Shown here in pieces: positions 1 through 64,000 of a DNA stretch of 64,000 nucleotides. The notes below the pieces were generated by a model, which saw only the letters and a list, made by a program, of their open reading frames with translations, was not told the origin of the DNA and made no database searches. The stretch comes from Shigella phage SSG23. Each line of letters begins with the position of its first letter. Within the stretch, counting starts at the first letter, position 1. The stretch is from the sequence record PQ351811; one strand, given 5' to 3'. Both the position numbers and the translations under genes were made by a program.

Positions 1-336
1 ATTTGCGCGTTTGGTTTTTGCAGCACGACGGGCAATTTGACGGCGTTTAGCTTTGCTTAGGCCAGTAGTCATGTAAGCATTACGCTCACGGGTTTTGCGA
101 TCTTTCTTACGTGCAACTTCCCCGCGTGCGTTTACATGTTTAACCATTGCTTCGTTTACGGTGATTCCGTCGATAATAGACAACATTGCTACAGCCAATT
201 CTGGCTCATCTTCGGCGATACCTTCAACGATTTTCAATAGTTCTTCTGACTCAAACATAGCCAACATGTCCAATTTTTCCTGTGCTTCCGGCAGAAAAGT
301 TTCCAAGTCAGCTTTAGGAGTAAAATCTTTAATCAT
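1..336 (-). CDS. prohead core protein, gp68-like (partial; C-terminus beyond window start)
   Basis: Reverse-strand ORF starting at ATG (plus 334-336) with AGGAAG RBS; translation MIKDFTPKADLETFLPEAQEK..., basic C-terminal part; lies after gp67 in T4 order. Confidence 0.4.
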   Translation of the reverse strand, partial: MIKDFTPKADLETFLPEAQEKLDMLAMFESEELLKIVEGIAEDEPELAVAMLSIIDGITVNEAMVKHVNARGEVARKKDRKTRERNAYMTTGLSKAKRRQIARRAAKTKRAN

Positions 337-348
337 GTTGGCTTCCTA

Positions 349-579
349 TTATTCGTCGTCTTCTTTGTCTTTTTTATCGTCTTTGCGATCTTCGTCTTCG
401 TCTTCATCGTCCTCATCATCGCGGTCTTTTTCTTCTTCACCTTCGATCATGACACTGGATGCGATTTCGACACGCTGGGATTCGATGATCTGGGCTTTTT
501 TAGCCTCCATGATCTTATCAAATTCTTTTTCGATCAGCGTTAGATCGCGAGTTTTAATTGCTTCGATAAATTGTTTCAT
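349..579 (-). CDS. prohead core protein gp67-like (acidic tail)
   Basis: 76 aa ORF directly downstream of portal gene; highly acidic C-terminus (DDEDDEDEDEDRKDDKKDKEDDE); T4 synteny 20-67-68. Confidence 0.5.
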   Translation of the reverse strand: MKQFIEAIKTRDLTLIEKEFDKIMEAKKAQIIESQRVEIASSVMIEGEEEKDRDDEDDEDEDEDRKDDKKDKEDDE

Positions 580-2145
580 TTAAAAATCCTCTATTTCATC
601 GGGAGTTTGTTTAAAGCGCGGATCGTTCGCTTCTTCTTCGATCTGTTTCTTCTCGGTGTCCATCTGGTCATCGGTATATTTCAGAATGTCACGCATCACT
701 GTCTGATTGGAGAAATACTTACCAATGTAAGGGGCGATACGTTCGATTAGACCGATTCGACGTTCTAAAATTTCCGCGTCTTTAACTTCTGTATAATAAG
801 AGTCCCGATGGAAAACCACCTTGATATTATTTATTTCACGATCCCAATCGTCTTCCGTAATTACATTTTTAAGGATCAGATTATATTTAAGCGGATCGCG
901 CAATACTTCCGAAAACTGTGATTGCAGAGTTCTAATGAATTTCGAAAATTCCAACTCATCGCGAGTAATTTCTGAACCGTCACCACCAATAACCATATTA
1001 GCATCGGAGAGATTGCTACGTGACAATGGTACACGCAACGCTTCATACAATTTACGGTTAAAGTAGCGAATATCATCGATATCACTCATACCAGATGCAC
1101 CGGGTAAAGTAGTAACATCGGTGATTGCTTTACCATCTCGACGCTGTAACCAGTAGTCCTCTGTCATTGATAGGTTTGCTTGCTGGTTTTTAAGTTTACC
1201 AGTCGATGCATCATAAACAACGCGGTTTTTAAAAGACTGTGCCACTGAGTTCATGTGCTGTGCAGCCTTGCGGTTGTTCATGTTTCCGGTATCAATAAAG
1301 AACACTCGGCGTTCCGGTGCACGAGTGATACGATAAACGACCATTGCGTCTTCCAACAATTTAAGCTGGTTTGCTGGCTTAACAGCCCGATGCAAATAAC
1401 CAATGATATATTTATCATCGCAATCCATCAAGCCGCTGTGAGCGTATGTAATGGCACTACGCGGGATTTTAACGCGACTATTAGGAGAGAATACTTGACC
1501 ACCTGCGCAATAAGAGCTATTGCCTACAGTGTAAATGAAATATTCTTTCGTTGCTTTATAAATTTTACCTTCCGGTGTGTCTTCTGTAATGATCTCGCGA
1601 ACATATTCAAGATTTCGCGGATCAAGCTGGCGTAATTCTACGATACCATCTTTTGGATTTTTACCGATGATCTTATGGAAGAAAATACGCGAATCGACAT
1701 ACCAGCGACGGAACATATCCTGACCGCGCTTATCAAACTGGATAGTGTTTAAAAGATCTTTAAATTCTTCATGAATGCGCTCTTTTACAGATTCACTAAA
1801 GCCAGTCGCCTCAAGATTTAATGAAACAACGTCATGACCGTCCTCAAATACAATCGCATCGTTAACGATATTTTGTACAGCGTTTTCGACTTCATGGTTA
1901 TTCATCAAACCGCGATATGTGTTAACTAATTGCTTAGTTGTACTGATTTTCTGGTCGGTGCTGTAAAATTGCTGGGTAAGAGAGTTCCACGCGCTAGCAG
2001 GTGAATTATCGTTAATTTCTACTTCCGTAGCACCATCATTGTTTTTAGGTGCGGCGATAGACTCTGCTTTATCTTTAATTTGTTCTTCGTATTTGTCGTT
2101 GTCAAAATCAGCCCAACGCGCAAGCATTTTTAATCTACTAAACAT
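580..2145 (-). CDS. gp20: portal vertex protein gp20
   Basis: 521 aa (T4 gp20 is about 524 aa); position between tail tube gene and prohead core genes. Confidence 0.8.
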   Translation of the reverse strand: MFSRLKMLARWADFDNDKYEEQIKDKAESIAAPKNNDGATEVEINDNSPASAWNSLTQQFYSTDQKISTTKQLVNTYRGLMNNHEVENAVQNIVNDAIVFEDGHDVVSLNLEATGFSESVKERIHEEFKDLLNTIQFDKRGQDMFRRWYVDSRIFFHKIIGKNPKDGIVELRQLDPRNLEYVREIITEDTPEGKIYKATKEYFIYTVGNSSYCAGGQVFSPNSRVKIPRSAITYAHSGLMDCDDKYIIGYLHRAVKPANQLKLLEDAMVVYRITRAPERRVFFIDTGNMNNRKAAQHMNSVAQSFKNRVVYDASTGKLKNQQANLSMTEDYWLQRRDGKAITDVTTLPGASGMSDIDDIRYFNRKLYEALRVPLSRSNLSDANMVIGGDGSEITRDELEFSKFIRTLQSQFSEVLRDPLKYNLILKNVITEDDWDREINNIKVVFHRDSYYTEVKDAEILERRIGLIERIAPYIGKYFSNQTVMRDILKYTDDQMDTEKKQIEEEANDPRFKQTPDEIEDF

Positions 2146-2169
2146 TATTCACCTCGAATTGGGAGAAAT

Positions 2170-2190
2170 TAAGCGGGGAACTTCTCCCCG
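2170..2190 (-). terminator. GC-rich hairpin between gp19 and gp20 (attenuator-like)
   Basis: Inverted repeat GCGGGGA-N5-TCCCCGC in the 58 bp intergenic gap; weak U-tract on minus transcript. Confidence 0.3.
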
Positions 2191-2203
2191 CATGATAATA
2201 TAT

Positions 2204-2698
2204 TTATTCTACCCAATCGATAGCAAAAGTAACTTCAAACGTTTCAACTTCGTTGTTTTGTTCCCAATCGAGGGTTACTTCACCAACGTTGGTCGGGAAA
2301 ATACCGTACAATGTTTTTTCGCTAGTTGATTCTGTGTTACGATTAAGTTGACGAACAATAGCTTGTTTCTTATATTGTGCCGGAGTTGCGCCAGTGATCG
2401 CCGATCCAGTGCCATGCGTCTGATCGCTCCATGCAACGATAGCATCACGGATCTTGTGCGCGTCATCGTTGAATACAGTGATGGTCCAGTCGTCGTATAC
2501 ACGGTCGCCAGCGATGTTAATTTTACGGTTTTGATAACCTATAGCGATTTTTTCTACGGTTGCAGCCGGGACAGTTGCCGCTTTACACATCAGCTTAAAG
2601 TTTTGCCCCAGATACGGGATCTCAACTTCAAACAGGTTAGGACGAGCAAAATCGCCAGACTCGAAACCGCGTGTAATATCATTCAAATCGAGTGCCAT
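2204..2698 (-). CDS. gp19: tail tube protein gp19
   Basis: 164 aa (T4 gp19 163 aa); immediately downstream of tail sheath gene. Confidence 0.8.
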   Translation of the reverse strand: MALDLNDITRGFESGDFARPNLFEVEIPYLGQNFKLMCKAATVPAATVEKIAIGYQNRKINIAGDRVYDDWTITVFNDDAHKIRDAIVAWSDQTHGTGSAITGATPAQYKKQAIVRQLNRNTESTSEKTLYGIFPTNVGEVTLDWEQNNEVETFEVTFAIDWVE

Positions 2699-2717
2699 AA
2701 TTGATATTCCTTAATAG

Positions 2718-2738
2718 AGCGGGGATTTTCTCCCCGCT
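2718..2738 (-). terminator. GC-rich hairpin between gp18 and gp19 (attenuator-like)
   Basis: Inverted repeat AGCGGGGA-N5-TCCCCGCT, near-copy of the hairpin at 2170-2190. Confidence 0.3.
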
Positions 2739-2771
2739 TGATTTAACTTTTAATCTATGCTAATTTACTGA

Positions 2772-4766
2772 TTATGCCTGGTTAGCTGGACCGATAATTT
2801 CGTCAAAATCAGCACCAGTTGCAACAGCAGTGAAATTGAGCATGATATAGTTGATCGATTTTGCTGGTTTGATGAACATACTAGCAACAAATTCGTTACG
2901 ATCAATTACATCCGGCGTGTTGTTCGTGGTGTCGCATTGTACTCGGAAGTCATAAATGCCACCCAGAGAGCGAATCGTGCTGAGGTATTGCGAAACCTCC
3001 ATACGGAAGGAAGCGCGAGTAAAGTTATCGTTGTTTTCAAACAGTTTGTATTTGCTTGAATCGCCGATATTCTTTTTCAGCATATTAAACAGACGACGAA
3101 CGTTAATGCGGTCAAACGGGCTAGGAACAGTCGTAGCGGTTTTATCACCCATCAGGATAAACCCTTCACCGCCAGCACCGATTACCGGGTTAATTGCGGC
3201 TTGATACAGACGATCACGGTGCGCCTTGCGAGGCTCAATTGCCAGCTTAACCACGTTCATGATCTGACCACGGTTATAACCTGCCGGACTCATCCACGGC
3301 TGCGATACAGCATCAGTACGAGCACACAAACCAGCGATATCAGCAGCCAACGGAATCCAACGGTTTACATCGTTATATTTGTCATACTGATATTTGTAGT
3401 TACCATCAATAACCGCGTAAGTGGTATTAATGTTCATGTTGTTTTCATTATAGTTTCCTGAACCTTCGCGCCATGCAATCAGGTTATCAATTGCAGTAGT
3501 CACCGGAATATTAACAACAGTGCTACGCGGCGGAGAAACCATTACTAAGCAATCCTGACGCTCATCACCGATAGAAACAGCATGTTTCTGTACGGTAGAG
3601 AATGCATCACCTTCACCAGCACATGCACCAGCGATCAGAAGGTTTACGTGAATAGATTCACGTTCAGCAAACAGATCCCAGCCTTGCATCATCGCACTAA
3701 CAAACGGATCAGCACCAACACCAGCGGTTGCTTCGTTGGCAGAAACACCACCAGCAAGAGAAATAATGCCACTGAAACCATCTACCCAACCCTGAGCGGT
3801 TGCATAAATGTACTGGCTAGCACCACGAGCAAAGAAGTCGTCCATATAGATAGAATTGCCGTAGACGTCTTTATCTCCTTTCAGAGTAGACAGTACATAG
3901 GATTCTACCACAACACCATCGCGACGAACAATAAACGCATATTGATTATCATTCTGCGGCGCATATGGAATCAGGTTGCGTGCTGCGGTGCGCTCGCCAC
4001 CATAAGGATACATGGTCAGATCCGGTGCAGTATTCTTAAACGCACTACGTGCCAGAATTTCAACTTCCAGCGAGTTGCCAATCTCACCAGCATAGATCGC
4101 GCTTACAGCTGGCATATCATACTTCTTGAGTTTAGTCAAGAAAGTTTGATTCGTGATATTGGCGCGGGAAGTTTCCATGTCAGTTAACAGAAGACCGGAG
4201 TCGACCACAATTCCAGATACAGTGATCGATGCACCTGAGTTACCGCTATCAGAAATGATTTCTACAGTGTATCCTTCCAGTTTTGGATATGCCCCGATTG
4301 TTTTTGCGTGTGCAATCAGCTTACCAGTTGGAATAAAAATACCTTTGATCTTACCTTCCGACGAAATTTTTGTAACCTTTCCGCCAGTTTCAATTTCAGA
4401 ACTTTTGTATTTTACTTTAATTGTATCGCCAACCTTATAGTTTGAACCTTCGTTTGTGATTTCAAACTCGACGTTACCAGCTAGGGTAGTTGCGTTTTTT
4501 GCTTTTTCTTTATTCAGTACACGAACAACACGCAGGTCATTACCGTACTGGAGGAAGTTAGCCCCGCTCATGAAATAGTCTGCGGTGTTATTATCCGGCT
4601 GACCAAATTTATTAACTAATTCAACTTCATTAGTTACTTGAATAATCTGGAAAGCTGGACCCCATTGGAATTTACCTACCAGTGCCGCGCGACCAGTCGC
4701 AGATTGCACAATGGTAGTGGAGAGAGTAGTTTCTTTCGTTTCGAAACCCGGTGATAATAGAGTCAT
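2772..4766 (-). CDS. gp18: tail sheath protein gp18
   Basis: 664 aa (T4 gp18 659 aa); position between terminase and tail tube genes. Confidence 0.85.
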   Translation of the reverse strand: MTLLSPGFETKETTLSTTIVQSATGRAALVGKFQWGPAFQIIQVTNEVELVNKFGQPDNNTADYFMSGANFLQYGNDLRVVRVLNKEKAKNATTLAGNVEFEITNEGSNYKVGDTIKVKYKSSEIETGGKVTKISSEGKIKGIFIPTGKLIAHAKTIGAYPKLEGYTVEIISDSGNSGASITVSGIVVDSGLLLTDMETSRANITNQTFLTKLKKYDMPAVSAIYAGEIGNSLEVEILARSAFKNTAPDLTMYPYGGERTAARNLIPYAPQNDNQYAFIVRRDGVVVESYVLSTLKGDKDVYGNSIYMDDFFARGASQYIYATAQGWVDGFSGIISLAGGVSANEATAGVGADPFVSAMMQGWDLFAERESIHVNLLIAGACAGEGDAFSTVQKHAVSIGDERQDCLVMVSPPRSTVVNIPVTTAIDNLIAWREGSGNYNENNMNINTTYAVIDGNYKYQYDKYNDVNRWIPLAADIAGLCARTDAVSQPWMSPAGYNRGQIMNVVKLAIEPRKAHRDRLYQAAINPVIGAGGEGFILMGDKTATTVPSPFDRINVRRLFNMLKKNIGDSSKYKLFENNDNFTRASFRMEVSQYLSTIRSLGGIYDFRVQCDTTNNTPDVIDRNEFVASMFIKPAKSINYIMLNFTAVATGADFDEIIGPANQA

Positions 4767-4797
4767 TAGAATTTCCTCATCTTTTTATGCATTATCG

Positions 4798-7118
<2,321 letters not shown>

Positions 7119-7131
7119 GATAAATTACCTC

Positions 7132-7995
7132 TTAAAATTCTTTTACAATACGTGGACCCGGTGGAGTCGGTGCAACTGGTACAGGAATATCACTAGAATA
7201 TGATTCTTTGATTGTTCCGTCCCATTCTTCTTGCTCAACATCACGTTTAACGACCTCATGATCCACGGATTCAAAATTGCCACTAGGATTTAATTCACGA
7301 GAATTAGCATGAAAATCAAGATAAATCGTTCTAATTTCCCCCTTAACGTCGGTAGCTGGAGGATAGATAAACCCGATAAATTCAAACATAATGGTCCATT
7401 CAAGACGGCGACGAGAAAACTTATCTTCGCCTACCTGTTCATCTGGAGTAATAGAACTAATCGTGACCTGAATATCTCGATCAATCCATACATCATTACC
7501 GTGTAGTTCTTTAATCTTACAGTTAAAATGAGGCTGGAAGTAAGGAAGAATCTGCTCAATTATCTGAAACATATCATCCTCGTTACGCGTATAAATCCCC
7601 AACTCGAAAGTAAACTTATATGGTACAGGATTATATTGTGTTACGCTCCTGATTCCATCAGCCGTATATTTTGGTGCTGTCTTATTTGCGATATTGGTTT
7701 TAAAGTTCTGGGCGTATGTCATATCAATCAAAGAAAGACACATGCGCGGTAAAATAGTTTCTACCTTTGCTACGTCTTCCTCACTTGAGATATTGTTATA
7801 TTTGTCCAGACTCATCATGAATTTTTCTTTCTTTGCGTAGGTGATAGGAACTTTAATAAAACGCTCACCGTCACTACGCACCCTTTTAATTTGTACGCCG
7901 GAGAATAAATTACCCAGCAATACAATATACCGTCTAATTGACGAATTATAGTGCCAACCGAACATTTGACCCCCTTGTTTATGAGTATTTATCAA
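7132..7995 (-). CDS. gp15: tail sheath stabilizer / tail completion protein gp15
   Basis: 287 aa at gp15 position in T4 order 13-14-15-16. Confidence 0.65.
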
Positions 7996-8732
7996 AAATC
8001 GGCGAAAGGTGAACCCTTGCCATTAATAGGATCAAATGGGTCAATAAAATCTTGTCCTTCGCTTCTGAATTGCTTATCTTCTTTGTACTGATCTAAGTTG
8101 ATATCTGTTAACCCGTCCAGATTAGTGATCGGTGCAAGATCCAGATCCGCGAACTCATCAACATTAATTCCCTCATTGCGTTGTAATTCTGGTCGCAATT
8201 CCTCACCGCTATACACGAATTTCTCTGCAATAATTTTACGCATGGCATTTTTTCCAGCCTGAAAAAACGGCTGATATGGCTCGACGTAATTTATTTCAAA
8301 GAGATCATTACTCATTGGAATATAAATCAAGTCACCTGATTTTGGCTCTTGATCATCTACTTGATGCTTGAATAGGTTGGGGTTAACCGTAAAAGTTAGT
8401 TCATCATTGGCTTGATAACCGAAACTAGAGAAGAAATTACCCGCTCCTTCATACCCATCAAATGAGTTAATATAAGCCGCAAATTTCCATGCTTTAGTAA
8501 ATTTGCTTTGAACATCCTCGCCAAAGATCATGTCTGGTTTGACAAATTCACGAGGGATGTAATATAATTCTACACCTCGCATCTGAATAGCTTCGGCGAC
8601 CATAACGTCGGCTAACGTCTGAGTATTTGTATATTTGTGAAAGTTCACATAAGGATTAAGAATCTCTGTTTGTCGTGTATTCTCATAATCCTTTTGCGAT
8701 TCAAGTCGAGCAAAAAGAGTGTTGTTAAACAT
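7992..8732 (-). CDS. gp14: neck protein gp14
   Basis: 246 aa at gp14 position. Confidence 0.65.
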
Positions 8733-8768
8733 ATGTTACTCCAAATGGGGGAATACTCCCCCAATAAA

Positions 8769-9701
8769 TCAAATCATGAGGATGCCGAACGGAGGATCTA
8801 ATAATTCTAGTTCTTGTCGCAATTTCTCAATATCGGCGCGTGCTTCTTCAATGATTCGGATACCATCCACGGTAACACCGCCGGGCAATTGCAGACCTTG
8901 ATGTTTAGCCATGATGGACCCCCACACTTCCTTAGTGAAAGCGGTTGCCATGTCTTTAACCCAGCGGTTATTATATGCGCCCTGCCTGTTCTCGCTGATC
9001 GGTCCCATGCCAGCAACAATCCCGCTTAAACCAGCAGTAGGATTATCATAAACGGCGCTAATCCCGCCAGCGGTAGAACACCCTCCTGCATGAGCATAAC
9101 CAGCAACCGCCCCCATCATGTCCGGTACATCAACATAACTTTTAACATACAATTCAACAACAATGAGATCTCCTTCTCGGAAGTTTCCTGTGATCTTAAG
9201 TTGTCCATTTGCGCTATTATACCAATAATCTGGCAGCGGATTGAGCATATTTTGCATAGTGGCTCGATAGCTCATAAGCTGTTCGAAATATCCCAGATCA
9301 CCGCCCATTGCATTTGGACCATAAAATTTACTACAGCCAGATCCTAAACCGCCATTTACACCCGCTAAACCCAACAGAAAGTCGGTAAACCACGGATAAA
9401 CGGCAGTACCATCCATCGTAGCCGCGCTACCTACGTTTGTTCGAATTATTTTAGTTACTGCGAATACTCCAGAATCGCTTAAATCAAATACCCCGTGTTG
9501 TGCTTGCTCTGCACTAACACGAAATACTTTATATCCTTTATTCACACCATCGAAATGATATTCCCCATAGAGTTCTAGTGCTCTCTGAATACAATCGTAA
9601 ATCTGGTCTTCTGTGACTTCGACGTTAATCACTGGTGCGCCTAAACGACGCAGAATAGCGTCTTTTAATTCTCTTGGGTTATTGGTTACATATCCTGACA
9701 T
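8769..9701 (-). CDS. gp13: neck protein gp13
   Basis: 310 aa (T4 gp13 309 aa) at gp13 position. Confidence 0.7.
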
Positions 9702-9710
9702 AATATCACC

Positions 9711-9745
9711 TATAAACGAAAAAGGGGCTTAACGCCCCTTTAATT
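9711..9745 (-). terminator. rho-independent terminator after fibritin gene
   Basis: Minus-strand RNA hairpin AAAGGGGCGTTAAGCCCCTTT followed by TTTCGTTTAT. Confidence 0.6.
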
Positions 9746-9747
9746 TC

Positions 9748-11517
9748 TTATACCGGAGAAATCCCAAAGAGGAACTCTTTAATTTGTACTGGCTGTGCTA
9801 CTGCTTCGGCAGATACACCCTTAATACGGATGTTAATCTGATCGCCCTTTTCAATATTTAGGAAAGCACTGGTAGAATAGCTGATCAATTCGTCTGTGCC
9901 GTAATGACCATTTTTCGCTTCATATACCATCTGTCCATTTTTGAAAATCGCAACAATGAATGTTGCATTATGTTGAGCGTGTACAGCGCAACGGAATACA
10001 CAACGGAATAAACCCTTGTCCTGAACGGTAACAACAGATTCACTTTTCACCATTTGACGCACATTAACTTCCGACGCCATGTCGTTAAGCGGAATCGGTT
10101 TATAAACATCCTGTTCGTTAAGTTCAACCGTAATGTCTGCGGTATTTTTAAATGCTCCAGCAGCATATGCAACTTGCACCCATTCGCCGTGCTTACGCAG
10201 ATAATGAAAACCGTCATCAGGAACATCATCTACTTTGTTTTCGTTAGATGTTTGTAACTCTTTGACGATTTTAATCACGCCTTTCTGAGTAAATGGATCA
10301 TCTGAACCATCATCACCATAGATATCACTTGACAGTTTAATAACGCCAGCGGTCAAACCTGATTCGCGATCACCTACAAGCTGTTCCATGTCCTGTACGC
10401 TTGCTTCTAACCGACCCTGAGTGTTTTCTACAACTTTAAGACGTCCGGCTAGAGTATGTCGATCTCTGTCAGTACCAATCTCATTGGAAAGTCGAGCAAC
10501 TTCACCGCGCAAACCGTCAGCACCGCTTACGCCAACAACCTGTTTAAGATCTAAAAATTCTCGCTCTGTGTTGGTTAATCGATAATCAAGGCTTCCCGCC
10601 GATTGAGGCGTTCCGATCTTGTTTTCAACTGCCAGAAGACGAGGACGAATACCAGAATCTACACCATTAACATCATCGTTTAGACGTTCATAATTAGTGC
10701 CTAGCGTAGTGACTTTAGTCCCGATATCAGGGATTGAATCAAACAAAATTGCTTTCTTGACTTCTAGAACTTCATTTGATAAGTTAGCAATGTTTCTTGC
10801 GTTGGTGCGGAGACGAACATACACATTTTCTTGTGTTGCAAGAGATGTGTCGCCGATCTCGCTGCGCATTTTGTTAACTTGTTTTGTTAACTCGCCTACG
10901 TCAGAATCTTGCCAGTCGTTTTCTAGCTGAACGATTCGGCGACCGTGGTCATTTAATGCTGCGGTATTCTGGATAACTCGGTATTTGATGCCGGAACCGG
11001 AATTACCCGCATCAGGAGAACCATTAATATTGAAGTTAGGATAAGAACCCATTTCTTGTTTGATGAAAGAAATATCATCATAGATTGTTCTTGTGCTCGG
11101 ATCGGCAGCGGGGCGATCACCAATCTTGATGTTAAGTTCTGATACAGCGTCTACCGTTGTTTGCAGCGTTTTTGCTGTTTCTCCTAAGTTCTCTTCGACG
11201 GATTCAACTTTTGCGACAGTCTGGTTAACCACATCAATGATACTTCCGTCAGAAATTGCCCCTAAAGTTGTTTTAATATCGTTAACCGCCGTTACAACTT
11301 CGTTAACTTTAGCGACGGTTGATTTTGCGTTTTCGTTTACGCGTGCAACGTTTTCTTGAATTGCAACCGGGGCGCGGTTAAGCGTCCCGTCATTGCCAGT
11401 CTGTGTCGTTGCTGCGCTTAAACATTCGCCATTCTTGATCCAATTAATCCGGTGCTGTCCTTCGCCTGGTACACCGTCAACATTTGGGATCTCGTGGATG
11501 TTTAATTGTTCAATCAT
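9748..11517 (-). CDS. wac: fibritin (wac) with extra C-terminal domain after a foldon-like motif
   Basis: 589 aa between gp13 and gp12; coiled-coil-like body; internal DGFHYLRKHGEWVQV resembles T4 foldon; about 130 further residues follow. Confidence 0.65.
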   Translation of the reverse strand: MIEQLNIHEIPNVDGVPGEGQHRINWIKNGECLSAATTQTGNDGTLNRAPVAIQENVARVNENAKSTVAKVNEVVTAVNDIKTTLGAISDGSIIDVVNQTVAKVESVEENLGETAKTLQTTVDAVSELNIKIGDRPAADPSTRTIYDDISFIKQEMGSYPNFNINGSPDAGNSGSGIKYRVIQNTAALNDHGRRIVQLENDWQDSDVGELTKQVNKMRSEIGDTSLATQENVYVRLRTNARNIANLSNEVLEVKKAILFDSIPDIGTKVTTLGTNYERLNDDVNGVDSGIRPRLLAVENKIGTPQSAGSLDYRLTNTEREFLDLKQVVGVSGADGLRGEVARLSNEIGTDRDRHTLAGRLKVVENTQGRLEASVQDMEQLVGDRESGLTAGVIKLSSDIYGDDGSDDPFTQKGVIKIVKELQTSNENKVDDVPDDGFHYLRKHGEWVQVAYAAGAFKNTADITVELNEQDVYKPIPLNDMASEVNVRQMVKSESVVTVQDKGLFRCVFRCAVHAQHNATFIVAIFKNGQMVYEAKNGHYGTDELISYSTSAFLNIEKGDQINIRIKGVSAEAVAQPVQIKEFLFGISPV

Positions 11518-12917
11518 TAGCGCACCCTTATGATATAGTTTAATGCCAGACTCTTGACGCGAGTCTCGTTAGCCGTTCTTACGGATCTTCCTGAGTCAAA
11601 GTTAACAGTAGAACCCCAATCATCCCCCTTACCGTTTTTATAGTTCGTGCTCCATTGACCGCGCTGTGCAGTAAATGCGCCACCATACCAACCGCGCCAG
11701 CGGTCAGCTACAGGGAATTTACCAGTAATTCTCTGCATTGCGTCTTCTTGATAAGAACCAAATCGACGGCCTGGATCAAAGTTTCGTCCATGATCGCAAC
11801 CACGAGCAACTAAACCGCGCATATCAGGAAGGTTAAAATTGTTACCTGACCCACCAAAGGTATAACCAATCGCAGAAAATAATTGCGGATATTGATTTTT
11901 ATTCAGTGAACGACCATTACAGATCAGAAAGTCGCCTCGATCAGCATTGAATCCAGAAAGGATAATACCACCAATTGGCATTGCGTGACTCGCTAATTCA
12001 TTTTTAGTAACAAACTGGTTGCCGTCTGAGTTAGAACCTTTATAGACGTTTCCGCTTACCGTACCGCCAGTGCTAGGAAGAACCTTAGCATTTGCTGATA
12101 GTGCAGCGTTAGCCTCACTTCCTACGGTGTCTCGTAGTTTAACAATACCGTATTGAGACGTTGTTGCCTTAGTGCTTGCAAACTTCTTAGCAGAAACAAC
12201 TACAGTATCATCAGAACCAGCATTCATCTGTGACTGGTTGGCGATCTTAACAGTACCCGCCTGATTCTCATTGGCGCGAGCATTTGCAAATGCATAAGGG
12301 CTAATTGCAAAACCTTCTCGAATCTGGCCTTGTAAAACTTGCGCATTGGTTGCTAACTGAACTAAACCTTGTGCGCTTTCGGTTGCTGTGTTTTGCTCTG
12401 GAATTAATCCCGGTACAATCTGTGCAATGGCAGTGTGCATCTTTTTCGGTGTTACTGCCATTGTGTCATCACTGCCAATCTTTGCTGCCTCAAGAGAACA
12501 TATCTTAATAGTCCCCTGAACGCTCTCTGACGCCTTTTTAGTGGTGAAGTAATGGTTTAGTGTGTCTGGACCGATTGCCATGTTCTCGTTGCTCTCTTGC
12601 AGCGATTCTTCCATCGTGGCAAATCGGGTGATGCCCTTTACTTCTTTTGTAGCATCTGGGCGTGACATTTTAACAGCCAGTGTTTTTGGAGTCACGATCT
12701 TATTATCTACAGTACCGTCGTTTACTTCTTCCTGAGTTGCGATTGCAGCGATCCCGGCTGTATCTTCCGTAGCGTCCGGTAATCCATTTACAGCAAAGCC
12801 GTTAATAGCGGCTAAAGCCGCTTGTACGTTGGTAATGCTTTGAGGCCAATCATTTACAGGGTTAAACTTGACGTATTGAGCATCGTCTTTTACGTGGTTA
12901 ATAGTATTGTTTGCCAT
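11517..12917 (-). CDS. gp12: short tail fiber protein gp12
   Basis: 466 aa; C-terminal tail-collar-like motif YPQLFSAIGYTFGGSGNNFNLPDMRGLVARG; position between gp11 and wac. Confidence 0.75.
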   Translation of the reverse strand: MANNTINHVKDDAQYVKFNPVNDWPQSITNVQAALAAINGFAVNGLPDATEDTAGIAAIATQEEVNDGTVDNKIVTPKTLAVKMSRPDATKEVKGITRFATMEESLQESNENMAIGPDTLNHYFTTKKASESVQGTIKICSLEAAKIGSDDTMAVTPKKMHTAIAQIVPGLIPEQNTATESAQGLVQLATNAQVLQGQIREGFAISPYAFANARANENQAGTVKIANQSQMNAGSDDTVVVSAKKFASTKATTSQYGIVKLRDTVGSEANAALSANAKVLPSTGGTVSGNVYKGSNSDGNQFVTKNELASHAMPIGGIILSGFNADRGDFLICNGRSLNKNQYPQLFSAIGYTFGGSGNNFNLPDMRGLVARGCDHGRNFDPGRRFGSYQEDAMQRITGKFPVADRWRGWYGGAFTAQRGQWSTNYKNGKGDDWGSTVNFDSGRSVRTANETRVKSLALNYIIRVR

Positions 12918-12928
12918 TATACATCACC

Positions 12929-13573
12929 TTATGCAATACGTTTGAAATAATATAGGGTAGTTCCAAATTTCTCTTCTGTACCCATTCGAGACCATGAACC
13001 ATAACCAACACGGGCAGGGGAATCAACATTTCCTGTGACTGTAATTCCGTACTTGTTGATATCGGTTGGTGGATGTTCAAGAGAATCGATATAATGAATT
13101 TCTAATTGGTCGTTGCTACTTCCTTTTCTTTTTACTTCCTTGAACATAATGTTTTTATTCATTAGTTCGGTAAATTTTTCCGTTACTTTCTCACATAGAG
13201 AAACGCCGGAAGACCCAACATCAACAATAAATGGATAACCCAAAACATCAATTAATACTTTCTTTGCTTCTGGGTTATGTTGACTATTAACACTTCCTGC
13301 AAATGTTAATGTTTCAATTTGCCCTGCCGATTGTGGTGCAGTTGAATTTGTTGTTACTAAAACGTCACCAATTCGGATCATTGACAATGAATAAAGGTCA
13401 TCAATTGCCGATTGAACGTTGTTTACATAGGAACCTTTTCTTGATTGATCGACATTAACGCCACCAATAGGACGAGAACCACCGATAACAGGATCTTTCG
13501 ATCCTGGATCGTATGAAATAAACGCCGCATCGCTGGAAAATACACTAGCTTTTGAACGTGTTTTCGAAATCAT
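12929..13573 (-). CDS. gp11: baseplate wedge protein gp11
   Basis: 214 aa (T4 gp11 219 aa) at gp11 position. Confidence 0.65.
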   Translation of the reverse strand: MISKTRSKASVFSSDAAFISYDPGSKDPVIGGSRPIGGVNVDQSRKGSYVNNVQSAIDDLYSLSMIRIGDVLVTTNSTAPQSAGQIETLTFAGSVNSQHNPEAKKVLIDVLGYPFIVDVGSSGVSLCEKVTEKFTELMNKNIMFKEVKRKGSSNDQLEIHYIDSLEHPPTDINKYGITVTGNVDSPARVGYGSWSRMGTEEKFGTTLYYFKRIA

Positions 13574-13574
13574 A

Positions 13575-15377
13575 TTAACCTACCCTTAGCCAACGATAGA
13601 CAGTTCTGTATGGAGGAAGAATACCCATCATTGATGGGTCAGTATTTCCCTGATTAACTTTTACGGTATCCTCGCGGTATTTGGTAAATGCTGGACCTAC
13701 TGCATCAGGGTCTACCTGACAACCGCCGATAATAATATTTCCGTTATCGTCTTTTACAAGAACTCGATCGTTGCTCTGTAATTCAGGAATCATATTTTTC
13801 TTGATCTGATATGCAACATCACCACCATTACCACCTGCGGTGTGTGTAGGTTGACCATGTGTATCGAGATCGTTGTTGTTTATTGCGAAGTTTTGATCGC
13901 TTGCATCGGATGACCAACCAGCCAGAAATTCACCTTCCGCATACCGTACCCATGTACCAAATCCCATATAGGTCGCTGGGTTGGCTGGGTTATGCGCATT
14001 TTCATAAATTGTACCTACAGGATGGAAAATGTCGAATATGGAATAGATATCCATCACACGACCTGTATAATCCTCCATTGGACGTTTAGTCGCTTGGCTT
14101 GGATTCAGGAAATCGGTATATTCAATTCGATTTGTCAGAGTAACTTCATCTTCGTTATTGAGATAAATTTTATCTGCTTTCTCTTTAATACCGCCTACAC
14201 CGTCCCATTCCATTAATGTTCCGATATCATTATTAAACCAGCGAATTGTGATAGTGTCTCGGTTATCCAGTGCTTTAGATAATTTAATACCAGTCACTAC
14301 ACTGTTTTCGTCAAACATTAATGAATAATCTTCGCCAGATTCCACCCATTGACCGCCAGCAAGCGCACAAGTTTCTTCTGTTTCGCCATCAGCACCCTCA
14401 CACACAAAAGAAGGTAAATCCGCGTCACCAGCTTTAATCATTTGCGTGCCGTTGATCAGCAATTCAAATGAATTTGGATTAATAAGATCTCGCTTACTTA
14501 CTCCCAATTCAGAATTGGTAAATTCTTTCTTATTCGCAAGTTCCCCAACCCAAACTTCACCGGGGATAGATTCCAAAGTGGTCATTCCGGTTTCATAAAC
14601 TCGGATTGTGTGGGTAATATAACTTGACCGGAAGGATGCGATCCCGTCCATATAAGTGATGATTTGAATGGTATCACCTGCCGAGCAAGGGAAGCGTAAT
14701 TTAATGCTTTTACCGTCCAGTGGGACAATATCACCGTTTTCACCGATAGAACCGTAGTTAGAATCATCGGTCAGATCCTTACCATAATAAAGCAAGTTAC
14801 CGCGATAATATACTTCAACATTTCGAATATTGTAAGTATTGGAACCAAACACATTGGGGAAGTCTGTTTGTCCTTCGGTTGCGATATAAACTTCTTTGGC
14901 GACGGTGCTTAAATCGGAAGTTGTTATAGTGTCAACTCGTTTATTTTCGACATATTCCCACCGACCGGGTGCACAATAAACCAATTCAACATCCATGAAA
15001 TCTTTATATAATTCACGGTTGATTGGCGACCCTTTAATGGTATCACCTTGTGCTGGCTTCAATGTTACGTTATGTGCAGCCCATGAGCGCCAAACATCAC
15101 GAAGTTTAATTGTTTTATTATAATCACTCGCGCTTCCTTTAGGCAATTCAACAGAAACAGCGTTGTTCGTTGTATTAATCGCCCATGCATCACCAAAATT
15201 TGGTTTTAATACTGGTTGTGTGTGAGTTTTCCACGCGCCGGATGCATGAGGGATATCACCATCCCCCAGCTTAGTATAAAGTTCAGAAAAGTTGTCATTA
15301 ATCTTTTGACCACCTTTTCTTAGATAATCACCTGTACCGTCATCAACAACGTTACCGATATTAATTAATTGTTTCAT
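13575..15377 (-). CDS. gp10: baseplate wedge protein gp10
   Basis: 600 aa (T4 gp10 602 aa) at gp10 position. Confidence 0.7.
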   Translation of the reverse strand: MKQLINIGNVVDDGTGDYLRKGGQKINDNFSELYTKLGDGDIPHASGAWKTHTQPVLKPNFGDAWAINTTNNAVSVELPKGSASDYNKTIKLRDVWRSWAAHNVTLKPAQGDTIKGSPINRELYKDFMDVELVYCAPGRWEYVENKRVDTITTSDLSTVAKEVYIATEGQTDFPNVFGSNTYNIRNVEVYYRGNLLYYGKDLTDDSNYGSIGENGDIVPLDGKSIKLRFPCSAGDTIQIITYMDGIASFRSSYITHTIRVYETGMTTLESIPGEVWVGELANKKEFTNSELGVSKRDLINPNSFELLINGTQMIKAGDADLPSFVCEGADGETEETCALAGGQWVESGEDYSLMFDENSVVTGIKLSKALDNRDTITIRWFNNDIGTLMEWDGVGGIKEKADKIYLNNEDEVTLTNRIEYTDFLNPSQATKRPMEDYTGRVMDIYSIFDIFHPVGTIYENAHNPANPATYMGFGTWVRYAEGEFLAGWSSDASDQNFAINNNDLDTHGQPTHTAGGNGGDVAYQIKKNMIPELQSNDRVLVKDDNGNIIIGGCQVDPDAVGPAFTKYREDTVKVNQGNTDPSMMGILPPYRTVYRWLRVG

Positions 15378-16228
15378 GTAGCAACCCCGATTTTAATAGT
15401 GTCTACGGCTTTAACTGCTAAACGAATATTTTCGCCAGTAGCCTTATACTCTGCATATACTTTATCGCCGGAACCGATGAAATAACGAACCGTGTATAGT
15501 TCATCTTCTGTCTTCTGCAAAACTGTATATTCCGTCGCATAAACTTTTCCGGCTTTAGAATCAATCATCAGTAGCGTTTCACTTGAACGCATTTTTGAAC
15601 CGGATATATTGCTAGCGGTAGTTAATAATTTGATGGAAACATATTCTGTTTTTGCGGCAATAGCAACGTTTGTTGCTACTCCAGTTACGTTAACTGTTTT
15701 ATCTAATGGCGTTGTTGTATCGGTAAACATACTTTCGATACCCAATCGCCATGTTACGCGACTACCTTCAACGGCAGTACACCAAACGGTGACTTTTGAA
15801 AATGGTTGTGTTATTGTAGCATCACCGGAATACCCGCTAATAGAATCACCTGCTTGAGTTCGAATATTGAGCGGTGTCGTCGTTGAAAGGCTACCGTTAC
15901 TATTTATGAATACAACACCCTCACCAACCTTTGCTTTAGGGAGGATAGCAATAAGTGCGCCTTGAGTTGTATCGATATCGTGTAGACTCCCAATCTCAAC
16001 AGCGGAACCAGCGTAGCTTTGGCGTGGATGCTTCTGATAGTATCCGGTTGCATGAATAACCATTCTTCCTACACCGTGGTCTACGTCTTTAAACCGTTGA
16101 TCAGCAAATGCGTCATATATTGAATCAAAGTTATCGTTAATTTTATTACCGCCATCATATAAGATATCGCCAGTCGATGGATTGCCGACCGTACCTGTGT
16201 CTATTCTTTTCTTTGGAACTTGTGCCAT
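15374..16228 (-). CDS. gp9: baseplate wedge protein gp9
   Basis: 284 aa (T4 gp9 288 aa) at gp9 position. Confidence 0.65.
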   Translation of the reverse strand: MAQVPKKRIDTGTVGNPSTGDILYDGGNKINDNFDSIYDAFADQRFKDVDHGVGRMVIHATGYYQKHPRQSYAGSAVEIGSLHDIDTTQGALIAILPKAKVGEGVVFINSNGSLSTTTPLNIRTQAGDSISGYSGDATITQPFSKVTVWCTAVEGSRVTWRLGIESMFTDTTTPLDKTVNVTGVATNVAIAAKTEYVSIKLLTTASNISGSKMRSSETLLMIDSKAGKVYATEYTVLQKTEDELYTVRYFIGSGDKVYAEYKATGENIRLAVKAVDTIKIGVAT

Positions 16229-16255
16229 TGTTTAATTCCTCATGTTATGATGTAT

Positions 16256-16263
16256 TATTTATA
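16256..16263 (-). promoter_or_regulatory. T4-type late promoter core TATAAATA upstream of gp9
   Basis: Plus TATTTATA = minus TATAAATA about 28 nt upstream of gp9 ATG, just downstream of the cassette terminator. Confidence 0.5.
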
Positions 16264-16271
16264 AAATACAT

Positions 16272-16300
16272 ACAAAAAAGCCGCCCACAAGGACGGCTTA
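16272..16300 (-). terminator. rho-independent terminator after methyltransferase-like gene
   Basis: Minus RNA hairpin GCCGTCC-TTGT-GGGCGGC followed by TTTTTTGT. Confidence 0.65.
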
Positions 16301-16303
16301 TAA

Positions 16304-17143
16304 TTAAATGTCAAACAAGTCTGAGAGCGTCCCAGACGCTGTTTCTTGTTCTGGTAAGGTAATCTCCTTACTTTCTTCTATTTGTTCGTTAGGACGCGAT
16401 TTAGGCGCTTCTACGGCTTCTTTCTCGTAATACCTAACCTCAACCACTTCTGTTAAAACGTTGGTACTGTGCCATTCATCGCGATAGATTGATGTATCGA
16501 TCCCACATCCGGCATAAGTCACCAAACCAGTTTGTTTGCTCCATTTTAGATATTTATTAGACTTCATTGTTCCGTCATAATAAGGTCTACCGGAATAAGC
16601 AAAACCAGCAGAACCAGCAGGAACAATAAAGTAACCAACATCAGCAAACTTCTGGCCTAATGTCATAACCTTAAATTCAAACTCACCGCCAGTATATTCA
16701 AATACATCCTTTGTGTCGGTTGTATTGATTTTCCCGAAAGGTGGATTGCTAATTACAACATCAAATTTTTCGTTTGATTCAAATTCGAATACATCGCTGG
16801 TGATCCATTCTGCTTCCGGTAATAGTCGTTTACCGATCCGCGCAAATTCTGGATTGAGTTCGACGCATACGATCTTTTCTGGCTTACAACGATGCAACAT
16901 ACAGAAAGATAAACGACCGATCCCAGCACACAAATCTAATACTTTTCCGGTGCAGTGTGCGTCAATGGTAAAATCCCATGCAAGACCCTCTGGAGTAAAG
17001 AATGCACCGGAACCACCTAGACCATCTCCATGATAGTTATTATAGCAAAACTCCTTTTCTTCATATGTCAATGGGCGATCTGAATTGATTAGCTCCATTG
17101 CCCGATCGTGTAATTTTTGTTCTTGTTTGGAAAGTCGTGCCAT
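16304..17143 (-). CDS. gamma-class N6-adenine amino-methyltransferase-like protein (SAM-dependent)
   Basis: 279 aa; FFTPEGL (motif X-like), VLDLCAGIGRL (motif I), VISNPPFG (motif IV, NPPF); inserted between gp9 and gp8. Confidence 0.6.
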   Translation of the reverse strand: MARLSKQEQKLHDRAMELINSDRPLTYEEKEFCYNNYHGDGLGGSGAFFTPEGLAWDFTIDAHCTGKVLDLCAGIGRLSFCMLHRCKPEKIVCVELNPEFARIGKRLLPEAEWITSDVFEFESNEKFDVVISNPPFGKINTTDTKDVFEYTGGEFEFKVMTLGQKFADVGYFIVPAGSAGFAYSGRPYYDGTMKSNKYLKWSKQTGLVTYAGCGIDTSIYRDEWHSTNVLTEVVEVRYYEKEAVEAPKSRPNEQIEESKEITLPEQETASGTLSDLFDI

Positions 17144-17472
17144 TATTTAACCTTTGCTGTTACGGTAACGCTATGCCCCAAATAAACATGAGACATAAAG
17201 AACACAAAGTTTTTAAATTGCGGATTCTTTCGAATAAACCGTTTCAATTTTCGAATACAAGTAATGCTATGGTCATAATTAGAGTAATTAAATTTGATAC
17301 CCTGTTCCATCATCACATTAACTTCATCTTGAGAATGCCACTTCTTATCATGGTCACAAAACCAATAGTTATCATGCCATTTTTCTTGAAGATGCAAGCC
17401 CCAAAACACTTTATACATTGGATGTTTTGGTTTACCCATTGTGTAATGCAGTTTAATATTTACGCGTGCCAT
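17143..17472 (-). CDS. hypothetical protein (His/Trp/Tyr-rich), cassette gene 2
   Basis: 109 aa ORF, start overlaps stop of upstream ORF and stop overlaps methyltransferase start (translationally coupled). Confidence 0.5.
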   Translation of the reverse strand: MARVNIKLHYTMGKPKHPMYKVFWGLHLQEKWHDNYWFCDHDKKWHSQDEVNVMMEQGIKFNYSNYDHSITCIRKLKRFIRKNPQFKNFVFFMSHVYLGHSVTVTAKVK

Positions 17473-17717
17473 TTTCTATCACTCCACATACCGAAAGTTG
17501 GATTATACACAAAATGTATAGCTTCATCAATAGTCTTGAATCGTTTAGTTACGTTAGCGCAATTGATACCCTCCCATAGTTCATCGGTGTAATCGGCTAG
17601 TGATGAATGAGTATGATCGATGAGTTCCCCGATCTTCTCACCGTTCGCGATCACCTCCCAACCGCAAGGGGATACCTGAATTGCTTCACAATTATCTGTA
17701 AATTTACGACGTGCCAT
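17460..17717 (-). CDS. hypothetical protein, cassette gene 1
   Basis: 85 aa ORF with GGAGG RBS, first gene after the minus-strand early-type promoter. Confidence 0.5.
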   Translation of the reverse strand: MARRKFTDNCEAIQVSPCGWEVIANGEKIGELIDHTHSSLADYTDELWEGINCANVTKRFKTIDEAIHFVYNPTFGMWSDRKWHA

Positions 17718-17746
17718 AATTTATCCTCCGTTGTTTATATGTGTGT

Positions 17747-17774
17747 ATTATACCTTACCAAATAAGATTGTCAA
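17747..17774 (-). promoter_or_regulatory. sigma70-type early promoter on minus strand driving the 3-gene cassette
   Basis: Minus strand GGGTGTTGACA, 16 bp spacer, TATAAT, then ACACACAT leader and GGAGG; same architecture as plus-strand early cassettes. Confidence 0.6.
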
Positions 17775-17786
17775 CACCCAAAATAG

Positions 17787-17816
17787 AAAAAGCCAACTCT
17801 CTCGAATTGGCTTTTA
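17787..17816 (-). terminator. rho-independent terminator after gp8
   Basis: Minus RNA hairpin AAGCCAATTCGAGAGAGTTGGCTT followed by TTTTCTATTTT. Confidence 0.65.
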
Positions 17817-17827
17817 AAATCATACAC

Positions 17828-18823
17828 TTAGAACTCAAACAACACAGAAACAAGCTCTGTTTGATCTAATGACCGAACGATAGGTTGTCGGTTTTCCATG
17901 TAGATCATTTCTCCTGAGTGTGGCTCTAAATCCTGTGGTTGATATTTGTCTTTAATCGCTTTAACGTCTGGGTCGCTAGGACGTGCTTTCTTCTCTAATG
18001 GATTAAGGATAATACTTAACTGACGGAAGCCAGTATTACCCACTAACGCTGACGTTGGGAATTGTGCGGAATCCATATAAGCCTGAAAACGCAAAGTTAC
18101 TACTTTCAGCCGATAAAGCAGATTATAGTCATTATACCAGGTGATCACATTGTCATAGCCCCAACGCGCCGGATCTTGTCGCAGTTCATCAGGGAACGGC
18201 ACAACAATATGCTCGTTGGTGCAACGGTTGATCGCCGCATCAGGCGGAATTGTGTACAAATATTCCCAACGATATCCGTCACCCATATCAATAGAATCGC
18301 CTTTCCCTACTGGTGGCGCGATTGATTCATGCGTAGGGGTCCATTTTCCACCCAATTTCAAACACTCTACTTTAGCGTCAATGCTTGAAATAGAACAATA
18401 ACCGCGATCAGGAACATCTGTCACTCGATACACCATCCAACCACTACCAACATCTGTACGGTTATATGGTGCAGAGTTTACGACAACAATGTCATTGATA
18501 AAGAACGTGCGCGGGTTATCCTGTCCGGTATCACCCCAATCTTTACGGGGGATAACCGCATCAAGAAGTGATTTGTTAATCTTAACCGCCCCCATCATAT
18601 GGGTCCACATATCAACAACGCCAGCCGTTGAATCGGTCGGATAAGGTGGGGCAAAGCCCACCTCTTTTTCGTTTTCTGACCACGGCTCCGAACGTCCAAA
18701 CGTTCCATAAATTGTAATTTGATTTGCCCCATCGCCTACAGAATTATAGAAATTCAGAAGTTTTTCTGTTCTGAATTTACTAGTAATGATTGAGCGATAG
18801 ATCACACTATTTTCATTAGCCAT
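17828..18823 (-). CDS. gp8: baseplate wedge protein gp8
   Basis: 331 aa (T4 gp8 334 aa) at gp8 position. Confidence 0.7.
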   Translation of the reverse strand: MANENSVIYRSIITSKFRTEKLLNFYNSVGDGANQITIYGTFGRSEPWSENEKEVGFAPPYPTDSTAGVVDMWTHMMGAVKINKSLLDAVIPRKDWGDTGQDNPRTFFINDIVVVNSAPYNRTDVGSGWMVYRVTDVPDRGYCSISSIDAKVECLKLGGKWTPTHESIAPPVGKGDSIDMGDGYRWEYLYTIPPDAAINRCTNEHIVVPFPDELRQDPARWGYDNVITWYNDYNLLYRLKVVTLRFQAYMDSAQFPTSALVGNTGFRQLSIILNPLEKKARPSDPDVKAIKDKYQPQDLEPHSGEMIYMENRQPIVRSLDQTELVSVLFEF

Positions 18824-21800
18824 TAATTTTCCTCTGTGTCGGATTCTTCGGATCGCGTGGATTCCCTATATTATCCTTCAACCGTTTGTCTACAAGTTCA
18901 CGGAACATAGAGAATGTTACCGCCGACTGGTCAAACAGTGGACTCATTGCAAATCTTCGTTCGCTTGCTTTAAGTCCGTGGAACAATTCGCTGTTCTCCT
19001 GATCATATTCAGGAGGAACCGGAAATTCATCACCAATTAAAGGTGAAGTCAAATATAATGCTTTTCCGGTAAGCGGGTCTTTCTTAATGTTTCCGTCAAC
19101 GTCAAGGTCTGCCACCCGATCAGGATACACGCTAGGCAATCCGCTGTCAAACTTATAGTTTTTCAGAGATTGAATTATAGTCTCGGTGTGCTTCATGCTT
19201 AACCCGCTGTTAATGAACATCGTAAGCAGGGTAACACCGATAAACCCAAAGCCGACAGGATGAACGAATCGCATTACATCATTTGCATAGCGCGAAACTG
19301 GCAATGCACTTTTAATCTTCATGGTGTATTGACTTCGTGAGCGGTTGATATAGTCGATTGAACTACTTAACAACTCTTTACCACGTACACCAACAAGGAT
19401 CATCCCCTCAAACGCTGTTTTCTCTGATTTGATCAATTGACCTTCTTCGAACCGCCCGATCAGGTTATGAATGGTTACTCGCCAGCGTAGGCGACCACCT
19501 TCATATTCCCTTTCAAGATACGTCACGTTAGCCCGTCCGGTTGGAGTATAGATCGTGCGACCTACGATATCCTCGTCAATGTTCGTTGAACTAACAACAA
19601 TATCATACTCTAGTCCGGCTTGTGATTCAACCTCAATTTCCACATCTTCATTATAAAGTAACTTAAACAAGAACTTATAAGAAGCCTCCACGCCCTTAGT
19701 GGAATAAAAATCCGATTTGCGGGATTCAAAGAATCTTACTACCGCATCTCGCTTGTTTTTATCTGCATAGATGTTTCGTTTGTTCATCTCTGACCAAAGA
19801 TACTCATATGCATCTTGCTCGCGTGGGTATTTGTTTTTAATCAGATTTTTTAGTTTATTATAATATGTTCCTGAACCATCACTTAAGAATTGCAGATAAT
19901 ATTCAGAGAATTTTCTGAAATTTTCGTTCTCAAGCAAAAAGCTATCCGGCGTCATCTTATTCAGTAAAGGCCGCAAATCTGGGTCTTGCTCTCTGTCATA
20001 ATGAACAGGAACCCAGGGAACCTCTCGGACCTGATTTTGCAGTTCAGCAACAAATGCAACATTTGTAGGCTTCCAATATACACCAACCTGATCACGAACA
20101 CGATAATTAAATTGATAAAATCCTATGATCTCCCCTGTGTTTTTATGGAACATTACACCGGATGCATATTGTTTGAATCCTTCAAATTTAACATTGTTCA
20201 GATAACAGGTCACTGTCCCCTTATCATAAACCTCTCGGTTAACCCTGTTTTGGTCAAGAATGCCGGAAGTATCAACTTCCTGAGTATAGATAACCTCTGG
20301 ATAAACAACCAACGGGCGATTATCATTTGTGATCCATACACGAACACCGTTTCGACGCATCCATGTATAATCAGCCTCATTATAATATGCTTGTGGTCCT
20401 AACTCCCAGATACGCAAATCATCATAACTTGCTCTGAAAGTCGTTTGATGTATTTTCTTATCAGTTAGATAAGTTGGCTCCTGAGAATATTTTACAGCTT
20501 CGCTTAATTCATATTTCGCGGCTGTTTCTGGATCTGGTAAAATGCTTTCGAAATGATGATTATAATGGCTTATGAACACCTCATCACCGTTTGTTGACAT
20601 ATTACTAAATCCGTGCTGAATATATTCTCTTTCTTGCGGAGTATTACCAAATACACGCTGAAAAGACAGACCATCACTCCCGATTAAGTATACACCCGCA
20701 TCATCTGACGGAACAACGTTTTCTGGTTTGGTCGGATCTTGATAACGCTGTTTAACTTCACCCGTAACAAATACCAGTAATTTTCCGTCAACAACATCCA
20801 TTTTCTGAATAACAGCTTTGTCATTTCCTGTTACTCGGATAATATCAGGGTCAAATATCTTTTCCCCAAATGTAGGCGAACCCTGAACGGTATCAACTGG
20901 AGTATTCTTAAGGCGAATCCGGCGAATAACATCCTTAGCACCAACCCACAAATAGTCATCACTGCACGCCATAGCTTCGGCGTATTTTGTGGTATCACCT
21001 GTTAATCTGGAAAATACACCAAAGACCTCAACATCAAACCCTAAGTCGTTTTCGTCACCAACCTTTGCAAAAGTGATCGTATCATCACTAAATCGAACAT
21101 CGTCCGCGCTCCATCGAGTATCGCTCGCTTGTCGTCCGTAAAAGATTCGGTCATATCCTAAAACGTAAGTAGTGGTTTTAGACTGATAAACGCATGTACG
21201 GGAAACCGGATTGCCTACACGGTCATTAAAAGCCTTGTATGCTTTCCATGATTGACCTTTATCATTTGACACTTTCACGATCGGCTGGAACCGTTCGAAA
21301 AGGTACAAAACACCGTTCATTTCCGCTAACATCGTGCGGTTTATATCAGTACAAACTTTTTCTATGTGGTCCTGTATTTCATGAAAGTTCTCATCAACTA
21401 CAATGTAGTTTGAGATATTTGTCATGTTTGCATATTCAGGGCTAAAGACAAAATCTTCCTTCATCAATGACGCTTGAATCAGGTCAGTATTAAACTTGAC
21501 ATACTCTCTGTTATCGTATGTAAATTTTTCCTTTATAAACTCGTTTGCAAGGTTGAACTCGCGCATCATAGAAAAATTATATGCGTTTGTTTTAAATGTC
21601 TGAAACTCTTCTGTCTCGACCCATTTACTTTGTTCAAATCCTTCTGCGGCTACTGCTACACGAAACTTGTAATAATATTCTGGAAAAAGGTTTTTATCCT
21701 CAAACCAGTTTTGATCGGCAGTATATCCCAGGTTTACCCAGCTTAACTCATCGACGGGGATGATCTCCCCGTCTCGCGTTCTGGTTTCGGCTAACTCCAC

Positions 21801-21902
21801 AAAATAAAAGAAGTTTTCGCCTACGTCATCCCATGTGATATACGCCTGATTAGCAGACAATTTTTCTATTGTCAAGCTAGTTACACTAGGCGCTTTAATC
21901 AT
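18816..21902 (-). CDS. gp7: baseplate wedge protein gp7
   Basis: 1028 aa (T4 gp7 1032 aa) between gp6 and gp8. Confidence 0.8.
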   Translation of the reverse strand: MIKAPSVTSLTIEKLSANQAYITWDDVGENFFYFVELAETRTRDGEIIPVDELSWVNLGYTADQNWFEDKNLFPEYYYKFRVAVAAEGFEQSKWVETEEFQTFKTNAYNFSMMREFNLANEFIKEKFTYDNREYVKFNTDLIQASLMKEDFVFSPEYANMTNISNYIVVDENFHEIQDHIEKVCTDINRTMLAEMNGVLYLFERFQPIVKVSNDKGQSWKAYKAFNDRVGNPVSRTCVYQSKTTTYVLGYDRIFYGRQASDTRWSADDVRFSDDTITFAKVGDENDLGFDVEVFGVFSRLTGDTTKYAEAMACSDDYLWVGAKDVIRRIRLKNTPVDTVQGSPTFGEKIFDPDIIRVTGNDKAVIQKMDVVDGKLLVFVTGEVKQRYQDPTKPENVVPSDDAGVYLIGSDGLSFQRVFGNTPQEREYIQHGFSNMSTNGDEVFISHYNHHFESILPDPETAAKYELSEAVKYSQEPTYLTDKKIHQTTFRASYDDLRIWELGPQAYYNEADYTWMRRNGVRVWITNDNRPLVVYPEVIYTQEVDTSGILDQNRVNREVYDKGTVTCYLNNVKFEGFKQYASGVMFHKNTGEIIGFYQFNYRVRDQVGVYWKPTNVAFVAELQNQVREVPWVPVHYDREQDPDLRPLLNKMTPDSFLLENENFRKFSEYYLQFLSDGSGTYYNKLKNLIKNKYPREQDAYEYLWSEMNKRNIYADKNKRDAVVRFFESRKSDFYSTKGVEASYKFLFKLLYNEDVEIEVESQAGLEYDIVVSSTNIDEDIVGRTIYTPTGRANVTYLEREYEGGRLRWRVTIHNLIGRFEEGQLIKSEKTAFEGMILVGVRGKELLSSSIDYINRSRSQYTMKIKSALPVSRYANDVMRFVHPVGFGFIGVTLLTMFINSGLSMKHTETIIQSLKNYKFDSGLPSVYPDRVADLDVDGNIKKDPLTGKALYLTSPLIGDEFPVPPEYDQENSELFHGLKASERRFAMSPLFDQSAVTFSMFRELVDKRLKDNIGNPRDPKNPTQRKING

Positions 21903-23803
21903 TGAGCAATTGCCTCCAGACTAATAGTTGTGTACTGAGGACGGAGATCGTTTTCAAACACGATCAACGAACCGTCTTTAGTAAAAATGTTATCAGCAAT
22001 CGGTTTAGCTGTCAACTCAATATATGAACCAGTAAAGCGATCGCTATTGATATTCAGTTTACCCAGATCCCATGAAATAAGGTCTTCATAATGCTTAACT
22101 TCTCCAACCTCAAAGTATAGGTCCGCACCGTCGATAATCTCTTTATCAAAATCAGTGCCGGAATAGTGCGGTAAAGCGATTGTAGAACCAACAGGGAAAG
22201 GTCCAACCAGCAATTTAGCTAAACCTGATTCTTTGTTCATCTCTGTACTTACATAATGGATCGGGTATTGTTTACCGTCCTTTTCGAAGTTGAACGAACT
22301 AGACTTGATTCCGCTCTTATACTGGTTTAAAAACTTGATTCCAGCCATAGGTGCTTTATAGAAGTTGTCGATCTCTCGCACCATCTCGATTTCTGCACTA
22401 GAACCTATCACAGATACATCAGCTTTGTCAATACGCGCAAGCATTTTAGACTTACTAAAGGTCTGGTTAAAAATTTCCACTTCATCGGTATAATATGCAT
22501 CAATCTGATCAATAACAGCACCGCGCAACCACTGCTCTGATTCTGATAAGTCATTGATTGAATAGGAAACTTTAATATTCTGTTTAATATACAGATAGCT
22601 AGGGTCAATGATGCTCGGTGTGATGGGGGCAAGATTATATTTTGCCAGATAATCACGCATATCTTCTTTTTGAACAGTTGTCAAGCGCAAGCCCGATTTA
22701 GGCTTAACAGCAACAAAAGCATAACCTGGTTTCTCTCGGTCGGTGAAACATTGTACCGCCTGAACAATACTACCAAAACGGCTAGAAACAAAAGCCTCGT
22801 AGTCGGAAGCAGTTACACAACGACGCTGAGATTCACGCATTACCGGAGCAAGTTCACGGATACGTTCGATTGATTCAGGATCACCACCACCATCTGCACC
22901 GACATAATCACGATCATTTGTCGGATTCTCAATAATTTTAACAATAGAGATAGATGCAAGGGTATCCGCATATGTAAAATTAACTGAACCGTTTGCTTCC
23001 GCGCCCTTAGTGCTGATATATTCGATAACAATATTAGCACCAGTTGACGGCTTAAGGCCACCAATATAATTTGCTTCCAGTGCCCCGCCAGCCGCAGATA
23101 AGGTTGATTCACCTTCACCAAAGAAAATTTCTGTATGTCCGTCTACGGTTTCACGCATATAGAAAATATTGCTTGCGCCAGTTGCATTAACAATACTTTC
23201 TCGTGTCCAGTCTTTCCATTCAGCACCGTCCACCCACAATTTAACCTGAGAGCGGTCAATATCAGGGTCACGGATCAGAATTTGTTTCTTCGGATCAAAT
23301 AACATTTCTGTACGAACAATACGACCTTGTGCGACTTTAAGCATAGGTGTATATAAACCATTTGAACCTAAAACGCTCACAACGTCTTCTGTAGTAACAA
23401 ATGGGTAAGAAGTCTGGCGATCCACACTTGCAATAAATTTAGTTCCTCGTGGGATTCGAATACTTGCCGGATTTCGTGGATGGGAAACATGCAACATAAT
23501 TGTAGTTGATGCACTAGTTTTACTCGCTGGCAAATATCCTAAATCTTGCGCAGCTTGAACAACTGAACTACGCTTAATTGCCGTTCTGATAAAAGATTCA
23601 TATAGCGCGGCGTTGGCGAATTGCTGAATATACAGAGTGTTATATGCGAGCAAGTCCATCAATACGTTAATGCCAGCACCATTAAAATCAAAATCTTTAA
23701 ATTCTTCCTGGTTTCTCATCCAGTCGGTTAATGCGCTTTTAATTTCATCGAATGTAGCAGCATTAAAAATATCAGGAATTTGTGTAATCTTTTGCTTTGT
23801 CAT
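21899..23803 (-). CDS. gp6: baseplate wedge protein gp6
   Basis: 634 aa (T4 gp6 660 aa) at gp6 position. Confidence 0.75.
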
Positions 23804-24093
23804 TTTATGAATACCTTCGGTGATGCCATAGCGACGGTATCGCCACAGCTAATACGATCTGCCATTTGAATTGCTTTCTTTCCGGTAACAAATACTTTCG
23901 GGGTACTGGCGACCGTAGTTCCCCCGTGTGTATCATAAGGTTTTGTTGTTTTTGTATGTGGTGTAATTGGGTCTCCTTCGACTAATACAGGGATACCCTC
24001 AACAAATACCTTAGATTGAGTTGCATTAATTACCGTAGGTGGGTAGTTTCCGTGCCCTGTAGTTTTAGCTTTATCGTAGGATAATCCAGCCAT
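23800..24093 (-). CDS. gp5.4: PAAR-repeat baseplate spike tip protein gp5.4
   Basis: 97 aa, same length as T4 gp5.4; small beta-rich protein between gp5 region and gp6. Confidence 0.65.
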
Positions 24094-24662
24094 TAAACAC
24101 CCCTATGTACATAATCTCTTAGTTGCTGCGCCCACACATCCCAATTTCCAAAAACAGTTTGGGTATACACTTTTTCTATCGTGTGTTCGGTTACTACTGG
24201 AGGCGGATTAGTTTCACCAGCACCCTCTCGACTGTTAGAACCACCACTATTTCCTTCACCGGAACCACCAGAAGACTCTGAAACAGATTGGATATAGGTT
24301 AGGGTTACTTTATAAGTATAAACCTCCTGTAGACGTGTAGGAGCGTTAAAATAATATAGATCTGCTGTAGTTGGATCTGGTAAATCATCAAAACTTCCGG
24401 CAGATTTTTTAATTCGATCTTTCGTTATATATTTAAGAGAATCCGCGCCAAGCGAAAAACTATCCCGATACTCACCAGATATTTTAGTTTCTTCAACGGT
24501 AACGCCCTTATTGGGGCGATACTCGCTGATCTTAAACTCTTTAATCGTGTATGTGGTATTTGCATCAGGTGGCGTTGCTTTATAAGAGAACACCACCTCA
24601 AAGATTTCTCGCTCGCTGATATCCTCCAATTTTGAACTCATAGGAAGAATTTCAACCATCAA
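24093..24662 (-). CDS. hypothetical baseplate-region protein (position of T4 5.1)
   Basis: 189 aa ORF between gp5 and gp5.4; Gly/Ser-rich segment [17 protein letters not shown]. Confidence 0.4.
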
Positions 24663-24667
24663 TTACC

Positions 24668-26467
24668 TCACCCAAGATCAATACGGCTACCATCAATTTT
24701 AACTGTACCCGATGCAATATCTTTAACGCTTGCACCACAATTACGGGACCAGTCACCATTAACCTGATCTGATTTAGTACCATTGACGGTCATGTTAAAA
24801 TTACCCTCAACGGTTAAATCATAGTTACCTTTAATTGTCTCGGTAGTATTACCCTCGATCATTAATTCAGCATTGCCCTTGACGTTAGCCGTCAAATTAG
24901 CGTCAAGTTGTGCGGTAACATCACCGACAACATGCATATTAGCTGTACCTTCAACTGTCTGATTAACATTGCCACGAATAAATTCAGTGACGTTACCATC
25001 AACGGTTTGCATCACATTACCCATATAATAAACTTGCGCGTCACCTTCAACAACAACTTGCAGATTGCCTTTAACGTTGACTTTGCGGCCTTGCTTAACG
25101 ATCAAATAATCATCACCTTCAATCTTTTCTACCCTCGTTCCGTCCGGTCTGGTTTCTTCAAATGTACCAGAAGGATGTTTGCGATGATAACGCTCGTGAG
25201 AAGGAGTATCATCAATCTCGATAATATGACCGCTCTCTGATTCGTATACGTGGTTATATGGATACCTTGCAGAATACGAACTCTTAGGCTCTTTAAACAT
25301 GATTCGTGTGTCTTGTGGGGTAAACGGTGCTTCTGGGTCTTCTTCTGCTCTCTGCGTCTTATAGGCAGCAATACGGGCGTTTCTCAAACGTGCTCGCGGA
25401 TCATCAGAAACAGATTCCTCTTTCTTAGGAGCAATTACGCCATATGATTCTAAGTTACCAGTTAAAATAATTTTAGATACACGGCTTGAACGTCCTGGAG
25501 TTTGATTAGCCCATACTGATTGACGTAATCCATCATAGGCTTGTTTCCATTCTTCCGCCAGCATTGCAGCAAGACTATTCTTAAATTTACCCAATCCGCC
25601 AACACCCATTTGAAACGCCATATTTTCTAATGCCATACGACGCGAGGCATTACATTTATTATAGACAGGTGCAATTCGTGGATGTTTGCGCATATCACGA
25701 CGAGTCTTTTCTATATCGTCAGCAAATACTTTACTAACTTCTTCGGCGGTAAGTCTTCCGTTTGTAACTTCACGCCCTACCAGCTTAGAAAGTTCATTAT
25801 TGATAATACCCAGATCACTGGTTTTCTTATAAATGATCAAATGCCCGATGCCTATTGTCGGATATCCTTCTGAATCAAGATACCATTTCTCGCGATATCC
25901 CTCATCGCCCCGCAGCATTTTTTCTATTGTGTATTCTGGGTTATCGTCAACCGGAATTTGATCTAATGGCTCGTCGTCTGGATTTACGGCAACTCCAGTG
26001 TTTTCATCTCGAATATAGACACTATCAGGTTTTGTTGTTTGTCCGGTTTCTGGGTTAATACCGCCACGGGCAAGAATATTAACATCATTACCAATATAGC
26101 GCGGGTATGCACCAGAAGGGTCGCAAAAACCTTCTGTAGTGAGTGGTTTCTCTGTATATTGTCCGGCAATAGTACCCAGAATAACGCAGTTTAAATAACG
26201 TTCATCTAAGGCCAAACCAAATACCATTGAACCTTCAACAATACCAGTAGGGCTTTGACCTATACCGGAGATCGCCGCGCTTGTAATATCTTGTACTGGC
26301 GTAATCCATAATAGATCTTCGGTTGGAAGACCTTGAATGTCACCGTGTGCGGATAGCGAAGGATGTATACCATGAATCCTAACCTGAACTCGGCCTAACA
26401 TTAATGGGTCTTCCCTGTTTTCTACAATTCCGGTAAACCATTTAACGGAGTTATTAAACATTAGCAT
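24668..26467 (-). CDS. gp5: baseplate hub + tail lysozyme gp5
   Basis: 599 aa; lysozyme motif GYPTIGIGHLI (cf. T4 lysozyme YYTIGIGHLL); C-terminal VxGNxxxx beta-helix repeats. Confidence 0.85.
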   Translation of the reverse strand: MLMFNNSVKWFTGIVENREDPLMLGRVQVRIHGIHPSLSAHGDIQGLPTEDLLWITPVQDITSAAISGIGQSPTGIVEGSMVFGLALDERYLNCVILGTIAGQYTEKPLTTEGFCDPSGAYPRYIGNDVNILARGGINPETGQTTKPDSVYIRDENTGVAVNPDDEPLDQIPVDDNPEYTIEKMLRGDEGYREKWYLDSEGYPTIGIGHLIIYKKTSDLGIINNELSKLVGREVTNGRLTAEEVSKVFADDIEKTRRDMRKHPRIAPVYNKCNASRRMALENMAFQMGVGGLGKFKNSLAAMLAEEWKQAYDGLRQSVWANQTPGRSSRVSKIILTGNLESYGVIAPKKEESVSDDPRARLRNARIAAYKTQRAEEDPEAPFTPQDTRIMFKEPKSSYSARYPYNHVYESESGHIIEIDDTPSHERYHRKHPSGTFEETRPDGTRVEKIEGDDYLIVKQGRKVNVKGNLQVVVEGDAQVYYMGNVMQTVDGNVTEFIRGNVNQTVEGTANMHVVGDVTAQLDANLTANVKGNAELMIEGNTTETIKGNYDLTVEGNFNMTVNGTKSDQVNGDWSRNCGASVKDIASGTVKIDGSRIDLG

Positions 26468-26478
26468 AATTAATCACC

Positions 26479-27033
26479 TTACACATCAGCCTTTTCCATT
26501 TCTCGAATGAATGCGTTAATAAATTGTTTAATTTGTGTAGGATCTATGATCTTGATCTTGCGTCGTTCCTCGTTGCGGAGGATCGCATCTTCCAGTGTGT
26601 CTACCGCCGACAGTGCACCATGAAACTGCAAATGACGGTGATGAATATCCCCTTTGTCATACCAATTGCTTGAGCCTTTCGGATACTCGGTAAGATTCCA
26701 ATACTTGTTTCCGTCAATATCAACGTGGTATAATACTTGATTTCCTCCTACATTTGCATATCGTTGTTCGGCTGATTCATATGCTGTCTCTTGATCGGTG
26801 ATCCAGTCATGAAACGGATCGTATACGTCATTAAGCATCAGCAAGATCCAATAAAGTTGCTGGTTTCCGTATACTTCATATGCAACTTGTTCCGGTCGTG
26901 GACTACCTTGAATGTAATATGTTTGTATGTTATAATCAGAAATTATTGCGTTGAAATATGCGCGGTAATTGCGCACAATGTCAGTAATCATCTTGCCGTT
27001 GTATTCTATGGCAGGGAAGAAAGAAAAGAGCAT
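26479..27033 (-). CDS. gp53: baseplate wedge protein gp53
   Basis: 184 aa (T4 gp53 196 aa) immediately upstream of gp5. Confidence 0.6.
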   Translation of the reverse strand: MLFSFFPAIEYNGKMITDIVRNYRAYFNAIISDYNIQTYYIQGSPRPEQVAYEVYGNQQLYWILLMLNDVYDPFHDWITDQETAYESAEQRYANVGGNQVLYHVDIDGNKYWNLTEYPKGSSNWYDKGDIHHRHLQFHGALSAVDTLEDAILRNEERRKIKIIDPTQIKQFINAFIREMEKADV

Positions 27034-27065
27034 TTTAGCACCCTCAATTGATAAATAGTATTATG

Positions 27066-27073
27066 TATTTATA
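27066..27073 (-). promoter_or_regulatory. T4-type late promoter core TATAAATA upstream of gp53
   Basis: Plus TATTTATA = minus TATAAATA about 33 nt upstream of gp53 ATG, inside an 8-bp inverted repeat AGCACCCT...AGGGTGCT. Confidence 0.5.
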
Positions 27074-27088
27074 ATAAAGGGTGCTAAA

Positions 27089-27562
27089 ATGGGAGGATCT
27101 AACACTTATAAGGGCAAGTATGTTCCTGAGAATAAGGAAAAGTATAAAGGGGATATACGGAAAATCACATACCGTTCAAGTTGGGAAAGATGGATCATGC
27201 AGTGGCTAGACCGCAATCCTAGAGTTGCGAAATGGGGATCTGAGACCGTAGTAATTCCTTATGAGTCATCAACAGACGGAAAAAGACACAGATACTTTAT
27301 GGATTTTTACGTTAAGTTTGATGATGGCAAGGAGCATTTATGGGAAGTTAAACCAGCTAAAGAGACAAGGCCACCGGAAAAGCCAAAAAGAATGACCGCG
27401 AAGACAAAGCAACGGTATATGCATGAAGTATGGACGTACACAAAAAATACCGAAAAATGGTTAGCTGCCGTGAAATTATGCCAAAAGCATAACATGGAGT
27501 TTAAGATCATAACCGAACATGCATTAAAGAAAGTATTTGGCTTTAAAGGGCTTAACAAATAG
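27089..27562 (+). CDS. gp4: head completion protein gp4
   Basis: 157 aa (T4 gp4 150 aa); adjacent to gp2 as in T4. Confidence 0.65.
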   Translation: MGGSNTYKGKYVPENKEKYKGDIRKITYRSSWERWIMQWLDRNPRVAKWGSETVVIPYESSTDGKRHRYFMDFYVKFDDGKEHLWEVKPAKETRPPEKPKRMTAKTKQRYMHEVWTYTKNTEKWLAAVKLCQKHNMEFKIITEHALKKVFGFKGLNK

Positions 27563-27573
27563 AGGATAATATT

Positions 27574-28395
27574 ATGAGCGTATTTGAAATAATCACAGAA
27601 GACGAAAAGCCGTCTCCCCAAAAACGAAAGTCTAAACAGTGGGTCGAATTGGGTGTAGAATTTGCAAAAGCAAAAGCCAAAGGCATGACAGCTAAAGCAT
27701 TTGCAGATTCTAAGGGAATAGCCTATGCGACTTTCACTAAAAGTATGTCTCGTTATGCCAGCGAAATTAAAACAGCAATAGAAGTTGAAAAACTAAAAGG
27801 GAAAGGTGCAAAGGGTCTCAATAAGCAGCAACGCGCAATGATGATGATTAATGATTTTCGTGCGTCTATGCGTGCTGTATCAAAGAGTCGTCCTAAAGAA
27901 AAATCACAGGAATGGTTTACTAAAACAATAAAAGCGGGAATAAAGGGACACCAGATTGTAAAACCGCAAGTAGGGCGAATCTATACTTTTATGTATGATG
28001 CGAAGTATAAAGACACTTTGCCATATTGGGATGTTTTCCCGCTGATCATTTGTCTGGGTGATTCTAAGACAAAGGCGGGTAATACTGTAATGTTGGGTCT
28101 TAACTTACACTATGTAACGCCTAAAGCCCGTCAGCAGTTTCTGGAAGCACTTTTAAAGCAATATGCATCTACTCCTACCTTGAGCAATAAAACACGCTTG
28201 AAGATTAAATGGAGCGATGTAAAAGGTATGCGTGGTAGTGATCACATGATCAAAGCATACTTACCGGGACACATTAAAACAAAACTTGTGGAGATTAGCC
28301 CGAAAGACTGGAGCAATATTATCTATATGCCAACATATCAGTTTATGTCAAAAGGCAAGAAATACGACGCAAGGAAAGTTTGGAAGGATGCATAA
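27574..28395 (+). CDS. gp2: DNA end protector protein gp2
   Basis: 273 aa (T4 gp2 274 aa), basic protein, position next to gp4. Confidence 0.7.
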   Translation: MSVFEIITEDEKPSPQKRKSKQWVELGVEFAKAKAKGMTAKAFADSKGIAYATFTKSMSRYASEIKTAIEVEKLKGKGAKGLNKQQRAMMMINDFRASMRAVSKSRPKEKSQEWFTKTIKAGIKGHQIVKPQVGRIYTFMYDAKYKDTLPYWDVFPLIICLGDSKTKAGNTVMLGLNLHYVTPKARQQFLEALLKQYASTPTLSNKTRLKIKWSDVKGMRGSDHMIKAYLPGHIKTKLVEISPKDWSNIIYMPTYQFMSKGKKYDARKVWKDA

Positions 28396-28399
28396 GATT

Positions 28400-28427
28400 A
28401 AGCCCGTCGTTGACGGGCTTTTTTATT
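28400..28427 (+). terminator. rho-independent terminator after gp2
   Basis: Hairpin AAGCCCGTCGTTGACGGGCTT followed by TTTTTATTAT. Confidence 0.7.
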
Positions 28428-28680
28428 ATAGATCGATAGCATGAGCATAACCATGTAAGAAGTCTTTTAATTCTTCCTTATTGGTAACACGCTGTAAAAT
28501 CTCTAATGCCTTGTCGCGATCACGTAATGCACCTGAAAGGGATTTTATTTGATCATCCCTTTCTGCAATCTGCTTAAGCAGATCTGTATTGCATTTAGAC
28601 AAATAGAGAACTTCACCCCGCAATGTTGCTAATTCGTTATCCAAACGATCATAGAGTTTTAACAAAATGTCTTCTGTCAT
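28426..28680 (-). CDS. hypothetical coiled-coil protein
   Basis: 84 aa minus-strand ORF between gp2 and gp3; helical heptad-like sequence. Confidence 0.45.
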   Translation of the reverse strand: MTEDILLKLYDRLDNELATLRGEVLYLSKCNTDLLKQIAERDDQIKSLSGALRDRDKALEILQRVTNKEELKDFLHGYAHAIDL

Positions 28681-28869
28681 AAGAAGTCCTCGTATAGTAC
28701 CCGTTTTATTTATTACTGTATAAAAATATAGTTATTGGTTAAAACATAACCAAAACGAAGAAAGATCTTTAGAATAATAAAAATTTGTTTCGGTTAAAAA
28801 GTAGTCAGTGCCTCCGGCACGTCGCAAAGCGACAATTGTTAATAAATATTTTCATTTGAGGAATCGAAA

Positions 28870-29460
28870 ATGTCCAATCTCTTTAATTATGCTAACCCTA
28901 GCAACTGGCAGATTGCCATTCCAGATGGTCAACTAACAAAAGGCTTTACTTTAAATGCTCAAGGTGTTACACTTCCGGCTATAACCATTCCACCGACTAA
29001 ACAAGTTGCTGGTCAATATGGTTTGGCGGTCGCTGATTATCCTTCCAGTCATGTAGAGTTTGACCCGTTGGTAGTCCGGTTTATTGTCGATGAGCATTTG
29101 GAAAGCTATCTAAATCTTTACACATGGATGCTTTCTATAGTAGACTACAATAACGGTAACTCCACCGCGTGGAAGGATTCAATGCCGGAAGCCGTTCAAG
29201 TTCACATGATGGACAATGAACGCCGTAACATTGTATGCACCTTTAACTTTTATGGTTGTTGGTGTTCACAATTGGGGGAACTTGAGTTAACATACACCGA
29301 TGATATGCATGAATCTCTGGTGTGTACTGCAATTCTTCCATTTAAAACAATGAGCATTGAACGTGATGGTCAACTGATCGTTCCTCGCCCAGCAATTCAG
29401 GCGGCGGATCGTCAGCGAGTGGAAGGAATTAAAGCTATGCACCCTGCTTTTAGAAAGTAA
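28870..29460 (+). CDS. gp3: tail tube terminator / tail completion protein gp3-like
   Basis: 196 aa (T4 gp3 176 aa) between gp2 and gp1 as in T4 order 1-3-2-4. Confidence 0.55.
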   Translation: MSNLFNYANPSNWQIAIPDGQLTKGFTLNAQGVTLPAITIPPTKQVAGQYGLAVADYPSSHVEFDPLVVRFIVDEHLESYLNLYTWMLSIVDYNNGNSTAWKDSMPEAVQVHMMDNERRNIVCTFNFYGCWCSQLGELELTYTDDMHESLVCTAILPFKTMSIERDGQLIVPRPAIQAADRQRVEGIKAMHPAFRK

Positions 29461-29475
29461 CAAGAGGCTTATATT

Positions 29476-30132
29476 ATGAAATTGATTGCACTTTGTGGTA
29501 AAAAACGCGTAGGAAAAGACACTGCCGCGTTAATCATTGATGGACACAGTTATCAACTGGCAGCACCGATCAAAGAAATCTTATGCGAATGTCAACCAGA
29601 CTTAGGTCTGACTTATCTTGACTTTGACGGGTTGGGGCGTGACAGAGAAGCCGATCTAGGTATTGATACCTACACCGCGCACAAGTGGTTTATTCAGTGT
29701 CTTCTTATGCTAGATTCGAAGTATGGCGGTAGCTCTTTTACTTGTGATCGTCTGGCTGAGATTTACAAGGTCGTTAATGAGATCGGAGAAAAACATAATA
29801 ACGTCTGGTCTATTCGTCTCATGTTAACCACTCTCGGTACTGACATAATGGTTAACTTGATTAATCCGCTTTATTGGTGTAATCTCTTCGTGAATGAGTT
29901 TATGAAGCGCAAAAATGAAGAAGGGTATTTTGTAGTAGTTGATGTGCGTCAGCCTATTGAAATTGCTCTCATGCGTACTATGGGTGCTAAGGTGTTGCAT
30001 ATTCAGCGTGATACTGGTATTGTATCGACTCACTCCACCGAAAAAGGAATTTTGCCTATTGACGGTGAAACCATTATCATAAATAATGGTACATTAGAAG
30101 AATTTGAAAGCGCGATTCTCGCGAACCTTTAA
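29476..30132 (+). CDS. gp1: deoxynucleoside monophosphate kinase gp1
   Basis: 218 aa; N-terminus MKLIALCGKKRVGKDT matches T4 gp1 MKLIFLSGVKRSGKDT (P-loop). Confidence 0.85.
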   Translation: MKLIALCGKKRVGKDTAALIIDGHSYQLAAPIKEILCECQPDLGLTYLDFDGLGRDREADLGIDTYTAHKWFIQCLLMLDSKYGGSSFTCDRLAEIYKVVNEIGEKHNNVWSIRLMLTTLGTDIMVNLINPLYWCNLFVNEFMKRKNEEGYFVVVDVRQPIEIALMRTMGAKVLHIQRDTGIVSTHSTEKGILPIDGETIIINNGTLEEFESAILANL

Positions 30133-30164
30133 TAAAAAGTTATCAACAAGTAGGAGATGTGAAT

Positions 30165-30425
30165 ATGTCCAATCAGCATGAACAAATGATTAATGTCCTG
30201 AAAGTACGTCTGTTTGACACTCAAGAAAAAGCCGCATTCTTAGAAGGCCAACTGAAAGATCGTGAGCGTGTCTTGATGGAACTGGTACGCATTCTGGGTA
30301 TTCAGCCAGACGAAAACGGCACTGTTTCCCTTGATGCTATTGTCGAAGAAGTAAAAGCACTTCTCCCTAAAGACGAAGCAGCGGAAGACGATAAAGAGGA
30401 AGTAGAACTGATCACGGAGGCTTGA
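30165..30425 (+). CDS. 57A: tail fiber assembly chaperone gp57A-like
   Basis: 86 aa coiled-coil acidic protein directly after gp1 (T4 57A is 79 aa); ATG start chosen after TAGGAG RBS. Confidence 0.5.
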   Translation: MSNQHEQMINVLKVRLFDTQEKAAFLEGQLKDRERVLMELVRILGIQPDENGTVSLDAIVEEVKALLPKDEAAEDDKEEVELITEA

Positions 30426-30427
30426 TT

Positions 30428-30892
30428 ATGACCCCGTTTCGAGAATCCGTTAAAGGTACATATGCGGCGGTTAAATTCACTGAGGATACACTAGACCGCA
30501 TTGAAAAATTGCAGGAGTTCTACAATCTGCCTAATGCCGTTCCTCGTGATAAACTTCATAGTACGATCTTATATTCTCGTGTTTATGTTCCGTTTATCCC
30601 AGAAGATGGTGAAAAGTTTTTAGGCTCTCTATGCCATCTGAAAGTGTTTGAAACTCAATCCGGTACTAATGCACTTGTGCTGGCATTTGAAAGCGACTAC
30701 ATGCAATTCAGACACGATATCGGCACTGCTTTAGGTGCGACGTGGGATTATCCTGAATATGTACCGCATATCACGCTTTCTTATGATGTTGGTGCGCGTA
30801 AATTTGGCACTGACCTAGAGTTCGATTTAGAGATTGTCCGATCTCATGAATATGTCGAAGATCTAGACCTGGAGTGGACGACCAAACTGTAA
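30428..30892 (+). CDS. acb1: 2H phosphoesterase, 57B/Acb1-like (anti-CBASS cyclic-nucleotide phosphodiesterase)
   Basis: 154 aa; two H-x-T/S-x motifs (HSTIL, HITLS) typical of 2H/LigT fold; same position as T4 57B. Confidence 0.6.
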   Translation: MTPFRESVKGTYAAVKFTEDTLDRIEKLQEFYNLPNAVPRDKLHSTILYSRVYVPFIPEDGEKFLGSLCHLKVFETQSGTNALVLAFESDYMQFRHDIGTALGATWDYPEYVPHITLSYDVGARKFGTDLEFDLEIVRSHEYVEDLDLEWTTKL

Positions 30893-30899
30893 TTCTATA

Positions 30900-30930
30900 C
30901 CCCGAAATTTTTTCGGGGTTTTTTGTTTTT
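30900..30930 (+). terminator. rho-independent terminator
   Basis: Hairpin CCCCGAAATTTTTTCGGGG followed by TTTTTTGTTTTT. Confidence 0.75.
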
Positions 30931-30935
30931 ATGTG

Positions 30936-30964
30936 TTGACAACCATAAACGACTATAGCATAAT
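30936..30964 (+). promoter_or_regulatory. early promoter cassette P1 (TTGACA-N17-CATAAT + conserved leader)
   Basis: GTGTTGACA...TATAGCATAAT, then CACATCGAAACGAAACAC and AGGAGAATCAAAAAAATG. Confidence 0.65.
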
Positions 30965-31004
30965 GCACACATCGAAACGAAACACACTTAGGAGAATCAA
31001 AAAA

Positions 31005-31382
31005 ATGATGATGATGTTTAAAGATAAATTCGAATGTCACTATACCCGTAACTTTGACTTAGTATCCCGCTACTACATTCATAAAGAAACTGGCACGCAA
31101 GTAGTTCTTGAATCTCACAGCGAAGTCGGATTCGATTCAACGAAAGTAGCAATTAGTGCTCGCTTCTGGGATAACGGAAAATTTGCTTATATTGCCTGGA
31201 ACGACGACGAAAATGTAATTACAGTAGCTTTCGGTGATGACTACTACACTAAAAAGACTTTTGATAGCAAGCCATCAAATGAATACCTGAAAGCGTATGT
31301 TCAGCACATGTTCCAACGTGTTCTGACCGGAATGGAAATCAATGTCATGAAAGACATTGTAGACGAAGTAAAATATTCTTAA
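31005..31382 (+). CDS. hypothetical protein
   Basis: ORF-track ORF 30933-31382 trimmed to first ATG after the RBS of the promoter leader. Confidence 0.55.
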   Translation: MMMMFKDKFECHYTRNFDLVSRYYIHKETGTQVVLESHSEVGFDSTKVAISARFWDNGKFAYIAWNDDENVITVAFGDDYYTKKTFDSKPSNEYLKAYVQHMFQRVLTGMEINVMKDIVDEVKYS

Positions 31383-31388
31383 AAACAG

Positions 31389-31417
31389 TTGACAACATGA
31401 AACGGGGGTAGTAAGAT
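31389..31417 (+). promoter_or_regulatory. early promoter cassette P2 with palindromic spacer
   Basis: TTGACA, 17 bp spacer, TAAGAT; inverted repeat GGGGGTA/TACCCCC spans the -10. Confidence 0.6.
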
Positions 31418-31448
31418 ACCCCCACAAACAAACGAAAGGAGAATCAAA

Positions 31449-31607
31449 ATGAAATTTATCGGTAAAACTTTTATGTTCGTAGCTGGTACTCTGTTTACTG
31501 CAACTCTGATAGCTGGTGGGTTGGATATCTTTACTGCCTTTGAAACTTTCGGGTATACTGTAGCGTCGGGTGCTCTCTTCGGATTAGGTTTAGCGATTAG
31601 CAAATAA
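31449..31607 (+). CDS. small hydrophobic membrane protein (52 aa)
   Basis: Short ORF (below ORF-track cutoff) after GGAGAATCAAAATG; MKFIGKTFMFVAGTLFTATLIAGG... Confidence 0.45.
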   Translation: MKFIGKTFMFVAGTLFTATLIAGGLDIFTAFETFGYTVASGALFGLGLAISK

Positions 31608-31616
31608 GGTGATAAT

Positions 31617-31811
31617 ATGGAATTGGATATGGTTAACGCAAAATTTATGGGTAAAGATAAGAAAGGTACAACATTTGTTATTAACAAAACATTGCTTCGC
31701 TCTGACCTTAAGTGGGTAACACAACAATTTGCGGAAGTCAATGAGGCTGTAGTGACCTGCTTTGTCGGTGATAAGAAAGTTTTTGAAATTGACCGTCGTG
31801 GGGGTGTCTAA
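31617..31811 (+). CDS. hypothetical protein
   Basis: 64 aa ORF with RBS, tightly packed. Confidence 0.45.
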   Translation: MELDMVNAKFMGKDKKGTTFVINKTLLRSDLKWVTQQFAEVNEAVVTCFVGDKKVFEIDRRGGV

Positions 31812-32008
31812 TGATCACTAAACTGTTTAGCAATACTTTGTTTCTGATTGCATTTGTTTTCTTTCTGTGTCTGATCATCGGTGTGATTGCAGTCGGTAGT
31901 TATTCCGGTATTACACTAGATGATTTTTGTACATTGGTTTTCTTCTCAAGTGTTCCTACACTCCTGATCGCTGTATGTGGTGCTTTTAGATGGATCTGTG
32001 ATCTATGA
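31811..32008 (+). CDS. small membrane protein
   Basis: 65 aa, two hydrophobic segments; start overlaps previous stop. Confidence 0.5.
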   Translation: MITKLFSNTLFLIAFVFFLCLIIGVIAVGSYSGITLDDFCTLVFFSSVPTLLIAVCGAFRWICDL

Positions 32009-32111
32009 CTGAACAGGAACGAATGATGTTGATAGGTGGACCGGAGTTCACTAAATTTGATGCAATTCTTATTGCGTTGGGGTTTCTTATGATCTGTTGT
32101 ATGGTGGCGCT

Positions 32112-32333
32112 ATGAGTAGCATAAAATATTTTGCTTTCTTGTGTTTTATGATGTTCTTTACATTCTTAGCATGTGTATTCTTTACATGGCTTGCTCATGT
32201 TGATAATGCAACCGGACCGTTTTACTTCTTTTGTGTGCTGTCGGTGTTGACTGGTGCTCTTGTTACGTGGATGATTCGAGATTGTTACGGAATGTATAAG
32301 TTTGAAAAGACTCGACCGAAATGGGGCAAATGA
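32112..32333 (+). CDS. small membrane protein
   Basis: ORF 32097-32333 trimmed to ATG after GGTGG; hydrophobic. Confidence 0.45.
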   Translation: MSSIKYFAFLCFMMFFTFLACVFFTWLAHVDNATGPFYFFCVLSVLTGALVTWMIRDCYGMYKFEKTRPKWGK

Positions 32334-32515
32334 TGAAACTATTTGCGTGGCTAATTATTTTAAATGTAATTATTAAGACTGTTCTCGCTGGTTTACTGAT
32401 GATACATAGCACGGAACCAGAAGAAGCATTAACGTATTGTGTTGCTTATGTGTTGGGATTCTTGCTTACTGCGTGGATGTGTGATGAATATCGAAGAATT
32501 GAGGTAAAACCATGA
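32330..32515 (+). CDS. small membrane protein
   Basis: ORF 32321-32515 trimmed; hydrophobic; overlaps neighbours by 4 nt. Confidence 0.45.
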   Translation: MMKLFAWLIILNVIIKTVLAGLLMIHSTEPEEALTYCVAYVLGFLLTAWMCDEYRRIEVKP

Positions 32516-32730
32516 AGATGACTTTTTATATCTTAGCAAGTATCATGCTTGTGATCTCTTCTGCACTATTTGCATTTCTTACCGTTTGGGGGATCTGCAC
32601 TGATGCGAAGCCGTGGGATATCGTAGAAAACACTGTTATGTTTATTATCAGTCTCATGTGTCTGTTTGATGCATTTAACTCTATCAAAGAAGAAGATCAA
32701 AAACGTCGCGAAAGAAAGCTATATAAATAA
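32512..32730 (+). CDS. small membrane protein
   Basis: 72 aa, two hydrophobic helices, charged C-terminus. Confidence 0.5.
   Translation: MKMTFYILASIMLVISSALFAFLTVWGICTDAKPWDIVENTVMFIISLMCLFDAFNSIKEEDQKRRERKLYK
32722..32729 (+). promoter_or_regulatory. candidate late promoter core TATAAATA (plus strand)
   Basis: Exact TATAAATA at end of preceding ORF, upstream of ORF-free structured region; could be chance in AT-rich DNA. Confidence 0.3.
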
Positions 32731-32735
32731 TAGTG

Positions 32736-32907
32736 AACTAAAACAGCGCGGTTAGAATGATTTGGACGTCACCTAGCCGCATTTATTGCAGCGTATGGGG
32801 TTAATCCGGTACGCTAAAGCATTCACTTGCTAGGCCGCTAGCAGGTTGGAGACAAGGAAGATTCGCTACCTTCCCTATAAGCCACTCTTCGGAGTGGCTT
32901 TTTTATT
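32736..32907 (+). ncRNA. candidate structured non-coding RNA / long 3'-UTR
   Basis: About 170 nt with no plausible ORF; several local hairpins (GCGTA/TACGC, TGCTAG/CTAGCA, GGAAG/CTTCC) ending in the terminator. Confidence 0.25.
32879..32907 (+). terminator. rho-independent terminator
   Basis: Hairpin AAGCCACTCTTCGGAGTGGCTT followed by TTTTTATT. Confidence 0.75.
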
Positions 32908-32932
32908 GCCTAAAATTTTTTAAAAAAAGTTG

Positions 32933-32961
32933 TTGACACCAAATCGTGCCTATAGCATAAT
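32933..32961 (+). promoter_or_regulatory. early promoter cassette P3
   Basis: GTTGTTGACA, 17 bp spacer, CATAAT, then CACCCATCGAAACGAAACAC leader and GGAGAATCAAATTATG. Confidence 0.65.
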
Positions 32962-33007
32962 ACACCCATCGAAACGAAACACACTTTCTTAAACGGAGAA
33001 TCAAATT

Positions 33008-33193
33008 ATGGCACGTCGCATCACTAAAGCACTGAAAGCAGTAAGCAAAGAAAACGTAGTAGCTATTCTGGTAATCTGGGGTTATAACGAAGAATCCGCT
33101 AAACAGAAAGTTGAAGCGGGGTTTGAACTGGCAGTAAAAGCAATGCCGAATGATGACTCTGTAGGGCTGGCAAATTATATCGCATATTTCTGA
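33008..33193 (+). CDS. hypothetical protein
   Basis: 61 aa ORF immediately after promoter-leader cassette. Confidence 0.55.
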   Translation: MARRITKALKAVSKENVVAILVIWGYNEESAKQKVEAGFELAVKAMPNDDSVGLANYIAYF

Positions 33194-33201
33194 TAAAAGT
33201 G

Positions 33202-33231
33202 TTGACAGGGGGAGGATAACTCCCCTACAAT
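33202..33231 (+). promoter_or_regulatory. early promoter cassette P4 with palindromic spacer
   Basis: TTGACA, GGGGGAGGATAACTCCCC palindrome, TACAAT, then CATCAACGAAACGGGAGAATCAAAATG. Confidence 0.6.
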
Positions 33232-33260
33232 ACAACCATCAACGAAACGGGAGAATCAAA

Positions 33261-33482
33261 ATGATCAACTTTAAAGAAGCAGCGAAAGAAATTATCGACT
33301 TTGAGCGCGAATTGTTTGAAATGGAACCAAATATGAGCAAACTGGAACTGGCTAACCAGATCTGGTACTCTAAAATGAATCCATCTGATCGCCTAGAAGT
33401 TATGAACATTGTAGGCGAAGTGAAAGGTAGTGCACTAATGAAACTCCGCGCTTGCCACGCTTACATCGCTGATCAACTGTAA
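33261..33482 (+). CDS. hypothetical protein
   Basis: 73 aa ORF after promoter cassette. Confidence 0.55.
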   Translation: MINFKEAAKEIIDFERELFEMEPNMSKLELANQIWYSKMNPSDRLEVMNIVGEVKGSALMKLRACHAYIADQL

Positions 33483-33493
33483 GAGGGTATATT

Positions 33494-33682
33494 ATGGGGG
33501 AGAAACCATTAGTACAACTAAGAGTACGCTATAACCAGATTTTAGCATTACTTAAGGCTGAGGGTGTAGATCCATCGGACCGCGAGGCTGTAAAAGCGTG
33601 TCTATCTGATACGGTACAACCAAAACAAAACTATGCTTGTTATATGTACTTTCAAAATCGATTGAATAACGTTAAGTGTTGA
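33494..33682 (+). CDS. hypothetical protein
   Basis: 62 aa ORF with RBS. Confidence 0.5.
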   Translation: MGEKPLVQLRVRYNQILALLKAEGVDPSDREAVKACLSDTVQPKQNYACYMYFQNRLNNVKC

Positions 33683-33691
33683 GGTGATACT

Positions 33692-33880
33692 ATGGAAGAC
33701 AAAATTGAACAATTACGCGAATCCGCTAAAGAGCATGGTATGAGCGAAGAGTTTGTAGAATGGTTTATTTCTAAAAAGGCTGATTCCTGCGGGTGCTTTA
33801 ACTTCATTACTATGTCCATTATGTGGGAAGGTTGGAAAGGTGCAGTAGAAACTGCTCTAGAAATTATGAAAAAAGACTAA
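33692..33880 (+). CDS. hypothetical protein
   Basis: 62 aa ORF with RBS. Confidence 0.5.
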   Translation: MEDKIEQLRESAKEHGMSEEFVEWFISKKADSCGCFNFITMSIMWEGWKGAVETALEIMKKD

Positions 33881-33888
33881 AAAAGTTG

Positions 33889-33917
33889 TTGACAATGGGT
33901 CGGGTGTATAGCATAAT
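33889..33917 (+). promoter_or_regulatory. early promoter cassette P5
   Basis: GTTGTTGACA, 17 bp spacer, CATAAT inside GGGTGTAT/ATACACCC inverted repeat, then CATCGAAACGAAACAC leader. Confidence 0.65.
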
Positions 33918-33959
33918 ACACCCATCGAAACGAAACACGAACTACTAAGGAGTATCAAA

Positions 33960-34286
33960 ATGAAACCAGTATCTGTTAAAGTTATCTTCTCTGAATCTTC
34001 TGTATTCGCTAACGCAAACGAAGTATTCCACTTCGAAGACTTCGAGCGTAAAGCACTGGACGCGGCAGCAAAAGCCTATGAAAGCGAATATGACAAAACT
34101 CAAATCGAGGTTACATTCGAAGACGGCACTACTTACGCTTGCCGCCTTGACCTGGGTGATCGTCTGTCTGGCTTCCGTCACCATGTAGAGAAGACAATCG
34201 CTTTCTCTAAAACCGAAAAAGGAAAACACTACTTTTCTGTATTCGGTACTGAAAATCTGGATTTCTTGAAAACGGTTTCTTTCTAA
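33960..34286 (+). CDS. hypothetical protein
   Basis: 108 aa ORF after promoter cassette. Confidence 0.55.
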   Translation: MKPVSVKVIFSESSVFANANEVFHFEDFERKALDAAAKAYESEYDKTQIEVTFEDGTTYACRLDLGDRLSGFRHHVEKTIAFSKTEKGKHYFSVFGTENLDFLKTVSF

Positions 34287-34294
34287 GGTATATT

Positions 34295-34477
34295 ATGAAA
34301 AAGATTAATTGGTTAGCGAACATAGGCGCGGTATGCGCCTTTAACATCCTCGGATGGATAATGTTACATTTTGATGATCGCGTTTCAAAATGTGAAGGTG
34401 GATTGATTCTAGGATCTGCTAGTGTTTTCATTATGCTGTATGCAATTATAGTTGACTTAAACCGCGAGGATTGTTAA
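34295..34477 (+). CDS. small membrane protein
   Basis: 60 aa, hydrophobic. Confidence 0.5.
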   Translation: MKKINWLANIGAVCAFNILGWIMLHFDDRVSKCEGGLILGSASVFIMLYAIIVDLNREDC

Positions 34478-34478
34478 T

Positions 34479-34679
34479 ATGAAAATTAATAATAGTGCCA
34501 TCAGATTTTCGAGCGTATATGCTAGTTTCATTGCGCTGGTCTGTATGTTTGTTTTTATTCCTGTTGTACTTCTTGGATATTGTGATATTGAAGTAGCATT
34601 GATTGCTGGGATCTATATGTGGGTTGCGGTCTTTGTTCTTTCAATTGTAATGTGCAAGATTATTGACTATACTGATTAA
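34479..34679 (+). CDS. small membrane protein
   Basis: 66 aa, two hydrophobic helices. Confidence 0.5.
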   Translation: MKINNSAIRFSSVYASFIALVCMFVFIPVVLLGYCDIEVALIAGIYMWVAVFVLSIVMCKIIDYTD

Positions 34680-34697
34680 CTGTGTGAGGATTATATT

Positions 34698-35018
34698 ATG
34701 AGCAAACTGTTTGAAACTCCGCGCGAAATTCTGATTGATAAACTGAAAGAGCGTGGTTTTAAGATCAAAGATGCAACCAAATACAGCAGAATTGATGAAA
34801 TTAAGTTGCATTCTCTTGATGAACTGGTAGAATATGTTGCGGCAGTGGCTGATCCGCAGTTTGATGTTATTGTAGGTGACGTTGAATATCTCGATAATGT
34901 ATATTCATTCTTCACTTATGGTAAAATTGTGTCTGTGAAAATTTCATTCTGTGAAAATGTGGAGGTACTTGCTAGTGAACCAGAAGAACCAACTAACAAC
35001 GGTCCTACGGCAGCGTAA
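34698..35018 (+). CDS. hypothetical protein
   Basis: 106 aa, after TGTGAGGATTATATTATG translation-initiation motif. Confidence 0.5.
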   Translation: MSKLFETPREILIDKLKERGFKIKDATKYSRIDEIKLHSLDELVEYVAAVADPQFDVIVGDVEYLDNVYSFFTYGKIVSVKISFCENVEVLASEPEEPTNNGPTAA

Positions 35019-35289
35019 CAAGGAAGACCGCCTGATTTATGCGCTGGCTGTTATCCTAGAAAAAGAATTACCGGATCTTGAGGTAGTCTTTACTGACAGA
35101 CCAGTAGGCCAACGTTACGGCGGATATGATAGCCTAGTTTATCCTTCATATAGCCTTGAAATGTGGGTAGAAGATTTTAAAAACCTGGCTGATACATCTA
35201 AACCGCTTTATCTATGGGATGTTGAGTATAATTGCGATCCTAACTGGCCTGGTATTAATGTTTATGCGTCTATGACTTTGAAGGTGTGA
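34951..35289 (+). CDS. hypothetical protein (start uncertain; may begin at GTG near 34975)
   Basis: 112 aa ORF overlapping previous gene; GGAGG RBS upstream of an in-frame GTG. Confidence 0.4.
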   Translation: MKMWRYLLVNQKNQLTTVLRQRNKEDRLIYALAVILEKELPDLEVVFTDRPVGQRYGGYDSLVYPSYSLEMWVEDFKNLADTSKPLYLWDVEYNCDPNWPGINVYASMTLKV

Positions 35290-35291
35290 TA

Positions 35292-35450
35292 ATGATTGAA
35301 CAAATGTTAACTGCAACGGTAATGGCTTTCTGTATGGTTGTTGTTATGATTGCAATGATCCCTAAAGAGAGAATGAGTCTTCTTGTCGCTGTCTGTGTGG
35401 GTGTTGTTTGCGGATGGTTTGGAATCGCTTTAGAACAAGCTCTGCGTTGA
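35292..35450 (+). CDS. small membrane protein (52 aa)
   Basis: Short hydrophobic ORF below track cutoff, starts 2 nt after previous stop. Confidence 0.4.
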   Translation: MIEQMLTATVMAFCMVVVMIAMIPKERMSLLVAVCVGVVCGWFGIALEQALR

Positions 35451-35511
35451 TTAACAAAGCGGGTAGGGGAATGTACTACCCGCACTAAATTAGCTAACTG
35501 GAGGGCTTTCT

Positions 35512-35700
35512 ATGGCGTTTTATCTATGGTTGATTATAGTATGCTTTGTGCTGGGGTTGTGCTTCTATACTGGCGTATTCTGTTTGATTGGCTGGATAAA
35601 CGGAGGATTCTCTAGTATCATTTTGCTTGCCGGATCAATCGCCTCGTTTCTGTTGATATGGCTTTTTTCTTATTTGTTTGGTGAATGGGATTTATTATGA
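35512..35700 (+). CDS. small membrane protein
   Basis: 62 aa, two TM-like helices. Confidence 0.5.
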   Translation: MAFYLWLIIVCFVLGLCFYTGVFCLIGWINGGFSSIILLAGSIASFLLIWLFSYLFGEWDLL

Positions 35701-35876
35701 ACAAATATATGTTTTGGGCGATCCTTGCCTATGTTGTGATTGCGGTAGTCTGGGGACTCTGTGTTATTGTCGCTTCCCTGATCTGGTGGGAATCACTTGG
35801 CGTGGGTTGCTTGATTAGTGGTGCATCCTCTCTTATTATGGGTGTGATTGTTGGGTTTCTTGTGTCGGGGGATTGA
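35685..35876 (+). CDS. small membrane protein
   Basis: 63 aa, hydrophobic, overlapping neighbours. Confidence 0.5.
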   Translation: MGFIMNKYMFWAILAYVVIAVVWGLCVIVASLIWWESLGVGCLISGASSLIMGVIVGFLVSGD

Positions 35877-36094
35877 CAATGGTTTTCTTCGGTCTTATTA
35901 TAATGGTGCTTAATGTCATTTGTGGCGTTGCTATGTTAGCTATGGCCTTTACTGTTCCTATGTCTGTTGATAGCGCCGCATCCGTAGGCGTGTTGGGAAT
36001 TGTAAACCTGTTTACCGCCCTAGCATGTTGGATCACCGGACGAGATGAGGTAATGTATTACTTTTATAAACGTAAACAGAGAAAAGGAAAATAA
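35873..36094 (+). CDS. small membrane protein
   Basis: 73 aa, hydrophobic, basic C-terminus. Confidence 0.5.
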   Translation: MTMVFFGLIIMVLNVICGVAMLAMAFTVPMSVDSAASVGVLGIVNLFTALACWITGRDEVMYYFYKRKQRKGK

Positions 36095-36095
36095 T

Positions 36096-36287
36096 ATGAG
36101 ATTTGCATTTGGTTTTACCGTGATGTTGATTATTGCTCTGAGTATGTGTACCGGAATGCTTGTATTTGGTCTTGCAAACGGATTTAGCATTTATAATGAT
36201 CCGTGGGTTGATTGGGGGATGGTTGCTGTTAATGCGATCCTGATTGGTGCTAATACAAGAACTCTATGCAGGATCACAGGAATCTAA
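36096..36287 (+). CDS. small membrane protein (holin candidate by position)
   Basis: 63 aa hydrophobic protein directly upstream of the endolysin gene. Confidence 0.4.
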   Translation: MRFAFGFTVMLIIALSMCTGMLVFGLANGFSIYNDPWVDWGMVAVNAILIGANTRTLCRITGI

Positions 36288-36315
36288 ATATTATCACTCA
36301 CAAAGGGGGTGAATA

Positions 36316-36705
36316 ATGTTTAAATTATCTAAAAGAAGCAAAGATCGGCTTGTTGGCGTACATCCAGACCTGGTAAAAGTCGTTCATCGTGCATTAGAAC
36401 TGACTCCGGTCGATTTTGGTATTACGGAAGGTGTGCGTAGTCTAGAAACGCAAAAGAAATATGTTGCGGAAGGTAAATCTAAGACTATGAAATCTCGTCA
36501 TCTTCACGGTTTCGCGGTTGACGTTGTAGCGTATCCTAAAGATAAGGATACATGGAACATGAAATATTACCGCATGATCGCTGATGCATTTAAACAAGCT
36601 GGTCGAGAATTGGGTGTTCCTGTTGAATGGGGTGGAGATTGGACCAGTTTCAAAGATGGTCCTCATCTACAATTGCCACACAGCAAATACCCAGATCCAA
36701 AATAA
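36316..36705 (+). CDS. endolysin, peptidase M15 (L-alanyl-D-glutamate peptidase / VanY-like)
   Basis: 129 aa; SRHLHGFAVDV and DGPHLQL motifs typical of zinc D,D/L,D-peptidase M15 fold; no signal peptide. Confidence 0.75.
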   Translation: MFKLSKRSKDRLVGVHPDLVKVVHRALELTPVDFGITEGVRSLETQKKYVAEGKSKTMKSRHLHGFAVDVVAYPKDKDTWNMKYYRMIADAFKQAGRELGVPVEWGGDWTSFKDGPHLQLPHSKYPDPK

Positions 36706-36767
36706 AATATTAACCATCAACGGGGAGACAATCTAAGGATCTCTCCCCGTTCACTGGAGACTTTACC

Positions 36768-37253
36768 ATGAATATTGATGTAAAATTAGAAAGTAAAGAT
36801 TTGATTTATGCTGCGTGTGTATCTGCCGTAAATGGCATCATAGAACGCCGTAAGCGACGCAATTTTGCTGATGACCTAGATTCCATAGTCTCAATCAATT
36901 TAGGCCGTCAGACAGGGCATACAGACGCTACAATCAAGTTATATGACCATTATACGCGAAAAGGCTATAGTGTCTTTATCGTTTCAACGACGCGGGAACA
37001 TGCCAAAACGATCCGAGATCGCGGTCGCGGTGAAAATGTCAACATTTCAAATGTAGATTGCACGTCGATCCGAACTTTCCTGAATCCGATCACTTGGCGA
37101 GGTCGTAGTCTTGACAAAACAATTTTTATCCTAGATACTACCATGCGCGGATTTACTGACAGCGTATTGCAGTTTTTAGAGTTAAATCGACTTAGTGTTG
37201 GGATGGGTAATGTAGAAGACCAACCTATTTTCATTGGCTTAGGTATCAACTAA
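36768..37253 (+). CDS. hypothetical protein
   Basis: 161 aa ORF with GGAG RBS. Confidence 0.5.
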   Translation: MNIDVKLESKDLIYAACVSAVNGIIERRKRRNFADDLDSIVSINLGRQTGHTDATIKLYDHYTRKGYSVFIVSTTREHAKTIRDRGRGENVNISNVDCTSIRTFLNPITWRGRSLDKTIFILDTTMRGFTDSVLQFLELNRLSVGMGNVEDQPIFIGLGIN

Positions 37254-37378
37254 TGAAAAATAAAGATAGCGTAGCTCGTCGATTCCGTGCTACAATCAAT
37301 AAGAATCGTAAAGTCCAACCTGATAAACTCTATGGGGTTTTGGTTGGAAAAGTTAATGACGAACGTCCTGATCTATAA
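37253..37378 (+). CDS. possible small basic protein (41 aa)
   Basis: Short ORF in the gap before GrcA, start overlapping previous stop (TAATG); unsupported otherwise. Confidence 0.25.
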   Translation: MKNKDSVARRFRATINKNRKVQPDKLYGVLVGKVNDERPDL

Positions 37379-37390
37379 AAGAGGTGAATT

Positions 37391-37807
37391 ATGGAATTTA
37401 AAGCAATTCAAATCATGAAAGGTGAGCATAAAGGTACTATTATTGGTGGACACTTCGCGCCTATGATTCTGGTATCCGAACCGAAAGCACTGATCGGCGC
37501 TAAAGTAATTGTTAGTAAAACTTTCGCAGAAGACCATGTGATCACCGCAGAAGACGTCGATTCGCTGGAACTGCACACAACTAGCTTCCGTCCTGTTGTT
37601 GTAGATAATGGTGCTCCGGTTGTCGAAGGTGGTCAACACCTAAATGTTAACGTATTGTTACGAGAAATGTTGCTGGACGCGGTTGAACATCCTGAGAAGT
37701 ACCCGCAGCTTACAATTCGCGTTTCTGGTTACGCAGTGCGCTTCAATAGTCTGACTCCAGACCAGCAGCGTGACGTGATCGCGCGTACCTTTACCGAATC
37801 TCTCTAA
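37391..37807 (+). CDS. grcA: autonomous glycyl radical cofactor GrcA (YfiD-like)
   Basis: 138 aa; C-terminal [12 protein letters not shown]...[35 protein letters not shown], glycyl-radical motif RVSGY; as I recall it, near-identical to E. coli GrcA. Confidence 0.9.
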
Positions 37808-37817
37808 TTTTTCATCA

Positions 37818-37849
37818 AGCCAATCCGAAAAGGGTTGGCTTTTTCTTTA
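37818..37849 (+). terminator. rho-independent terminator
   Basis: Hairpin AAGCCAATCCGAAAAGGGTTGGCTT followed by TTTTCTTTAT. Confidence 0.75.
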
Positions 37850-37893
37850 TAGTGTGATACGATGCAATCTCTTAATCAACTGAGGGTTTAATT

Positions 37894-38592
37894 ATGCATA
37901 CAATGGTTAAAATGGTCTTTGGATCTCACTTATACGGCCTTGATACTGAAAATTCCGATAAAGATTATCGTGGTATCTTTGTTCCAACTGCGAAAGAAAT
38001 TATCTTAGGATCGATGAAAGAACACTATGACCAAAGCACTAGCGGTCAAGGTATCAAGAACACCAAAGACGATATTGATGTTAATATGTTCAGTCTAAAA
38101 AGGTTTATCAACCTGGCATGTAAAGGTGATATTGGCGCTATTGACATTGTGCACGCGCCTAGTAACATGTTGATTGAATCCTCCAGAGAATGGGAATACA
38201 TCCGAACACATCGCGATAAATTCTATCATGTTGGTATGTGGGGTTGTTCTGGCTATCTCAAAAAGCAGGTAGCCAAATCTGAAAAGTATTTCAGTAACTG
38301 GAAAGATCTTTCTCATGCTCTGCGTGTTGGTTATCAGCTACTTGAAATCTATCAGACAGGTGATCTACAATTCCCACTCGCTCGACGTTCTTCTATTTTA
38401 GCGTGTAAGTTAGGAGAAAGAACCTTTGATAATGTGCGGGAAGAATTGAAAGATCTCTACGAACGTGTTAAACTCGCGCGTGAAGAGGCAAAGAAAAACG
38501 GGATGCCAGAAGAACCAGATGTTGACTTTTGGAAAGATTTATTAGAATATATTCATCTGACCGTTGTTCTTGAACACTATACCCGTGGTTAG
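37894..38592 (+). CDS. pol-beta superfamily nucleotidyltransferase-like protein
   Basis: 232 aa; N-terminal GSHLYGLDTENSDKD fits the GS-x(9-13)-D-x-D nucleotidyltransferase signature. Confidence 0.55.
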   Translation: MHTMVKMVFGSHLYGLDTENSDKDYRGIFVPTAKEIILGSMKEHYDQSTSGQGIKNTKDDIDVNMFSLKRFINLACKGDIGAIDIVHAPSNMLIESSREWEYIRTHRDKFYHVGMWGCSGYLKKQVAKSEKYFSNWKDLSHALRVGYQLLEIYQTGDLQFPLARRSSILACKLGERTFDNVREELKDLYERVKLAREEAKKNGMPEEPDVDFWKDLLEYIHLTVVLEHYTRG

Positions 38593-38613
38593 TTAATATA
38601 GGAGATTAATAAA

Positions 38614-38808
38614 ATGCAAGTTTATACCAATAGCAATAAAGGACAAGATATTACGCCCGGAAAGATGTATGATTTTACCCCGGCACGAGACGACGAAAAT
38701 CCACCGACAATCGGTTACATCAAAGATGATATAGGTTATCGTATTACGATACTTCTTGATGGTGGATGTTCTCATCTTCGCGGTGATAAATGGGAGTTAG
38801 TACCATGA
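38614..38808 (+). CDS. hypothetical protein, YGYIKDD paralog 1
   Basis: 64 aa; shares TPxKxYxFTP...GYIKDD...CSHL motif with next two ORFs. Confidence 0.5.
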   Translation: MQVYTNSNKGQDITPGKMYDFTPARDDENPPTIGYIKDDIGYRITILLDGGCSHLRGDKWELVP

Positions 38809-39050
38809 TGTATGTTATGACACCTTATAGTAGTAGATCTTACATCACCCCAAATAAACTGTATAAGTTTACGCCAGATGAAAGAATGTCTACCTACGGT
38901 TACATCAAAGATGATAAAGGATACGAACTTTTTATTTCTCTGAAAAGTTGTGCATACCTTGATGACCGTCCGTGGACACTGATCGAAAAACCAAAACAAC
39001 CTGAGAATAAAGGTCTTTGGAATGTGCTAAAAAAATTCTTGAAAAAGTAG
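38805..39050 (+). CDS. hypothetical protein, YGYIKDD paralog 2
   Basis: ORF 38790-39050 trimmed to ATG overlapping previous stop (ATGA). Confidence 0.5.
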   Translation: MMYVMTPYSSRSYITPNKLYKFTPDERMSTYGYIKDDKGYELFISLKSCAYLDDRPWTLIEKPKQPENKGLWNVLKKFLKK

Positions 39051-39079
39051 TTGACAGCATGAAACGGGGGTAGTAATAT
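39051..39079 (+). promoter_or_regulatory. early promoter cassette P6 with palindromic spacer
   Basis: TTGACA, spacer with GGGGGTA/TACCCCC palindrome, TAATAT, then CATCGAAACAACAACGGAGTATTAAAATG. Confidence 0.6.
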
Positions 39080-39110
39080 ACCCCCATCGAAACAACAACG
39101 GAGTATTAAA

Positions 39111-39449
39111 ATGAGTGTTAAAGAAGTGTTTGTTTATACCGACTATGACGGGTGCGCCTATATCACCGCCGGAAAACTTTACCGATGTGAAATTATTCAT
39201 GGTACATTAGGTCGAATTATGTGCGATCCGGTTACAAAATTGTGGAAAAGCAATCCTAGTGAGCGAGAAACTCTTATTAACCTAGATCCAGACGGTTGTT
39301 CACATTTGGACTATAGAAAATGGCATATCGTGACACATGATGCTTATGGTATTCATCTTGCTACTAAAGAATTAACTATAGAGAAATTCAAGTTTAAAGA
39401 AATCCCGTTTGTATACTGGCTTCGCAATTTGTTCAAGAAAGGAGAATAA
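39111..39449 (+). CDS. hypothetical protein, YGYIKDD paralog 3
   Basis: 112 aa; AGKLYRCE...DPDGCSHLDYRKWHIV resembles the preceding two ORFs. Confidence 0.5.
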   Translation: MSVKEVFVYTDYDGCAYITAGKLYRCEIIHGTLGRIMCDPVTKLWKSNPSERETLINLDPDGCSHLDYRKWHIVTHDAYGIHLATKELTIEKFKFKEIPFVYWLRNLFKKGE

Positions 39450-39450
39450 A

Positions 39451-39873
39451 ATGGAAACAATTAATGTACATGTTCGTCGTAGCAAGCTGCGTCGATTCTT
39501 CGAAACTGAAATGCGCAAAACTAATGCACAGATCAAAGAAAAGTGCTTGAATGATGGTTACGGTGAGTATATTTTCATTCGCTTTAGTCCGCATATGATC
39601 GACCGTCTAACCGATCGTCATATCGATGAACATAAGACAATGGAACTATTCAATAAGGTAGAAACTCGTTTACCTGAGATCTTCAAGTTCTTGAAAATGG
39701 AAGACCGACCTAACCGACTAGAAATCACTGACGGTAACATGTGGATCGGGATGACAGTAGATCTAATCGAAGACGGTAAACCGTATTACGGGCTATGCTG
39801 CCGAATGATTATAGAGAATCCAAAGCGACTGGCGGGTAAAATGTCGGCGGTTGTTTTGAAAGTGGACCAATAA
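39451..39873 (+). CDS. hypothetical protein
   Basis: ORF 39409-39873 trimmed to ATG after AAGGAGAATAAA RBS. Confidence 0.5.
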   Translation: METINVHVRRSKLRRFFETEMRKTNAQIKEKCLNDGYGEYIFIRFSPHMIDRLTDRHIDEHKTMELFNKVETRLPEIFKFLKMEDRPNRLEITDGNMWIGMTVDLIEDGKPYYGLCCRMIIENPKRLAGKMSAVVLKVDQ

Positions 39874-39895
39874 TGGAAATTGGTTAAATTAATGC

Positions 39896-39923
39896 TTGAC
39901 TTTCTGGTGATAGGGCTATATTA
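39896..39923 (+). promoter_or_regulatory. possible promoter (TGCTTGACT ... TATATT)
   Basis: TTGACT with a 15-16 bp spacer to TATATT upstream of the secreted SLT-like gene; spacing suboptimal. Confidence 0.35.
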
Positions 39924-39958
39924 TGGAATCAGAAAGTTAAGCCAAACAGGAGAAATTG

Positions 39959-40549
39959 ATGTTAAAAGTTCTAAAAGCGATAGTATTGAGTCTGTCACTA
40001 GCCGTTGGTGCTACACACGCATCGACTAGCGCACCGATCAAAAAAGCGCCGATAGACAACTTTACAGCACACCAACTAGATAATTTACATTTCGCCTATC
40101 AATACGGTGAGCAATTCGAGAAAAGCGGTAAGTTGAAAAATGACCATCCGAATATTCGCTATAACGGAAAGGGTTTAGGTCACATCCTGGCGGGTATCGC
40201 ATGGCAAGAATCAAGCGCGGGTGCAAACTTAGCACCAAAGAAAAATCATCATGCTTATGGATTATTTCAAAATTACCTTAAAACGGTGAAAGCGAAAAAT
40301 GCAAAGCGCGGTGTTAAAATGAGTGATCGCCAGACTATCAACTTTATCATGAATCGCGAGGTTTCTGCATTCTACGCGATGGATGAGTTAGCATACTGGC
40401 TGGATGTTCGAAACGGTAATATTCGACTCGCGCTAGCTTCTTACAATGCAGGATGGAACTATAAAGCCGGGTTAGGTTATGCTGATGACGTACTAAAAAA
40501 GGCTAACCATCTAAAGAGTAAAGGCATTCTTAAAACTAAACGCTATTGA
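39959..40549 (+). CDS. secreted lytic transglycosylase-like protein (SLT domain)
   Basis: N-terminal signal peptide (LSLAVGATHA); AWQESS...GLFQ resembles the SLT catalytic ES...GLMQ motif. Confidence 0.55.
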   Translation: MLKVLKAIVLSLSLAVGATHASTSAPIKKAPIDNFTAHQLDNLHFAYQYGEQFEKSGKLKNDHPNIRYNGKGLGHILAGIAWQESSAGANLAPKKNHHAYGLFQNYLKTVKAKNAKRGVKMSDRQTINFIMNREVSAFYAMDELAYWLDVRNGNIRLALASYNAGWNYKAGLGYADDVLKKANHLKSKGILKTKRY

Positions 40550-40556
40550 GGAATCT

Positions 40557-40916
40557 ATGAAAAAGTTGACAGTAATTGCTATGATTGCTATGATGCTCTC
40601 GGCTGGTGCGCTTGCTAGTAATGAGCGCCCTTATCCAAAGTTCGAATACAAAGGGTTTGAGATCAACAAAAAGATCATTAAAACCTTCTGTGATAATGAT
40701 AACATGTGTAGCGATTTTATCGCACTTGAACTTGACGAAGCGTACAAACAAGGTCGAGACGAAAAACGAAAAAATCGAGCGTGGGATCTAAGTATTGCCA
40801 GCTTTGCTAAAACAAAACGTAACTTGTGTGATACTGCCCCGGATAAGCAATTGTGTTTTGCATATCGTGACACACTGTTAAGCCGTTTTATGGCTGGGTT
40901 GTCTTCCCGTGACTAA
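40557..40916 (+). CDS. secreted hypothetical protein
   Basis: 119 aa with N-terminal signal peptide (MKKLTVIAMIAMMLSAGALA), Cys-containing. Confidence 0.5.
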   Translation: MKKLTVIAMIAMMLSAGALASNERPYPKFEYKGFEINKKIIKTFCDNDNMCSDFIALELDEAYKQGRDEKRKNRAWDLSIASFAKTKRNLCDTAPDKQLCFAYRDTLLSRFMAGLSSRD

Positions 40917-40931
40917 TTAGAGGTTTATATT

Positions 40932-41387
40932 ATGATTATTGATACTGTAAAGGGCGATCTCATCGCCCTGTTTAAACAAGGAAACGGTCATTTAATTCAT
41001 GGTTGTAATTGTTTTCATACTATGGGCGCTGGTATTGCTGCGGATATCGCAAAAGAGTTCCCGCAAGCGTTAGAGATTGACAAGCAAACTTCTCGCGGTA
41101 AGGTAGAAAAGCTGGGTGGGTTTAGTGTCTGGACGCATCAAGTTAATGGTTATAACTGGTGTGGGGTGAATCTCTATACCCAATTCCGACCGGGTCCAAA
41201 TGCTGAATATAGTGCTATCCTGAAAGGATTTGAGTCTCTCAATGATGTTTTTGAAGGTGCTATACAGCCTTTCTATATTCCTAAAATCGGTTGCGGTATC
41301 GGTGGCCTTGAGTGGGAATGCGTAGAAGAAATCATTAATATTGCTACTCCAGATATCAATATTGTGGTGGTTGAATATGGCAAATAA
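40932..41387 (+). CDS. macro domain protein (ADP-ribose binding/processing)
   Basis: 151 aa; HGCNCFHTMGAGIA and KIGCGIGGL glycine-rich motifs characteristic of macro domains. Confidence 0.65.
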   Translation: MIIDTVKGDLIALFKQGNGHLIHGCNCFHTMGAGIAADIAKEFPQALEIDKQTSRGKVEKLGGFSVWTHQVNGYNWCGVNLYTQFRPGPNAEYSAILKGFESLNDVFEGAIQPFYIPKIGCGIGGLEWECVEEIINIATPDINIVVVEYGK

Positions 41388-41571
41388 AAATGATCTATAT
41401 TCCGGCGATTGGGTTAAACGTCAGACTGTAGAAAACGTAACTTGTTTTCGTTGTTTCACTGAATACAATATAAAAACCGCTCCTGTTAGTGTTCCAAAGA
41501 CAGACGGGTATTATATTAAAGAACCGCATTGCCCTAAATGTAAATGTCGATTATATTGGAGTCATCTATGA
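41377..41571 (+). CDS. small zinc-ribbon protein
   Basis: ORF trimmed to ATG; CFRCF...CPKCKC (two CxxC pairs). Confidence 0.45.
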   Translation: MANKNDLYSGDWVKRQTVENVTCFRCFTEYNIKTAPVSVPKTDGYYIKEPHCPKCKCRLYWSHL

Positions 41572-41786
41572 AGAAGCCTAATACCGCTCACATGAAGGAA
41601 AACTGCCGATGTGGTAGATGTGGTTGGCCTATTATCTTCACTTGCTGTAACGACGATATGCAGCGTTTACCGTGGGGAATGTGGGATTGGTGGATGTATT
41701 GCAGCAATAAAGGATGTATTCACCATGAAGGCGAAGGAGTGTTTCAAGAAACGCCTGATTGGGTGGAGGTGATAGAAAATGCTTGA
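41568..41786 (+). CDS. small Cys-rich (zinc-binding) protein
   Basis: ORF trimmed to ATG after GGAG; CRCGRCGW...CCNDD...CSNKGC. Confidence 0.45.
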   Translation: MKKPNTAHMKENCRCGRCGWPIIFTCCNDDMQRLPWGMWDWWMYCSNKGCIHHEGEGVFQETPDWVEVIENA

Positions 41787-42072
41787 GACTATCATTAACC
41801 TTGTTATGTGGACTTTTAATTTCGTTATTGTTATTATTGCGGGTATTGAGATCGTCAAGCAATATCTGTTACAATCCAGAAATAAACATGTTGTAATTGA
41901 TATGGATTCTCAAGGAAATAAGCTGATCCTGCTAGAAGACGGTCGGGAATATTGGGTAGGTTATCCAAAGACACTACGCGGATTTATCTTTGCTATGGGT
42001 GTTTGCTTCTTTTTCCTTTGTATCTGGGTTTATGTTGGTTTAGGTCTTGCTGGATTTTTGGAGATTAATTAA
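41779..42072 (+). CDS. small membrane protein
   Basis: 97 aa, two hydrophobic helices. Confidence 0.45.
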   Translation: MLETIINLVMWTFNFVIVIIAGIEIVKQYLLQSRNKHVVIDMDSQGNKLILLEDGREYWVGYPKTLRGFIFAMGVCFFFLCIWVYVGLGLAGFLEIN

Positions 42073-42668
42073 TGGCTCAACTATATTTCTACTATGCATC
42101 TATGAACGCTGGCAAATCAACTTCCCTGCTACAAAGTGCTTATAACTATACCGAACGTGATATGCGAGTATTAATTCTTAAACCAGCGATTGATAATCGT
42201 GATTCAGATAGTGAAGTTGTTTCCCGAATTGGTCTAAGTGCTCCAGCGATCACCTTCACTAAATCGGATGATCTTTTCGATTTGGTTTATCGTGAATCAC
42301 TGGGTAAGCGTAGACCAGATCGCTGGCGTCCTGATGCTGTATTTGTAGATGAAGCCCAATTTATGACTAAAGAACATGTTTTAGGCTTATGTGCACTGGT
42401 TGATGATGCCAATATCCCTGTTTTGTGCTATGGCCTTCGCACTGACTTTAAAGGCAATCTATTTGAGGGATCTGCGGCATTAATGGCATTGGCTGATAAA
42501 CTGGTTGAAATGAAGGGTATTTGTCATTGCGGTAAGAAAGCAACTATGGTCCTTCGCGTAGATAAAGATGGTAATGTTATTCGCGATGGTGCTCAAATAG
42601 AAGTTGGTGCAGAGGATAAATATGTTTCTGTGTGCCGTAAACATTTTATTGACGGAACTACCAACTAA
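42072..42668 (+). CDS. tk: thymidine kinase
   Basis: 198 aa; MAQLYFYYASMNAGKSTSLLQSAYNY... matches the bacterial/T4 thymidine kinase N-terminus and P-loop; C-terminal CHCGKKA zinc motif. Confidence 0.9.
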   Translation: MAQLYFYYASMNAGKSTSLLQSAYNYTERDMRVLILKPAIDNRDSDSEVVSRIGLSAPAITFTKSDDLFDLVYRESLGKRRPDRWRPDAVFVDEAQFMTKEHVLGLCALVDDANIPVLCYGLRTDFKGNLFEGSAALMALADKLVEMKGICHCGKKATMVLRVDKDGNVIRDGAQIEVGAEDKYVSVCRKHFIDGTTN

Positions 42669-42736
42669 GAGTTAATCATAAATAAAGCCCCAGATTATAA
42701 ATATAACTGAATATTTTCAATCTGGGGGAATGACTT

Positions 42737-43039
42737 ATGTCATTTATTCGTAAAACTCTAACAGCGGCAATATGCTTGACTGCGGTCGGAAGTGTCAGTG
42801 CTGATCAATATGATCCAACTGGTGACTTTACTGATTATTTCGACGGTGCAATGATAGTATATGTAAACAAAATATCTCCTTCCATTGAAACCAGCCAGAA
42901 ATTTCATGCCCATATTATGAAGATGTATGCTCGTAGTAAATGTATGGATTCTAAGCAGTGTTTTATTATGGGGGAATATGCCGCAAAACAATTTGTTATG
43001 TTGTATAATGTGGAGAATCGAGAACATGAAATTCAGTGA
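42737..43039 (+). CDS. secreted hypothetical protein
   Basis: 100 aa, N-terminal signal peptide (LTAAICLTAVGSVSA), two Cys. Confidence 0.5.
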   Translation: MSFIRKTLTAAICLTAVGSVSADQYDPTGDFTDYFDGAMIVYVNKISPSIETSQKFHAHIMKMYARSKCMDSKQCFIMGEYAAKQFVMLYNVENREHEIQ

Positions 43040-43424
43040 TTTTCGAAAGACGTCCGAAGAGGGGAAAGCTAATAAAGTTGACCGCTTTATCGGTGAATGT
43101 CTGATGAGTGTTACTTATATGCATTCTGCGCATTTTGGGGTGACTGGTCCAGGATCTTATGCAAAACATAAGGCTCTAGAAGAGTTCTATCTTGAAATGC
43201 AAGAATTGGTTGATAATTTCACTGAAACCAATATTGGGATCACTGGTCGTTATCAACCAACGTTGGTCGTCCGCAAGGAGATTAGCGAAATTGCCTATTT
43301 GCAAGAGTTAACGCAAATGGCTAGTGAGATTTATAATGATGTTGATAGCTCGTTACAGAGCGTTTTAGATGATATCAAAGTTCTATGCTTTAAAACAATT
43401 TATAAACTCACTCGACTGGCTTAA
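43026..43424 (+). CDS. Dps/ferritin-like protein
   Basis: ORF trimmed to ATG after GGAG; HSAHFGVTGPGSYAKHKALEEFY...ELVDNFTE resembles the Dps ferroxidase-site pattern. Confidence 0.45.
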   Translation: MKFSDFRKTSEEGKANKVDRFIGECLMSVTYMHSAHFGVTGPGSYAKHKALEEFYLEMQELVDNFTETNIGITGRYQPTLVVRKEISEIAYLQELTQMASEIYNDVDSSLQSVLDDIKVLCFKTIYKLTRLA

Positions 43425-43445
43425 TGTCAGTCACAAGGGGGATAC

Positions 43446-45593
43446 ATGCCAGCAGAAATTAAAAACACTACAATTAACTCTCAAATTTGGCTTCCTCATA
43501 CTTTTGAATGTTCGATTGTTGCCGAGTCGGATGACCCGGAGAAAAGACGAAAAGGATATTTATGGAAAAAGAACGATAAGTTGATCACAATGACCGATGG
43601 TCCGTCTTTTCCGCTAAAGTCTGTTAAAGAGGAAGATAAAACAGGTTGGTCTGTTAATGTTCGTGGTTTTGCTCAAGATGATGAAAATCTTTCTGGCGAA
43701 TCCGTAGATATCGGTACGGAAAACTTCACCTTTGAACTTTTTGATAATCCATATGTGGAACATGTATACCCGCCTACGTCTTTTAATATTGGTGATGAAA
43801 TCAAGGCAAAGATTGTTTTTCGTAGTCATATCCAGCCTAATATTTCGGTTGACCTTTATTATAATGATGGTTTGGTTGATTCCGTTGACGGTGATCTGGG
43901 GTTAGACCATCGTGAATTTAAAATTGCAAAATTCGCGTGGCCTGAATTTTCCGGTACATATAAAATGGAATTGAGTGATGAACATGGTGAGGTTAAGTTT
44001 GTATATCCTTTCTATGCAAATATCACTGAAAATAAGGAAGTATTCAACGTACAAAAATATGCACCTGCCTATTTTACAGTAGAGGATGATGCACCGAATC
44101 AGGCGGAATATACTATTGTCCGATATCGACTAGAGCGCAATGATGGTAGTTTGGTTTATGAGTCTAAAGATAAGACTCTATACGTGACTAAACACGCTCA
44201 ACCGTCCGATGCTGGGGTTTATATTGCTTTTGTTCGTGCATATAAGGTTGTTAATGGACCTGGTGCTGGGACCGAATATGTGGATGGTGAAAAACATCGA
44301 TTCACAGTTAACGTAAAAGAAAACGAATTTTTTAGCCGTGATTTTAGTGCTATTGATTTTCGTTATCCTTCTGGGTCTACTGTAAACCTTGATATGCCAG
44401 TGATGCAAGCCGATAGCTCATGGAATCGTCATTATGGTATGCTTACTAACAACGTTTACTTTACGTGGATGCTTGGCGGTAAGAAACTACAAAGTAAAAA
44501 ATATGGTGATGAAGGATATGACCGAATCACATTATCTGGATTGCAATATGATAACAGCGTTGCGCTTCAATTGTTGGTTGCTCCTGCCAATCCAGCGGGT
44601 GAACAGGTGATTCCTAACGGTCGCCCATTATTTTATGATCGTCGTATGCTTGAGATTTATGATAAAGAGTATGATTATCGTAATATTGAAGTGGGTGAAC
44701 CGATTGTTCTCAAGATCGTAGATCCTGAACCGCCAGCTAGTGATGATCCTGAACAAACGCGAACTTTGGTTATCACCAAAAACGACGTTAAAGTAACGGA
44801 ACTTCCACTAGGTACTAAGGAATATAAGATCACCGACTCTGCGGACCGAGACCATAACGGCATCTGGGCGCATGAATATCGTGATAGTCCGAGTAAAGAT
44901 CCATTTAGTGCACATACTGATTTTGATATTGCTGGTCGTTCGACCTATCATGTTGAAGTAGTGCCGAATATGGAGTTTGACGGTCCTCATCCTGTGCAGG
45001 TGACGGAGGGTGATACCCTGACGCTAGAAGCAACCATGCTAAAACCGCCAGCCTCATATGTTCCGACTTATGAGTTTAGTAAAAACGGTGTTAAAATGGA
45101 AATGGAAGACCCAAGAAGTCCGATTTACCGTAAAGCAAACGTTACGCTAGAGGATGCTGGTGTTTATCGATTTGTTGCATTTGCTGATAAAAACAGCAAC
45201 GATGAACTAGATCCTGGCGAGATTGTCGGGTATACAAAATATGTTCAGGTTGTAGTTAATAAACGTCCTGTGCGACCGGATGAACCTAGACCGGAAGTTA
45301 AAATTGTTACTATGTTTAACGAGTTTAGCAAAGGTCGATTTAGTCCGTGTCCGTATTGGGTAATTGATGAGCTTGTCGAATTGATGGAAGACCCGCATGG
45401 CTGGATGGATAAACTTGAAGATTCTGTCTACTATGACTGGCAAATCACTATCTTTAATGAGTTCCTAAAAGGCAAGGATTTGTATCTTCAAGATTCGTGT
45501 AATGGTTACTGGGCGATTGTCCGCCAGAAGGATATGTCTATTGAAACTGGCTATGGTCGATTCAAACACTACTATACAAATGGACGTGAATAA
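43446..45593 (+). CDS. large acidic protein with Ig-like repeat signatures
   Basis: 715 aa; repeated D-x-G-x-Y beta-sandwich-like motifs (PSDAGVYIAFVRAY, LEDAGVYRFVAFAD). Confidence 0.55.
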   Translation: MPAEIKNTTINSQIWLPHTFECSIVAESDDPEKRRKGYLWKKNDKLITMTDGPSFPLKSVKEEDKTGWSVNVRGFAQDDENLSGESVDIGTENFTFELFDNPYVEHVYPPTSFNIGDEIKAKIVFRSHIQPNISVDLYYNDGLVDSVDGDLGLDHREFKIAKFAWPEFSGTYKMELSDEHGEVKFVYPFYANITENKEVFNVQKYAPAYFTVEDDAPNQAEYTIVRYRLERNDGSLVYESKDKTLYVTKHAQPSDAGVYIAFVRAYKVVNGPGAGTEYVDGEKHRFTVNVKENEFFSRDFSAIDFRYPSGSTVNLDMPVMQADSSWNRHYGMLTNNVYFTWMLGGKKLQSKKYGDEGYDRITLSGLQYDNSVALQLLVAPANPAGEQVIPNGRPLFYDRRMLEIYDKEYDYRNIEVGEPIVLKIVDPEPPASDDPEQTRTLVITKNDVKVTELPLGTKEYKITDSADRDHNGIWAHEYRDSPSKDPFSAHTDFDIAGRSTYHVEVVPNMEFDGPHPVQVTEGDTLTLEATMLKPPASYVPTYEFSKNGVKMEMEDPRSPIYRKANVTLEDAGVYRFVAFADKNSNDELDPGEIVGYTKYVQVVVNKRPVRPDEPRPEVKIVTMFNEFSKGRFSPCPYWVIDELVELMEDPHGWMDKLEDSVYYDWQITIFNEFLKGKDLYLQDSCNGYWAIVRQKDMSIETGYGRFKHYYTNGRE

Positions 45594-45602
45594 AACATAA
45601 TC

Positions 45603-45636
45603 AAAAGCCATCCGAAAGGGTGGCTTTTTCGTTTTT
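45603..45636 (+). terminator. rho-independent terminator
   Basis: Hairpin AAGCCATCCGAAAGGGTGGCTT followed by TTTTCGTTTTT. Confidence 0.75.
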
Positions 45637-45641
45637 AGGTG

Positions 45642-45670
45642 TTGACAACCGGATCGTGGTATAGCATAAT
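45642..45670 (+). promoter_or_regulatory. early promoter cassette P7
   Basis: GGTGTTGACA, 17 bp spacer, CATAAT, then CACACATCGACAACAAAAGGAGAACCAAAATG. Confidence 0.65.
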
Positions 45671-45700
45671 GCACACATCGACAACAAAAGGAGAACCAAA

Positions 45701-45910
45701 ATGATTAATCCCGTAGCCGCAGCACTTGCTTCCGAAGAAACTTTGAAGTATATGGTAGAACACGCAGCAAAGAAGGGAGAAATTGTTACTGCCGATGAGA
45801 TCGTAGAAACCATGCTTCGCGATCCGAAGGGTAACACAGCAAAGTTTTTCGGTGATCATCTTAAGCTGGCTTACAAAACAATTATGGAGACCGTAAAGAA
45901 TGCAAAATGA
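45701..45910 (+). CDS. hypothetical protein
   Basis: 69 aa ORF after promoter cassette. Confidence 0.5.
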   Translation: MINPVAAALASEETLKYMVEHAAKKGEIVTADEIVETMLRDPKGNTAKFFGDHLKLAYKTIMETVKNAK

Positions 45911-46238
45911 TGTAATTGAAGTTATTATGAATCAATATCAAAACCGGATTAAATCGGGGCGAATCACCGAAGAAAAGGCGAAACGGATCATCGAAAGATA
46001 CGCCGAAGCAACTAAAGGCGCGCCATCAGCTAACAGAATCATGATTCTTAAATGTCTGGTGCTTTCTGGTGACGATATGCCTATTCATGCAAAGAGTGCA
46101 ACCGATTTTCATAAGACCTATCGCCAGTGTGATGTAATTTTTACTTCTGGCTTAGGTAGTTATGACTCTATTATGTGGAATTTAATGCACCTTGATCCGA
46201 TTATCTGGGATGTACTTTCAGAGGAGGGCTACAATTGA
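45900..46238 (+). CDS. hypothetical protein
   Basis: 112 aa ORF, overlapping neighbours. Confidence 0.5.
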   Translation: MQNDVIEVIMNQYQNRIKSGRITEEKAKRIIERYAEATKGAPSANRIMILKCLVLSGDDMPIHAKSATDFHKTYRQCDVIFTSGLGSYDSIMWNLMHLDPIIWDVLSEEGYN

Positions 46239-46585
46239 ACATTGATATTCAGCGATTAATTGATCATCTTCATGCGGGAATACCTTATCATGGCGACGTT
46301 ACCCGCGATATTCTTGATGTTCTGGGATATACCCAGCAAGTGATCAACGAAAAGCAAGCATTAGAATCACGGATCGACGAGGCAATAGGAAACATTGCAA
46401 CCGAAGATGAATTAGATAATCACTTTGGACCTGTTCTCGATGCTCTTATGGCTGCGCGTGATACTAAGCTGAAACAAGATAAACAAGAATTTATCCTTGA
46501 TGGTTTAGCTCGTTATCACAATGCAATTGATATTATGAATAACCAGCATGATTATGCTATTAGTGTTTTGAGGGGTATGGCATGA
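46235..46585 (+). CDS. hypothetical protein
   Basis: 116 aa ORF, overlapping neighbours by 4 nt. Confidence 0.5.
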   Translation: MNIDIQRLIDHLHAGIPYHGDVTRDILDVLGYTQQVINEKQALESRIDEAIGNIATEDELDNHFGPVLDALMAARDTKLKQDKQEFILDGLARYHNAIDIMNNQHDYAISVLRGMA

Positions 46586-46866
46586 AAGACACAAACGAAT
46601 TTAACGGCATTCAGGTAAGCCCGAATTTTATTGTTCCGTCACTGGTGACTAAGCTGAATGGTCATATGGTCGCTTTGTCTTCCACACCGCCAGAATCAGG
46701 AAAGTTTATTACTATCGTAGTTTATGCAGGGCAAATTTTCTCTCATGATTGCTGCATGAAAAATGGTGAACTGATGGTTGCAAATTATGACTACGGCGAC
46801 CTTGATTGGGAAGTTTTAGGTCTGGCTAAAGGTGCTGAAATTCTGGGCTATCTTCGATTAGTTTAA
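46582..46866 (+). CDS. hypothetical protein
   Basis: 94 aa ORF. Confidence 0.5.
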   Translation: MKDTNEFNGIQVSPNFIVPSLVTKLNGHMVALSSTPPESGKFITIVVYAGQIFSHDCCMKNGELMVANYDYGDLDWEVLGLAKGAEILGYLRLV

Positions 46867-46884
46867 AAATTTTCTTAGAAAGTG

Positions 46885-46913
46885 TTGACAGCGATCCGGT
46901 GTTATTGCATAAT
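46885..46913 (+). promoter_or_regulatory. early promoter cassette P8
   Basis: AGTGTTGACA, 17 bp spacer, CATAAT, then CACCCATCGAAACGAGATACAC and GGAGAATCAAAAATG. Confidence 0.65.
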
Positions 46914-46954
46914 ACACCCATCGAAACGAGATACACTTTCTAGGAGAATCAAAA

Positions 46955-47176
46955 ATGGCAACTGTTAAAATTATCAAATCTTCCGCTGGCTTCGGTTTCA
47001 TGCGTGGTGCTAAGTACCCGATGATTATTGAAAACGTTGCCATCGAAGATGGTATGGCTAAAGTGACCAGCCGTCAATTGTTCGAAGCTGGTGTTAAAAC
47101 TGCTGAATCATGGGCGCTTCGCTATCCTAACAAAACATGGTCTTTCTTCCTGAATGGTGAAGCTGAGATCATCTAA
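46955..47176 (+). CDS. hypothetical protein
   Basis: 73 aa ORF after promoter cassette, upstream of gp38-like gene. Confidence 0.5.
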   Translation: MATVKIIKSSAGFGFMRGAKYPMIIENVAIEDGMAKVTSRQLFEAGVKTAESWALRYPNKTWSFFLNGEAEII

Positions 47177-47230
47177 GTAATATTATCAATCAATGCCCCT
47201 TAATTGGGGCTTTTCTTGTGAGGAAACTTT

Positions 47231-48010
47231 ATGGCAATTAAAGCAGGTTGGGTCGGATCATCGGCTGTGTCCGAGACTGGTCAACGGTGGATGAGCGCCG
47301 CAATGCAAGCTGTACGCTTAGGCCGTCCGGCGTATATGTCAGCGATGGTCGGACGCTCTAAAGAGATTCATTATAGCATTGGCGCTAGTAACTCTTACAA
47401 TAAAGACACTCTTATTAACTGGATGAAAGCACAAGGATCTACTCCGGTAGTAATTACTATCACAGGTAATATTGTTTCCCAATCTACTGGCGTTCCTTGT
47501 CTTGATTTCCCTAGCTCACTAACAAATGAATATGTAACACTCATTATTAACTCTGGTGTTCATGTCTGGGGGCGTGGTGGTAATGGTGGCAATAACTCCG
47601 CTGGTGGTGCTGGTGGTAATGCAATTAACAACGGTATAGGCACACGCTTGCGCATCACAAATAACGGCGCTATTTGCGGTGGCGGTGGCGGCGGTGGCGG
47701 CGGGTATTATTCTCCTTTTTCACAAATGAAATTGACTTTTGGTGGAGGGGGCGGTCGTCCATTTGGTGCTGCTGGTGGGTCTGCTAATATGGAACAGGGT
47801 GCTACTGCTGGTACTATTTCCGCGCCAGGTAAAGGGTCTGTCAACGGTGTATATAATGGCGGTAACGGTGGTGATGCTGGTGGTGCTGGTGGTAAATGTA
47901 ATATCCGTGGACAGGGGTCGGAATATAATGGCGGAGCGGCTGGTAAGGCTGTTACTGGCAATGCCCCTCGCTGGGATAAAGTAGGCACGATCTACGGTGC
48001 TCGTGTGTAA
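47231..48010 (+). CDS. gp38-like glycine-rich receptor-binding adhesin
   Basis: 259 aa; N-terminus GWVGSSAVSETGQRWMS and runs GGGGGGGGGYY, FGGGGGRPFG, GGNGGDAGGAGG resemble T2/T6/S16-type gp38 glycine-rich motifs. Confidence 0.55.
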   Translation: MAIKAGWVGSSAVSETGQRWMSAAMQAVRLGRPAYMSAMVGRSKEIHYSIGASNSYNKDTLINWMKAQGSTPVVITITGNIVSQSTGVPCLDFPSSLTNEYVTLIINSGVHVWGRGGNGGNNSAGGAGGNAINNGIGTRLRITNNGAICGGGGGGGGGYYSPFSQMKLTFGGGGGRPFGAAGGSANMEQGATAGTISAPGKGSVNGVYNGGNGGDAGGAGGKCNIRGQGSEYNGGAAGKAVTGNAPRWDKVGTIYGARV

Positions 48011-48016
48011 TTTTAT

Positions 48017-48048
48017 GGGCTATCCTTCGGGGTAGCCTTTTTTGTTTT
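48017..48048 (+). terminator. rho-independent terminator
   Basis: Hairpin GGGCTATCCTTCGGGGTAGCC followed by TTTTTTGTTTT. Confidence 0.75.
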
Positions 48049-48053
48049 GGGTG

Positions 48054-48081
48054 TTGACAAAGATAATCACAATGCTATAAT
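48054..48081 (+). promoter_or_regulatory. early promoter cassette P9 (extended -10)
   Basis: GTGTTGACA, 16 bp spacer, TGCTATAAT, then AAGGAGAATCAAAGATG. Confidence 0.65.
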
Positions 48082-48110
48082 GCACGCATACCAACTAAGG
48101 AGAATCAAAG

Positions 48111-48401
48111 ATGACCACTGAACAATTAATCAAACATATCCGCAACATTATTTGGGATCTGTCTGGTGATAAAGAGGAACAAGCTGAACGCATTTTAGCT
48201 AAACTCTATAAGCGCCGTGACCGTGGAGTATCAGCAAAGAAAGTGGAAACTTTCAAAGAGTTATCTTTCATCGAAGCTAAAAGGGATGGATTGATTTATC
48301 AGTTGACAGATGGTTACTGGTGCTATGATAATACTCGTTATGACACAGCAACTGATGCATTAAAAGCATGTAATGACCATCTTCGCAAAACTACCATTTG
48401 A
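48111..48401 (+). CDS. hypothetical protein
   Basis: 96 aa ORF after promoter cassette. Confidence 0.5.
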   Translation: MTTEQLIKHIRNIIWDLSGDKEEQAERILAKLYKRRDRGVSAKKVETFKELSFIEAKRDGLIYQLTDGYWCYDNTRYDTATDALKACNDHLRKTTI

Positions 48402-48411
48402 GGATTATATT

Positions 48412-48609
48412 ATGAAGGTTAAAACATTGGCTGATATGGATGAGATCGAGACTCAAGTACACGCGGCGTTAGTCGGTTATGAGTTCGGTCGATTCCTTAA
48501 TAAGTTCCATGATTATAAATGTTTAAATTGTGGTGCTCATAACGCAATTGGTGCTTGCTGTATTAATCCTGTTATAGTACCATATAAAAGAAATGAAACA
48601 GAAGAGTGA
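48412..48609 (+). CDS. small zinc-ribbon-like protein
   Basis: ORF trimmed to ATG after GAGGATTATATTATG motif; CLNCGAHNAIGACC. Confidence 0.45.
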   Translation: MKVKTLADMDEIETQVHAALVGYEFGRFLNKFHDYKCLNCGAHNAIGACCINPVIVPYKRNETEE

Positions 48610-48619
48610 GGAATATAGA

Positions 48620-49054
48620 ATGAAAAAGTTGATGGCGACCTTTCATGATATGCGAGATCTACCAGGTTTAGAACATGTCGATTTTCCTGTTACTATGGAA
48701 GTGTCGGAATATGACGGTTATCATGATATTCTGTTTATTAAAAACACTGAGTTTATCCGCTTATGCGCTAAACCTGCTGTGCTATACCCAGAAGGAAACC
48801 GGACAGCGGTCAGAAAAACAAATTCTGTTAAATTAGCATTTAGTTCAGATGTTGACTTGGAACCAGCTTTCGGATATACTCCGGTCGAGATCACAAAATC
48901 GAATACTTCATTCGTGAAAGTTGGAGAGAAAACGCATATTTCAACTATGCAAGACGGTACACAATACCTATGGTCCGATTTCTGCCAGCGTTATGAGCGT
49001 TTATCATGGGCTACCCGCTTATGGCGTGTTGAGTATAAGGAGATCACAAAATGA
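48620..49054 (+). CDS. hypothetical protein
   Basis: ORF trimmed to ATG after GAGGAATATAGA RBS. Confidence 0.5.
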   Translation: MKKLMATFHDMRDLPGLEHVDFPVTMEVSEYDGYHDILFIKNTEFIRLCAKPAVLYPEGNRTAVRKTNSVKLAFSSDVDLEPAFGYTPVEITKSNTSFVKVGEKTHISTMQDGTQYLWSDFCQRYERLSWATRLWRVEYKEITK

Positions 49055-49305
49055 TCACCGGATATATTCCATATTCAACGACAAAACACATTGTCGGTTT
49101 TGAAAACATAGAAAAGTCTTGCTTTCCTCTCAAGGTTGAAGTAGACTTTATTACAGCGAACGGATGGGCTTACGTTACCGTGGAAGAGATGAAACGCTTA
49201 GGGTGGGAAAATTGCATACACCTACCGCATCTTATCCTAGATGTTCGCGCTGGTGAGATTGATATTGATGGAAAGATCTATGGAGACAATGTAAATGAAA
49301 ATTGA
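49051..49305 (+). CDS. hypothetical protein
   Basis: 84 aa ORF, translationally coupled. Confidence 0.45.
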   Translation: MITGYIPYSTTKHIVGFENIEKSCFPLKVEVDFITANGWAYVTVEEMKRLGWENCIHLPHLILDVRAGEIDIDGKIYGDNVNEN

Positions 49306-49555
49306 AATTATTGACCGTGCTGGGTATACTTTCATGGAAAAAGTTAAACTTCCTATCATTGTTGAAGGTCGCCCCTACTATCAAGGATTCTTTATAACGA
49401 CCAGAGAACTACGAAAGGCTGGTGTTCCTGTTGAATCCTGTTTCTGTGATGATTATGAATGGTGTTTCAGTGGCTTACGTGCGTGCAAAGCCAAAGAAGA
49501 AGCACGAAAAACATCATGGTTTACTCGCTTTAATAACTGGTTGAGGAAGCTGTGA
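49295..49555 (+). CDS. hypothetical protein
   Basis: 86 aa ORF; GYTF motif shared with next ORF. Confidence 0.45.
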   Translation: MKIEIIDRAGYTFMEKVKLPIIVEGRPYYQGFFITTRELRKAGVPVESCFCDDYEWCFSGLRACKAKEEARKTSWFTRFNNWLRKL

Positions 49556-49893
49556 TGAACGAACCGAAAATGTATTTGTTGCTGAATGATTCAGGATATA
49601 CCTTTCTACAAGGTGTCGAGCGTGATTCCCGTCCGATTGTATATGGCAAGGAACATCCGACCATTCCTGGGGTCATTCTTGTTACGACAACATCACTGCG
49701 TCGAGTGTCGGAAAGTCCATACCTACAAAACGTAAAGCAAGACCGAGAATGGGCTTTCGAGTTAGGTAAAGATCTTGTTGAGTGGGTAAACTGTGAAGAC
49801 AAGAACCAACGAAATCATGAAAAGAAGATTGCACGACTTGAACATAGAAGAAAACTTGATGAAATCAAAAACAGGATTCTACAATCAATGTAA
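49552..49893 (+). CDS. hypothetical protein
   Basis: 113 aa ORF; GYTFLQGVERDSRPIV resembles the previous ORF. Confidence 0.45.
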   Translation: MMNEPKMYLLLNDSGYTFLQGVERDSRPIVYGKEHPTIPGVILVTTTSLRRVSESPYLQNVKQDREWAFELGKDLVEWVNCEDKNQRNHEKKIARLEHRRKLDEIKNRILQSM

Positions 49894-50113
49894 CAGGGTA
49901 TTCATTGTCCTTCTGGATTCAGAAAACTATCCAGAACTCTCTAAAACGCGTTTTCCGTGCGTTGTTGAAGCACACAAGGCATATGCACCAGATAAACAGT
50001 TTATCGTGATGGCGAGCGAAATAGAGCGGTTAGGGGCGATTCCTAAACATGATGAATATGTGTTTCGTAAGGCGTTCTCTGTGCCTCATTTTGGTGTAGA
50101 GTTAATTCACTAA
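49859..50113 (+). CDS. hypothetical protein (start uncertain)
   Basis: ORF 49793-50113 trimmed to an internal ATG to limit overlap with the previous gene. Confidence 0.4.
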   Translation: MKSKTGFYNQCNRVFIVLLDSENYPELSKTRFPCVVEAHKAYAPDKQFIVMASEIERLGAIPKHDEYVFRKAFSVPHFGVELIH

Positions 50114-50129
50114 AATCATAAAAAAGTTG

Positions 50130-50158
50130 TTGACAGGGGATCGCCGATCCCCTATACT
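50130..50158 (+). promoter_or_regulatory. early promoter cassette P10 with palindromic spacer
   Basis: TTGACA, spacer GGGGATCGCCGATCCCC (perfect palindrome), TATACT, then CACATCAAAACGAAACAC leader. Confidence 0.65.
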
Positions 50159-50199
50159 ACACACATCAAAACGAAACACACTTTTTAAGGAGAATCAAA

Positions 50200-50478
50200 A
50201 TGAGCAACCTGTCTTTCGCTAAAGTAGAAATTTCTAAAACTCGCGGTGGCATCAAAATCAAAACTTCCAATATCACTTCCTGCCGTGGTTGCGACCAGTT
50301 TGCGCGTGACCTTGCTGTGAAGCTGGGTATGAAAACCTTTACGGTGGAGAGCGGATCTAACTGGACCACTCTGATTGTTACTGCCGCTTGGATCAATGGC
50401 GAGTATGTAGAAAAAGCATACTTTGACATTTTCTATGACTATGAAGAAAAATGCTTTTACGCACTGCAAGACATGTAA
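50200..50478 (+). CDS. hypothetical protein
   Basis: 92 aa ORF after promoter cassette. Confidence 0.5.
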   Translation: MSNLSFAKVEISKTRGGIKIKTSNITSCRGCDQFARDLAVKLGMKTFTVESGSNWTTLIVTAAWINGEYVEKAYFDIFYDYEEKCFYALQDM

Positions 50479-50488
50479 GGAGGATAAT

Positions 50489-50797
50489 GTGACAACACAA
50501 GATATTGTTAATGTGCTTTATATTTGGCCTACTGGTGCAATGATCTCGTATCTTATATTCTGCTTGTATGCCAGATTCGACAAGAACACGAAAGAGATCG
50601 ATACAGGAGCATTTTGTATTGCTGCAATCATCTGGCCTATAACGTGGACCGTAGTTTATGTTGTTATGTGTTATAAAGGGCTGAAATGTTTTGGTTTGAT
50701 GATCGCGGGTAAACCGGAAGCGAAGCCGCGCAAGCATACCGGATTTACCCCAAAACAAGAAGACGACGGTCGATATAAACCGGAAGAAGATTTTTAA
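50489..50797 (+). CDS. membrane protein (GTG start)
   Basis: ORF 50423-50797 trimmed to GTG after AAGGAGG RBS; hydrophobic helices. Confidence 0.45.
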   Translation: MTTQDIVNVLYIWPTGAMISYLIFCLYARFDKNTKEIDTGAFCIAAIIWPITWTVVYVVMCYKGLKCFGLMIAGKPEAKPRKHTGFTPKQEDDGRYKPEEDF

Positions 50798-50805
50798 AAA
50801 AACAG

Positions 50806-50834
50806 TTGACATGAAAATGCGGTTATCCTATAAT
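50806..50834 (+). promoter_or_regulatory. early promoter cassette P11 (consensus TTGACA-N17-TATAAT)
   Basis: CAGTTGACA, 17 bp spacer, TATAAT, then GAGGATTATATTATG. Confidence 0.7.
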
Positions 50835-50868
50835 AGCCGCATCAAATGAACGATGTGAGGATTATATT

Positions 50869-51177
50869 ATGTTTATCTCTTCTGCTACTCCAGTTAAAGT
50901 TTATGGCGAAACTGTGTATCTTCCGGCTGGCTATCGCTATGTTATTGTTGACCGTTACGGTGTAGTATATGCTTTTAAAGGCCGTCCGGTTGAGATTGAT
51001 GCTGAATATTGTACATGGGGATATAAAGCCGCATACATGGATATTCCTGATCTTGGAGTGCGCTTAGGAAGATTTGATAATGATGTTAAACCATGCTTGA
51101 TTAAGTATGCATCCTATGGTAAAACTGTTAAACCAAATAGCGTCGGCTGGATTGATGACGGCGTTAACGTGAAATAA
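50869..51177 (+). CDS. hypothetical protein
   Basis: 102 aa ORF after promoter. Confidence 0.5.
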   Translation: MFISSATPVKVYGETVYLPAGYRYVIVDRYGVVYAFKGRPVEIDAEYCTWGYKAAYMDIPDLGVRLGRFDNDVKPCLIKYASYGKTVKPNSVGWIDDGVNVK

Positions 51178-51191
51178 TGTGAGGTGAATTT

Positions 51192-51485
51192 ATGTTGTCT
51201 ACTCGTAAAATGGTTGTTGGTGTCGCTGAAAATGCTTTAGAAATCGCTGATGAGGCTTTGACCGTCGCTTATGTTCGACGTGAAGAACTGCTACTGAAAC
51301 ACGCGGACCTGTTGGCTGAAATGAAAGAGACTGCGAAAGCTGGTAAAAGCACGCTCGCGATCGCCATTAAACTTGCTGGTAGTGAAGATGAGATCGTGGA
51401 TATCCACACTAAGATCAAGGAAGTGGAAAAACACTATGAAATGCTGCGACACAATCTTGATGAACTTGGGGTAAATCATGGCTAA
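51192..51485 (+). CDS. hypothetical protein
   Basis: 97 aa helical ORF. Confidence 0.5.
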   Translation: MLSTRKMVVGVAENALEIADEALTVAYVRREELLLKHADLLAEMKETAKAGKSTLAIAIKLAGSEDEIVDIHTKIKEVEKHYEMLRHNLDELGVNHG

Positions 51486-51699
51486 GTTACGATCTGGACG
51501 AGTTTTAACTCTGGTTGAATTGAGAGAAAAGGGATTAGACCCCGATTCTGTCGGTATTAGACCTATTAATTACATTCTGTTTCTAGAGGGTAAACTCTTT
51601 ACTAATGCTCATTCAGCATTAAATGCACCACATTTTTATAAGTGCAATGACTTTAACGGCTATATCGTTCCAGAATATTTCTTAGAATTTGATGATTAG
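51478..51699 (+). CDS. hypothetical protein
   Basis: 73 aa ORF. Confidence 0.45.
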   Translation: MAKLRSGRVLTLVELREKGLDPDSVGIRPINYILFLEGKLFTNAHSALNAPHFYKCNDFNGYIVPEYFLEFDD

Positions 51700-51985
51700 T
51701 ATAAAACACTCACCGACCGGAAAGGGGTCGGTGATCTTTAATGACGATAAGCCGTTAATCTTAATTCGAAATGGTGACTGGACATTACATGATACCCGTG
51801 TTACTATCCATTCACCGCCTAAAGAGATTCAACGGGAATTGGTTAGGATTGCCCTAACCGACAAGCATAAAGATGCGGTAGGTTATTCTCTTCTGAAATT
51901 GGGTGTTGACTTTCCTTTCGAGTATACGCTAACATTCAGAGAGCAGTCAGTGAAGCTAACAGAGATTCTATTCTCTGAGATATGA
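51692..51985 (+). CDS. hypothetical protein
   Basis: ORF 51689-51985 trimmed to ATG. Confidence 0.45.
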   Translation: MISIKHSPTGKGSVIFNDDKPLILIRNGDWTLHDTRVTIHSPPKEIQRELVRIALTDKHKDAVGYSLLKLGVDFPFEYTLTFREQSVKLTEILFSEI

Positions 51986-51995
51986 GGATTATATA

Positions 51996-52424
51996 ATGGT
52001 TTATCCAACTCCTAGTAAGATTTACATTGATGATACCCATTTTATGGTTGATATGATGGGTATAAAGTTTAGTGGTAATGTTAAAATTGTAGAGTGGGAA
52101 TTGCACGGTCAACCTGTCATCGATTATGACCATTACATTCCTTTTTTGGGTGATGACAATTTTGTCTCGTTTGACCATGAAGGTTACATGATCTTTGAAC
52201 AGTCTGACGTACCTTTGTATCTGGCAATGATGCAAATTCCTACGAAGGTTTCTGTTGTTGAGGGTGATTGCGATTGCTGCGGTTGGTATACTGTAACAGA
52301 TATTAAGTTGCCATCCGGTAAAGAACTCTACAACGAAGACCATTTTGGAAACTGTAACTTTCCGTGTGATTGGGATGAATTTTTCGAACTGGTAGAAACT
52401 GAAAGAACTTATTTAAGGAAGTGA
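51996..52424 (+). CDS. hypothetical protein
   Basis: 142 aa ORF after ATGAGGATTATATAATG motif. Confidence 0.5.
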   Translation: MVYPTPSKIYIDDTHFMVDMMGIKFSGNVKIVEWELHGQPVIDYDHYIPFLGDDNFVSFDHEGYMIFEQSDVPLYLAMMQIPTKVSVVEGDCDCCGWYTVTDIKLPSGKELYNEDHFGNCNFPCDWDEFFELVETERTYLRK

Positions 52425-52426
52425 TA

Positions 52427-53239
52427 ATGAAGAAAGTATTAGGTTTAATTCCCTATACTGGCAATAAAGAAAAGTTATTACCGACAATTAGTAAGTATTT
52501 CCCTAAGCACTACAAACGCTTTGTTGATGCCTTTTGTGGTGGCTTGAGCGTGTCTCTGTACGTCGAAGGTGATGTGCTGGCTAATGACTATGATCACCAA
52601 TTAATTGACGCTTACAAGGCCATTGACGAGTGTCCTGATCCGGTTTCTACGATCAAGCGGATTATTGCCGAAAATGGTTTGTCTCGCGAAGATAAAGACG
52701 CTTACATGACATTCCGTAAGAAGTATAACGAGAATCCAGATCCGCTATCGCTGTTTGTGTTGATTCAGCATAGTTTTAGCAACATTAACCGCCATAACCG
52801 GAAGGGCGAATTTAATGCTAATTTTGGTCGCCGGACTTTTAACGAAAACGCGGTAGAGCGTGTCCTGAATTTTAAGGAAGAAAACAAAGACGGTCGAATC
52901 ATTTTTACTTCTGGACGATATGACGAGATCGAGATCTTGCCAGGTGATTTCGTTTATTTGGACCCGCCGTATCTTATCACTTCTGCGGAATATAATAAGT
53001 TCTGGAGTGACGAGGAAGAGATTAAATTCTATCAGTGGGTAGAATCTATTATGGCGCGTGGTTTTCAGTTTGGTATCAGTAATGTCACGCATCATAAGGG
53101 AAAGGTAAATGATCATCTTCTTGACTTTATCAAGCGGAATGATCTAAACTGCGTCCTGTTGAATAAGACCTATTGCCTAGATCGTTCAGGTGGCAAGTCT
53201 TCTGATACGCAAGAAGTTTATGTAACTAACGTAGATTGA
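52427..53239 (+). CDS. dam: DNA adenine methyltransferase (Dam-like, alpha class)
   Basis: N-terminus KKVLGLIPYTGNKEKLLP, FVDAFCGGLSVSL (motif I) and YLDPPY (motif IV), closely resembling T4 Dam. Confidence 0.85.
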   Translation: MKKVLGLIPYTGNKEKLLPTISKYFPKHYKRFVDAFCGGLSVSLYVEGDVLANDYDHQLIDAYKAIDECPDPVSTIKRIIAENGLSREDKDAYMTFRKKYNENPDPLSLFVLIQHSFSNINRHNRKGEFNANFGRRTFNENAVERVLNFKEENKDGRIIFTSGRYDEIEILPGDFVYLDPPYLITSAEYNKFWSDEEEIKFYQWVESIMARGFQFGISNVTHHKGKVNDHLLDFIKRNDLNCVLLNKTYCLDRSGGKSSDTQEVYVTNVD

Positions 53240-53247
53240 GGTATAAT

Positions 53248-53529
53248 ATGGTAGAAATTTTTGGTTTTGAAGGTTACAACTGTAAGTATTGCCAGAATGC
53301 AAAGCGCCTTTGTGAATCGCGTAAGATCCCTTACATCTACATTCCGGTTAATGATGGTGTAGACGAAAACGGTCGTCCGGTAAAGATTGATTCTATCATT
53401 GCCGACATTCAGGATCGCGCAGGGGTAGAAGTTATTGCCACCATGCCGCAGATTTTCTATAATGGTGATTATATAGGTGGTTTTGATGAGTTCAGATCCT
53501 TTGTAGTCAAAAACAAGATTAATGGTTAA
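53248..53529 (+). CDS. nrdC: glutaredoxin/thioredoxin NrdC-like
   Basis: CKYC active site and MPQIFYNGDYIGGFDEF as in T4 NrdC. Confidence 0.75.
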   Translation: MVEIFGFEGYNCKYCQNAKRLCESRKIPYIYIPVNDGVDENGRPVKIDSIIADIQDRAGVEVIATMPQIFYNGDYIGGFDEFRSFVVKNKING

Positions 53530-53553
53530 ATACCTTCTTTGGAGGGTGAATTT

Positions 53554-54027
53554 ATGTTACTGACTGCTAAGAGTGCTAAAGAGTACAAACAAGAACTATT
53601 CGAAAAACAAGGGGGCATTTGCCCCCTTTGTCAATTACCACTTTTTGAGGATATGAGCAAAAACCATCTTGACCATGATCATGATCTAGATGGGAAAGGG
53701 CAAGGCCGCGTAAGGGGATTGCTTCATTCGTGTTGCAACCGCCTAGAAGGATCGTTGACCGGAGACTTTAAACGGTTTGGTGTTGGTGCTTTAGGTGCTG
53801 ATTTCGTTGTTTGGGCTACAAACTATGTTAATTACATCAAAGGAGACTACACCAACAATCATTTACATCCTCAATATGCTGTTGATAAAGTAAAACGATT
53901 TTCACGCTTGACACGCGCGGAGATGGTTGCTATTATGGACGCAGAAGGTTTCGATTACTGCGACGCTGATACACGAGAAGAAATCACGAAGAAGTATAAG
54001 AAACAATTCATACAAAGATTAAGATAG
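53554..54027 (+). CDS. gp49: recombination endonuclease VII (gp49)
   Basis: MLLTAK..., GGICPLCQLPL, NHLDHDHDLDGKGQGRVRGLLHSCCN match T4 endo VII zinc and H-N-H-like motifs. Confidence 0.85.
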   Translation: MLLTAKSAKEYKQELFEKQGGICPLCQLPLFEDMSKNHLDHDHDLDGKGQGRVRGLLHSCCNRLEGSLTGDFKRFGVGALGADFVVWATNYVNYIKGDYTNNHLHPQYAVDKVKRFSRLTRAEMVAIMDAEGFDYCDADTREEITKKYKKQFIQRLR

Positions 54028-54030
54028 TAG

Positions 54031-54059
54031 TTGACAATAAGAAATGGGAGTAGTAAAAT
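54031..54059 (+). promoter_or_regulatory. early promoter cassette P12 with palindromic spacer
   Basis: TTGACA, spacer with GGGAGTA/TACTCCC inverted repeat, TAAAAT, then GGAGAATCAACAATG. Confidence 0.6.
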
Positions 54060-54090
54060 ACTCCCATCTAATCAAGAAGGAGAATCAACA

Positions 54091-54351
54091 ATGCGTAAGA
54101 TGTTTAAAGCTGGTGTGGCCTATGTTTTTAAATCTGAGCAAGCACATAAAGACTTCTTAGATGATGAATACGAAGGGGTGAAAGATACCTACGAAGTCAT
54201 CAAGAATGGGTTTACTGTTCTTAAAGTGTCACCTGTTGGTTATGTAAGTGAAATAGCGGTTGATGGGAAAACATACACCGCTAAAGACTTTGACCCGCGT
54301 TGGGAATTTATGCTGCTTCCGTGTGAGCGCATTCTGTTCCGTGCTGTTTAA
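54091..54351 (+). CDS. hypothetical protein, paralog family A member 1
   Basis: ORF trimmed to ATG after leader; FKAGVAYVFKSEQ...GFTVLKV...DGKTYTAKDF. Confidence 0.5.
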   Translation: MRKMFKAGVAYVFKSEQAHKDFLDDEYEGVKDTYEVIKNGFTVLKVSPVGYVSEIAVDGKTYTAKDFDPRWEFMLLPCERILFRAV

Positions 54352-54377
54352 TTAGTGAAATGATAGAGGATTATATT

Positions 54378-54938
54378 ATGGTACAGAAAACGTATAAATT
54401 GTATCCGGCTAAGTCTTCAAATGATGCTGTTTTTGAACGAGGTCGTTATTACACTTTCCGTAGTGCAGAAACAGCCGCAGAATTTATCAAACGATGTCCG
54501 CAACATAATAAGTTCTTGTATGACGTGCTTTGTAACGGCTTTAAAGTTCTCACTGTTGATGCGATGGGGCGTGTGTATCTGGTAGAAACTCATGGGTATG
54601 AAGGTGCATCTGTTCTGATTGCTGCAAACGAGCGCAAATACTTTAAACGCATCACTAAAAAGCAGTTTGAAGAAATGAAACCAGTTAAGAAAGAAGAATC
54701 TCTGGAAGATCTGATTAACTTGTTTGGTAAAGTTCGCTCTATCTCCTTTGCGATTGAAGATGACATTACCGACAATAAAATCTTTGTCAAGAACGCGGAA
54801 GACCTGAAAGAGTTCCTTATTGAAAATAGATCTCGACTGGAAACCTTTCTTGAAAGTGAAATTATTCGACATGATACCTACGCTAAATTCAGCGCCGAGA
54901 AAGTGGAAGAACTGAAAGAGATTAAAAAGTCACTTTAA
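54378..54938 (+). CDS. hypothetical protein, paralog family A member 2
   Basis: FERGRYYTFRSAE...GFKVLTVD...NERKYFKRITK; charged C-terminal helix. Confidence 0.5.
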   Translation: MVQKTYKLYPAKSSNDAVFERGRYYTFRSAETAAEFIKRCPQHNKFLYDVLCNGFKVLTVDAMGRVYLVETHGYEGASVLIAANERKYFKRITKKQFEEMKPVKKEESLEDLINLFGKVRSISFAIEDDITDNKIFVKNAEDLKEFLIENRSRLETFLESEIIRHDTYAKFSAEKVEELKEIKKSL

Positions 54939-54941
54939 CGC

Positions 54942-54970
54942 TTGACATGATGAAACGGGAGTAGTAAGAT
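54942..54970 (+). promoter_or_regulatory. early promoter cassette P13 with palindromic spacer
   Basis: GCTTGACA, spacer with GGGAGTA/TACTCCC, TAAGAT, then GAGAGGATTATATTATG. Confidence 0.6.
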
Positions 54971-55001
54971 ACTCCCATCTAAACAACGAGAGGATTATAT
55001 T

Positions 55002-56180
55002 ATGGCTAAATTCTTTGAAGGTCATTACTATGCATTCCGTGAAGGCGGTAAAGATGAGTTTCTAGACTTTTCTCGCTATTCAATTATTCTGACCGATGCT
55101 TCGCGCCGTGGTCATATTCGAGTTGCTGAAATCGTAGAAAAGGGCTTTAAAGTATTAGAAAAAGATGACCACGGTCATGTTATTACTATTGAAGCTGGAG
55201 ATGTAGTTTATTCCGCTGAGGATATCGTTTATTATTGGTCTACTATGATTATGCACAATGAGCGCAAATACTTTAAACGTATCTCAAAAGAGGCATACGA
55301 AGCGATGAACAAGAAAGAGGATGCAATGCCGACTTACTTTGAAAAAGGTAAATGTTATTCGTTTACCCCAGAAGGTTTGCAAGAATTTAAGCGATTCTGG
55401 GGAGAGCATGACCCAGAACACAAAGAAGCCATGAAACTTGCTGATTTTGTCGAATATGGCTTTTTGGTTGAAGAAGAATTGCACGGATCAGCTACCATGA
55501 TCACCGCGAAAGGTGAAACCGTTAAGGCAGATCGTTTTTGTGATCAATGGGCTTGTGTGTTTGACGGTGGCGAATTTGAATACTTCGCGGAAATCACCAA
55601 CCATCAATTTCATTCTATGCAAGCGGAAGGTCAGCGATTTAAAGTAGGCGAACGCTACAAGCCAAATCAGCATAATTTGCCTCATTGGTTTAACACTGAA
55701 ACCGTATCCAGCCATGTTATTGAAATTGTTCAAAAGCTGGAACATGGATTTAAGGTAACTAAAGTAGATCCTTTCGGAAGTGTTGACGCGGTTGAAGTTG
55801 ATGGTGTAGAATATACTCCCAAATCTTTCGGGCTTTGCTGGTATCATCTGATCAGCAATGATGAACGTTATAACTTTGTTGAACTGCCATCTGAACCGGA
55901 AGAAGCACTAGAGGATCATGATCATCTATCTGAACTGGTTAAGCTGTTTGGTGATCTGCCGGATGGTGTAGGGGTGGCGGTAATGGGTGAAGGTGCGGTT
56001 ATCCGAAACCTGAAAGACTTTAAAAAGTTCTTGATTGACATGCTGCCTAAACTTGATGATAATCTCGATACAGATATTCAGAATCGCAAAGAAATTGTTA
56101 AAGAGACTGAAAAAGAGATCGAAGCGATTCGAGCAATTCGCCAGAAGGTGAAAGCAGTAAAGAAAAAAGTTCGTGCTTGA
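55002..56180 (+). CDS. hypothetical protein, paralog family A member 3 (internally repeated)
   Basis: 392 aa; repeats of the family A domain (FEGHYYAFREG...GFKVLEKD..., NERKYFKRISK, ...GFKVTKVD...); C-terminal coiled coil. Confidence 0.55.
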   Translation: MAKFFEGHYYAFREGGKDEFLDFSRYSIILTDASRRGHIRVAEIVEKGFKVLEKDDHGHVITIEAGDVVYSAEDIVYYWSTMIMHNERKYFKRISKEAYEAMNKKEDAMPTYFEKGKCYSFTPEGLQEFKRFWGEHDPEHKEAMKLADFVEYGFLVEEELHGSATMITAKGETVKADRFCDQWACVFDGGEFEYFAEITNHQFHSMQAEGQRFKVGERYKPNQHNLPHWFNTETVSSHVIEIVQKLEHGFKVTKVDPFGSVDAVEVDGVEYTPKSFGLCWYHLISNDERYNFVELPSEPEEALEDHDHLSELVKLFGDLPDGVGVAVMGEGAVIRNLKDFKKFLIDMLPKLDDNLDTDIQNRKEIVKETEKEIEAIRAIRQKVKAVKKKVRA

Positions 56181-56204
56181 CATGCGAAGGGAGTATGCTA
56201 TAAT
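56177..56204 (+). promoter_or_regulatory. early promoter cassette P14 (extended -10, palindromic)
   Basis: GCTTGACA, 16 bp spacer, TGCTATAAT flanked by GGGAGTAT/ATACTCCC. Confidence 0.65.
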
Positions 56205-56234
56205 ACTCCCACTTAACAACGAGAGGATTATATT

Positions 56235-56729
56235 ATGTGGGTACAAGATGTTTGGTATACTGTAACTAAAGAAAACCTTGACGCATTCAGCGACCAATCT
56301 TGCGCTAATAGTTCAATTGCTGGTATCCTTACTGATGTGTTTGGTGGTGTTGATAAAATTCGTTTTAAAGTTGTTGTTGGTTCGATGGGGGGTGTAAAAG
56401 ACCTATACACCGAAGATAAAGACCTTGATCTTGAACTTCGTCTTCGTATTGATAATGCAAGTCTAGGTTATTGGTTTGAAGATAACGAATATGAATACTT
56501 CACCCCAGCAATTAAAGTTTTTGCGACTAAACTGGAAGCTGTACTAAATATCCGACCAATTAATGTTGACGGTTATATTATCAAAAATATTCAGGATTGG
56601 GAGTTGTATCTAGATCAGATTATCCGAAATAGTAAGCAGGAAGCCGCTAATAAGAAGCGACAAGAGATTAAACAGCTTAAGGCTGAACTGGAAGCTAAAG
56701 AAAAAGAATTAGCAGAACTGGTAAAATAA
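56235..56729 (+). CDS. hypothetical protein
   Basis: 164 aa with C-terminal coiled coil (KQLKAELEAKEKELAEL). Confidence 0.5.
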   Translation: MWVQDVWYTVTKENLDAFSDQSCANSSIAGILTDVFGGVDKIRFKVVVGSMGGVKDLYTEDKDLDLELRLRIDNASLGYWFEDNEYEYFTPAIKVFATKLEAVLNIRPINVDGYIIKNIQDWELYLDQIIRNSKQEAANKKRQEIKQLKAELEAKEKELAELVK

Positions 56730-56738
56730 CTATCAACG

Positions 56739-56762
56739 AGCGGGAGAAATCCCGCTTTTTCA
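56739..56762 (+). terminator. rho-independent terminator
   Basis: Hairpin GCGGGAGAAATCCCGC followed by TTTTTC. Confidence 0.6.
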
Positions 56763-56773
56763 TAGGTGATACA

Positions 56774-58636
56774 ATGGAAAAACTAATCAAAGACATTACA
56801 GAGATCGCAACGGGTAAAGAAAACGAAGTAAGCAAAGAGAACGCGAACAAAGACGCGCGAACATTCCCGACACGTCGAGATCTGATTGCTGGTGCTGTGT
56901 CTAAACAGATTGCTAAAACCGTGTTACCTGAGCACATCTATAAAGCGCATGTAGACGGTGATATTCATTATCATGATATGGATTATGCACCCGCTATGCC
57001 GTTTACTAACTGCTGTCTTGTTAATCTCAAAGACATGTTAGAGAATGGTTTTAAATTGGGTAGCGCACAAATCGAAAGTCCTAAATCGATCGGCGTTGCT
57101 TGTGCTGTAACCGCTCAAATTATCGCACAGGTGGCAAGTCATCAATATGGCGGGACCACAATTGCAAACATCGATCAGGTTTTAGCGCCATACGTTGAGA
57201 AAACATATCATAAACACCTTGCTGATGCAGAAACCTACGGAATCAAAGCTGATACTCTCTATGCACAAGAGAAGACAGAAAAAGAAACGCTAGACGGATA
57301 TCAGGCGTTGGAATATGAGATCAACACTTTGTTCTCTACCAACGGTCAAACACCTTTTGTGACTTTAACCTTTGGTATGGGTACTAGCTGGGAAGAAAAA
57401 CTGATTCAGAAAGCGATCCTGAAAGTTCGAACTAAAGGTTTAGGTAAAGATGGTATAACTCCGGTGTTTCCTAAGCTGGTGATGTTCTTAGAAGAAGGAT
57501 TAAACCTTAAACCGGAAGATCCGAACTACGACATTAAGCAACTTGCATTGGAATGTTCTAGTAAGCGTCTTTACCCTGATTATATCTCTGCGAAGAATAA
57601 CCGTAGTATCACTGGATCTAGTGTTCCGGTTAGCCCGATGGGTTGTCGTAGCTTCCTGGGTGTGTGGCATAATGAGAAAGGCGAAGAAGTATTAGATGGA
57701 CGTAATAACTTAGGTGTTGTGACTCTGAATCTTCCGCGTATTGCACTTATTGCCGCGCGTCGTGCTGGTAAAGCGTCTGTAATGCGCAGAATTGAGCTAT
57801 TCGAACAAGAGCTAGCTAATCGTCTGCCTATTTGCTTTGATGCGCTCATGAGTCGCGTAGACGCTTTAAAAGGGGCTAAAGCCAATGTTGCTCCTGTACT
57901 GTATACCGAAGGTGCATTTTTCCGTATTCATCAAAACGATGAAATTTTGGAAGTGCTGAAAGATGGTCGCGCTAGTATCTCTCTTGGGTATATTGGTTTA
58001 CATGAAGTGTTGAGCGTCCTGTTTGGTGTTCATCCGTTTGATTCGGAAGATGCGCAGCGATACGGTAAACATATTCTTAAAATCCTGCGTCATTATACTG
58101 AAAAATGGAAGGACGAAACCGGACTTGGGTTTAGTCTTTACGGCACGCCAGCCGAGAGCCTTTGTTATCGATTTAATCGACTGGACCGAGAGCAATTTGG
58201 TATTGTTAAGGGTGCTACCGATAAAGACTGGTACACCAACTCATTCCACCTTGACGTAGACCGGAAAGTTACACCGTTTGAGAAAATCGACTTTGAGAAA
58301 GACTATCACTGGCTGGCGTCTGGTGGTATGATCTCTTATGTTGAGTTCCCGGACATGAAAAACAACATTAAAGGGCTTGAAACTGTAGTAGACTATGCAA
58401 TGGATAAATTGCACTACTTCGGTGTTAATACTCCTTCTGATGTATGTCATGTATGCGGATCTACTAAGGAAATGAGAGCGACCGAGTCTGGTTTTGTTTG
58501 CCCTGATTGCGGCAATGACAATCTGGAAAAGATGAATGTTATCCGTCGCGTTAGTGGATATCTTGGATCTGTTGACCTGCGTCCATTCAACCACGGGAAA
58601 CACTCCGAGATGGTAAACCGCGTTAAACACATGTAA
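56774..58636 (+). CDS. nrdD: anaerobic ribonucleoside-triphosphate reductase NrdD
   Basis: 620 aa; C-terminal zinc ribbon CHVCGS...CPDCGNDN and glycyl-radical motif RRVSGYLGS. Confidence 0.9.
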   Translation: MEKLIKDITEIATGKENEVSKENANKDARTFPTRRDLIAGAVSKQIAKTVLPEHIYKAHVDGDIHYHDMDYAPAMPFTNCCLVNLKDMLENGFKLGSAQIESPKSIGVACAVTAQIIAQVASHQYGGTTIANIDQVLAPYVEKTYHKHLADAETYGIKADTLYAQEKTEKETLDGYQALEYEINTLFSTNGQTPFVTLTFGMGTSWEEKLIQKAILKVRTKGLGKDGITPVFPKLVMFLEEGLNLKPEDPNYDIKQLALECSSKRLYPDYISAKNNRSITGSSVPVSPMGCRSFLGVWHNEKGEEVLDGRNNLGVVTLNLPRIALIAARRAGKASVMRRIELFEQELANRLPICFDALMSRVDALKGAKANVAPVLYTEGAFFRIHQNDEILEVLKDGRASISLGYIGLHEVLSVLFGVHPFDSEDAQRYGKHILKILRHYTEKWKDETGLGFSLYGTPAESLCYRFNRLDREQFGIVKGATDKDWYTNSFHLDVDRKVTPFEKIDFEKDYHWLASGGMISYVEFPDMKNNIKGLETVVDYAMDKLHYFGVNTPSDVCHVCGSTKEMRATESGFVCPDCGNDNLEKMNVIRRVSGYLGSVDLRPFNHGKHSEMVNRVKHM

Positions 58637-58640
58637 ATTT

Positions 58641-58673
58641 CAGCCGATCCGAAAGGGTCGGCTTTTTCGTTTT
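58641..58673 (+). terminator. rho-independent terminator
   Basis: Hairpin CAGCCGATCCGAAAGGGTCGGCTT followed by TTTTCGTTTT. Confidence 0.75.
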
Positions 58674-58679
58674 GGGGTG

Positions 58680-58707
58680 TTGACAACATGATTAGATAAT
58701 GTATAAT
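58680..58707 (+). promoter_or_regulatory. early promoter cassette P15
   Basis: GGGGTGTTGACA, 16 bp spacer, TATAAT, then CTCACATCGAAAACAACGAGAGGACAACATG. Confidence 0.65.
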
Positions 58708-58736
58708 GCTCACATCGAAAACAACGAGAGGACAAC

Positions 58737-59276
58737 ATGATGATGTTTTGTGTACTGAGCAAAGAAGTTAAACTTCGTAAACTGGAAATTGGCGATGGTG
58801 TTGTTGTTAAAATGCACGCTAGCACATTGACTAGTTTTAATTTAAAGGAAAGTTTTTTTATTAGAGGAACGGTGGTTAATATCTGCTGGAGTAAAGGCGA
58901 AGGAATCCGTAGCTTTTGCGTAATTGACGATGATAATAACCTGTATGTGATTCGCTATCATAATAATTCTATATTGGTCTATACCGACAATTCACGAGAA
59001 TTGTATACTCTTGAATTTGTTAAGCGTACTGATTGCGATCGATTTGTTCGTGCTTATGAAGAAGATGGCTGTTTTGCGACTGAAACAGAAACACATGAAT
59101 ATGTTCCTATGGAAGTAGGAGCCGAAATTAAACACAAGATCACGGATCGTATTTTTAAGGTTGTGGCGGTTGCTCATACTCAATTTGTAGCGCAAGCGCC
59201 GGATGAAGAATTTATTATCTACAATATTGGTAATGCAAGTTCTCACTTTCATAATGTACAATATCGCGATCTTTGA
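58737..59276 (+). CDS. hypothetical protein
   Basis: 179 aa ORF after promoter cassette. Confidence 0.5.
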   Translation: MMMFCVLSKEVKLRKLEIGDGVVVKMHASTLTSFNLKESFFIRGTVVNICWSKGEGIRSFCVIDDDNNLYVIRYHNNSILVYTDNSRELYTLEFVKRTDCDRFVRAYEEDGCFATETETHEYVPMEVGAEIKHKITDRIFKVVAVAHTQFVAQAPDEEFIIYNIGNASSHFHNVQYRDL

Positions 59277-59287
59277 AATAATGTGAG

Positions 59288-59839
59288 GTGACTATGAAAT
59301 CATTAAACCGTAAACGTAAAGCACAACGACACATGGAACACGCAAAATCAATTAATGTTGATATGACATTAGAACATATTGATGATGATTCATGTTATGA
59401 TGATGAACCAACAAATAAGATCCCTGTATGGATGGTTACGGTAAGAATTGACAATAAACAGATCGAAGAGACACACGATGCTTTAGCCTTGTTTCACGAA
59501 TGGCATCCGGTTAATATCGGGTGGGAGGAAAACAAAGCAAAAGGTCAATACTTCCTCACCTGTTCGTGTGGTGTAGCCGGATGCGCTGGGTATTGGGAAC
59601 CTGTTGTGATTCGGGTTAAAAAGGATACTGTACAATGGTCTGTGCGTAAAGAGCAGGGATACAGCAAAGGTGTGATCGGTACTGGCGAGAATGTGATTTA
59701 TCTTAAACGTAAAGATTACGAAGAGTGCCGGAAGTTTATTTTGAATATGCTGCGTTCTTATCCAGATGACAATTTCATGTTTGCCGGAGAGTACCTACCA
59801 GGCCGCCTGTGGTTGAAATCTCTCGAAAAATTTAAATAA
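59288..59839 (+). CDS. hypothetical protein
   Basis: 183 aa ORF with GAGGTGA RBS. Confidence 0.5.
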   Translation: MTMKSLNRKRKAQRHMEHAKSINVDMTLEHIDDDSCYDDEPTNKIPVWMVTVRIDNKQIEETHDALALFHEWHPVNIGWEENKAKGQYFLTCSCGVAGCAGYWEPVVIRVKKDTVQWSVRKEQGYSKGVIGTGENVIYLKRKDYEECRKFILNMLRSYPDDNFMFAGEYLPGRLWLKSLEKFK

Positions 59840-59843
59840 ATGC

Positions 59844-59872
59844 TTGACGGGGATCGCGAGATCCCCTATACT
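59844..59872 (+). promoter_or_regulatory. early promoter cassette P16 with palindromic spacer
   Basis: GCTTGACG, spacer GGGGATCGCGAGATCCCC, TATACT, then CACACATCAAGACGAGATAC and GGAGAATCAAATATG. Confidence 0.6.
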
Positions 59873-59914
59873 ACACACATCAAGACGAGATACAACTTTA
59901 CAGGAGAATCAAAT

Positions 59915-60067
59915 ATGTGGACTTTACTGATTTGGGAAACTGAAAACGCACAAGTAGAAATCCGTGAATACGAATACCTAAGCCCAGCTTATCTATTGGC
60001 ATCTCGCGGCGGTTACTATAAAGCGCAGATTGTAAACGAGTTCGGGGTAATTGAATATGAGTTCTGA
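59915..60067 (+). CDS. small hypothetical protein (50 aa)
   Basis: ORF 59840-60067 trimmed to ATG after promoter leader. Confidence 0.4.
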   Translation: MWTLLIWETENAQVEIREYEYLSPAYLLASRGGYYKAQIVNEFGVIEYEF

Positions 60068-60560
60068 TACATACGGCAAACTACGCTATGCCGATATTAA
60101 AGATTGTGATATGGTTAATGGTGAGGGAGTGAGAGTCTCCCTTTACGTTACCGGATGTTCACACGCATGTGATGGTTGCTTTAATTCCAGTATACTCAAT
60201 CCTAAGAACGGGGAACCATTCACCGATGATACAATGGGATTGATTCTGGATCTGCTTAGACCTGATTTTATTCAGGGGCTAACATTCTTAGGTGGAGATC
60301 CACTGTATAAACGCAATTTAAAGGGTGTACAGCGGATCATCGATGAAGTAAAATCATGGATGCCAAATAAAGATATTTGGCTATGGTCCGGTTATACCCT
60401 TGACCAATTGAATGATGAGCAAAGAAAAATTGTAGAATCGGTTGACATGTTCATCGATGGGCGTTATATTAAAGATATGCCAACGAAGAAGCCGTGGCGG
60501 GGGTCTGACAATCAAGTACAATACAAGATTGTTAATAGTATTCCCGTGAAAATTATTTGA
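60057..60560 (+). CDS. nrdG: anaerobic ribonucleotide reductase activating protein NrdG (radical SAM)
   Basis: DCDMVNGEGVRVSLYVTGCSHACDGCFN: CxxxCxxC radical-SAM cluster motif. Confidence 0.85.
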   Translation: MSSDTYGKLRYADIKDCDMVNGEGVRVSLYVTGCSHACDGCFNSSILNPKNGEPFTDDTMGLILDLLRPDFIQGLTFLGGDPLYKRNLKGVQRIIDEVKSWMPNKDIWLWSGYTLDQLNDEQRKIVESVDMFIDGRYIKDMPTKKPWRGSDNQVQYKIVNSIPVKII

Positions 60561-60570
60561 GGTGATTATT

Positions 60571-61098
60571 ATGGAATGGGAAGTTGGTAAAACTTACAAG
60601 ATTGAATGCGAAGCGTCGAAAGCCGAACTGACTAAATTTTCGTCGTCTATTAACAGATGTATTGTTGACTTGTTGGCTGGTCGCCCGTTTAGGGTAGAAG
60701 ACCTTGACGATGATGGTGATGTTAGAGAAATTACTATTATTGGTAGTAATTTCGACTCTATGACGTTAAAAGAATCCCCTATTGGTTGTTCTGGTGTGTG
60801 GTTTTGGTCGGGTGAGCGTCGTTTCTTTACCGAAGTTACTATTGAACCTAAGATTCCAGAATCGGAAGAAAAAGAAGAAGACCTAACTTTAGAACGTCTG
60901 GGTCTGCTTATGGAAGCCTACGACATTCAGTTGATCGATAAGACAGGATTGCACAATAGCATTGCTAAAATCACTACCCTAGAAGGTATTAAGAGCGTAC
61001 TGGATGGTATGCCTAGCCGGATCGGTGCTATCCGCGAATACAAGCAAACGCGCGACCGTATGATCCAATTAGAATCACGTATCAAAAATGAGAGATGA
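60571..61098 (+). CDS. hypothetical protein, paralog family B member 1
   Basis: Starts MEWEVGKTYKIE...; shares W-E-x-G-K-T-Y and RPF motifs with the next three ORFs. Confidence 0.5.
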   Translation: MEWEVGKTYKIECEASKAELTKFSSSINRCIVDLLAGRPFRVEDLDDDGDVREITIIGSNFDSMTLKESPIGCSGVWFWSGERRFFTEVTIEPKIPESEEKEEDLTLERLGLLMEAYDIQLIDKTGLHNSIAKITTLEGIKSVLDGMPSRIGAIREYKQTRDRMIQLESRIKNER

Positions 61099-61102
61099 TA
61101 AT

Positions 61103-61588
61103 ATGAAATGGGAAGAAGGTAAGACCTATAAGTTGGGTGGAGAATACGAAAAGAGTATTTTGCGTGATTGTTGGCGTTACGAACGAAGACCTAATATTGA
61201 TGGTATGTTTACATATCTCGATAAACCATTTATTGTTGCTACGGTAGACCGTTGGGGTAATGTACGTTCAATCTATAATCACGAAGGGGATTATATTAGT
61301 TCTATCGATGTTGGTGATAATATATGGTTTTCCGATGGCGACCGAGCGTGCTTCAAAGAAGTTTTATTGCCTGGTCATGAGCATGATCTAATTGATCTTC
61401 TCAAATTGGCGATGGATAATTATAAAATTCGCTTTGAATGCAAATCACATGCGGCTATCGGTGCTAATGCATTGCGTCATATCTCCAGTTTTGAAGAGTT
61501 GAAAGATTTTCTTGACAAAATGCCGGAAAGAGTGCAAGCTATACAGGAAGCAGAGAAAGCATTAAACGAACTTGATAAAATCGGTTAA
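61103..61588 (+). CDS. hypothetical protein, paralog family B member 2
   Basis: Starts MKWEEGKTYKLGG... Confidence 0.5.
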   Translation: MKWEEGKTYKLGGEYEKSILRDCWRYERRPNIDGMFTYLDKPFIVATVDRWGNVRSIYNHEGDYISSIDVGDNIWFSDGDRACFKEVLLPGHEHDLIDLLKLAMDNYKIRFECKSHAAIGANALRHISSFEELKDFLDKMPERVQAIQEAEKALNELDKIG

Positions 61589-61600
61589 GGGGAATATATT

Positions 61601-62425
61601 ATGAAATGGGAAATTGGTAAAACTTACACTTGGAAAGATGAAAAAGCTAAAACTGAGTTTATTACTAACGGTGAAGGTGTTCTTTCTCCACTTAACAGCG
61701 ATATTAGTGCAGCTATTGGTGACAAGCCATTTACCATCATCGAGATCGAGGGTAATGGTTGGATTGATGTAATAGAACTCGATGGGGTTGAGCATACGGC
61801 GAAAACTGCTACAGGAAAAGACATTTGGACTGCAACATATTTCTTTAGTCCATTCGATAGAAAATTCTTTCGTGAAGTTGAAGAAGTTCCCCAGAAATGG
61901 GAGGTTGGTAAAACTTATACTTGGAAAGATGCGAATGCTATGACCGACTTCTGTCATTATGCTGAAAACGTATCTAATCTTAATTATGTTATTGCACGAG
62001 CAATAAATTATAGACCTTTTACTGTTAAAAATGTTCGTCCATGTGGGCAAATTGATGTAATTGAAATTGATGGTAAAGACCATACTCTAATGAGTGCAAC
62101 CGAAGATAGCGACCATAAAGGAACTAGCTGGTTTATTGATTCTGATAGAAAATTCTTTCAAGAAGTAGAAGAATTGGAAGTTATAACCACTGATTCTAAG
62201 ATCGTTGGGCAATTGAAGCGTCTGTTTAGTAGTCGTTATGGCCTAACAATGGTTAAATTTGGCGAAGCAAATGAAGGTAAAACCTTTGAACGTTTCGATG
62301 ATTTCATCACAGCACTTGACAAGATGGACGAAATCATGCAAGATCGACAGAAGATTAAAGACCTTCAAGAAGACATTAACCGTCGTGAAGTTGAATTTTT
62401 GATTGGTAAAGAGCGAGGATGGTAA
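61601..62425 (+). CDS. hypothetical protein, paralog family B member 3 (two tandem domains)
   Basis: Two copies of the domain: MKWEIGKTYTWKD...FFREVEE and KWEVGKTYTWKD...FFQEVEE. Confidence 0.55.
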   Translation: MKWEIGKTYTWKDEKAKTEFITNGEGVLSPLNSDISAAIGDKPFTIIEIEGNGWIDVIELDGVEHTAKTATGKDIWTATYFFSPFDRKFFREVEEVPQKWEVGKTYTWKDANAMTDFCHYAENVSNLNYVIARAINYRPFTVKNVRPCGQIDVIEIDGKDHTLMSATEDSDHKGTSWFIDSDRKFFQEVEELEVITTDSKIVGQLKRLFSSRYGLTMVKFGEANEGKTFERFDDFITALDKMDEIMQDRQKIKDLQEDINRREVEFLIGKERGW

Positions 62426-62426
62426 T

Positions 62427-62909
62427 ATGTTTGTTGCTGGCGTGACCTATCAGTGGAAAGATAAGAAAACGAGAGAAGATTTTGCAAACTTTAGCGTTGC
62501 AAATGATGCAATAGCAGAGTTTATCGGCGACCGTCCATTTAAAGTTATTGCATTTGATCACCATGCATCGGATGTGGATTATGTTTCTGTGATTGAAATT
62601 GATGGCAAGGTGTACACCTGCTGCAATGTTGATGATGTACGGGAATACGCGCACAACTGGTTTTTGCAATCAGAAGAACGTCATTTTAAAGTGGTATCGG
62701 CAGAACTGACCACTGATGCAATGTTGGAACAATTTTTTAACAACTACGAAGTTTCTGTACGTCGATATGGTGAAGAGGAAGTATTTAAAATTGATGACTA
62801 TAATCAGTTTAAACGAGTATTCGCCACTAAGATCCAACGTGATATTGAACGCGAGAAGCGCATCAAGGAACTGGAAGAAGAACTGGAAAGATTAAAGGCT
62901 GAGAAATGA
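62427..62909 (+). CDS. hypothetical protein, paralog family B member 4
   Basis: MFVAGVTYQWKDKKTREDF...GDRPFKVIAF...VIEIDGKVYT; C-terminal coiled coil. Confidence 0.5.
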   Translation: MFVAGVTYQWKDKKTREDFANFSVANDAIAEFIGDRPFKVIAFDHHASDVDYVSVIEIDGKVYTCCNVDDVREYAHNWFLQSEERHFKVVSAELTTDAMLEQFFNNYEVSVRRYGEEEVFKIDDYNQFKRVFATKIQRDIEREKRIKELEEELERLKAEK

Positions 62910-63175
62910 TCGAGATATACGGCATACCGAAAGAGGCTTATCATTGTTATGGTTGTATTGGTGCAATGAAGCTACTGGATGATCTGGGTATTCCGTATAC
63001 ACTTAAACCAGTATTCAAGCAGGTCGGGGTTGACATTATTCCCGACCGTGATATGATTGAAGAACTGGCGGGGAGGCTGAACTCAAAGAGCCTCCGGTTT
63101 GTATACCCCCAGATATTCATTGACAACGAGCACATTGGAGGCTATAAAGAACTGAGGGCGATTTATGATTATTGA
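62906..63175 (+). CDS. glutaredoxin-like protein (NrdH-like)
   Basis: 89 aa; CYGC redox motif and YPQIFIDNEHIGGYKEL. Confidence 0.6.
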   Translation: MIEIYGIPKEAYHCYGCIGAMKLLDDLGIPYTLKPVFKQVGVDIIPDRDMIEELAGRLNSKSLRFVYPQIFIDNEHIGGYKELRAIYDY

Positions 63176-63323
63176 GAATTTAGTTTCGGTGTTCATTATT
63201 GCTTTATTTGCTATAATGGCTTTACCGTTGAATAAGTGTAAACACTGTAACGGAACAGGATTGCGTGGTGATGGGTGTTGCGCTCATTGTCATGGATCTG
63301 GTAAAGTAAGTATCATTAAGTAA
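63165..63323 (+). CDS. small membrane-anchored zinc-finger protein (52 aa)
   Basis: Short ORF below track cutoff; N-terminal hydrophobic helix, CKHCNGTG and CAHCHGSG; coordinates by eye. Confidence 0.3.
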   Translation: MIIENLVSVFIIALFAIMALPLNKCKHCNGTGLRGDGCCAHCHGSGKVSIIK

Positions 63324-63344
63324 TTCTTGAGCGAGGAATATATT

Positions 63345-63632
63345 ATGTTAGTACACAATGCAATCGCACACATGGTTTACTCTCGATTTGGACGCATGGA
63401 AGAAATCAGTATTACCGATGCAGATTTAGATCTGATGCAAGTAGAAGGTCAGACATATCTGAAAAATAACGGCGTGAATATCGGTAAAGCGCGTGTGCGT
63501 GAATTGTTGGTTGAATATATTCTCTCTGAATTTGGCATTAGTGCTTTCGGTGTGAAAGAGATTGCACCAAAGCGAGAAATCTCTGATAAGATGATCAAGA
63601 AATGCCAGAAAGCACGACGTAAGGGTTTCTAA
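63345..63632 (+). CDS. hypothetical protein
   Basis: ORF 63327-63632 trimmed to ATG after GAGGAATATATT RBS. Confidence 0.45.
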   Translation: MLVHNAIAHMVYSRFGRMEEISITDADLDLMQVEGQTYLKNNGVNIGKARVRELLVEYILSEFGISAFGVKEIAPKREISDKMIKKCQKARRKGF

Positions 63633-64000
63633 TGAAGATTGAAACATTAATCGCATTGCCAGCGGCGGGGAAAACTGATGCTATACTTTCCCACGTCCTA
63701 GAGACAAAAGAAAAAGCGGTTATTGCTTCGCCATCTCGTGTTTTAAGTGAACAATCTTACAATAAGTTTAAAAGAATGGGCGGTCGTGCTGTCTTGATTG
63801 ATAGCACAAGACTAAGAAGCCTTAAGACAGTGCAAGCGTCGATAATGCAATCAGTTAAAGACGGCGCTGATGTGATATTCATTACACACACCGCGTTATC
63901 TAATATGGAACGTTCAAAAATGTTTGGTGAATATGCTCTTTACATTGATGAAGTTCCTCAACTGGTCGAATTTAATGAATATCCGTTTAAGTCTAATCTT
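63632..64000 (+). CDS. P-loop NTPase (partial; continues beyond window end)
   Basis: MKIETLIALPAAGKTDAIL (Walker A) and ALYIDEVP (Walker B-like); start overlaps previous stop. Confidence 0.45.
   Translation, partial: MKIETLIALPAAGKTDAILSHVLETKEKAVIASPSRVLSEQSYNKFKRMGGRAVLIDSTRLRSLKTVQASIMQSVKDGADVIFITHTALSNMERSKMFGEYALYIDEVPQLVEFNEYPFKSNL

Follow-up and report, generated by a model that had tools for sequence, protein, structure and literature searches.

In the late tail fibre operon, gene 37 is typically followed directly by gene 38. This synteny is not found in the 64,000-nucleotide stretch of Shigella phage SSG23 (PQ351811) analyzed here (the window), where a gene for a glycine-rich, gp38-like protein stands behind an early-type promoter. 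This raises the questions of what the protein is, whether its gene has really left the tail fibre operon and how it is expressed. The initial annotation, made from the window sequence, proposed a displaced adhesin gene and offered three explanations: a relocated adhesin, a second receptor-binding specificity, or a secreted or decoy form.

Identity of the protein encoded at 47231-48010

The ORF at 47231-48010 (plus strand, ATG start) encodes a 259-aa protein with the N-terminus and glycine runs quoted in the initial annotation. Profile searches matched residues 1-40 to Pfam Gp38_N (PF21721; E 6.1e-18, 40/40 profile positions) and residues 45-259 to Pfam GP38 (PF05268; E 2.6e-73, 218/218 profile positions), and phrog_2056 ("tail fiber protein; host specificity") matched the product with an E value of 1.4e-102. 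The protein also aligned end to end with gp38 of S16, chain D of the gp37 tip structure (PDB 6F45, Dunne et al. 2018), over residues 1-257 against 1-247 (E 1e-50; 48.8% identity over 244 aligned pairs), with the glycine runs of the two proteins in register. The resemblance to gp38 adhesins proposed in the initial annotation is thus real and strong. The window is 100% identical to PQ351812, the record of the RB49-like Krischvirus Shigella phage SFHK24, in which the gene is annotated as "tail fiber protein / host specificity". We are highly confident that the phage is RB49-like and that 47231-48010 is its gene 38, encoding its sole long-tail-fibre tip adhesin of the T2/T6/S16 type; no observation speaks against this identity.

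Codons 1-110 (47231-47560) cover the conserved gp37-attachment domain, with Gp38_N at residues 1-40, and the start of the receptor-binding domain, while codons 111-240 (47561-47950) form the receptor-specificity part, in which glycine-rich motifs alternate with hypervariable loops. Because the full-length identity to a solved gp38 is 49%, the fold was taken as fixed, and we infer a polyglycine-II sandwich; AlphaFold models of RB49-like gp38 have been published (Golomidova 2022). S16 gp38 is a full-length homologue with a matching N-terminal attachment domain and matching glycine-rich motifs. Its loop sequences are different, so its receptor differs as well.

Several related records carry annotations such as "distal long tail fiber assembly catalyst" and "tail assembly protein" (AY343333, HE978309, MT764208), which would make the product a T4-type gp38, that is, a non-structural chaperone for gp37 assembly. 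We consider this very improbable. The protein has a full glycine-rich receptor-binding domain and matches the S16 adhesin from end to end, and the note in the RB49 record itself reads "similar to T2 and RB69 gp38 adhesin". The T4 arrangement is also different, with the adhesin function residing in the C-terminal domain of gp37 (Trojet 2011). Moreover, gp37 of SFHK24 (979 aa) has an intramolecular chaperone of its own, a Peptidase_S74 domain at residues 871-930, and the C-terminal region including this domain matches 6F45_A (E 1.2e-4). The partner gp37 that goes with an adhesin-type gp38, ending in a chaperone domain that cleaves itself off, is therefore present.

The tip adhesin reading allows a mechanism to be drawn by homology from the solved S16 gp37-gp38 complex and RB49 genetics. 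In this mechanism, gp37 would trimerize and shed its own C-terminal S74 chaperone domain, after which the conserved N-terminal domain of a single gp38 monomer would dock on the gp37 tip thus exposed, leaving the C-terminal polyglycine-rich domain to present the receptor-binding hypervariable loops. Six copies of gp38 are needed per phage particle. The gene is the host-range determinant, although several Krischvirus records label it "hypothetical", "tail assembly protein" or "assembly catalyst", and in this role it matters for choosing or engineering Krischvirus phages for therapy.

Gene 38 is displaced from the long tail fibre operon

To place gene 38 in its genome, the whole SFHK24 genome was rebuilt from the window and four further pieces (168,820 bp). 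In record coordinates, gene 38 lies at 50572-51351 (+) and gene 37 at 106102-109044 (-), the latter within a gene 34-37 operon (106102-115721) located outside the window, about 55 kb away and on the opposite strand. The displacement is real, since gene 37 is not immediately upstream of gene 38, and the gene has moved into an early-orientation hyperplastic region. The whole 1.8-kb gene 38 stretch was found colinear in 43 phage records by sequence search, and the displaced position is common to the whole genus Krischvirus. The earlier statement that the gene is far from any tail fibre gene applies to the long tail fibre genes 34-37 only, because the window does contain the fibritin gene, a gene annotated as "tail collar fiber protein" that is probably g12, and another for a tail fiber chaperone that is probably gp57A.

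The distance from gene 37 had prompted the idea of an additional receptor-binding protein, conferring a second specificity beside a canonical adhesin at gene 37, and duplicated fibre genes do occur in some T4-like phages (Trojet 2011). However, a local tblastn of the rebuilt 168,820-bp genome with gp38 as query returned gene 38 as the single gp38, with only one other, meaningless match (E 3.3). The gene 34-37 operon is followed by a 78-aa ORF and then by a holin gene. This ORF, occupying the canonical slot, matches phrog_402 alone (function unassigned) and has neither a Pfam match nor similarity to gp38, so no gene 38 remnant was detected after gene 37. Across the phage collection, 790 gp38 matches fell in 782 records, which makes one gp38 per genome the rule. 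A second specificity thus has next to no probability and is refuted at the sequence level by the lone gp38.

Just as improbable is a secreted, decoy or other non-virion early protein, for instance one that masks the receptor for superinfection exclusion, as an early-type promoter and the surrounding early ORFs could suggest. The product begins with the conserved gp37-attachment domain, which aligns with 6F45_D starting at residue 1, and inspection by eye revealed neither a signal peptide at the N-terminus nor a hydrophobic signal-like segment in the sequence. In addition, host-range mutations in the RB49 orthologue shift adsorption specificity, which is the behavior of a virion adhesin. A relocated adhesin is the right choice among the three explanations first offered.

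This displacement is correct but ordinary, because it has been described for RB49 and its relatives since 2002, as indicated by the GenBank annotation of RB49 and by Trojet 2011, which reports, citing Desplats 2002, that gene 38 is displaced from gene 37 in RB49. The promoter and terminator layout was published in 2006 (Nolan 2006). The novelty implied by the initial annotation is accordingly not upheld. In RB49 (AAL15128; AY343333 45367-46143), gene 38 is annotated at the matching locus, between rI and dam/49, and RB49 and the Krischvirus orthologues (GEC-3S, JK32, Cognac49, Whisky49, Brandy49, kaaroe and others) share with the present phage the early promoter, the 73-aa ORF, the weak hairpin, the strong terminator and the next promoter, with gene 38 likewise in single copy and far from gene 37.

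Organization of the gene 38 transcription unit

The unit starts with a sigma70-type early promoter at 46885-46913 (+; TTGACA-17 nt-CATAAT, 11/12 match), which is the counterpart of RB49 Pe:46502 (Nolan 2006 supplement) and an annotated promoter in GEC-3S. An AT-rich stretch lies upstream of it (about 46864-46884), and 28 of its 29 positions are invariant in seven Krischvirus genomes. Promoters of such quality number 24 on the plus strand of the window versus one on the minus strand, so the early-type promoters here are not random. The first gene of the unit is a 73-aa ORF without assigned function (46955-47176, +), an orthologue of RB49 ORF080c that matches phrog_7345 (E 5e-34) and no Pfam family, and that has a mean nucleotide identity of 97.7% in the seven genomes. 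A paralogue, also matching phrog_7345, is present at 49295-49555.

Between this ORF and gene 38 lies a weak terminator-like hairpin (47195-47217, +; GCCCC-TTAATT-GGGGC with a 5-bp stem, followed by TTTTCTT), which ends 2 nt before the Shine-Dalgarno sequence GAGGA (47220-47224, +), itself 6 nt before the ATG. Both the hairpin and the Shine-Dalgarno sequence are invariant in the seven genomes. The hairpin folds with -11.2 kcal/mol (z -2.3; equalled by 3 of 200 shuffled sequences) and carries a terminator annotation in GEC-3S, and its RB49 counterpart, with a 5-bp stem, has a TransTerm confidence of 90. It is probably an attenuator. No promoter follows it, and the only candidate for an internal gene 38 promoter within the 73-aa ORF (47037-47064, 9/12) was no better than the shuffled background.

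The unit ends at a strong intrinsic terminator (48017-48048, +) with a 9-bp stem, a UUCG loop and a T-run, whose stem-loop (48017-48038) folds with -14.7 kcal/mol (z -4.1; 0/200 shuffles fold as well) and whose RB49 counterpart has a TransTerm confidence of 100. The next early promoter, at 48054-48081 (+; TTGACA-16-TATAAT, 12/12, extended TG), corresponds to RB49 Pe:45336 and drives the next ORF block. Both boundaries of the two-gene unit first described, the consensus promoter and the terminator, are hence genuine, but the unit is not uninterrupted, because the hairpin separates the 73-aa ORF from gene 38.

Expression of gene 38

We infer that transcription of gene 38 most likely begins at the sigma70-type promoter (46885) of the two-gene unit, in which gene 38 comes second; the promoter, hairpin, Shine-Dalgarno sequence and terminator of the unit are all invariant. 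Transcription would read through the hairpin at 47195-47217, which would lower the level of gene 38 expression relative to the 73-aa ORF, and the gp38 protein would persist until tail fibre assembly. Against this route, the hairpin could terminate most transcripts before gene 38, and T4-like phages do not typically make virion proteins from early promoters. On the RB49 map, the order is Pe:46502, a weak terminator, gene 38 and a strong terminator, and gene 38 has no predicted late promoter (Nolan 2006). For RB49, neither a middle-promoter consensus nor a motA orthologue was found. Our literature search, which did not take in the RB49 transcription study of Desplats 2002, retrieved no RB49 transcriptome or timing data and no Krischvirus transcript or proteome data.

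Alternatively, gene 38 might be expressed late, either by read-through from the promoter before rI or from an unrecognized non-canonical late promoter, which would make the early promoter irrelevant to adhesin supply. The late-promoter motif TATAAATA at 42696-42703 (+), equivalent to RB49 Pl:48756, precedes rI (42737-43039) and is the only late motif upstream of gene 38 on the same strand, and every ORF from rI to gene 38 lies on one strand. However, transcripts from this site would have to cross 4.5 kb in this phage and get past both the hairpin at 47195 and a strong terminator (45603-45628; -16.6 kcal/mol). A late motif of the form (T/A)ATAAATA was not found shortly upstream of gene 38 or its operon. 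Between 45000 and the gene 38 start, TATAAATA does not occur exactly, or with one mismatch in a plausible position, and the sole one-mismatch site, TATGAATA at 46534, has its mismatch in the core. An exclusively late supply is thus possible though unlikely, and early transcription from 46885 is the preferred reading, to which late read-through from the rI promoter may contribute some transcript.

Allelic variation and receptor specificity

Across the seven genomes, codons 1-110 of gene 38 have a mean nucleotide identity of 95.2%, whereas codons 111-240 average 74.1% with a minimum of 55.1%. Overall, the attachment domain and the regulatory elements are 95-98% identical versus 74% for codons 111-240. 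Indels are confined to the segments between the glycine runs, and the variation is concentrated in these hypervariable segments, as is characteristic of this type of adhesin. The GEC-3S protein is 98% identical to that encoded here. RB49 gp38 is 85% identical, with the first ~110 residues being identical, and it differs only allelically, in the hypervariable loops, where the present protein has a 5-residue insertion (YYSPFSQMKLT versus NRGRLV in RB49) and a 4-residue deletion.

The loops match not those of RB49 but those of slur11 (LN881734), a Tequatrovirus with a T2/T6-type gp38. The slur11 protein shows 89% aa identity and identical hypervariable loops, and about 38 nt of DNA are identical. 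Slur11 also has a hairpin just upstream of the gene 38 ribosome-binding site, as here. In contrast, gene 38 of slur11 is located in the canonical late operon g37-g38-t, whereas the present gene follows an early promoter some 55 kb from gene 37 and on the opposite strand. The first ~45 residues of slur11 gp38, the gp37-docking part, differ from those of the present protein, which are of the RB49 type.

RB49 gp38 recognizes OmpA and some O-antigens, and OmpA was assigned as the RB49 receptor in genome-wide screens. RB49 gp38 host-range mutants carry E230K or E230K together with Y231S, and an ompA knockout is resistant (Golomidova 2022). Since the loops encoded here differ from those of RB49, the receptor preference of this allele, judged from its sequence, may differ as well; if specificity is set by the loops, the receptor would be expected to be that of slur11.

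Relation to PeSL cassettes

The promoter-early stem-loop (PeSL) cassette was defined by Arbiol 2010, in work on the hyperplastic regions of RB49 and phi1 that are also treated in Comeau 2014; gene 38 of RB49 is discussed in neither paper. The 3' boundary of gene 38 is a typical PeSL, with the stem-loop at 48017-48038 followed by the promoter at 48054-48081, and a further PeSL lies at 45603-45670 (stem-loop 45603-45628, promoter at 45642). Strong sigma70 consensus with AT-rich upstream sequence characterizes both the promoter at 46885-46913 (11/12) and that at 48054-48081 (12/12). The 5' side of the unit is unlike these cassettes, in that no stem-loop lies immediately upstream of the 46885 promoter and the 47195 hairpin lacks a following promoter. 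Moreover, in the published descriptions PeSL cassettes flank ORFans that are mostly not essential, whereas the array here includes an essential virion gene.

It is conceivable, though improbable, that the PeSL array turned the sole adhesin gene into an early-transcribed, attenuator-dosed host-range cassette, movable between co-infecting phages via PeSL recombination (mini-circles), of which the Tequatrovirus-like loops would be a trace. All Krischvirus genomes examined have the gene 38 unit in colinear arrangement, so cassette gain or loss was not seen at this locus. As a separate observation, the nucleotide search with the 1.8-kb stretch gave two to three places of matching DNA in some records, probably on account of the repeated PeSL promoters.

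Gene 38 is predicted to encode a full-length tail fibre tip adhesin

The 259-aa ORF reported by the initial annotation at 47231-48010 on the plus strand (g38) is present, with an ATG start, the N-terminus MAIKAGWVGSSAVSETGQRWMS and several polyglycine runs in the C-terminal half of its product, gp38. The proposed resemblance to T2/T6/S16-type gp38 proved correct, as gp38 matched Pfam GP38 (PF05268; E 2.6e-73, 218/218 profile positions) and Gp38_N (PF21721; E 6.1e-18, 40/40 positions), PHROG 2056 'tail fiber protein; host specificity' (E 1.4e-102) and, in the solved tip complex of gp37 and gp38 from Salmonella phage S16, the adhesin chain (6F45_D; E 1e-50, residues 1-257 aligned to 1-247). Identity to 6F45_D is 48.8% over 244 aligned positions, with the glycine runs in register. 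All sequence tests agree in identifying the predicted product as a full-length gp38 adhesin. By homology, gp37 would trimerize and shed its S74 chaperone domain by cleavage, one gp38 monomer would dock on the gp37 tip via its N-terminal domain, and the C-terminal glycine-rich domain would present variable loops to the receptor. In RB49, the sole changes in host-range mutants were E230K or E230K+Y231S in gp38, an ompA knockout was resistant, and some O-antigens act as receptors (Golomidova et al. 2022, PMC9569957); a 2026 preprint using genome-wide screens gives OmpA as the RB49 receptor.

Labels of this host-range gene are inconsistent between Krischvirus records. The product is a 'hypothetical protein' in the Brandy, Cognac and Whisky records, and in that of JEP8 (MT764208; segment L013, 1004-1711) it is named 'tail assembly protein' and starts internally, 72 nt 3' of the conserved ATG. 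The label 'assembly catalyst', used in some records after T4 nomenclature, does not fit a protein with a complete adhesin domain.

Gene 38 is displaced from the long-tail-fibre operon

Shigella phage SFHK24 (PQ351812; Straboviridae, Krischvirus) carries the g38 stretch with 100% identity, and RB49, GEC-3S, JK32, the 'Makalu' phages, Cognac, Whisky, Brandy and others carry it with 90-97%; the whole 1.8 kb is colinear in 43 phage records. In the complete genome of 168,820 bp, rebuilt by joining the window to four further segments, tblastn with gp38 found a single copy, g38 at 47231-48010. The claimed remoteness from tail fibre genes was borne out for those of the long tail fibre: the g34, g35, g36 and g37 operon lies at 106102-115721 of PQ351812 on the opposite strand, with ~54.8 kb between the end of g38 and g37. 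The usual g38 slot, between g37 and holin t, is taken by a 78-aa ORF (PQ351812 105820-106059, minus strand; 38821-39060 of segment L004). This ORF has no Pfam match and no similarity to gp38; its only match is phrog_402 (E 5e-20), a family of unknown function, and it corresponds to the 'small ORF of unknown function' that Trojet 2011 mentions for RB49. Moreover, the 979-aa gp37 carries a Peptidase_S74 intramolecular chaperone domain (residues 871-930) and matches the 6F45 chain of S16 gp37 in its C-terminal region, indicating that the genome encodes a partner on which a gp38-type adhesin can dock.

Among the readings offered by the initial annotation, that of a relocated adhesin is correct, the only gp38 being of adhesin type and ~54.8 kb from g37. 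A second receptor specificity fails because the rebuilt genome holds one gp38 by tblastn; one per genome is the norm in the phage collection (790 matches in 782 records). A secreted or decoy form is wrong because gp38 begins with the gp37-attachment domain, in which no signal peptide is visible by eye. The displacement is confirmed, yet already known: the RB49 GenBank record names the orthologue gene 38 at the equivalent position, flanked by rI/rI.-1 and the dam/gene 49 region, with the note 'similar to T2 and RB69 gp38 adhesin', and Trojet et al. 2011 described the displaced RB49 gene in print.

Expression signals around gene 38

The early promoter claimed upstream is real (TTGACA-17-CATAAT, 46885-46913, plus strand, 11/12 match), as is the terminator 3' of g38 (48017-48038, plus strand; 9-bp stem, UUCG loop and T-run, -14.7 kcal/mol, z -4.1), which is directly followed by another plus-strand promoter (48054-48081, 12/12). 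Sigma70 promoters of at least 11/12 number 24 on the plus and 1 on the minus strand of the window, the former nearly all within 27-63 kb, a bias which argues against chance matches. The bounds of the promoter-to-terminator unit stand, but a hairpin inside it had been overlooked (GCCCC-TTAATT-GGGGC followed by TTTTCTT, 47195-47217; -11.2 kcal/mol, z -2.3). Located between g38 and the 73-aa ORF directly upstream, it has a 5-bp GC stem, ends 2 nt short of the g38 Shine-Dalgarno sequence and is clearly weaker than the two other nearby terminators. For RB49, supplementary tables in Nolan et al. 2006 (PMC1524935) give the order Pe:46502, ORF080c, terminator (confidence 90, 5-bp stem), 38, terminator (confidence 100, 9-bp stem), Pe:45336, and the GEC-3S record annotates the same promoter and terminators as found at SFHK24 g38.

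Arbiol et al. 2010 described RB49/phi1 hyperplastic regions as arrays of PeSLs, in which an early promoter is paired with a stem-loop terminator and through which mostly non-essential ORFs are shuffled as modules; gene 38 is not discussed in the PeSL papers. In the window, g38 sits within a PeSL-type array, and the promoters at 30936, 45642, 48054 and 58680 have a GC stem-loop and T-run directly 5', as in that arrangement. Typical PeSLs are found at the g38 3' boundary (48017-48081) and at 45603-45670, whereas the 46885 promoter lacks a stem-loop. All Krischviruses examined have the g38 unit in colinear form, so the locus shows no trace of cassettes having been gained or lost.

No transcript-timing data for g38 were found in the literature on RB49-like phages. 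Exact and one-mismatch scans found no late promoter motif on the g38 strand within 4.5 kb upstream, a site at 46534 with a core mismatch aside, and neither a middle-promoter consensus nor a motA orthologue has been found in RB49. Our best inference, at roughly even odds, is that g38 transcription would start at the sigma70-type promoter at 46885 and partially read through the weak, invariant hairpin at 47195-47217, acting as an attenuator, and that gp38 would then be made and wait for gp37. Alternatively, g38 could be transcribed late from the rI promoter at 42696; its RB49 counterpart ahead of rI, Pl:48756, is the sole late promoter upstream on the gene 38 strand (PMC1524935). However, such a transcript would have to pass a strong terminator (45603-45628, -16.6 kcal/mol) as well as the weak hairpin, and we regard this route as unlikely.

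In Tequatrovirus slur11 (LN881734), a GC-rich hairpin AGAGGGCTTCGGCCCTCT between g37 and g38 (~4440-4479 of segment L008) lies just 5' of the g38 ribosome-binding site, as does GCCCCTTAATTGGGGC (47195-47210) at the displaced Krischvirus locus. Their positions are alike but their sequences unrelated, which may reflect a common need to damp or stabilize g38 expression, or coincidence. The 73-aa ORF (46955-47176, plus strand), probably co-transcribed with g38 and found beside it in 7/7 aligned Krischvirus genomes, and an 86-aa ORF 2 kb downstream (49295-49555, plus strand) both match phrog_7345 (E 5e-34 and 8e-36), indicating that they are paralogues in one hyperplastic region.

Sequence variation of gene 38

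Across seven Krischvirus genomes, the promoter, the 73-aa ORF, the hairpin-bearing intergenic region, g38 codons 1-110, its last 20 codons and the terminator are 95-98% identical, while codons 111-240 average 74% (minimum 55%), with indels solely between glycine runs. This pattern fits a model in which gp38 would dock by its N-terminus and bind by its loops.

Residues 1-110 of SFHK24/GEC-3S gp38 are identical to RB49 gp38, and the hypervariable loops (YYSPFSQMKLT; SVNGVYNGGNGGDAGGAGGKCNIRGQGS; 47561-47950) match slur11 gp38, whose gene (L008 4480-5265) is 89% identical overall at the amino acid level. About 38 nt near 47705-47745 are identical to slur11, a tract in which RB49 lacks 15 nt and otherwise differs in sequence. 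As judged from these alignments, the SFHK24/GEC-3S allele is a cross-genus mosaic. The slur11 g38 occupies the canonical g37-g38-t slot, unlike the displaced Krischvirus gene, and the two genera have apparently swapped specificity loops despite the differing loci.

The rI region and an upstream insertion

A 100-aa rI orthologue (MSFIRKTLTAAICLTAVGS..., 42737-43039, plus strand) is absent from the SFHK24 annotation, which at 42687-43424 calls a 51-aa ORF on the opposite strand in its place, extends the start of the Dps-like rI.-1 (start 43026) upstream and labels it 'starvation-inducible transcriptional regulator'. The late promoter ahead of rI, TATAAATA (42696-42703, plus strand), lies within an inverted repeat, CCCCAGAT...ATCTGGGG (42688-42728). 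Directly 3' of rI.-1 is a 715-aa Ig-like ORF (43446-45593, plus strand), an insertion relative to RB49; with no promoter in between, transcription from the rI late promoter probably extends into it. The ORF matches an Ig-like domain weakly (Ig_3, E 3e-4), its residues 512-698 match phrog_1149 'Hoc-like head decoration' (E 3e-9), and its product may decorate the virion or bind a surface. Just five phage records contain the ORF at full length (e.g. UPWr_E1, 98.9%). In most of the other Krischviruses, RB49 among them, codons 6-41 (36 codons) survive unannotated, and Phi1 retains the last 68 codons.

Follow-up and report, generated by a model that had tools for sequence, protein, structure and literature searches.

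Two arrays of GoF/Frd.2-type barrel proteins flank the anaerobic ribonucleotide reductase genes of an RB49-like phage

Gene content and organisation

The window analysed here, a stretch of 64,000 nucleotides from Shigella phage SSG23 (PQ351811), belongs to Krischvirus, the RB49-like T4-type coliphages of the Straboviridae, and is 100% identical to Shigella phage SFHK24 across positions 54000-56800. Its anaerobic ribonucleotide reductase genes are flanked by eight genes that together carry 11 copies of a module of ~90 aa, the GoF/Frd.2-type barrel. These genes form two arrays, family A and family B (Table 1). The original prediction described three adjacent ORFs with a common domain, and these (A1, A2 and A3) lie where it placed them, as do the motifs that it quoted, namely F-x-x-G-x-Y-Y-x-F-[KR], GF[KT]VL and DG..YT.K.F. 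The 392 aa member, said to hold several copies, has exactly three by HMM.

Table 1. Features of the two arrays and their surroundings (positions in the window)
Feature	Position	Strand	Description
PeSL promoter before A1	54031..54075	+	TTGACA, 17 nt, TAAAAT; GGGAGTA...TACTCCC stem-loop over the -10 box
Family A array	A1-A4		between gp49 and nrdD; five copies (A1, A2, A3 x3) in the A profile, plus A4
A1	54091..54351	+	86 aa; single barrel, without C-terminal module
A2	54378..54938	+	186 aa; barrel at aa 18-100, then C-terminal module and long charged helix
PeSL promoter before A3	54942..54986	+	paralogous to the 54031 copy; 87% DNA identity to 54031-54075
A3	55002..56180	+	392 aa; RB49 name 'frd.2'; three tandem barrels, C-terminal module, 55-residue helix
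A3 barrels	55002-55292, 55323-55601, 55617-55919	+	aa 1-97, 108-200, 206-306; each E ~1e-35 with the A profile
PeSL promoter before A4	56177..56220	+	TTGACA, 16 nt, TATAAT (12/12), same stem; 84% identity to 54940-55004
A4	56235..56729	+	164 aa, divergent; barrel, C-terminal module, charged helix
Terminator-like hairpin	56739..56761	+	GCGGGA-GAAA-TCCCGC then TTTTT; end of array A before nrdD
Family B array	60571-62909		between nrdG and nrdH; four genes, five copies
B1	60571..61098	+	175 aa; barrel and C-terminal module; phrog_5347 at 5e-66, phrog_622 at 1e-10
B2	61103..61588	+	161 aa; barrel and C-terminal module
B3	61601..62425	+	274 aa; two tandem barrels and C-terminal module
B3 barrels	61601-61888 and 61889-62179	+	51% identical to each other
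B4	62433..62909	+	158 aa; barrel and C-terminal module

Array A has a fourth member, A4, which lies just beyond the coordinates of the original prediction and was absent from it. In a search of 1599 ORFs with a family HMM built without A4-type sequences, A4 scores 31 bits (E = 7.6e-9) over profile positions 3-83, and hhalign aligns it to family B at E = 1.4e-4. It also matches phrog_3710 at 7e-4, and its tie to the GoF/Frd.2 family runs through the wider family profile only. The array is closed by a hairpin that was read from the sequence; a terminator is annotated at the homologous place in phage GEC-3S, and the consensus scan did not list the site.

The ATG of A2 at 54378 lies in a ribosome-binding context, GAGGATTATATTATG, that is the same as in A3 and A4. 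The 26 nt gap between A1 and A2 contains a ribosome-binding site without a promoter. In existing records, A3 is named frd.2 (RB49, Phi1 and JSE), and both A2 and A3 are automatically annotated as 'goF mRNA metabolism modulator'. The other six proteins (A1, A4 and B1-B4) are 'hypothetical' in every record examined, and gain a family assignment here.

Family identity and homology of the arrays

The original prediction suggested that both arrays derive from one expanding superfamily, and named a profile-profile comparison as the check. In that comparison, hhalign aligns families A and B end to end over 88 columns, with a probability of 97.6% and E = 4.1e-12. Among the 623 ORFs of the window, an HMM of the five family A copies finds all four B genes (E = 6e-16 to 2e-4), with the next match at E = 2.7, and the reverse search from family B finds A1-A3 (E = 1.5e-8 to 2.7e-5). 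Cross-family HMMs find family members only, both in the window and in a wider set of 1599 ORFs. Low-complexity composition had been offered as an explanation that might overturn the resemblance, and can be set aside because HMMER scores are composition-corrected.

The PHROG library places the proteins in a wider context. A1 (at 4e-7), A2, A3 and B1-B4 all match phrog_622, to which T4 GoF (5e-38) and T4 Frd.2 (4e-46) belong. A3 also matches the family B PHROG 5347 at 2e-15, and A1 the family B profile at 1e-7. An HMM made from all 11 copies in the window recovers T4 GoF at 33.4 bits (residues 4-91) and T4 Frd.2 at 15.1 bits (residues 2-86), while MotB.1 is barely detectable at 6.6 bits. These comparisons establish A1-A4 and B1-B4 as paralogs of GoF and Frd.2, two early proteins of T4. 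The superfamily has already been described from T4-type phages, as the GoF/Frd.2(/MotB.1) family (Kim et al. 2025, Comput Struct Biotechnol J, PMC12152347).

That the resemblance is an artefact of low complexity or composition among AT-rich phage ORFs, or that A and B are unrelated, might be argued from the mere 16-29% pairwise identity between A and B copies and from the lack of any Pfam match, but is refuted by the cross-family HMM searches and hhalign, and has a negligible probability given that PHROGs, an independent library, tie both families to T4 GoF/Frd.2, that the predicted structure is of high confidence and that purifying selection is evident.

Pfam scans of all eight proteins returned sub-threshold noise only (Complex1_LYR, DUF5505 at E = 0.054, and others), as did scans of 51 family members. 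For PF03197 (FRD2; gathering threshold 29 bits), no window protein appears at E <= 1, while T4 Frd.2 scores 133 bits and one of the 51 family members reaches E = 0.009. This model covers the Frd.2 branch only and fails to reach the array proteins.

Two further ORFs of the window, at 34680-35015 and 50134-50475, gave partial matches (E ~0.06-0.1); each falls in its own unrelated PHROG, and both are regarded as noise. An exhaustive search also brought up long bacterial-type proteins (P0021, P0022, P0048, P0060, P0064, P0068 and P0072) with repeated matches of 25-50 residues, which are regarded as spurious. All of them fail against the domain profile except P0068, through one 25-residue stretch (E = 0.0036).

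Predicted fold and C-terminal module

Structure models of A2 and A3 predict that the module is a small five-stranded SH3-like or 'LSm-like' beta-barrel with two helices inserted between strands 1 and 2. The A2 model (pLDDT 87.8) places the strands at residues 24-27, 55-60, 66-70, 77-81 and 89-92, and in the less confident AF2 model of A3 the same pattern of strands and helices recurs threefold. After the last barrel strand of A2 comes a short conserved helix (I[TS]xxx[FY]xxM). Conserved columns are mostly core hydrophobic residues, and the surfaces are variable.

The sequence NERKYFKRI(T/S)K, previously taken to be a linker identical in all three ORFs, occurs only in A2 and in domain 1 of A3, and not in A1. 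Rather than a linker, it is the last strand of the barrel: in the A2 model, residues 83-92 form a helical turn followed by that strand. NERKYFKRI is the local form of a family-wide motif, E-R-x-[YF]-F-x-E-[VI].

A Foldseek search of BFVD gave 47 matches at E <= 1e-3, mostly from T4-like phages and including one GoF, with several paralogs per genome in other T4-like genera too. Foldseek against the PDB gave no match below E = 0.3; the best neighbours there, FeoA and SH3-like barrels of the Tudor and KOW types, do not include Hfq. Together with the C-terminal domain of IdeR/DtxR and Hfq/LSm, these represent a resemblance of fold and not membership. Identities of 8-16% amount to no sequence similarity. 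The array barrels differ from FeoA and other SH3-like barrels by the two helices between strands 1 and 2, and inspection of the family alignments revealed no conserved metal-binding histidines.

All of the eight genes but A1 continue past the barrel or barrels into a small alpha/beta module, after which the protein ends in a long, highly charged helix. This C-terminal module (helix, two strands, helix, long charged helix) is common to both arrays. A2, A4, B1, B2 and B4 share the architecture of one barrel, linker and C-terminal domain; A1 consists of the barrel alone, and there are three barrels in A3 and two in B3. The heptad periodicity of the C-terminal tails does not exceed that of shuffled sequences, except marginally in A3 and B2; a coiled coil is thus unsupported, and the term long charged helix is used instead.

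Promoters and expression

The original prediction assigned each gene its own palindromic early promoter. Such sites do lie upstream of A1, A3 and A4, and there is none before A2. Judged by sequence, these promoters are the known promoter-early stem-loop (PeSL) cassettes of RB49 and phi1 (Arbiol et al. 2010, PMC2839356; Comeau et al. 2014, PMC4122927). All three combine sigma-70 consensus -35 and -10 boxes with an overlapping stable stem-loop between ORFs, in agreement with the PeSL definition. They score 10-12 of 12 promoter positions, with stems of -11.9 to -14.5 kcal/mol (z = -3.1 to -4.5). For the copy at 54031, where a promoter is also annotated in GEC-3S, the values are 11/12 positions and -13.8 kcal/mol (z = -4.5). 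Like the RB49/phi1 PeSLs, they have a stem-loop overlapping the -10 box and lie between accessory ORFs in a variable region, and nothing essential differs. For other PeSLs of RB49 and phi1, promoter and terminator activity and the formation of mini-circles by PeSL-PeSL recombination have been demonstrated experimentally, as has PeSL-mediated shuffling in both phages (PMC2839356).

The specific GGGAGTA..TACTCCC stem is found in the three array A PeSLs and nowhere else in the window. Because this one stem is unique in the window, the PeSLs look co-duplicated with the A genes. Their promoter consensus suggests that three strong promoters would drive early transcription of array A by the sigma-70 RNA polymerase of the host. 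Array B has no PeSL. As a tightly packed block, it would be expressed by read-through from upstream and is probably translationally coupled.

Age, selection and repeat-number variation

The array genes are real and under purifying selection: dN/dS ranges from 0.06 to 0.44 (0.22-0.32 for A1), never exceeding 1, and is 0.02 for nrdD. Conservation across the genus is high. Of the 58 Krischvirus records that match array A, 57 do so at 90-100% DNA identity and the remaining one at 80-90%; at least 80% of the A region is covered in 56 of 58 records, A3 is full length in 58 of 58 matching phage records, and B3 is kept in 58 of 59. Individual copies of the module are only 15-51% identical to each other. 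Because the copies are this divergent and the array is conserved across Krischvirus records, the expansion appears to be old, with present-day gain or loss of repeats only occasional. On the same two observations a recent duplication is rejected, and while a single superfamily for both arrays stands, 'expanding' overstates the case.

The arrays would have arisen by old tandem gene duplication combined with duplication of domains within genes. Together, the identity of the proteins as GoF/Frd.2 paralogs and this origin can be held with considerable confidence, an estimate that does not extend to function. DNA identity between copies is confined to PeSLs, ribosome-binding sites and domain boundaries. 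Homologous recombination would use such short near-identical stretches, namely the PeSL cassettes between A genes and the codons of the boundary motifs (MKWExGKTY at the domain start, ERKYF/DRKFFxEVEE at the domain end), and would still add or remove whole repeats today. Alternatively, the DNA conservation of the motif codons could come from selection on translation starts and not from recombination.

For example, B3 occurs naturally in three forms (two-domain, first-domain-only and second-domain-only), with junctions within the conserved boundary motifs. B3 of phage ELT4 (ELT4_43) has domain 1 only, an exact in-frame one-repeat form with its junction in DRKFF[R/Q]EVEE, while sequence P0074 is complementary, with domain 2 only and the junction in MKWEIGKTYTWKD. 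This polymorphism may reflect either repeat loss or repeat gain, and would make B3 a clean example of repeat-number change through recombination at conserved motif codons.

Other changes affect whole genes. B2 is only 69% identical to its RB49 counterpart but 95% identical to that of GEC-3S, which indicates an allelic replacement. B4 is 70% identical in amino acids to B4 of RB49 and GEC-3S, with dS > 1, while its neighbouring genes are 97-99% identical. In ELT4, B4 is frameshifted (pseudogenised).

Relation to known systems

As a defined family, GoF/Frd.2/MotB.1 dates only from 2025. The array proteins resemble it in the sequence homology of the N-terminal barrel (33 bits to GoF; phrog_622), for A2, A4, B1, B2 and B4 in the general layout, with a linker between the barrel and a small C-terminal domain, and, according to the models, in predicted fold (a bent antiparallel barrel of five strands) and PDB neighbours (FeoA and SH3-like barrels). 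Both also appear to be early accessory genes of T4-type phages, with early expression here suggested by promoter consensus. However, GoF and Frd.2 have a short C-terminal domain that differs from the module with a long charged helix common to A and B, and multi-barrel forms are absent from the published description (PMC12152347).

Genomic arrangement differs as well. T4 has three dispersed single-barrel genes, whereas the window has eight clustered genes with 11 barrels, including two- and three-barrel proteins. RB49 carries no family member at the loci that correspond to goF, to motB.1 or to frd.2 of T4, and has a further one elsewhere, Dc2, directly upstream of helicase gene 41. The analysis adds that the family is present in RB49-like phages as two arrays plus Dc2, in one-, two- and three-barrel proteins, and that both arrays share a C-terminal module. 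This outcome refines annotation and suggests experiments, and alters no concept.

Tandem duplication of this barrel within one protein is also seen in T4-like phages of Enterobacter, Klebsiella and Edwardsiella (for example PEi20 and CIP9), where 'goF' genes at the canonical goF-cef locus encode two barrels. These differ from the arrays in locus and C-terminal domain, and are single genes. A two-barrel family representative, P0034, shares 33-34% identity with them, and its relatives are annotated goF. By tblastn, the three-barrel P0037 and the two-barrel P0019 had no match in deposited phage genomes.

Possible functions

Tentatively, the array proteins may be dispensable host-takeover accessories with a GoF-like action on mRNA fate, a reading that we prefer while considering it possible rather than probable. 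Each barrel would be a binding module, with variable surface loops giving each paralog its own ligand, and the C-terminal helix and tandem copies would give multivalency. As 10 of the 11 barrels have an acidic pI (4.3-6.2) and a net charge of -1 to -10, we think that host or phage proteins of the RNA and transcription machinery are more likely ligands than RNA itself. The family's link to RNA appears to depend on one gain-of-function allele, GoF D25Y, which stabilises mRNA post-transcriptionally where wild-type GoF does not (PMC12152347).

A somewhat less likely explanation is that the paralogs are diversified counter-defence proteins or host-factor decoys, unrelated to RNA metabolism, each neutralising a different host protein as part of a hyperplastic-region arsenal. 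The setting fits, as the genes lie among early accessory genes in a variable region rich in PeSLs, and the proteins are small and acidic. Constraint is relaxed (dN/dS up to 0.44 versus 0.02 for nrdD), B2 and B4 have undergone whole-gene allelic replacement among phages otherwise 95-99% identical, B4 is a pseudogene in ELT4, and other T4-like genera also keep several paralogs per genome. However, gene content is largely stable (56/58 for the A region, 58/58 for A3, 58/59 for B3), unlike the presence/absence turnover of an arms race, and dN/dS never exceeds 1. No family member is a known anti-defence protein, and the only phenotype known for the family is RNA-related.

That the barrels are true LSm/Hfq-like RNA chaperones binding RNA directly seems unlikely. 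Tandem copies and oligomerisation through the C-terminal helix would then mimic the six- or seven-membered Sm ring, with an A3 dimer supplying six barrels. Kim et al. classed the N-terminal domain of GoF as LSm-like, GoF(D25Y) lengthens mRNA half-life (PMC12152347), and the A2 barrel is the sole basic copy (pI 9.2). A basic residue (K/R) is also native in 6/11 window copies, and in 23/59 family representatives, at the position equivalent to G84, where G84R marks the second rho-suppressor site. F or Y occupies the D25-equivalent position in 5/11 window copies, which is suggestive only, as this position was mapped by ungapped offset from the invariant Phe, borders a variable loop and is ambiguous in the multiple alignment. 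Against direct RNA binding stand the acidity of the remaining barrels, the lack of a conserved Sm1/Sm2-type motif, nearest structures other than Hfq, and a C-terminal helix with no clear periodicity of a coiled coil. Pfam gave neither an LSM nor an Hfq match among the eight window proteins and 51 family members. Furthermore, wild-type GoF and MotB.1 left RNA stability unchanged, and AlphaFold3 predicted no homo-oligomers with confidence (PMC12152347).

It would be more surprising still if the Krischvirus paralogs were natively active in the way that T4 GoF is only through rho-suppressor mutations, as might be read from the basic residues at the G84R position and the aromatic residues at the D25Y position. 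The arrays and Dc2 would then be a multivalent, graded set of tools for protecting particular phage mRNAs, or for disarming Rho or the degradosome of the host, in early infection, with repeat number tuned by recombination at built-in boundary motifs. If true, an orphan family would become a tractable system for the control of mRNA fate in T4-type phages.

Frd.2 of T4 was the sole gene of unknown function scored as fitness-important in a transcriptome-wide knock-down screen (PMC11879866). For structure-function work, the arrays offer natural variants, including the basic A2 barrel and the copies with suppressor-like residues.

A common domain in both gene arrays

The repeats reported in the original prediction are real, and the motifs quoted for them are present in the family A ORFs, which lie between gp49 and nrdD (see table). 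MAFFT alignment of the putative copies resolves a single domain of ~90 residues with the pattern [FW]-x-x-G-x-x-Y ... [EF]F ... (N) ... [GP]F-x-V ... G-x-V-x-x-I ... [FW] ... E-R-x-[YF]-F-x-E-[VI]. An HMM derived solely from the five family A copies was run against the full set of 623 stop-to-stop ORFs in the window and recovered all four family B genes, located between nrdG and nrdH (E = 5.8e-16 to 2e-4); no match outside the family scored under E = 2.7. With the HMM of family B, A3 (1.5e-8), A1 (1e-7) and A2 (2.7e-5) were recovered in turn. Profile-profile comparison with hhalign aligned the two families end to end over 88 columns (probability 97.6%, E = 4.1e-12), and with the cross-family HMMs bears out the proposal that both arrays belong to one superfamily.

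As predicted, A3 contains several copies, namely three (aa 1-97, 108-200 and 206-306), and two were detected by HMM in B3. A4, a divergent member outside the region originally described, matches a profile of 90 family domains from which A4-type sequences were left out (E = 7.6e-9, 31 bits, profile positions 3-83, among 1599 ORFs), and matches family B by hhalign (E = 1.4e-4). The window therefore holds 11 copies in eight genes. The supposed identical linker of all three ORFs, NERKYFKRI(T/S)K, is limited to A2 and the first A3 domain, and in the A2 model it forms the last barrel strand with the preceding helical turn. A short helix with the pattern I[TS]xxx[FY]xxM follows it, common to A2 and the first two A3 domains.

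Features of the two arrays and their surroundings
Feature	Coordinates	Strand	Remarks
dam	52421-53239	+	
nrdC	53236-53529	+	
gp49	53539-54027	+	ORF call; RB49-equivalent start 53554
Stem	54046-54065		ahead of A1
A1	54091-54351	+	86 aa
A2	54378-54938	+	186 aa
Stem	54957-54976		ahead of A3
A3	55002-56180	+	392 aa
Stem	56189-56210		ahead of A4
A4	56235-56729	+	164 aa
Terminator	56739-56761	+	between A4 and nrdD
nrdD	56774-58636	+	
Three unrelated ORFs		+	between nrdD and nrdG
nrdG	60051-60560	+	ORF call; RB49-equivalent start 60057
B1	60571-61098	+	
B2	61103-61588	+	
B3	61601-62425	+	
B4	62433-62909	+	
nrdH		+	3' of B4

Relationship to GoF and Frd.2

A PHROG scan placed A2 and A3 in phrog_8944 ('goF mRNA metabolism modulator') and the family B genes in phrog_5347, while A1, A2, A3 and B1-B4 all matched phrog_622, to which the T4 early proteins GoF (4.6e-38) and Frd.2 (4.1e-46) belong. 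T4 GoF also matches the family B PHROG (6.5e-7). Supporting this, the 11-copy window HMM aligned to GoF residues 4-91 (33.4 bits) and Frd.2 residues 2-86 (15.1 bits), and reached only 6.6 bits with T4 MotB.1. A3 is already called 'frd.2' in phages RB49, Phi1 and JSE; the sole Pfam model of the family, PF03197 (FRD2), fails to reach the window proteins.

In an AlphaFold2 model of A2 from a 51-sequence family alignment (pLDDT 87.8), residues 24-92 run from one strand through two helices to three further strands, then a helical turn and the closing strand; beyond them lie one helix, a pair of strands, another helix and a last helix of 35 residues. Foldseek gave no significant PDB match for this model. 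Among viral models it returned 47 matches at E <= 1e-3, the majority of them T4-like phage proteins, including VR7 GoF (1.6e-5). The nearest PDB neighbours reported for the T4 proteins are FeoA-type SH3-like domains (Kim et al. 2025, PMC12152347). The A3 model, of lower confidence (pLDDT 68), shows the secondary-structure pattern three times over.

Already known are the family, the naming of A2 and A3 as 'frd.2' or 'goF', and the promoter type described below. Modest additions are the unification of A1, A4, B1-B4 and a further RB49 gene, Dc2, with GoF and Frd.2, the multi-barrel architectures with their common C-terminal module, and polymorphism in repeat number.

Distribution across phages

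An exhaustive HMMER search of the 11-copy profile against 1.84 billion cluster representatives returned only 66 clusters at E <= 1e-3, ~58 of them genuine. Most genuine clusters have one barrel in 140-190 aa, and six or more have two. A two-barrel 'goF' occupies the canonical goF-cef locus in T4-like phages of Enterobacter, Klebsiella and Edwardsiella. Three barrels occur in two lineages, the A3 orthologs and the unrelated cluster P0037; only relatives at >= 81% identity have the complete A3 architecture. The central 'F-x-V...D..G.V..I' segment of the profile matched each of seven long representatives (P0021, P0022, P0048, P0060, P0064, P0068 and P0072; 466-1499 aa) between four and eight times; they are probably unrelated repeats rich in beta structure.

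Scanning the rest of the RB49 genome added one member, Dc2 (RB49p021, 211 aa; RB49 locus L005, 11993-12628, minus strand), which lies just upstream of helicase gene 41 and matches the family profile at positions 4-86 (E = 1e-7). The model of its ECD7 counterpart matches the A2 model in BFVD (4.6e-6). T4 GoF(D25Y) acts on gene 41 mRNA, and the position of Dc2 beside this gene may or may not be coincidental. At the RB49 equivalents of the T4 goF/motB.1 (genes 39-dexA) and frd.2 (frd-32) positions, HMM searches of 3205-5971 (L005) and 138437-141944 (L006) found no family member; Krischvirus family genes instead adjoin nrd genes. With the eight array genes, Dc2 brings the total to nine genes and 12 barrels per Krischvirus, whereas three single-barrel genes are reported in T4.

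Possible functions

GoF is abundant early in infection, and GoF(D25Y) stabilises mRNA post-transcriptionally, whereas wild-type GoF and MotB.1 do not (PMC12152347). In a CRISPRi-ART screen, frd.2 was the only T4 fitness gene without an assigned function (PMC11879866). Ten of the 11 window barrels are acidic (pI 4.3-6.2), A2 alone being basic (pI 9.2), and most conserved columns hold hydrophobic residues of the core. Because of these two features, we tentatively read the barrels as binding modules, each paralog with its own ligand, which would more likely be an RNA- or transcription-machinery protein than RNA; multivalency could then come from the tandem copies together with the charged C-terminal helix. 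It is less likely that this diversified set of paralogs is a counter-defence arsenal, and direct Hfq-like RNA chaperone activity is slightly less likely again.

Two positions may be pointers to a GoF-like activity. At the equivalent of G84, the second suppressor site (G84R), K/R occurs in 6/11 window copies and 23/59 family representatives, with G in only 5/59. At the D25 equivalent, which borders a variable loop and is less certainly aligned, F/Y occurs in 5/11 window copies. The rho-suppressor substitutions of T4 goF (D25Y, G84R) would shift GoF toward states common in the family.

Promoters

Each family A ORF was predicted to have its own palindromic promoter. This holds for A1 and A3, and also for A4; none precedes A2, and the 26-nt A1-A2 gap contains no promoter. 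The three promoters fit the published definition of the promoter-early stem-loop (PeSL), in which a stem-loop accompanies a sigma-70 consensus promoter (Arbiol et al. 2010, PMC2839356); here the stem-loop lies over the -10 box. Their stem, GGGAGTA(N)TACTCCC, is found nowhere else in the 64 kb, suggesting that these PeSLs were duplicated together with their genes. It seems that PeSLs fall into local sub-families, copied along with their genes. The promoter upstream of ORF X1 (58680) has a similar layout, with a different, non-palindromic spacer. PeSLs are absent from the B array, whose genes are minimally spaced or overlapping.

Evolution of the copies

The copies are old, at 15-51% pairwise identity; the closest pairs are the two B3 domains (51%), A2 and the first A3 domain (38%), and B1 and B2 (34%). 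Purifying selection acts on all eight genes, although in relaxed form (dN/dS 0.06-0.44, compared with 0-0.02 for gp49 and nrdD). Within arrays, DNA identity is confined to the PeSLs (84-87%), ribosome-binding sites, domain-start codons (MKWExGKTY, 87-95%) and domain-end codons (DRKFFxEVEE, 89%; NERKYFKRI, 85%).

It is at these patches that repeat number changes. B3 has two barrels in the window and RB49. In phage ELT4, the 178-aa B3 (ELT4_43; L008 2510-3046) is exactly barrel 1 plus the C-terminal module, joined within DRKFF[R/Q]EVEE. The metagenomic P0074 (177 aa) is barrel 2 plus this module, with 94% identity to the second B3 domain and 53% to the first, and its junction lies in MKWEIGKTYTWKD. 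The two B3 repeats are highly identical in DNA only at 61603-61649 vs 61894-61940 and at 61852-61885 vs 62139-62173, and it is there that both junctions lie.

At the level of whole genes, B4, B2 and X2 (an unrelated ORF, 59294-59839) look like cassette-wise allelic replacements within the genus, among phages that elsewhere share 95-99% identity. B4 has 70% amino acid identity to RB49 and GEC-3S (dS > 1), B2 has 69% to RB49 and 95% to GEC-3S, and X2 has 55% (dS ~1.3-1.6), between flanking genes at 95-100% identity to RB49/GEC-3S. A frameshift splits the ELT4 B4 ortholog (L008 3048-3544) into 98-aa and 62-aa ORFs, which suggests that B4 is dispensable.

Over 54000-56800, the window matches Shigella phage SFHK24 at 100% identity; among 58 matching genomes of Krischvirus, a genus of RB49-like phages in the Straboviridae, identity is 90-100% in 57 and 80-90% in one. 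A1 has 90 aa in RB49 (L004 7591-7863) and GEC-3S; in the window, a CAA-to-TAA change creates a stop (54351) four codons ahead of the usual end, leaving the barrel unaffected. In GEC-3S, dam and nrdC are also separated by a putative HNH homing endonuclease gene (L002 6492-7247). Neither the window (at 53236) nor RB49 has this gene, and there dam and nrdC abut or overlap.
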